From positions 62,001-92,133 of the forward strand of contig JYFJ02001086.1 of NCBI GenBank assembly GCA_000934665.2: a stretch of 30,133 bases of DNA. Reading direction: 5' to 3'. Position numbers and translations under genes: made by a program. Shown here piece after piece: positions 1 to 30,133 of this stretch. The notes under the pieces were generated by a model. It saw only the letters and a program-made list of their open reading frames with translations, was not told the DNA's origin and ran no database searches. This DNA is from Catajapyx aquilonaris (taxonomy: Eukaryota). Numbering within the stretch: the first letter of the stretch is position 1; the number at the start of each line of letters is the position of its first letter.

Positions 1-1246
1 CCTTTCGGCACCACGCTACTAAATGAAATATTACGGCTACTTATTGCCGGTCGTTGTCTGCTATTCCATGTAATGCGTGTGCCAGGAAAATAATTATCAA
101 ACTGCTTACGCCATACATTAACTCGCGCTTTAAATTATTACCATGGGAGAAAATGTCAATGACCAAGTGATCAAGGATCAATGGACGAAAGACGTGAGCC
201 AGGTCTTTGACTAAAATTAGGGCCATCAAGAGTAACAACTTGCCCGGCATATTGGAAAAATAGGACATCATGCATATCCTTCAGGCCCTAGAAGCGAAGC
301 CGAAAAGCCTCTCATAAAGTCGAGGTTCTTTGGGCCCTGTCCTTGTCTTCCCCTCTTTCCACCACTCCATCATCTTCATCCATTAGGATCTCCGGGAAGC
401 CGAGAAAAGACGTAAATCCACTTCACTTTCCCCTGGCAATCCCTCGGGAATCATCCCGAGTGCACCGGCCTAACTTATCCTAGACCACACCCAGCGATAT
501 TATAATCACCCGAATAATTCCATCCGGAAGTCACTCTCTTCAGAAACACCTCCTGCTTTCGTCATCTTCCCTGGTGGCGTCCGTCAAACCGCCATTAGGA
601 TTTCATACCCGACAGAAACGCAAAGAGCGGAATTGAAAATGGCTCCTCTGGGGACATAACATCAGGCTAATTTCATCAAATGATGAATTATTAAACAGAT
701 TTGATGTCCATTATAATAACTCTGATGTGCATCTCCGCTGCCTTGGGGTTGTGGAGTAGTCAGCTTGAAAGGTTTCCCCGATTTTTCAAAGTTCCTTTCC
801 CCACCTTTGAGCCACATAACCTGAAACTTCCACTGCAGCATTGTCATTGGCTGGGGAGGTCAAAATTTTCTAAAACCTTACATTTAGGCACATGCCGTTT
901 TTTTAGACAGATATTTTCTTCCGTTAATCAAATTACTGTGTTGGAGACACGCTGCACTTTTCTTATTGAAAAGGACGTGTGGTTACGATAGAAGTGTGTC
1001 GGTGATGCAGTTGTCAATTATTTGATTTACAGTTTCCTAAATGACCAACGTTTCAATTTCTGGTCGCATGTGTACACGGAAGGAACTGTAATTCGGAAGC
1101 ATTTGCCTCTTTTCATTTTAAAACTCAATTGTTCGAACTTGAACTCACAAGAAGCTAAGAGACCTGCCTTGATTCTTGGGCTGAAAGCTATTATTATCAC
1201 CACTAAAAGCATCCTCCTCTGAAAATGAGACGTTCTGGCTTTCAAA

Positions 1247-1291
1247 ATGCACCTGGCGGCTAAGGCACGGAACATGTTACCAGCAGAGAAA
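1247..1291 (+). CDS. Candidate first coding exon (MHLAAKARNMLPAEK) of the gene whose main exon is 2683-3172
   Basis: ATG at 1247 sits in a CAAAATG context (insect-type initiation consensus), and an in-frame TGA at 1226-1228 precedes it. A second in-frame ATG is at 1274. The exon ends at a good donor AAA|GTAAGC (1291/1292) in phase 0, matching the phase-0 acceptor at 2682/2683 and giving a 1391-nt intron. No homology support; this is inference from splice signals only. Confidence 0.35.
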
Positions 1292-2682
1292 GTAAGCTGT
1301 CGGGAATTTACAATGGAATATATATATTTTTAAAACTGTCCAGAGCCATTTTAAATTATCTGATCCAGTTGATCACTACTGACAACAATTCAAAGTTTAT
1401 TATACAATGCTGAAGAAACTCTAAGTGGAGTAAACGAGGTTCCAAGTTCTGTGTCCATACCATGTGAATGTCTGTGAAGATGTGAGAGTTTCCACGTAGG
1501 CTGCTCGAGGGTATGACCGATGTGTGAATCACGAGGAAACTATCGAGGCTTCTTTAGAACATGCACATACACTATGCTATCACGCAAGTATCAATTTAAA
1601 AGACAAACTTGCACATTGCATCCGCTCTTCCTCTAATCGCTCATGTAGAAAATGAAGCCAGAAAAAATATAGTGAACCAGCATATTTTGTACCGGACGAT
1701 AGCCAGCAAGTAGTTTGTTTTTCATCCAAAACGTGACGGATAAAAAAAGTGTGCCTAATTTTGTTATACTTCACGCGTTCATGAATTGAACTATACAGAC
1801 CCTAAGTTTCCGATTCCTGTTCTATATTTCACCCGATAAAATCTGGCGGACAAAACTAACGAACCACTGCACCAACAAGCGCATAAAAAAGATGAAAGGT
1901 GATTTAAAAGAGGACTCGTTAGCTCCATTGCTGGTGTTTGAACAATTCATTTATTGTAGACCACCATCACAGCTTGCTATGCTGGTCCTACCTACTTGGG
2001 GACACCAGCCCCTCAAAAATGGGGTAGGTTGTAAGTGATGGGCACTTTTGCACCCCGCAGTGCGTCACAGATGCAGAATGATATCTTGGCCATGAGCGTA
2101 TAAATTGGTTAGTGTCCCAGCAGCATGCAGTAGCTTTGGAGGAAAAATGATAATAATGAGCTCGTCCAGCACTCTCAGATAAGATCTTTAGAGAAGGATC
2201 CTTCATTGGGGATTCTTCCCACTCATTCTTGGTTATGGGCGTGTTTTTTAAGGTGATGTTCATGTGGGTTTGTACAAGTTCACTGCATCGTGAAATGTTG
2301 AATAAATAAGCCTGACATCTCGATGAAGGATGGCGTGGGAATTATACCTTGGCATTTTCCCCTGCCAGCTTTACACTTGACGGATTTTAGGAGCCAACAA
2401 AGGAGAAGGACCTTACAAGATTAATACTGCACCCTGTGTTTTTGGTACAAGTTAACGTTAAGCGCCAAAGACATCTCGCAGTTTTCGTCCATTTGTAAAG
2501 TAAATGCTCGCCCATAACAAGCGGCATTACTGTAATTTTCCCAGCGATCTTTGTCTGTGAGGTACAGGATGAAATGATTACATTGTTAACTAACCAGCTT
2601 GAGACCGAATGCCACCATGTTTCTAACAAAACCATGCCTGTTTTTCTGACATGTCTTGAAGTACTTTGATTGTTCCTTGCAG

Positions 2683-3172
2683 GTGTGGGAGTGGAGACAC
2701 CATCTGCTCGTGTTAATAGTGGCCGCATTATCTGCGGCCCAGCCTTCTGCCAGCCCTGGGCCGGGCCCTCCTTCACCTGCACCTACACCCCAGTACTTGT
2801 ACTCAACCACCCCATACTCGACACCGTCGTCACAACTGTCCTCACCACCTTCCCCGACTCCATCGTCCTTACCTCCCCACAGCACACCCGACCCAGAGGA
2901 AACAGTTGACCCGGATGACCCGGATGGTTGGTGGGCCGAAGCCGAGTTTTGGGACACGATTCAACCGGATGATGAGGATGAAGTATGCGATGGTGATACC
3001 AAAGGAGGGTGCGGTCCTCCGTGGTTTCCACCGCTTCCTCCGCCTCCACCTCTGCCGCCTGCTTTCCAGCAGCTTTACGGAAACAAAGAGGCATCGGCCG
3101 AAGGATTTGACACCTGCAACCTTTGTGCGTGGGCCAGAAGCAACGATTCGTCCGATCTTCTTCCATCGACAG
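2683..3172 (+). CDS. Coding exon of an uncharacterised secreted or cell-surface protein (signal-peptide-like segment, mucin-like P/S/T stalk, acidic Trp-rich segment, polyproline tract, CxxCxW motif)
   Basis: Acceptor tttgattgttccttgcAG (2681-2682) with branch-like TTCTGAC at 2644-2650, and donor AG|GTCTGT at 3172/3173 (phase 1). The frame is open and protein-like: VWEWRHHLLVLIVAALSAAQP...STTPYSTPSS...DPDDPDGWWAEAEFWDTIQPDDEDEVCDGDTKGGCGPPWFPPLPPPPPLPP...DTCNLCAWARSNDSSDLLPSTG. GC is higher than in the flanks and drops after the donor. It lies within the longest ORF of the window (2656..3249). Confidence 0.8.
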
Positions 3173-6100
3173 GTCTGTACCACTTGTTTGCTCTGACAGT
3201 CTTTATTAATTACAATCGCTTATTTGATACGTATATTATACCTTTTTAAAACCGGTTTCCCGTGAATGTTTCCCAGCACACGTTTATTTTTGGTTAGAAA
3301 TACAACTGAGCCCAACCAAACCGAAATGAAACGCGTTAATTGAACAAATGCTCCCTGGCTGGGATGGAAATGACCCGGTCTTTCGTATGAGCGATGTTCG
3401 ACCTACGCACTCCAGTTCACCTTCCAATTGGCTGAATCCACTGAACCATGAATCCGCCCCTTCCACATACACGTGAAACACTGGAATAGGCTACAATTAA
3501 ACCACGATATCCACCGCATCGATTCTACCACTGCAATCGTTCTCTGCCTCAGAACCCTCCACAACCCCTAACCCAACCCCTCCCAATATCCGCGGTCTTA
3601 ATGCACCCGGGACATGTCCCTACCGTAAATACTACCAACTCCCTGGCATTTTATTAGTAGTAGGCCTATTAGGAGGAGGATGGATGGGGAGGAGGGATGG
3701 GGATGCCGCAGAATAATGCGCTGGAATTCTGGGTCCCTCTTTTCCCTCTGTAGAGGCTAAAATGGCCGAATAGTAGTAAGGTGTGGGAGAGAGGGGTTGG
3801 GGAAGGGGACCCATATTCTCCAGCAGGCACACCGCGGTGCAAGGACTAATTGTGTTCCACTGATGATTTCTGACGCTAATTAACACCCGGCGCCCCTCGA
3901 CCTCCCTACCGAGTTATAGGGTGCGAGTTTGCGGAGTGGAATGGATGGGGGGAGGGGGAGGGAGTGTGCGGTGGGTTGGGGAAGAGGGTGGGTTGGTTGG
4001 TGGGTGAGGGATATGTGGAGTATGTGATTGTGTGTATGCTGTTGGAAGGGACATGGGAACGTGCGGTGTCGCTGCACAAATAAATGTCATTAGGGGACGG
4101 AATGGCGGCATAGCCTCTGCCCCATTCAAATTGATCATTTCTCTCATAATGTAGGACCACAAATCTGAAATCATAATTATCTATGTAATTAACAACAACG
4201 AAAAAAAATGAAATGACACATCAAGATATTTGGTATGATAATTCCAGATGTATGTTACACTGCACTTATCACATTAATCCTAGTGTCATTTTTGGGTTTG
4301 GCAGATTAATCTCTGAAGTCGGTAGTAATTATTTTCAGACTCTATCCACCCGAATCGGGGTTTTCCAGATGTTTTCTGGAAGTCCAACACGCACATATTT
4401 CAAGTCCAAACTTCGGCTTGATTTCCCTTTTGATAAACTGAGATTATTTTCCTAGGAACGTGTGCCACCACACAACCCAACTTCCAGAATAGAAATGATG
4501 ATGTAACTGCCAAACTCGGGTGTGGCAACGTAAAATAATTGCTTGTAAGGTTTCATCTCTGCTTCCATCGTATTAGAGTATCCTTTTTTGAAGACCCGGT
4601 AAAAAATACCACGGAAAGATAATTTTTAAATGCCACTGACAGGCACATTTCTTTTGATCAGAGTAGTGATGGCTTAATAATATATGGGCGGATGTCGAGT
4701 GGGCGGTGAGAAGGCATATTTTTCTTGCAGAGGAGGACTTGATTACAGTGTATTTATTCTGAACTAGAAAGTGTTCTCTTTAATGATTACACGAATTAGA
4801 TTTGCGGTTAGTTTTTTTCTTCACATGTCCAGGCGGCCACATTAGGAGGTTGTGAATAGTTCGAAGAAGTAACCATTACTTCTGAAGCTATCTGGAGATG
4901 AATACATGTGTTTTTTTGTTCAGCGTCAGCATAGATTAGGCGTGATAATTGGCTCAGAATATTGCGATGATGAAAATATACAATTATCACCAAAGAAGCA
5001 AAGAAATGGCAAAGATTCAATATTTGTGCACTAATTTACAAAACAAGCACATACTTAAACTGCCTGCCATGTTGGTTTAAGTAAGTGCTGTACAGTGATG
5101 TGTAAACCACAAATAGACCTACTGTGTAATCAATCATCAAATGCTGCCCCTTATTCCATTGCAGCACTGTTTACTGCAATGAGCTCATATTAATTGAGAG
5201 ACGAACACCGGCTGTGCCCCCTTAAATGCTGATTGGCCAGATATGACTTCTATCTGACTATAAATAAATAAATCATGCTAATTGAAATGTGACCATATCT
5301 GAGAAGTGACCTTATAATTCTGTAATGAGTTTGGACTTGTGAGCAGCAAAAAATTGTGGAGGCGGTGAAAATGAGGGATCAGGGGGTAATGGGGGGGGGG
5401 GGGGTGAGGTGGTGGCGGAGGAAGGTGAAGGGATGGTGCAGAGGACAATTTTACAACCCCTGTGGTATCACCGCCCATTATCCAAGCAACCCTATACGAT
5501 ACAAAAATGATGAGAATCAAATTAGGCGCAACTTAGTGGGGGTAAGCCAGCTTAATTGTCACACAGGATGATATGAAACCGGTTCCTGGGAACCATCCTT
5601 TTCAACACTTATCGTTGGGGAGAGTGAAGACGTTTAAGATGCCCCTTAATTTCCACACCTCTTTTTGGGCCAATTAGTGATCTCCTTCGCCATATGGATG
5701 GCATGACGATGACTAATGGCAATAGAACCGCATACCTCTTTGCAGGTGACACGAAAATTACACCCTATATAGCCACTCGAGATCCGGGTTTTCTGTCAGC
5801 CAGCTGGTAGAAAAGTTACAAATTGTGGATAGTGTGGTTGCAAGACCGAGTATGAAAATTAAGTTTTCAGTGTTAGCTAGATCCAGAAGTGAATGTGCAA
5901 GTTCATGACATATTAAGCCTTCATGTTATGAATGGTCTCAATTATGCTGGCGGTAAGTTTAATTTTTTTTAAACCTTAGTATATGGACCTATTTGCATAT
6001 GCTTGAGAAGTATGCTGTATTACTGAAAATAATGCTTATTTTTATATTTAATTTTATGTATTATCGCGTTAAAATGGATTTTAAACTTAATATGCGAATC

Positions 6101-7795
6101 TTGAATGGAAAATCACGGTGCTATTTGTGAGGCGCACACAGAAGCAGGCGTCAGCAACCCGAATCTTCGTGGCTTGATGCAGAAACTCAGGCGACACCTT
6201 TTTGTAGGTTTCGCAGTCTAGTCGTGGCAAAAAACCAGTTCCTGTTAAAGTTTTCGTTTCCAAAGAGAACGCCTACCTCCTGCAGGCACTAGCCTCGCAG
6301 GTAATTGGAAAAATTGAGAAAAATACTACACGCGGTGCTACTGTACAGAAAATCATAGAAAATACTCCAATATACTGTGCACTATACAGTATATAGACTA
6401 CATTCAAGTCACTCTGCTGCACTTTGCCGACATCCGTCGTCAACATTTTCCAATCGAAGACCTATCTTGGAGAAGTAACCATTACCGACCGACTTCTGCG
6501 GTTGGCGTATAACCACTTATAGGTCTACAGTGTACCTACATTTAAAAAAAAATGGCTTGTTGACGTGGCACTTCCTGAACTTCGCCTTATCAGCTAGTAA
6601 TCAGTAAATAGTACTTCCATCGTATATTCAATTTTAATTGTGTACTGTTTATGTGACAGTAAATATATGATAATACTGATGTTTAAGAAACATTCAGCAT
6701 TCTGTAGGTCGACTGTATATGTCGCCATGTATGGGCCTTTCGGTTTTTGCTACGGTATTTAAAAGCACATTCTCTGATGTAGTGTAAATGATCCTGTAGG
6801 TTTAGACTGTTTCCCCTCTGAAATGCCGGTTTTAGGAATAAGTATGAAGCTTACAAGCTGCTCAGTGCTCAGTTCTTGAAAATCCTTCTTTCACCATTTC
6901 CCATTTTAATAATCCCAAGGAAACCCCTCTTTACATAGCGAGGATCCATTCCGGCGCCTGGTAACTTGAGTAGCCATGCAAGCAGAAGCAGTAGTAAGCT
7001 ATAAAAATGAAGTAGTATGGCCGTGCGTTCCGGCATCACGCTGCTATACAGAGTAGAATATATGCCTGGCAGTCGAGTCATCTAACTGGGGGGCTGGTGG
7101 TCCTCCCCTAGTCTCCATCAGTGACATGGATCCCCTCCTCTGCCACTCCCTAATGGTAATCAAGTGTCGCAGCTGAAGAAACACCGCACATTACTACAAA
7201 AATCCCAGCCTGGCTCACCCCCACTAGGAATTCGGCAATAAAAGCCGAAGGATGCTGGGAGCCAGATAGTTTACTTTATTTGTATATTTTTTGGGTGTCT
7301 ATACATACATCTCCCGTAGTCTTTATTGCATTATGGTCGATCTCCCCCACCCCTTCCACAAGATTAGTGGCCTGGGGGTGATATGAAATGGAGGCCTTTA
7401 GCTGAGGCCATAAAGGACCACGGTTTTAGTGGGGGCGAGGGGGGAAGGTAGGGAGGAGGGCGTGTTAGATTCGCCCTCTCGCCATGCAACCCAGGCATCC
7501 CTTCGATGGTGTGCTTTGCCTGGCAATATATTAATATGAGGTCGAGGCGTAGATTGTCGCGTCTGTTCTTATTGATGCAGCCATGGCCTCTGAAGCAAAA
7601 AAGAAACAGGAGGATGAACTACCATTTTGGGAGATGGTGTTGAAAACCTGGTCCCCGAGCTTGTGATATACACAGACTGGCCAGCAATGACGGGGTAAAC
7701 AGGTAGAAATGCGACAAAACAAATAGTTGTGACCGACACGTAATGGAGGCTTTGAAAATGAGAAATTCAGGTTCTGCAGGCGAGTGAAGTGCGCA

Positions 7796-7822
7796 CCCCC
7801 CCCNNNNNNCCCCCCCCCCCCC
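7796..7822. other. Poly-C tract containing 6 undetermined bases (N at 7804-7809)
   Basis: Seen directly; a sequencing or assembly ambiguity within a homopolymer. Confidence 0.95.
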
Positions 7823-10800
7823 ACGGCAAATAGAAAATCCCTGTGTGGTAGGATTTATAACCATCGGTACACGTTCCGTGAGAAGGACGCGTTAGGGGTC
7901 CTATTTGTACTCTCCAATGTCACTACGCATGCTATGCAGGGAATTTTAACAGCTAGCGTGAGAATTAGTCGCATTCCAAGCCATTTCGTGCACACGGGGC
8001 TAATGGAAAACCTCCTCCACTCGCTCTGCATCATTCACCTTCCACAAGACGGAATTGCGATACTACCTTTCTTCTCCTCGTTTGTTTGCAGGAAGCACCT
8101 GCAGTCTGCTGTGCTTCCATAATGCGATGTTCTCTGCTGGGACTTGGGTTATAAATGCGATACCCGCGGCATAATATTCACTCGGAAAATGGGGGAGGGG
8201 GGATGAGTAGGCCCTACCCATGAAACCATAATGATGAATTTGCATGTGTATTGCAAACTGATAAAATAATACAAACACCATTTATTGGCAACAAGCAAAT
8301 GCGAATAATGATTAGCGTATATGTTTATATCGTTTGTTTTGTGGCGTGCTGTGGTTGACGTACCTGTTGTGTGCACACGTATGTCGATTTGACACTTTTT
8401 TCTGACATGGGGCTTATTCCACCGGCCAGGTTCGTCGTGAATTTTCCGGTTATACAAGTATGAAATACATTTAACCAACTATTTTAAACAGCGACTGTAG
8501 GTTAAATCCACTGCTTGAAAGGCGCTAAATTGTAGTTTGACTTAACTCCCAGTTAAAATAACTGGCCAGTATTACATTTCATATTCAATGTTCGAGACAT
8601 GCTGAAATAACGCGTCAACACACACTATAGTACAGAGTGCCAAAGTTACAAGGAAAACGTGATTTATGAAATCCTGAAAGCCTTGGAATAATCCAAGCCA
8701 ACCCTGATCCCTTTTAATGATCTCTCGTGCCTCTCATTTTCTCCTCTAAACAGGTGTTTTAATGCAATTAGGTTCAGTGCGGGATGAATGGTTCCATAAA
8801 AGTTGAGACGGTACCCTACTTTGAAGTGGTAAGAACGCATGTGCTCGCACCTACCCGTCCCTTTTGATGATAACATCTTTTATTCGGGCCCAGTGAAATG
8901 CGGCACCGCGTTACTCCATGGCAAAGCCCGTATGAAAGGCAATGTCATCAGCAACTACTCATCGTCCTGACACCGCGACGAATCCTCGCCTTGTAATTTG
9001 GCGGTTGGTCCGGAGAAGAACGTATTCATGCAGCAGACTCGGGGCGCCTGTACACCTCCTGGTATGCGTATACGAGGGCATCGGTCTAGTGGTGTCCAGA
9101 ACAAAAGATCGTCGGACCTGGCGTTGTCACTAGGCCTAGCAGCACTGGCGGCTCGCTGTAAGCCCTCCATTAAATCTGCCTGATGAAGTGGTCCGCCTGC
9201 CCACTCCATAAAGTTGTATACTTTATAAGCGGCATCCATGAACAAGGTCGTAAAGTTATCTCGGGAGTGGAGCCGGGGGATTGGACATGCATTTCCACAC
9301 ACACCCTCCCTTAGGCCTCTTCTCCCACGTCATAACCCTGTCACAAATGGTATGCATCTGCGCTCTCATTTACCTTCGCCGATTCTTCTCCTTCTGCTGA
9401 TTGATTCCAAACTGAGGAGGGAGGGAAAGAGGAGATGGGGGTGGGGGGAAAAGAGAGGGACGAGAAACCCCTGAGATAGGATCGCAATTCCGGCCTGGAA
9501 CCGACCTGTCAGTTCGGAGCCCGAGTTGAACACAAAAACTTGCTCGACGTCTTCCCCCAACTAAACCTCCCTCCAAGTACATGGAAACGAGTTCGTCTCG
9601 TTCGAGTTAATGCACAAAATATTTTGTAAATAGTAAAAAGCATCGGTTGGCAGCGGACCAGGCTAGTTTCGAGAAAGTTTGAACCAGGCACGCAGCCGGC
9701 GCCACATTTGCAAATTTGGTGGGGGGGCCATAATTATTCGTTCTTAGTGTAATCCCCTGGCCCACTCCTGACCCAAGTCCCAGGTTTTGGCGGTGCCCTA
9801 AATCCACATGGGGTACCGCGCGAAGAGCCCACACGAGCCACCTGGCTCCCCGTATTGTTTACCCCAGGAACGAGTGCGTAATGACTTCATTATCCCTTGT
9901 GTTGGGTGGGCTTGGCCATGCGTGCTAACGGAGCCCTCCTCGTTATAGGTGGCGCCTCAATCCAACAGCACAAAACCCCCACCATGCTAGCCAACCCTGG
10001 GGCTACTTTCTGCCGGCTTCCCGCATAATCAAAGGGCGCCTACACCATGGGGGCCTTGCTTTTTTCGGGACCCCTTTTTTTGTACCTTTCTTCCAGAACC
10101 ATGGGGCTTAGGGGCACGCCTGGAATTACTCCGATTTGTAGACATTTTTCACATAATGCCGGTGTTTCCAATGCTGGAAAGTGGAGCGCCATGTTGTAGG
10201 AGGGGAAACGAGGCCCACCTGCCGCACGCTTCCTCACTGATGATGATGAAGACATTCTTGTATAGGGGCCTGCAGGGAATGGATAGTGCAGGTGCAAATG
10301 CACGCTAATACAAGGGAGTATCCATACCCCAGGATCAGCAACAGGTGTTTTGCCTGGATACTTTTTTTTTAAAAAAAACAACGTGTGTTGTAATCATATA
10401 TATCCTACTAAAAAGAGCAGCAGGGTCACCAAAATGGCGTTAGATACCGCTTACAAATGAAGACAAACCCTTGCGGTAATGAGCAGAACTGGGAGACAAA
10501 TGCACGGTTTAGCTGGTATTAAAATTAATTGCACCGACTTTGCTTGTTTTGCATGAATTTGGGATCGACCCAGGCAAAAACTCTGGAAGGGGGAAAAGGA
10601 GATGAACTGGGAAGGCAGACAGGAATGGGGATGCTATTGCTATAGCCTACCAAAGCGGCGAAAAATAAATTACCGCCACCGTAGTTTCATTATTTGCACA
10701 AAAATTGGCGTTAATTTATGAGAAGGGAGATGGATGCTGAAGGACTAACAGATTAACGCGATAATTTTGATCCCTAATTTACTTCAGCCTGACACATTTT

Positions 10801-12970
10801 TAGATAACGTGCAGGCACGCGATTATGTGCAATTTTCTGCACACCTAGCTCTTTCCGAAAGTAACTGCCGAGTATGATGATGTATTAGGGCCCAAAATCG
10901 ATATGGGAATCCCCCTAACTGCTTTATTTTGCACAACTGCATTATTTTAAGTGCCAGTACATTATTGATCAACGTCACTAAGGTATCCTGGCGTTTCCCC
11001 TCTTGTCCCCAGACACACTTGTCGAGGGTAAAAAAAACACACACACACCCACACAAAGGTAGCTCTTCTTTGAAATGAATTATTACTCACCGCGACTTTG
11101 TGATGCCATAAAAACGTTATAAATGAGATGGCGGATGTTATCAAAAGACAGGAGGTTCTAAGAATACACATGGTGGTATTATGCAGGTGATAGCCCACCC
11201 ACCTGAGCTTCTATGAATTACGTGTTCATCTGACTTTAAAACAAGCTACAACGTAGTTAGAAAAGCATCTAAATATTTACCTGTAAGCCACTAGGCATCC
11301 TTCTTAATAATACCGTAATTGGAAGTTTTTCTCACAATATTATTCCGTGCAAGATTTATGTACGATATGAGTAGAGTGCCCCAATTTTTTATCACGAGGG
11401 CTGATTTTTAGAGCCTTCTGCATTAGGAACGAGTGCTTTTGGAGTAGAGCCAGCTTATTAGTCTGTCAGAGTCAACCTGTCACCAGTTATATCTCGTAAT
11501 GTATGTCTCTTGGTAGGGAAGCTCATTTCCTGGATGAAAGGGACATGGAAATGGCCGGCGCCTAAGTTCGGTGGGTCACTGCCAAGAGTCTTGGGATAGG
11601 GTCGGGAATCAACTGGAGCTTCTGGGGAAGAAATAATAGCTCGTTTGTCCGAAGCCGCTTTAAAGAGATCAAGTTTGATATGGATGATGAGGGAAGAGGG
11701 TAAATAAATGTATCCTATTAACGAGAGCCAGTCAGGTCTTCAGATGTATATTTTCCCTATCAGTCGCCTTAACAAGGTGTCTGGTATTTTTCTGGAACCA
11801 TCTGTACTTTTATAGCCCACTAGCCGTGCGCGCTTAATTAAGGACATGCCTTTATATGAAGCATAAATGTTCACGATTGCTGAAGGGAAGTACTTCAGGA
11901 AACATAAAACAGTAGCAGACAGGATCACAAGGTGACTCGATACTTTCAACAAAAAAAAAAGGCGAGGAAAAATGGTGGGGCCGGTAAAGAGTATGAAGAA
12001 ACACTGGATACCCTACCCTTCAATTTCTATCAGGTGGCAGGAAGTAGCGTCTGGCGTTCTAGAGCGGTGTCCTAATTGAGTTATTAATCCCACCTGAGAC
12101 GCTGGCGAAGAAGAAGAGGTGAGGGGGGGGGGGGGTTAAGAAGGGGGGAAAAACTTGCAGTAGAGCGTTACGAGTACGCGGTAATATTGCACGTTCATGG
12201 AGGAATGCTTCTTTTTTCGCACGCACCGTGTATACCCTGGGCCTTCATACCGGTTTGGCAATGACGAGTGGTAAATTTCTGCCATCAACTGACCGAAACA
12301 AGCATTAGGTATCCCCCAACTTAAAGAGTAGGGGAGGGGAAAAACCCAAGGCGGGGATAAATCGTGCAGGCGAGAATATGTGGAAATTCTGAAAGGGCCC
12401 CCTGCCAGGCTCATTTACCATCCCAAAACATGATTTTTATTTGGAAGAGTAGGCTTATAATGAGACTAATGAAACCATAAGGAGAGAAGTTGTGCACTTG
12501 GCATGTGTACAGGGCTCTATGCACAGGCGCCAATCTCAAATCAAATGGGCTCTAGCCCGCACTCAACCTGTAAAACAACTTGTGTGCTCAGCAACATGCA
12601 CAACAAGGCAAAGAGATGGAAGGAGAGGTGCTTGACTCTTTTCTATGCGGGATTAGAAATACCCCCAGTCTCACTTGAGGCCGCTGCAATAGCTGGCCCA
12701 CCGGGGTGAATGAGATCACCTTTTGGATTATGTGCTCTGAATGTCCTAATGTAGCTCAATTTCCTCTATGGTCCCATTTACACCCAACGGGACAATGTTA
12801 ATCTATTCTATTCTATTAAAAGTATAGTCTATATTATTAATTTAATTGGTTTTGGTATTATTTAATTGCTAATAAATAAATAATATTTGTTCATCAGTAG
12901 ACTATTTTTACTATTTGTTTTAGTAGGCTATATTAATTGTTAATTAACAAATAATATTGTTTATTAGTAG

Positions 12971-13077
12971 ACTATTATCAATAATATTAATATTATTAGT
13001 TTTACTATTATCAATAATATTAATATTATGACTTTTACTATTATCAATAATATTAATATTATTAGTTTTACTATTAT
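12971..13077. repeat. 33-bp AT-rich minisatellite, about 3.2 copies (ACTATTATCAATAATATTAATATTATTAGTTTT)
   Basis: Units are at 12971-13003, 13004-13036 (2 substitutions) and 13037-13069, with a partial unit from 13070. They sit in a strongly AT-rich island at about 12800-13155. Confidence 0.9.
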
Positions 13078-16000
13078 TTAATTATTAATTTTGTTTTATA
13101 AAGAAAGTCGCTTAGCAGCATATGTTTTGTGAAAATATTATAAACTATTAGGTTTTTTTGGGGGGGACCGGAAAAGCGACTTTCTCTACCGGTTTCCTCA
13201 ATATTGGCCCAGCTACTTCTTGCTCATTTCAAGCACATTTCCGGCGCGGCCAAATTACGGAAATGGAAATTAGCAAGTACGAATTTTGGCCTCTCTTGGC
13301 AAAGTTTGAATTTCCCAGGAAACGGTTTTGCCTAGGGGGAAAAAAAGGGTGGGGGCTGGATGGCATCGCCTTTCCGATGACCCATTGATTATTCCGGTCG
13401 GAGGAAGAAGTTTCGTCAGTGGGAGAGGAGCTTTGGCACAACCTCCCCTCCCCCCCCCCTCCCTATTTGCAAATGAGGATCTTTCAATATGCAGGCGCCG
13501 CACCATCCATAGAGGACTGTATTATTATCATTTCAGATAGAGAGGCGGACCAGAATCACAATTGCACAGTCGCAGCCACGCAGTTATTGGCTTCATTTCC
13601 GCTCCGGTGATTTTCTTCCCTCAAGTCATTCTAGCGCCCACAGGAAGACTAGGGGTCAAGCAGATGGGAACCAGTTCTCTTTTTATTTCATTACTTTTTT
13701 TTCCAATGATGTTGCGGGCAAATGGACGAGCGCCTTAGTAGCGACAAAAAGTAGTTGCGTCCAAATACGGAGGGAAAGCCGTCCACCAGACGTTATTAAT
13801 GTGTTATTGAAAGGAGCAGTGAGTGATTGAACCTCTTTTAATAGGGTACATCAGGGTGGACCAGATTTTATCACTTAATCCCAAAATTGGCCTATTTGCT
13901 TTCGATAAATGATCCGACCTAGTGGCAGTCAATTCGATCCAAATGCGAATAAAAACATGCGAACAAGGCAATTCAAGCATTTTAATAAACTGGAAGGGGG
14001 TCATATTTGTAACAAGGAATCCTTTGCCACACTTTCGAATATTGATCCTGCGCCCATGAATTAACATTAGCGGGCCAACATGCTACATTTTGGGTTGACG
14101 ATCTATCGGAGCGCAAAATGGCTATGTTATCACAAAGTAATCATGGAATGATTACCTGAATGGATGCGGACCCTGAGGGTGTTATCACATAATCACGAGT
14201 AGTTGAGAAATGAGGGCTGCGATCGAAATAAATGTCAGCCTCTGCGCACCGAGATTTTTTAAACCAGCATATGCCTTCCAGTGAATTTCTCCAGTAAAAA
14301 AATGCCTATATTTGGATGCCATGATTCGATGCGGGGCTTGCAGATGCAGACGAATAATTGAGCACACTTTCAATTATTTAAAATTTGATTGTTGGAAAGT
14401 GTGGGCAGACCAATGGGGAAAAATGCACTTATAATAGGGCAAGGGTAATAGTTTGTATTGCCGGGAGTAAGTTTTAATAGCGAGTCAATCAGTTTAGTGC
14501 GTTATCATGGTGTGCCAATAGTCTACATCATAACATCCAGTACTATTCATCGCGGGCGCCAGATACCGCTTCATTTACACAAGCTGGTCCGTCCGGTGAT
14601 GATAAGACCTGCTCTTAATAATGCAAAATCCGCAGGAAAAATGTTTGCTTAATATTTTATTCAAAGTAACTTTTACGCGACATGTTTTCATGCCTCATTA
14701 CATCAGTAGGAGCTATAGATAGTCAGCCCCCCTTCCTCAGCAGCCCAACTCGGAAAATGTCAAACCACCAAATTTAGACTATATTATTCCGGCAAGTTAC
14801 AGTCCCCAGTGGTACCCCATCTGCCTATTGAATTTGCAACATCCGAGAAACATCAGGCACACCGCCACAGCACCACTATCCATAATGTAAGAAAGTGCTC
14901 CAGGAGGCATTTGATAGCCTTGCTCCCGGGTAAAAATGAGACCCCAAGAAACGGTCGTTGTTGGACCCAGCCTGGTCCAAAATGCAGACGGGTCTTTATA
15001 TAGGTGTTGTGGCGAGATGATTCGATTTGTAATGTAATATCTGCTCGGCATGAAGGCATCAGGAATAGGAGGAAAGGGGCTAGCTTTTGGCCTGGCAGAA
15101 ATTCCGTGCGCAACAAGACCAGGTTTCGGAGTCGATACTCGGAAGCCGCTTAATTATGCATGCATAAGTGAAGAGCTGGTTGAAAGTGGAGAGAGGCATG
15201 CCTACTCACTATCAGAATGTTTCCACTGCCTTTCTACCCTACTTCATATGAAAGCAGGTCCGGGTTCTTATATCATCCCGCTGAACACTTCCGCTTGGAA
15301 GCCAACTGCACCGGGCCCAACTTGAATAGGAGGTTTAATTTTTTAAATGGTGTACTCACTTCAGCGTGCTTCTGGCAGGCCTGGAGAGCCACCATGCAGT
15401 ATAATGAGACTTAGTTATTATAGACCGGGTGCTGATGTAATGAACGACTGCGTAGGATCACACATGACTTCAGCACATAATTAGCAGCTAGTCTTAAAAA
15501 GCATATGGTGGACCTAGCAACGTCCAATTATTAGAAATGCAGGGTATTTATAAGTATACTGCATCTGACGTGCATGGTGTTTCCAGGCAGAAAACGACAC
15601 TACAGGTAAAAGCATTTTGCTGCATCCGGCTGTGAACCTGTAACTTATTCAGGAGTAATGCTGAGTGAAAATCGTATACAAGTGGAAATTATATTTTTTA
15701 AGCGCTATTTGCGGAATGAAATCACTAATGTTTTTATGTAATTGGGCACAAATATTGAGCAAACATTATTCAGAAAAGCATTTTAAGAAACGGAGAAGTT
15801 GGAATGAAAAATTCAACTGAGTCGAAAAGCACTCAAAAAATAATTGTGAGTGGACTGGTATTGAATGGAGCGCCTGCATGAAATAGTTTTGGGCGAATAA
15901 AGAGAGTCGATTGTGTTTCAGCCCTTACAGGAGGATGGGCTACGCACATTTTATCGGAAATTTTTCTAAGGACCCACACTGCTCAACCTTAAATACTAAG

Positions 16001-16741
16001 AAGCATGCGGGTTCATGTCAACAATGATTAAAAGACAGTCATGCGGGTCCCCTGGACTGGAAACACGCAGATGAGGGCTACAAACCAACAGAAAAGCCAA
16101 GATGAAAGTTGGAGACGCTTGAAGTTGACAGCCTCAAGGTATGGGGGAAGAAGGGGACAAAATGAAGTTGCTTTAGGTGGGAAAGAGTTCGAGGCGTGTA
16201 GGCGGAAAGTCAAGTCAACTTAGTGAAAGGATTCTAGGGGTTGTTGTGTAATAGGTATCTTTTTTCACGTTTGAGATCAAGGATAAAATGGTTTGATGCC
16301 CTTCTGCGCCAGCGTTGCAGTTGAAACACTCTGAAATAGCAGAAGAGTGAGTTCACCCTAGCTGGAGCTGTCTTGGAAGCACAAATCCATCAGCGGGCAT
16401 TTTTTCCCTTCAGAGAGGCAACTCCCAGCCCGCAATATTATTCCGCCAAATATGTCACTGCGTTGTTTGGGAGATAAAGTAACGGGGCGTCGTCTATGTG
16501 ATGCTGGTGGGAGGAGCTTCGTTTGCATGCAAATTACGCAATTAGTCCCAGCACGAGCTCTCCTCTTCGCCATCTGCTCAATGCACCCCCTCGACTACCC
16601 CCCCCCCCCTTCCCACCCAACTCCATCCCAAACCACTGCAGGAATCCTGCTGAGATTTCTTTCTTGGGTGCATGTATCTGCCTACTGTGCGATGGGCACC
16701 CCGCTATATTAGCCTCACAAGCAGGGTTGGATCTCTGGCGT

Positions 16742-16780
16742 ATAATAATAATAACAATAATAATAATGATGATGATGATA
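16742..16780. repeat. Compound trinucleotide microsatellite (ATA)n/(ATG)n
   Basis: ataataataataacaataataataatgatgatgatgata seen directly. Confidence 0.9.
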
Positions 16781-16932
16781 TCTGATAATACTAATTTATT
16801 TTTACACCGTGATAGGGTGGAGCCCTTTTAGGGGGGTGGCATTAACGTCAGTTTTCTTCGATTTTTTTTGACTCTTATACTTCACACATGGGTGGGGCCA
16901 AGGATAGGGACGGAAGGAAGCAGCTGCGGCCT

Positions 16933-16962
16933 AACAACAACAACAACAACAATAATAATAAT
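16933..16962. repeat. Compound microsatellite (AAC)6(AAT)4
   Basis: Seen directly. Confidence 0.9.
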
Positions 16963-17443
16963 AAGAAGCAGGAATTTTCATGAATAGTGCACAGCCGCGT
17001 ATTCAAAGGTAGTTGTTTCGTGGTGATTTAGACAAACTTACAGTATAATAATGGATTATTCCGTGATAGTCCAACAGCTGGAACTGCTGTAGGTAGGGCA
17101 CAGGTCGGTCCAGTACTCGCCTTTGCAGAAAGCTAGGTGAAATATCCGGGAGGGAACTAAAATCGTGTGGCTGAAATGGCACCAGAGGAGATTCAAGATG
17201 GAGGTAGAAATGTTCAAACATAAGCTAACATATTAAGCTCGTTCGACATTACTTGGAGGTGGACCTCAACTGGCAGGAATCAGATGTCCAGTAACCCATC
17301 CGAAGTGTTTAGGCACCATTACCAACCATAGGTATACAGTATTAGTCGGCTGACGGTATGTCAAATCTCTTCCGCTATTGGTTGCCATGGCGCAAGCAGC
17401 AGTGGTAACAGAAAGTCAGTAACATCGGCATTGTTGTTACCAA

Positions 17444-17515
17444 GGCCCGTTGGTCTAGGGGTATGATGCTCGCTTCGGGTGCGAGAGGACCCGGGTTCGA
17501 ATCCCGGACGGGCCT
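17444..17515 (+). tRNA. tRNA-Pro(CGG): tRNA-Pro, anticodon CGG (intronless, eukaryotic type)
   Basis: GGCCCGTTGGTCTAGGGGTATGATGCTCGCTTCGGGTGCGAGAGGACCCGGGTTCGAATCCCGGACGGGCCT. Acceptor stem GGCCCGT/ACGGGCC pairs 7/7, anticodon stem CTCGC/GCGAG carries CGG at 17476-17478, and T stem CCGGG/CCCGG has loop TTCGAAT. It has A box TGGTCTAGGGG, B box GGTTCGAATCC and no encoded CCA. Closely matches the conserved metazoan tRNA-Pro sequence. Confidence 0.97.
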
Positions 17516-17519
17516 CACC

Positions 17520-17526
17520 TTTTTTT
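17520..17526 (+). terminator. RNA polymerase III terminator (T7) of the tRNA-Pro gene
   Basis: A run of 7 T starts 5 nt after the discriminator base. Confidence 0.85.
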
Positions 17527-17645
17527 CTGTGAATATAATAATATTTTCTTGTGTAATTAACTGCATTTGTGGCTTTCACCGACACAGGGGATTTTTTAAA
17601 TGTGACACGATGCCGTTCTCCCATATACGGGCACATGAATATGTA

Positions 17646-17875
17646 CAGGGTGTCCACAATGAACATCCCTGGTTTCAACTTGCTACCATTACGCAAGTTA
17701 CTGGACGATGGTGTCGAAATTGTACACATACGAAGGTACACTCATCAAGTTTATGTAAAAAAAAACAGTAGCCTTCCACGTGTGCTCCTTTAGTAGCAAT
17801 CACTACATTAAGCTGATAATCTCCCTCCTCAGAGGTTCTCTCCGTCATGTCAGGGGTGATGGAGGACATCATTAT
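17646..17875 (-). mobile_element. Degenerate 3' end of a Tc1/mariner-superfamily (Tc3-like) DNA transposon: terminal inverted repeat plus transposase C-terminus
   Basis: TA (17644-17645) followed by CAGGGTGTCC is a typical Tc1/mariner terminus at a TA target. About 120 bp inside, the minus strand (17875-17768) translates to IMMSSITPDMTERTSEEGDYQLNVVIATKGAHVEGY, resembling from memory the C-terminus of arthropod Tc3-like transposases (SITPDML.R.W.E.DYRLDVCRAT.GAH.E). Orientation and spacing to the TIR fit a 3' end. It may extend to about 18025 (LLWG motif, uncertain). No matching second TIR. Confidence 0.75.
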
Positions 17876-18809
17876 TTGGGCTGACCACTTTAGTTGCATA
17901 CTCTCTGTCTTGGAGTTGTGGGAAGTTGAAATTTTAAGCATGTCCAGCACTTCCACCACACAACTTGTGTTTTTCCCTCTGTAGATACTGTTTGCATCTT
18001 CCAACAGCATCCCCCACAGGAGCACCCATCACATAGAGCATAGACCATTCCAAAAATTCAATATGAAACTTGTTGAGACTCCAGACTGTTTAAACAACAA
18101 AAACCCTAAATACCTCTGCATTTCTATTTTTCGCCGCTTTTTGAAACTAGGGAGGTTCATTATGGATAGCCTGTATAGTCACCTCAATTGGCACCAAAAT
18201 TGCACGGATACGTTTGCATTTAATAATTCATGCCATATATCATAAGAACGGCTAATTCAAGAGCTATAAGTGGGTATAATAAATACCGGTATAAATGAGC
18301 GAGTAAAAGGTAAAACAGCATTAAATTTTTTTGAAGGCCCAATTTTAAGCACATAAAGTTTTCCGATTTTTCTCATGATTGTGTGTGGGTAGCAAAAAAA
18401 GTCCAGTGTCGAAATGATTCTGTCCATCAGAAAATAATTTAAAACTGCGATTGCAACAATTATTTAATTGTTATTAAGCAACAATGCGAATCCGGAAAAG
18501 CCGCTGGGCGCAGGAATTTGGGCGGCCTAGGAACGCAATAACATTATTGCAAGATACATTTGTGTTGGGTGGTTTATTTCATTACATTGTTGGAACAATG
18601 ATTGCATGTGTTGGAGCCGGTAAAGTAAGTGGGTATAACTCAAGTGACACCAGTAAGAATTGAATATGCATGAGCAGTTTGATATTGTCACTAATGGAAA
18701 ACAAACGTTGAAAATGTGAGAACCGCCCGCACAAAATATGATCATTGCTCTTTGGGCTGTAAAATTCCAGGTAAAGCAAACAACGACAAGAATCCGCTTG
18801 TGTGTAATA

Positions 18810-18839
18810 TATAACCTCTCTTTTTTATTTCAGGTGAGT
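18810..18839 (+). promoter_or_regulatory. Candidate recursive splice site (juxtaposed 3' and 5' splice sites, CAG|GTGAGT)
   Basis: Branch-like ATAAC (18811-18815), polypyrimidine tract ctctcttttttattt, CAG (18831-18833) and then immediately GTGAGT (18834-18839). There is no other AG between 18791 and 18831. Same strand as the upstream exon. Confidence 0.6.
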
Positions 18840-21800
18840 ACAAAGAGGCAGAGATTTGGGGTCGGGACCACGACGCATGCAGGACAAGTGCAGGTCGACA
18901 AGGTAGGGCAAGAGTTAGGGCTTAGGGATGGACAAGCGGCCAACGCCCTGCGTCTCCAAGGGCTTTTTCTTCCCAAGTCTCCCGTGTGGCCAGGCTTTGA
19001 GGAAGGATAGACGGCATTCCCGCCTGCGCATCCCCACGGGGAGCCCAGCGGGGCATCCGGGGCGTTGGCGTAAAATATGACGATTTGCGCAGAATGCACT
19101 CCCGTGATTTATGGAAACGCGACCGGAACTGCTAAGCACGTTTCGCAGCTTCTGATCAAACTCGGATGGAATGCGATTCATTGGCCCCAGTGCTGGGTCC
19201 CAATTTGTGCTCATCTCTAGAGTGCACTCAATTACGTGGGGTACAGCAAGTATTCAATGAGTTGGAGAGAAAGGATGGGGGTCTTTTGGTCAAGGATAAA
19301 GGGCGAGCCCGAGTCTGTTGCAAGGTATTGTTTCAAGTAGGGCAGCAATTATTGAGAAGTCGATGGTTTTAAAAGTAGCTGCAATTTAGCACTTACAGGG
19401 GCGGAGAAATGGGGAAGAAACGAATTGCTTCGTGTCATGTTTTTAAAATAATGAATTTGATCAGATTATGCAACGTAACATTGTTTTTTAGTCTACTGGA
19501 GTATAACAATTTCGACTAAAACGTGACTATGATCGTTCTGCATTTTAGTTCATCATATAATTTCCCAATTAATTGCTTTGGGCTCATTTTCTGTTATGCA
19601 ATGGCGGCTGATAGCAGCATCATAATTTTTCATGATTGGAAGGTGCTTGTAATTGTAACAAGATTTGATGACGATTGGCTCACCCTGTACATTATCGTGA
19701 AGCTTGACCTGCTCTGTCTGCACAGTGCAGTAATTCTAGCACTCGGCAAACAACCCTCTCCTAGCCCAAAATCTGCAGTATCCACTACCATTGAATGAGG
19801 ATAAGTACATCCCATCATCCGTTTGGGTCCAGAGAATAATGAGGAGGTGGTGTGCTGAGTAACTTCAGAGGAAATTGCTATTCGGCGTATTCACAAAGGA
19901 TAATTAATTAATGACTGTCGTCGTCTCGGCGACGTTTCACCTCGACTCAAAGTTGAGTCTAGTCCTGAGACTTTTTCACCCTCCATATATAGATACAGTC
20001 GATACGTATAGTGTATAGACTGTCTCCCTTCCAGCCAACGGTGCAACGGGAGGGGATCCCTGCCTTTCGCAATTGATGGATGACGAAAGCTGATGCGAAT
20101 GTCCTCCTCACCAAGTTTCCGCCTTAATTGAATCGTAAGGAGGAAATAAATGAGGCGGCATTAGCAGGCCATTTCTCTTGGCTGATGCCTGCACTATTTT
20201 TATAGCAAGTTCTGACGCTGTTCCAGCAGACCAATTTTCCTTTCGGCCCTCGATTGGAAATGTTATAGGGACTTTGACACCTACTAAATCCGACTCTGGA
20301 TGGCTATTGCCAAACTGCAGCAGCGACACCTAATGCATTTATACTGGGGGAGCTAGGGAAATTATTTGCCGGGTTCAAACTTACTAATTGGTTCGTGTCC
20401 AGGTGGCTTTGCTTTTTAATTACCCGCACAATAGGATGAATACAGTGTAATGACACCTGCTGGCATGCTGTGTTTAACCAGAATCTCTTCCTGTAATTAG
20501 TCAAACATGTCCGCGCCTAAACGTGTCCTCTCTATCCTCACAATTGGACACGTATTCCGCGTAGAGTATTTGTAGAGAAAAAAAATGTATATGATCTTAT
20601 GTCACCATAGGTATTGATTCTGGATTTTTTCAGTGGCCTCGGCAACCGTGCTTCTGACATAAATCGGAAAAAAATGTGCACCGAATGAGCAGGATAACAT
20701 GTGGTACATGTGTAGTCGTGTCAATTGCTTATGTAAAACCTGCAACTGCTAATGTGTATATTACATTTTACTCGTAGTAACAGGTACTGAACGTTCTATT
20801 GGGAAGCCTTTTACAGCATTGGAATGAGATTCACCTTTGCAATGACCGCTTAAACTGGCGTAATGACGTAGGATACTGCATTCATTAGAGTGAATGCAGA
20901 GATCCAATATTTGAAATGTTGGACTTGATGCTGCTTATTTGTTTATGTGCAGTAATTTTGCATCAGTGACAATGAGGGAAACAAGCATACACTCACAAAA
21001 CGGATTTTTGTCTGGGTTGCTGTTCCGGGTTTTTCAACCACATACCCGTAGGCGTATCAATCAAAAGGTGGAAATACTTTAAGATTAACGCATAGAGAAG
21101 CAACATTATCAAAATGATCTACAATATGAGGTGAATATGAGTAAGGCGATGTACAGCACCGATTTTTTCTTCTTCAAATGATACACGAGTCTGCGGAGAA
21201 GCATAGCACCAAGGTCCAGTTGTATGAACGGAAATAAGGGAAAATGTCTGATTATGTTCAAACATTCACAACGCTGTAATCCGACAATTTCTTCTATAGT
21301 TTGCGATGCTATACAACCAGCCGTAACTGATAAAGCACATTTGACATTAGTAGCAAAAATTCAACTCTGATTTCACCATCTCACTTCATAAGCTTCATGA
21401 GCCAAGTTTCTTTTCGGTCCTTCTTCGCCTGTGAGAAGCGCCGGGGCAGACAATAAGAAAGAAAGAAAGAAAAAGCCCAGTGGCTGTTGAACACGGACGA
21501 ACGTGACTGAAAATCCGGTGAAAGAGGGAAAGTTGCTTACTGGGGGCGGGGGTGGGGGGTGGGCCGTGGCTTCATATCCGGTCCGGGGAGGCTCTCATTT
21601 CGAACAAACCAACCTCCTCGTCTACTTCAAACCTTTGAAAAGTTGCCGTTAATAATTGTCTGGGTCGTGGAAAGTTCTTCTCCCGCAGCTGCACCCCCCT
21701 CGGAATAACTTGATCCGAATCGCGCTTGTCTTCGCCAGATCTCTTTTCCCAAGCCGCGAAAACAGCTAATATGGCATTCTGCAGCCTCCCGAAGCCACCA

Positions 21801-24800
21801 GTCCAGGTCAAACATTGATGAAGAAGAAAGTTTCCGGAGGGAGCACAAGAACAAAAAAAAAGAAGAAGAAGAATAAGAAAAGAAAACCCGCCTCCCCTGC
21901 CTGCTTTCCTTCCTCCGCAAAAGCAAAACGGCGAAACTAATCTCATTAGCAAGCAAAATTCCTTCGCTTGGAAGCAAGGAAGGAAGTCTTGTAGACCCAC
22001 CCAGATGATCATAATTCTGTGCCAGTCTCGTAATTCTCTCGCAAGAATCGCGGAGTCAGTGTTGAAATCACTCCCGCTGGATTTCAGGACGCGTGTGAAA
22101 TAATTATCGGGCTTCCCTCCCCTGCTGGAGTGTTGCACTATTAAGCGGATGATTCAGGCCCTGGTTTGCCATACGGTACCTTCGGATATAGGTATGGTGC
22201 GTAAGATTATTACAGACGCTTTATTATTGCCCATATTGATACAAGAGAGCAATCAAGGGGGTTCCCCACTAGGGACGAATCCCGTATCGCAAATCGAAAT
22301 GGAAGAAATATCGAATTTCTTGGAAATGTCTCCAAAAAAGGACAATCAATGTCAATATCACACACGAACATCGGAAACTGGATAGTGCACAATAACGGGT
22401 TGCACCGCCCCCAGAAAAATTTGCCAGCTGCAAAAGTGACAGAAACGTTTGTTGTTCATGTTGCTTTCTGACTACTTTTAAGCTGACATTTTTCTGGAAG
22501 AAGTGCAACTGGACTTAAATATTGCAAATCTCAAATTCGGTGCATGGGTGTGTGTATATTTACTGATCACGCGACAATGCGTCCTAGACATATCACACCC
22601 TTGTTTATAATGAAGTCAACATAGGAACGCCCTTAGAATGCATTACTAGAGGGTGTGGGTAATTACTCTGCTCTTGTGAACAAGTGCAACGTAATTAGGT
22701 CGCGATGGAGACTGCCGGATATGGGGAAACATGTGACTGAGGAGCGGTTTAGGAACGGTAGTCGGGCGTAAAAGCTTGCGGCGTGTTGGGCCGAGTGTTC
22801 GTGCTGCCGCTTAATTGGTAGGCCATCCAGCTCTTGTAATAGCAGGTGCCTGGACTTGGGATGGGGGAGTCCCAGAAAACCGGAGCGGAACTAATGGAAG
22901 GTGACAGCAGCAACGGCTTCAAGAGTAGGGGGCCCTCACCTCTCTCTGCACCACTGAGGAGGACCATCTCGGGTTCCGCAGGCTGTGGCCAACGCTTGGG
23001 TTACCCGACTAATCAGGCACCCCCTGCACACATCACCCCTGGATGGGAAAGAACTTACTTTGGTTATTAAATTGTCAAGAGTCATTTAACAGGCGGTGTT
23101 GGGGACTAATGGCCACTGAGTGTTCTTCAGTGGGGAGCGGGGGGGGGGGGGTCAGAATGTCACTCTGCCATCATCCGGCTTAAAGTCAACTCTGTTGCAA
23201 GGCAGACATGGAAGTGTTATTTTTATCCTGGCGTATGTGCGAGAATTTAAGCTTGAAGAAAGGTGTCACTCGTCTTAAGAAACCTGAATTGCTAGTTTAT
23301 AGGGGATGTGGAGGCAACACACAGCAGTGAAAAATTTGAGGTTGCTGGCATTGTCTCGAGGACATCCTTTCTCTACATATTATTTGTAGATAGGGGGAAA
23401 AACCACTATACCAAACATAGGTACACCTTTCCCAACGACTGTAGAACCGTTCCACCCACCCCACCCTCGGTCTTCCCGAAAATTACTAGCCTTCAACCCA
23501 CCCCGTCCGCTTCCCGTCCTAACACCTTGTCCTCCGTTTTTTGATCATAACAAGTAGATATTTGCATGTTGGACGTGTAATTCCAACTTCGAGAAACCGG
23601 ATGTACGGAACTTTTTTCACCTTCCTCTAGTGTGCTACGTTATCAATATTATTGTGGCCAGATAACATCGCACTTGCTGAAGATAAGATCGGAAATTAAT
23701 TTTGATCAGCAGCTGATCCATTGTTACGTCTCGGTGTAATGTCACTTCCCTTATCACTGACAGTATTACCGAATCACTGCATTTGTGTATCCGGTCCACT
23801 CACCTGAGCCACGGTAGCTGTCGATTGCAAGGATAAAAATCGGTAAATAAGCCGGTTCGCTCGACAAATTATGTAACACAACAAAATAATAGAATGTTAT
23901 GAGACTAATGGGGAGGGGGAAATGGAAAGCGTTATCACCGGCATCTTGAATTAATCGTGTCATGGTGGGAGGTGCGGGGAACAGTCTGAAATAGGCCTCT
24001 GGCCCCGTTCGGCTCCAGTACGGTACATTCAAGAGGTAACTTGGGATCTGCCCCGGGTTGCTCTCCATGGTGCTACATGATGTACATTCCTAGCTTGGAA
24101 CGCTGGCAGGCTGTATTCAGATGACTTGATCCAGTGTGTTAGAACCTTGTGGGCACCTGGGCCGGACCCTTAGACCCCATCTAGCATGAAGGTAGGCCGA
24201 AAGGTGGATGTAGTCAGGGCCAATGTGGCGGCGTTGTGGGGAAGGGGAGGTCTCGGTTGGTGCGGGCTCTGCATGCATCGGTGGCCGTCTGCTTCTGATC
24301 TCCGTCAGATAATGAGCCCACCATTGGTTACCAAGGGGTCTTAGACAATGTAGGCTTACACGGATACTCCCGCCTCTCCCCTTCCTCGACTCCACCTTAT
24401 ATCCCAGAAAAAAAAACTGGCATTGCATGCACTCTGTAACTGAAAATTTACTGTAGTTTTACAAACAAAAATGTAGGTCTCTGCGTATAGGATCGGGAAC
24501 GGTTGTGGTGGGTGAGTGAATACACAATCAGCAGGATGACAATCAAATGCAGTAACATGGTGATGGATAATTATAAGAACATCATCCAAAGTAGCCTGCA
24601 TTTTACATGATTGTCCATTTGTGAAAATTTTCATTTCATTTGGCCTGACAGTAACACATTGCGAATTAGCGACATTTTGAACTCATTTCATACAGGCACT
24701 GACCGCTCTTGTTTGTAAGTTTTAATCTAGTCAATCTGTTAATTAACCCTCCCTGGCGCGCATTACAAATTCAGCAAAAGGCTGCACCGCGACAATGTCG

Positions 24801-27248
24801 AGGGAATGAGAGATGGCACCACATAAAATTCAACTCGTGTCGTCTCAACAAGAGCAATAAAACAAGCCCCCCCTTATTGTAGACCTCTGGATGAACCGTG
24901 TGGACTAGAAACAAACGCCACCTCATAACTCCTGCGGCAGCCACCCCATCTTCCATATCCTCTTCCAGCACCTTCCTCAACCCCCAGCCAAAAGTTGCTG
25001 GCACAATAATCCAATCAGCAAGCGGGAATCCAACGTCCCATTTCCGAGACCATCAAGTCAAAACACTTGCATTAATTATTCATGTGCTTTATCTGCGGCC
25101 ATAAATGTTTCATGGCGGCCTGAGTCCGGACCCCCGGACCCCAACCTTGCCGCCATCATGAGAGAGCAGGGCCCCGGGCGCCATATTTTCCATGCAGGCC
25201 ATCAGCTAGGCCTTTTCTCCCACTCTTTCCCTGGCTAGACAGTCGGCATGTGGCTGGCAGAAAGGAGTGAGAAATCGCTTCCTTCCGACGGAGCAAGTCG
25301 TCTTGATTCGAGCTCTTCCGGCTGGCATCAAGCGATACGCATGCGCGGGAGGGACAAGATGGCTCCCAACTTGATGAGAACTTGATTCGTACACACGAGG
25401 CGGAAGAAATGTCTGGGCTGACTTTTAGAGCCGGGTCCAATATGTGATGAGATGGCGACAACAGCATCTCCAGACCATAATTCTCGCCTGGAGGGGCCTT
25501 CTTCACTCAACCCCCCACTTGTTCCGAAGCCTATACTGACGCCAGCAACAACATTCGAGCCATTTTTCTCACACTTTTTGCCCTATGGTGGGATGGAAAA
25601 TGAATGTAAAAAATTACCCTACATTGAGAGGCTCTCGGCAGAAATTGCACTTTGTGTTTTTTTGTGTATGTAAGGCGCTGATTAAAAACAGCCAGCAATG
25701 CTCTGTCACAATGTATAAACGTAGGTCCTCCAGGCCTGCGACACATGCATGGAATATACACCAGCTTTTTCAGCATTTTCCTACATCTTTTCCATTTCTG
25801 CCCCCCCCCCTACATTTCCACCTCCCCAATCATTCCTCCCCTCCCAGAAAGGCCGCACTGCTTATTGGTCTCCGGTACGGATTGGATTTCCCGGACTGAT
25901 ACAATATCACATCTGATACGTGTGTGTGGGATTGAGGGAAGGGGGAGGGCTTAATGGGATGGGAAGCTTTGGTTATTTGATGCCTTATGACATCCTTCAT
26001 CCCGTGGTGGATGTGTGTCGCCTTGTCCTCCAGGATATTGAGCGAGGGGTGGGGTGGATGGTGGGGAGACCTAGAGGTAGGGTGAAATATAGGACGGGGT
26101 CGAAAATCGAAGCGTACTTCTCTCTAGGGATAGATGGCGGTTGGGGTGGAAGGAGGGGGAGGATATCGCACATAGGACAAGGAAGCAATAATCGAAATAA
26201 GATACTGGAAAGGGAAATGACAGTCTTGGTCTTTGAGAGCAATCTTGAGCAGAAAGAAACCTTATAAGAGGGAAGAGCTTCAGATCAAATACATATAAAA
26301 CAGAGGGGAAAATGGTCCAGGATCGATTTTGGTATGGGTTGTATACCTGTTCCGGCACCAAAACATGCCTTCAAGAAACCTGTCTTTAGTAAAGCAGGTG
26401 TGCTTCGAAATCCCTATAATTTTTTTCTCAGCACCTAAACTGACAACATGGGCTACATCAACAATCCCCCCGCAAGGTTACTGCCAAAATTACCCTCGCC
26501 TTTTGATCGCTACCAGCCTCCATTCAAACCTCGCCTGATTCTTAGTTGTCAAAAAACTCAGCAGTCAATCACATGCATCCTAACGTTTGGGAAGGTTATT
26601 TTTAATCCCTTCAAGCCCCAATCCAGCCACATTTGCGGCCATATGATGATTCTTTTGACAATTTAAGAGCGTTTTCCTTTCTTTCTTTCTTTTTTTGATC
26701 AACAGGTCTTTCGTGACCAATCCTTATTTTCTTCTGGCGGCATTTTTGGTGGGGAGTGTTCCCCCTTTTTTTATGCCTTCACCTTCTGACTTTTGGCTCC
26801 ACCTCCGGGAAACAACGAAGAACATCGAAACCATTTGGAAGGTTCACAGGACGAGAAGATTGGGTACACTGAGCTTCAGCAATCGTGGGGGATTAGGTTG
26901 CCCTTTTTAGGCCCCCTTCTTCTTCTTTTTTTCTCTTCCTTTTTCAGTGGAATTGGGAAGCATGCTGCTGCCAGATCCACTGTGTATTATCTTTTATATT
27001 ACTTCCCGACCTTTGAATTATTGCCGCTCTTTAGCCCTGCTGGGCCACGTTTTTTGGGAAGAAAGAATCAATAAGTGATCCACTGTAAAATTTCAACGTC
27101 GAAAACACTGTTGTATGTTGAATTGGAATGAAATATCGAGCCTTAGCATTATAGCAATTACCAGTATTATACTTCTAATTTTCTGAAAAGTTTCTACAAA
27201 AAAGTCCCAAGTATTATGTTACTTCCTGTTAAATATACAAGATTACGT

Positions 27249-27335
27249 TGTGCGCTACAAGTTAATAAGTAATTACCCTGCCTTAAAAAGACTTGTACAC
27301 TTTGTACGCTTACAAGTTAATAAGTTATTACGCTG
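27249..27335. repeat. Imperfect direct repeat with 21-bp core TACAAGTTAATAAGTWATTAC, 55-bp spacing
   Basis: Cores at 27256-27276 and 27311-27331, with a weaker third copy (AAAGTTATTAAGTAGATTAC) near 27440-27459. Confidence 0.65.
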
Positions 27336-30133
27336 TCTCGGAAACTTTTAGTATATTGGGGTAGGCCACTTAAAAAGTTACGCTCGGAGAGGAAGATATC
27401 CCCAAAAAAACTGAGCAATTACTGCTACACTCTGTTCCAAAAGTTATTAAGTAGATTACACCGGCTTCACGTTTAATCTAGAGAGTGACTGGCGGGTAAG
27501 GACTTACCGGCTGTAACCCGCCACTCATCGCAAAACTCCACTTGTGCCGAAGTATCGAATTACATCCATTACAGTCTGTAAGTCCCAACGTCTACACGGC
27601 CCAGTAACGCGTCTCACCACTTTGATCGGGCTATCCCCGACATAAATAATTATAACGATACACTCAGCAGAGGCGGAATGTGTAATCAAACACAAGAAAA
27701 TCTGGAGCCTCCTTGACATGTAAAGTGGAAAGGCAAAAGGGGATGGGTTGAGAAACGGAAGGTTGCACGCACCGGTACCCGCAGCTCCGGTAATTAGGCG
27801 GTAGAAGGCAAAACAGGGCGCAAGATGCCAAAGAATGAATAGCTACGGGGGCCGGAGATAGCCCTTCGGCCATATTATTTGACAGCAATTACTCTCTCAA
27901 CTGCGGCCAAGATAACTCTATTAGGAGGGTAGGATTGGAACCGTGTAACAACGCCTGTCAGCGTGACTGCCGTTCTGTTGCCCCAGGCCACAACCTTTCT
28001 TTGGGGCCTCCTCGATGGGAGGATGTAGTTGAGGAACCAAGAGCCACTGGAGGGGGAGAGGGGGTTCTTCACATCCATTTTGTCACGTTTTCCGCTTTTT
28101 TATGTAAACGCTGCGTTCCACTCTGAGCGCCCATTACGCCAGTTCCAGCCTCTGTCCTTTTGGGTGCCGCCCATTTGGATGGATATTTTCTCCCCCTCTC
28201 CTGCGGGAATTAATCACACAGAGAGATCATTTGTCATCATCCAGGAACTGCGTTTATTAAGCAATTGCGACGGATGAGTGTGACAATGCAGCACGGAGAG
28301 GATGGGGTGGCTTAGAAAAAGAAAGACGCTCGTGCTCAGATAACCACTGTGCTTCACTGACTTGGTTTTGTATTAGCTGCGCCTTGGATCACCCTCTAAT
28401 CATATTGTGCCTGAAAGTACTCAGTCAAAAAAAAGTTTCAATTTTTGACAGATATAGACCTACAGTATTAGTGGAGTAGCAATAGTTTCGTTGCGCCTTG
28501 AAATATTTCTTAGCATCTTCAGCGCATATTACAAGTGTGAAGATGGTCATTGCTCGATCCCGCCTTATTCGCAGCACGTAGGAGAATTGAAGGTGGGTGA
28601 TTAGATTATTATGTAGGTGATTGTTGAGGGCATGACACCTGAACCTAGCACTAATCATGGGAACAGCCATTTTTCACAGGTTTTATTTGCGATAATGACA
28701 ACGCGAATAATGGCGTGCGAGTGACTCACTGCCCTATCTGATTATTCACCGCCCACACATCTTCACATGGTGATGAAAATGGTAGGATGGACCTAATTCC
28801 TGTCTGTGGGTGGTCTTTTCTTCGTACAGGTCTGGGCGCACATTTTTGGCGGCCTTGTAACGAAATAGGTGATGGATTAACGGGAAGTTTGCGAAATGAA
28901 ATGACTCCTCTGGCATTTTTTTTGTTGCAAGGATTTATGACGGGAGCTTGGAATGACCGTGATGGATTCACACGGTGGCATCTCTGGAGAGGTGTTGGGT
29001 TGGCGGGTTGTTGAAGACTTCTAAGAAACCGGACAGGCGGGCCAAATGTTTGCAATTTTCGTCCTTGCGCAATTCGTGCCAATTCTCGCCCCGTCTCATA
29101 CAAATCAAAAAGAGTTGGAAGGAGAAAATACAAAAAGAAAAATCGTGTGGGCCGTGCGTGTGAAGTTTCTGGTAGTGAAGAAGTGGGAGGTGGGGCCATT
29201 TTTATGGCATTTCTGGCCGAGGTGCTAAAAGCGCAGTTAAGCCAACATGCAATTTAAACGGTTAGACACCATGTTTTTAGGCCGGCTCATATTGTACCAG
29301 AGAGAGGTTCAACATCGTCCTAATTTGTTTCCCTCGGGATGACACACCACAGTTGAATTTTACAAGGTGCACCAACCGGTGAATATTATAATAAGATACA
29401 AATTACACCGAGTGCATCATCATTGATGGGCACACAAACAATGCTCGAGTGATGTGGGTTTTGACAGGACAAATTACAGCGAGGAACAATCCTCTTTACG
29501 ACATGTGCTCTAAAGCAAAACAAAGGGTTGCTCAAGTGGGAAGGAAGAGCCGTCAGGTCTTAACTGGAACCAATTTATAAGCCCAAAAAATAGGAATATA
29601 AGATGGTATAAGACCTATCTGGGCCTTGATCAAACTGGGGGTCCATTAGGTTACCACTGAAGCCGACGAATAGCAAATGCAACTTTTATGAAGCTCCTAT
29701 CATCCATGTCGATCTATACAGGCCTCCTTCCCATCCGTGCAGGTTAAAGAAACCATAAAAAGGAAAAGGCCGACAAGAGATCATTTTCCCGGGAGCCTCA
29801 ACAAAATATTTGTTTCCTCAGGTCCGCACCACTCGCCGGTTAATTGGTGATACCTGTAACAATCCAGAAACTGGAGGCCACATAACGACCACCTTTTCTC
29901 TTGAAAAATCCAGCACCTGTGGGCCAGTCCAAGAACTTTCTCCTGGCCGTGGATTCCACCTTTGTGATGTCCCAGAAGGAAACTGTTCTGCGGGTGCCTG
30001 ACCATTCAAAGCAGGATTGGATGGAAACTCAGGCCGTGTTGCTTATGGCTTCCAAATAGAATCCTGAGAGAGCGAGCCTGTTAGAGTGTCAAGTGTCGGA
30101 ATTGAACTGCGGGGATGGGAGGAGGAGGAGGAG

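Follow-up and report, generated by a model that had tools for sequence, protein, structure and literature searches.

A ratchet-point-like acceptor/donor composite in a Catajapyx aquilonaris contig, weighed against recursive splicing, ordinary exon use and fortuitous resemblance

Recursive splicing is already known, and its best-described sites are the ratchet points of Drosophila, of which 197 were reported in 130 introns of 11,341–132,736 bp, with removed segments of 16,368 bp in the median (10.1101/006163). T was found at both -5 and -6 in 196 of these 197 sites, the branch points lay mostly at -36 to -21, the sites were strongly conserved, and just 6% of the fly introns above the minimum size were counted as recursive (10.1101/006163). 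This share was raised to 63–70% or more for very long fly introns, according to the accessible portion of Pai et al. (2018). As described in the available part of a further source (PMC8605326), a short cryptic exon (~50 nt), the donor of which is usually the weaker one, belongs to each ratchet point; flies have more than 500 intronic ratchet points, and in mammals nine fully suppressed ones are definitively noted, together with many expressed recursive exons.

The site considered here lies in a 30,133-nt stretch of Catajapyx aquilonaris DNA (GCA_000934665.2, contig JYFJ02001086.1, forward strand, positions 62,001–92,133), hereafter the window, in which all positions are numbered from the first letter. 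On the + strand, an AG-free zone of 41 nt (18791–18831) leads into a CAG acceptor (18831–18833), and within this zone a branch-like TAAC (18812–18815), the second A of which stands 20 nt before the acceptor G, is followed by a polypyrimidine tract (18815–18830; 15/18 pyrimidines at -20 to -3) with T at -4, -5 and -6. A GTGAGT donor (18834–18839) directly abuts the acceptor and, with the CAG included, agrees with MAG|GTRAGT at nine of nine positions. All the elements named in an earlier, sequence-only reading (the branch-like TAAC, an AG-free zone of ~40 nt, a strong tract and CAG|GTGAGT) were therefore present on this strand, as was the ACAG|GTCTGT boundary, at 3172|3173, to which that reading had joined the site. 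The distance from the donor at 3173 to 18834, which it had put at ~15.7 kb, was measured at 15,661 nt on the same strand; as the AG|GT boundary of the composite is 18833|18834, the correct notation of this junction is 3172 to 18834. When the 224 AGGT sites on both strands of the window were ranked by pyrimidine count plus donor matches, the composite came first, with 6/6 donor positions in addition to its tract and AG-free zone, which upholds its description as the best AG|GT composite on the + strand. AGGTGAGT occurred just once more in the window, at 23798–23805 on the - strand; this second occurrence had a poor tract (10/18) and an AG-free zone of 12 nt, and is no comparable composite. In the repeat search of the window, the site at 18834 fell outside any repeat, and a 24-base pattern across it gave 0 matches in metagenome contigs.

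Several of these features are shared with Drosophila ratchet points, namely the juxtaposed AG|GT, the pyrimidine tract with T at -5 and -6 and the strong donor that would be regenerated at 18834, and they all count for a true recursive splice site in + strand pre-mRNA, as does the branch-like A at -20, although this position falls just outside the -36 to -21 range of the fly branch points (10.1101/006163). Similarly, the candidate segment, at 15,661 nt, differs little from the median reported for flies (10.1101/006163). A weaker donor, AAG|GTAGGG (18903–18908, + strand; 7/9), is found tens of nucleotides downstream and could define a cryptic exon of the kind described for flies in the available part of PMC8605326. 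Under this reading, an upstream exon (that ending at 3172 or one of another + strand gene) would in a first step be joined to 18834 through exon definition, with 18834–18902 as a cryptic exon of 69 nt; in a second step, the regenerated CAG|GTGAGT would outcompete AAG|GTAGGG, and the cryptic exon and the remaining intron would be removed with no trace left in the mRNA. The match of 9/9 at the ratchet donor versus 7/9 at the donor at +69 fits this model of donor competition. Exon definition with a downstream donor, donor competition and a possible inclusion in the mRNA are also what would link the site to the recursive exons of vertebrates (Sibley et al. 2015 and Blazquez et al. 2018, both as given in the available part of PMC8605326); in contrast to these, the long gene at 18834 is putative.

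Other points of the comparison speak against recursion. The would-be cryptic exon keeps the frame and is open, in contrast to its fly counterparts, which are generally out of frame according to the part of PMC8605326 at hand; in the same part, just nine fully suppressed mammalian ratchet points are definitively noted, which makes the prior outside flies low. In favour of recursion, very long introns of flies carry such sites in 63–70% of cases or more (Pai et al. 2018, accessible portion). Unlike the fly sites, the candidate at 18834 is known from sequence alone, and its host intron is putative and has a rival in a compact gene model. If the + strand were transcribed through 18834, the site would fit fly ratchet points on sequence criteria; on the whole, we consider a true recursive splice site at this position unlikely, although a serious candidate, and the specific recursive step from 3172 to 18834, which makes up a part of that likelihood, clearly more doubtful.

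In order to judge the composite against chance, its core and its full form were considered separately. The 8-base core AGGTRAGT occurred at chance frequency, with two matches on both strands of the window versus 1.47 expected and at least two matches in 49 of 100 shuffles. The full composite was defined by at least 15/18 pyrimidines, 6/6 donor positions and at least 40 AG-free nucleotides, and was searched for in sequences simulated with first- and third-order Markov models from the window's own statistics (400 trials each). It was reached in 0/400 first-order and 1/400 third-order sequences; without the AG-free rule, the simulation means were 0.0075 (first-order) and 0.02 (third-order). A semi-empirical estimate, in which the number of strong acceptor-like sites (15, among 3,451 AG dinucleotides) was multiplied by the frequency of GTRAGT (24 in 60 kb), gave an expectation of 0.006 composites per window. 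With relaxed settings (at least 13 pyrimidines, at least five donor positions and at least 20 AG-free nucleotides), one site was found versus 0.74–0.91 expected. The full composite would thus arise by chance about 0.0025–0.02 times per window, or ~0.2 times per Mb, and these rarity figures are optimistic because the thresholds were fixed post hoc at the observed values; the site itself had been chosen post hoc as the best in the window by the sequence-only reading. Both the composite motif and its rarity are matters of observation, and an expectation of just 0.003–0.02 per window counts for recursion. At ~0.2 chance composites per Mb, however, tens to hundreds would be expected in a genome of hundreds of Mb, and a perfect AG|GT composite cannot by itself establish recursive splicing.

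The host intron would start at the 3' end of a putative coding exon of 163 codons plus one base (2683–3172, + strand). This exon is preceded by a good acceptor, and nowhere in the window was 3-base periodicity stronger: of the 583 segments scored, one exceeded it, and that one overlapped it. Its codon-position composition was typical for Pro/Ser/Thr-rich coding sequence, and its product would consist of a signal-peptide-like start, a Pro/Ser/Thr-rich stretch and an acidic, Cys-containing part. The coding-like periodicity and the in-phase open frames are observed features, and 2683–3172 is probably a real coding exon. No relatives of the encoded protein were found at E<=0.001 among 1,835,955,588 representative proteins, the Pfam search of the exon returned a single sub-threshold match (17.5 bits versus a cut-off of 34.1), and, of the 152 pattern stretches matched in metagenome contigs, none was confirmed. 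The proposed donor, GTCTGT (3173–3178, + strand), matches the consensus at 7/9 positions when the exon side is included, departing from it at +3 (C) and +4 (T), and is weak over its intronic part (4/6 positions).

Three models are compatible with the sequence downstream of 3172: a very long intron, a compact gene and no splicing at 3173. The sequence-only reading had placed the site inside an intron of >27 kb starting at 3173, a size that the window does not accommodate, as it allows at most 26,961 nt of putative intron past 3172; the premise appears shaky, resting solely on no other exon having been noticed. In the compact model, a possible first coding exon of an ATG and five further codons (2235–2252, + strand) would end at the donor AAG|GTGATG (at 2253; 7/9 match), in phase with 2683 and separated from it by a 430-nt intron. 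At its other end, an acceptor-like site at 3552, 380 nt past exon 2683–3172 and provided with 13/18 pyrimidines and a 61-nt AG-free zone, would open a rival terminal exon (3553–3716, + strand), in which 53 open codons in the exact phase left by exon 2683–3172 run up to a TAA stop at 3714–3716. Depending on the frame, the 380 nt in between hold 5, 5 or 8 stops. The peptide encoded by 3553–3716 continues with more Pro/Thr-rich sequence, followed by a hydrophobic 17-mer (mean Kyte-Doolittle value of 1.70) and charged residues. We rejected this transmembrane-like stretch as distinctive support, since 12.7% of 715 background peptides were equally hydrophobic. Poly(A) signals were present on the + strand at 3496 and 4079 (AATAAA at 4079); they were likewise discarded as support for a gene end, given that AWTAAA occurred at chance frequency in the window (66 found versus 67.8 expected).

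Taken one by one, the individual supports of the compact model are not significant. Nevertheless, for the gene of exon 2683–3172 we regard this three-exon model as at least as good as an intron of >27 kb, and the resulting gene (2235–4084, + strand) could possibly encode a lineage-specific small single-pass membrane or secreted protein with a signal-like start. In the third model, read-through without splicing at 3173, the frame would stay open to a stop at 3250 and add a moderately hydrophobic tail, and the sequence neither supports nor excludes it. Under either the compact gene or read-through, the site at 18834 would be outside an intron of the gene of exon 2683–3172. The stretch 3500–4100 is of low complexity, C-rich/G-rich on both strands and with proline-rich open frames on both, and includes a 13-nt GGAGGAGGGATGG repeat at 3675–3703; weak tblastn matches to exon 2683–3172 are inflated because of this low-complexity stretch.

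Hints of transcription were also sought in the surroundings. Over 3173–24000, G exceeded C on the + strand (skew of +0.048, z of 4.6), which counts for recursion, and T did not exceed A (-0.015). Strong acceptor-like sites numbered 10 on the + strand versus 5 on the - strand of the window. Both the GC skew and the acceptor excess would fit + strand transcription, and we take them as weak hints. The window has a G+C content of ~44% and a CpG observed/expected ratio of 0.72, values that point to an animal; this ratio is neither Drosophila-like nor vertebrate-like, a point against recursion. Pfam searches of the open reading frames of at least 70 aa gave no independent indication that a + strand gene extends over 3.2–30 kb: among 125 stop-to-stop frames of that size, 124 had no match at E<=0.01 and one had two sub-threshold matches. 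On the strand of the composite, and 1.3 kb upstream of it, is a canonical tRNA-Pro(CGG) gene (17444–17516, + strand), which scored 58.4 bits in Rfam. The only repeat family found in the window was an AT-rich minisatellite at 12.8–13.1 kb (12950–13089; a 33-nt unit in ~4 copies, matching at 89%, with periods of 3 and 15 nt nested in it), and a run of six N at 7804–7809 marks a small assembly gap.

The same downstream donor allows another reading, in which the acceptor at 18833 would open an ordinary or alternative coding exon, about 18834–18902 (+ strand), that happens to start with GTGAGT, with the internal donor suppressed and the exon kept in the mRNA. At 69 nt, this possible cryptic or expressed recursive exon has a length divisible by three, and it is open in the exact phase left by exon 2683–3172, so that, with 3172 joined to 18834, the frame runs open for 29 codons past the split junction codon; the 7/9 donor follows at 18903. 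Such an arrangement is, however, not rare in the window, as 6 of 46 acceptor-like sites on the + strand likewise have an in-phase donor of at least 7/9 at a distance >0, and three of these six give lengths divisible by three. The EAEIW of the encoded peptide echoes the EAEFW of exon 2683–3172, which speaks for an ordinary exon, and these two were the only matches to [ED]AE[FILVMWY]W in the six-frame translation of the window. The echo was rejected as not significant: in a background of 2,974 peptides, 12.0% and 6.9% scored as high. Expressed recursive exons are known, for instance the 51-nt Ubx microexons (PMC8605326, available part), and the m1 and m2 microexons of Ubx are likewise short in-frame exons that start with a donor consensus right after the acceptor; in contrast to 18834–18902, for which the open frame is what argues for coding, they are described there as ultraconserved and experimentally shown. 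No homolog was found, and donor strength alone would predict skipping of 18834–18902. An ordinary or alternative exon at this place seems to us improbable.

The best explanation, to which we give about an even chance, is that the composite at 18834 is an unused splice-site look-alike or is used at noise level. According to this explanation, a 3' and a 5' splice-site consensus, both very good, would adjoin fortuitously at 18833|18834, in non-coding DNA for which a place in an intron of the upstream gene is putative. Counted in its favour are the chance frequency of the core, the ~0.2 composites per Mb together with the post hoc choice of the site, the weak donor at 3173, the negative protein and Pfam searches and the elements of the compact model. 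That gene would be the compact one, running from the ATG at 2235 over the donor at 2253, exon 2683–3172, the 380-nt intron and the acceptor at 3552 to the stop at 3714–3716 and the AATAAA at 4079, and its transcription would stop ~14.7 kb short of the site. Any use of the splice sites, the compactness of the gene and the absence of a function are all points that we infer. A strong motif in non-coding DNA is what the site would have in common with unused or noise-level matches and with dual-specific AGGT intron sites, as described in the available parts of two sources (PMC10809524; 10.1101/2024.12.11.627982). It is, however, much stronger than typical decoys, and for this reason a function of the site cannot be dismissed; its agreement with the sequence criteria of fly ratchet points is similarly counted against a look-alike, as are the segment length near the fly median, the weaker donor at +69, the GC skew and acceptor excess of the + strand, and the lack of individual significance among the supports of the compact model. 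Other readings, beyond a look-alike, recursion and an ordinary exon, take up the rest.

With regard to its significance, the site at 18834 is at best one more instance of recursive splicing. The fullest form of the idea would be a fly-type ratchet point in an animal from outside both the drosophilids and the vertebrates, with an in-frame, translatable 69-nt recursive exon that combines stepwise removal of a long intron with an optional 23-residue insertion in a lineage-specific secreted or membrane protein, and we hold it to be rather improbable. The lesson of the locus is that assumed long introns should be weighed against compact gene models first. If true, recursion at 18834 would extend the known recursive splice sites by one, from an animal lineage that has been little studied, and provide a rare case of an in-frame recursive exon, and it would be useful for asking how far fly-type recursion has spread beyond flies and vertebrates.
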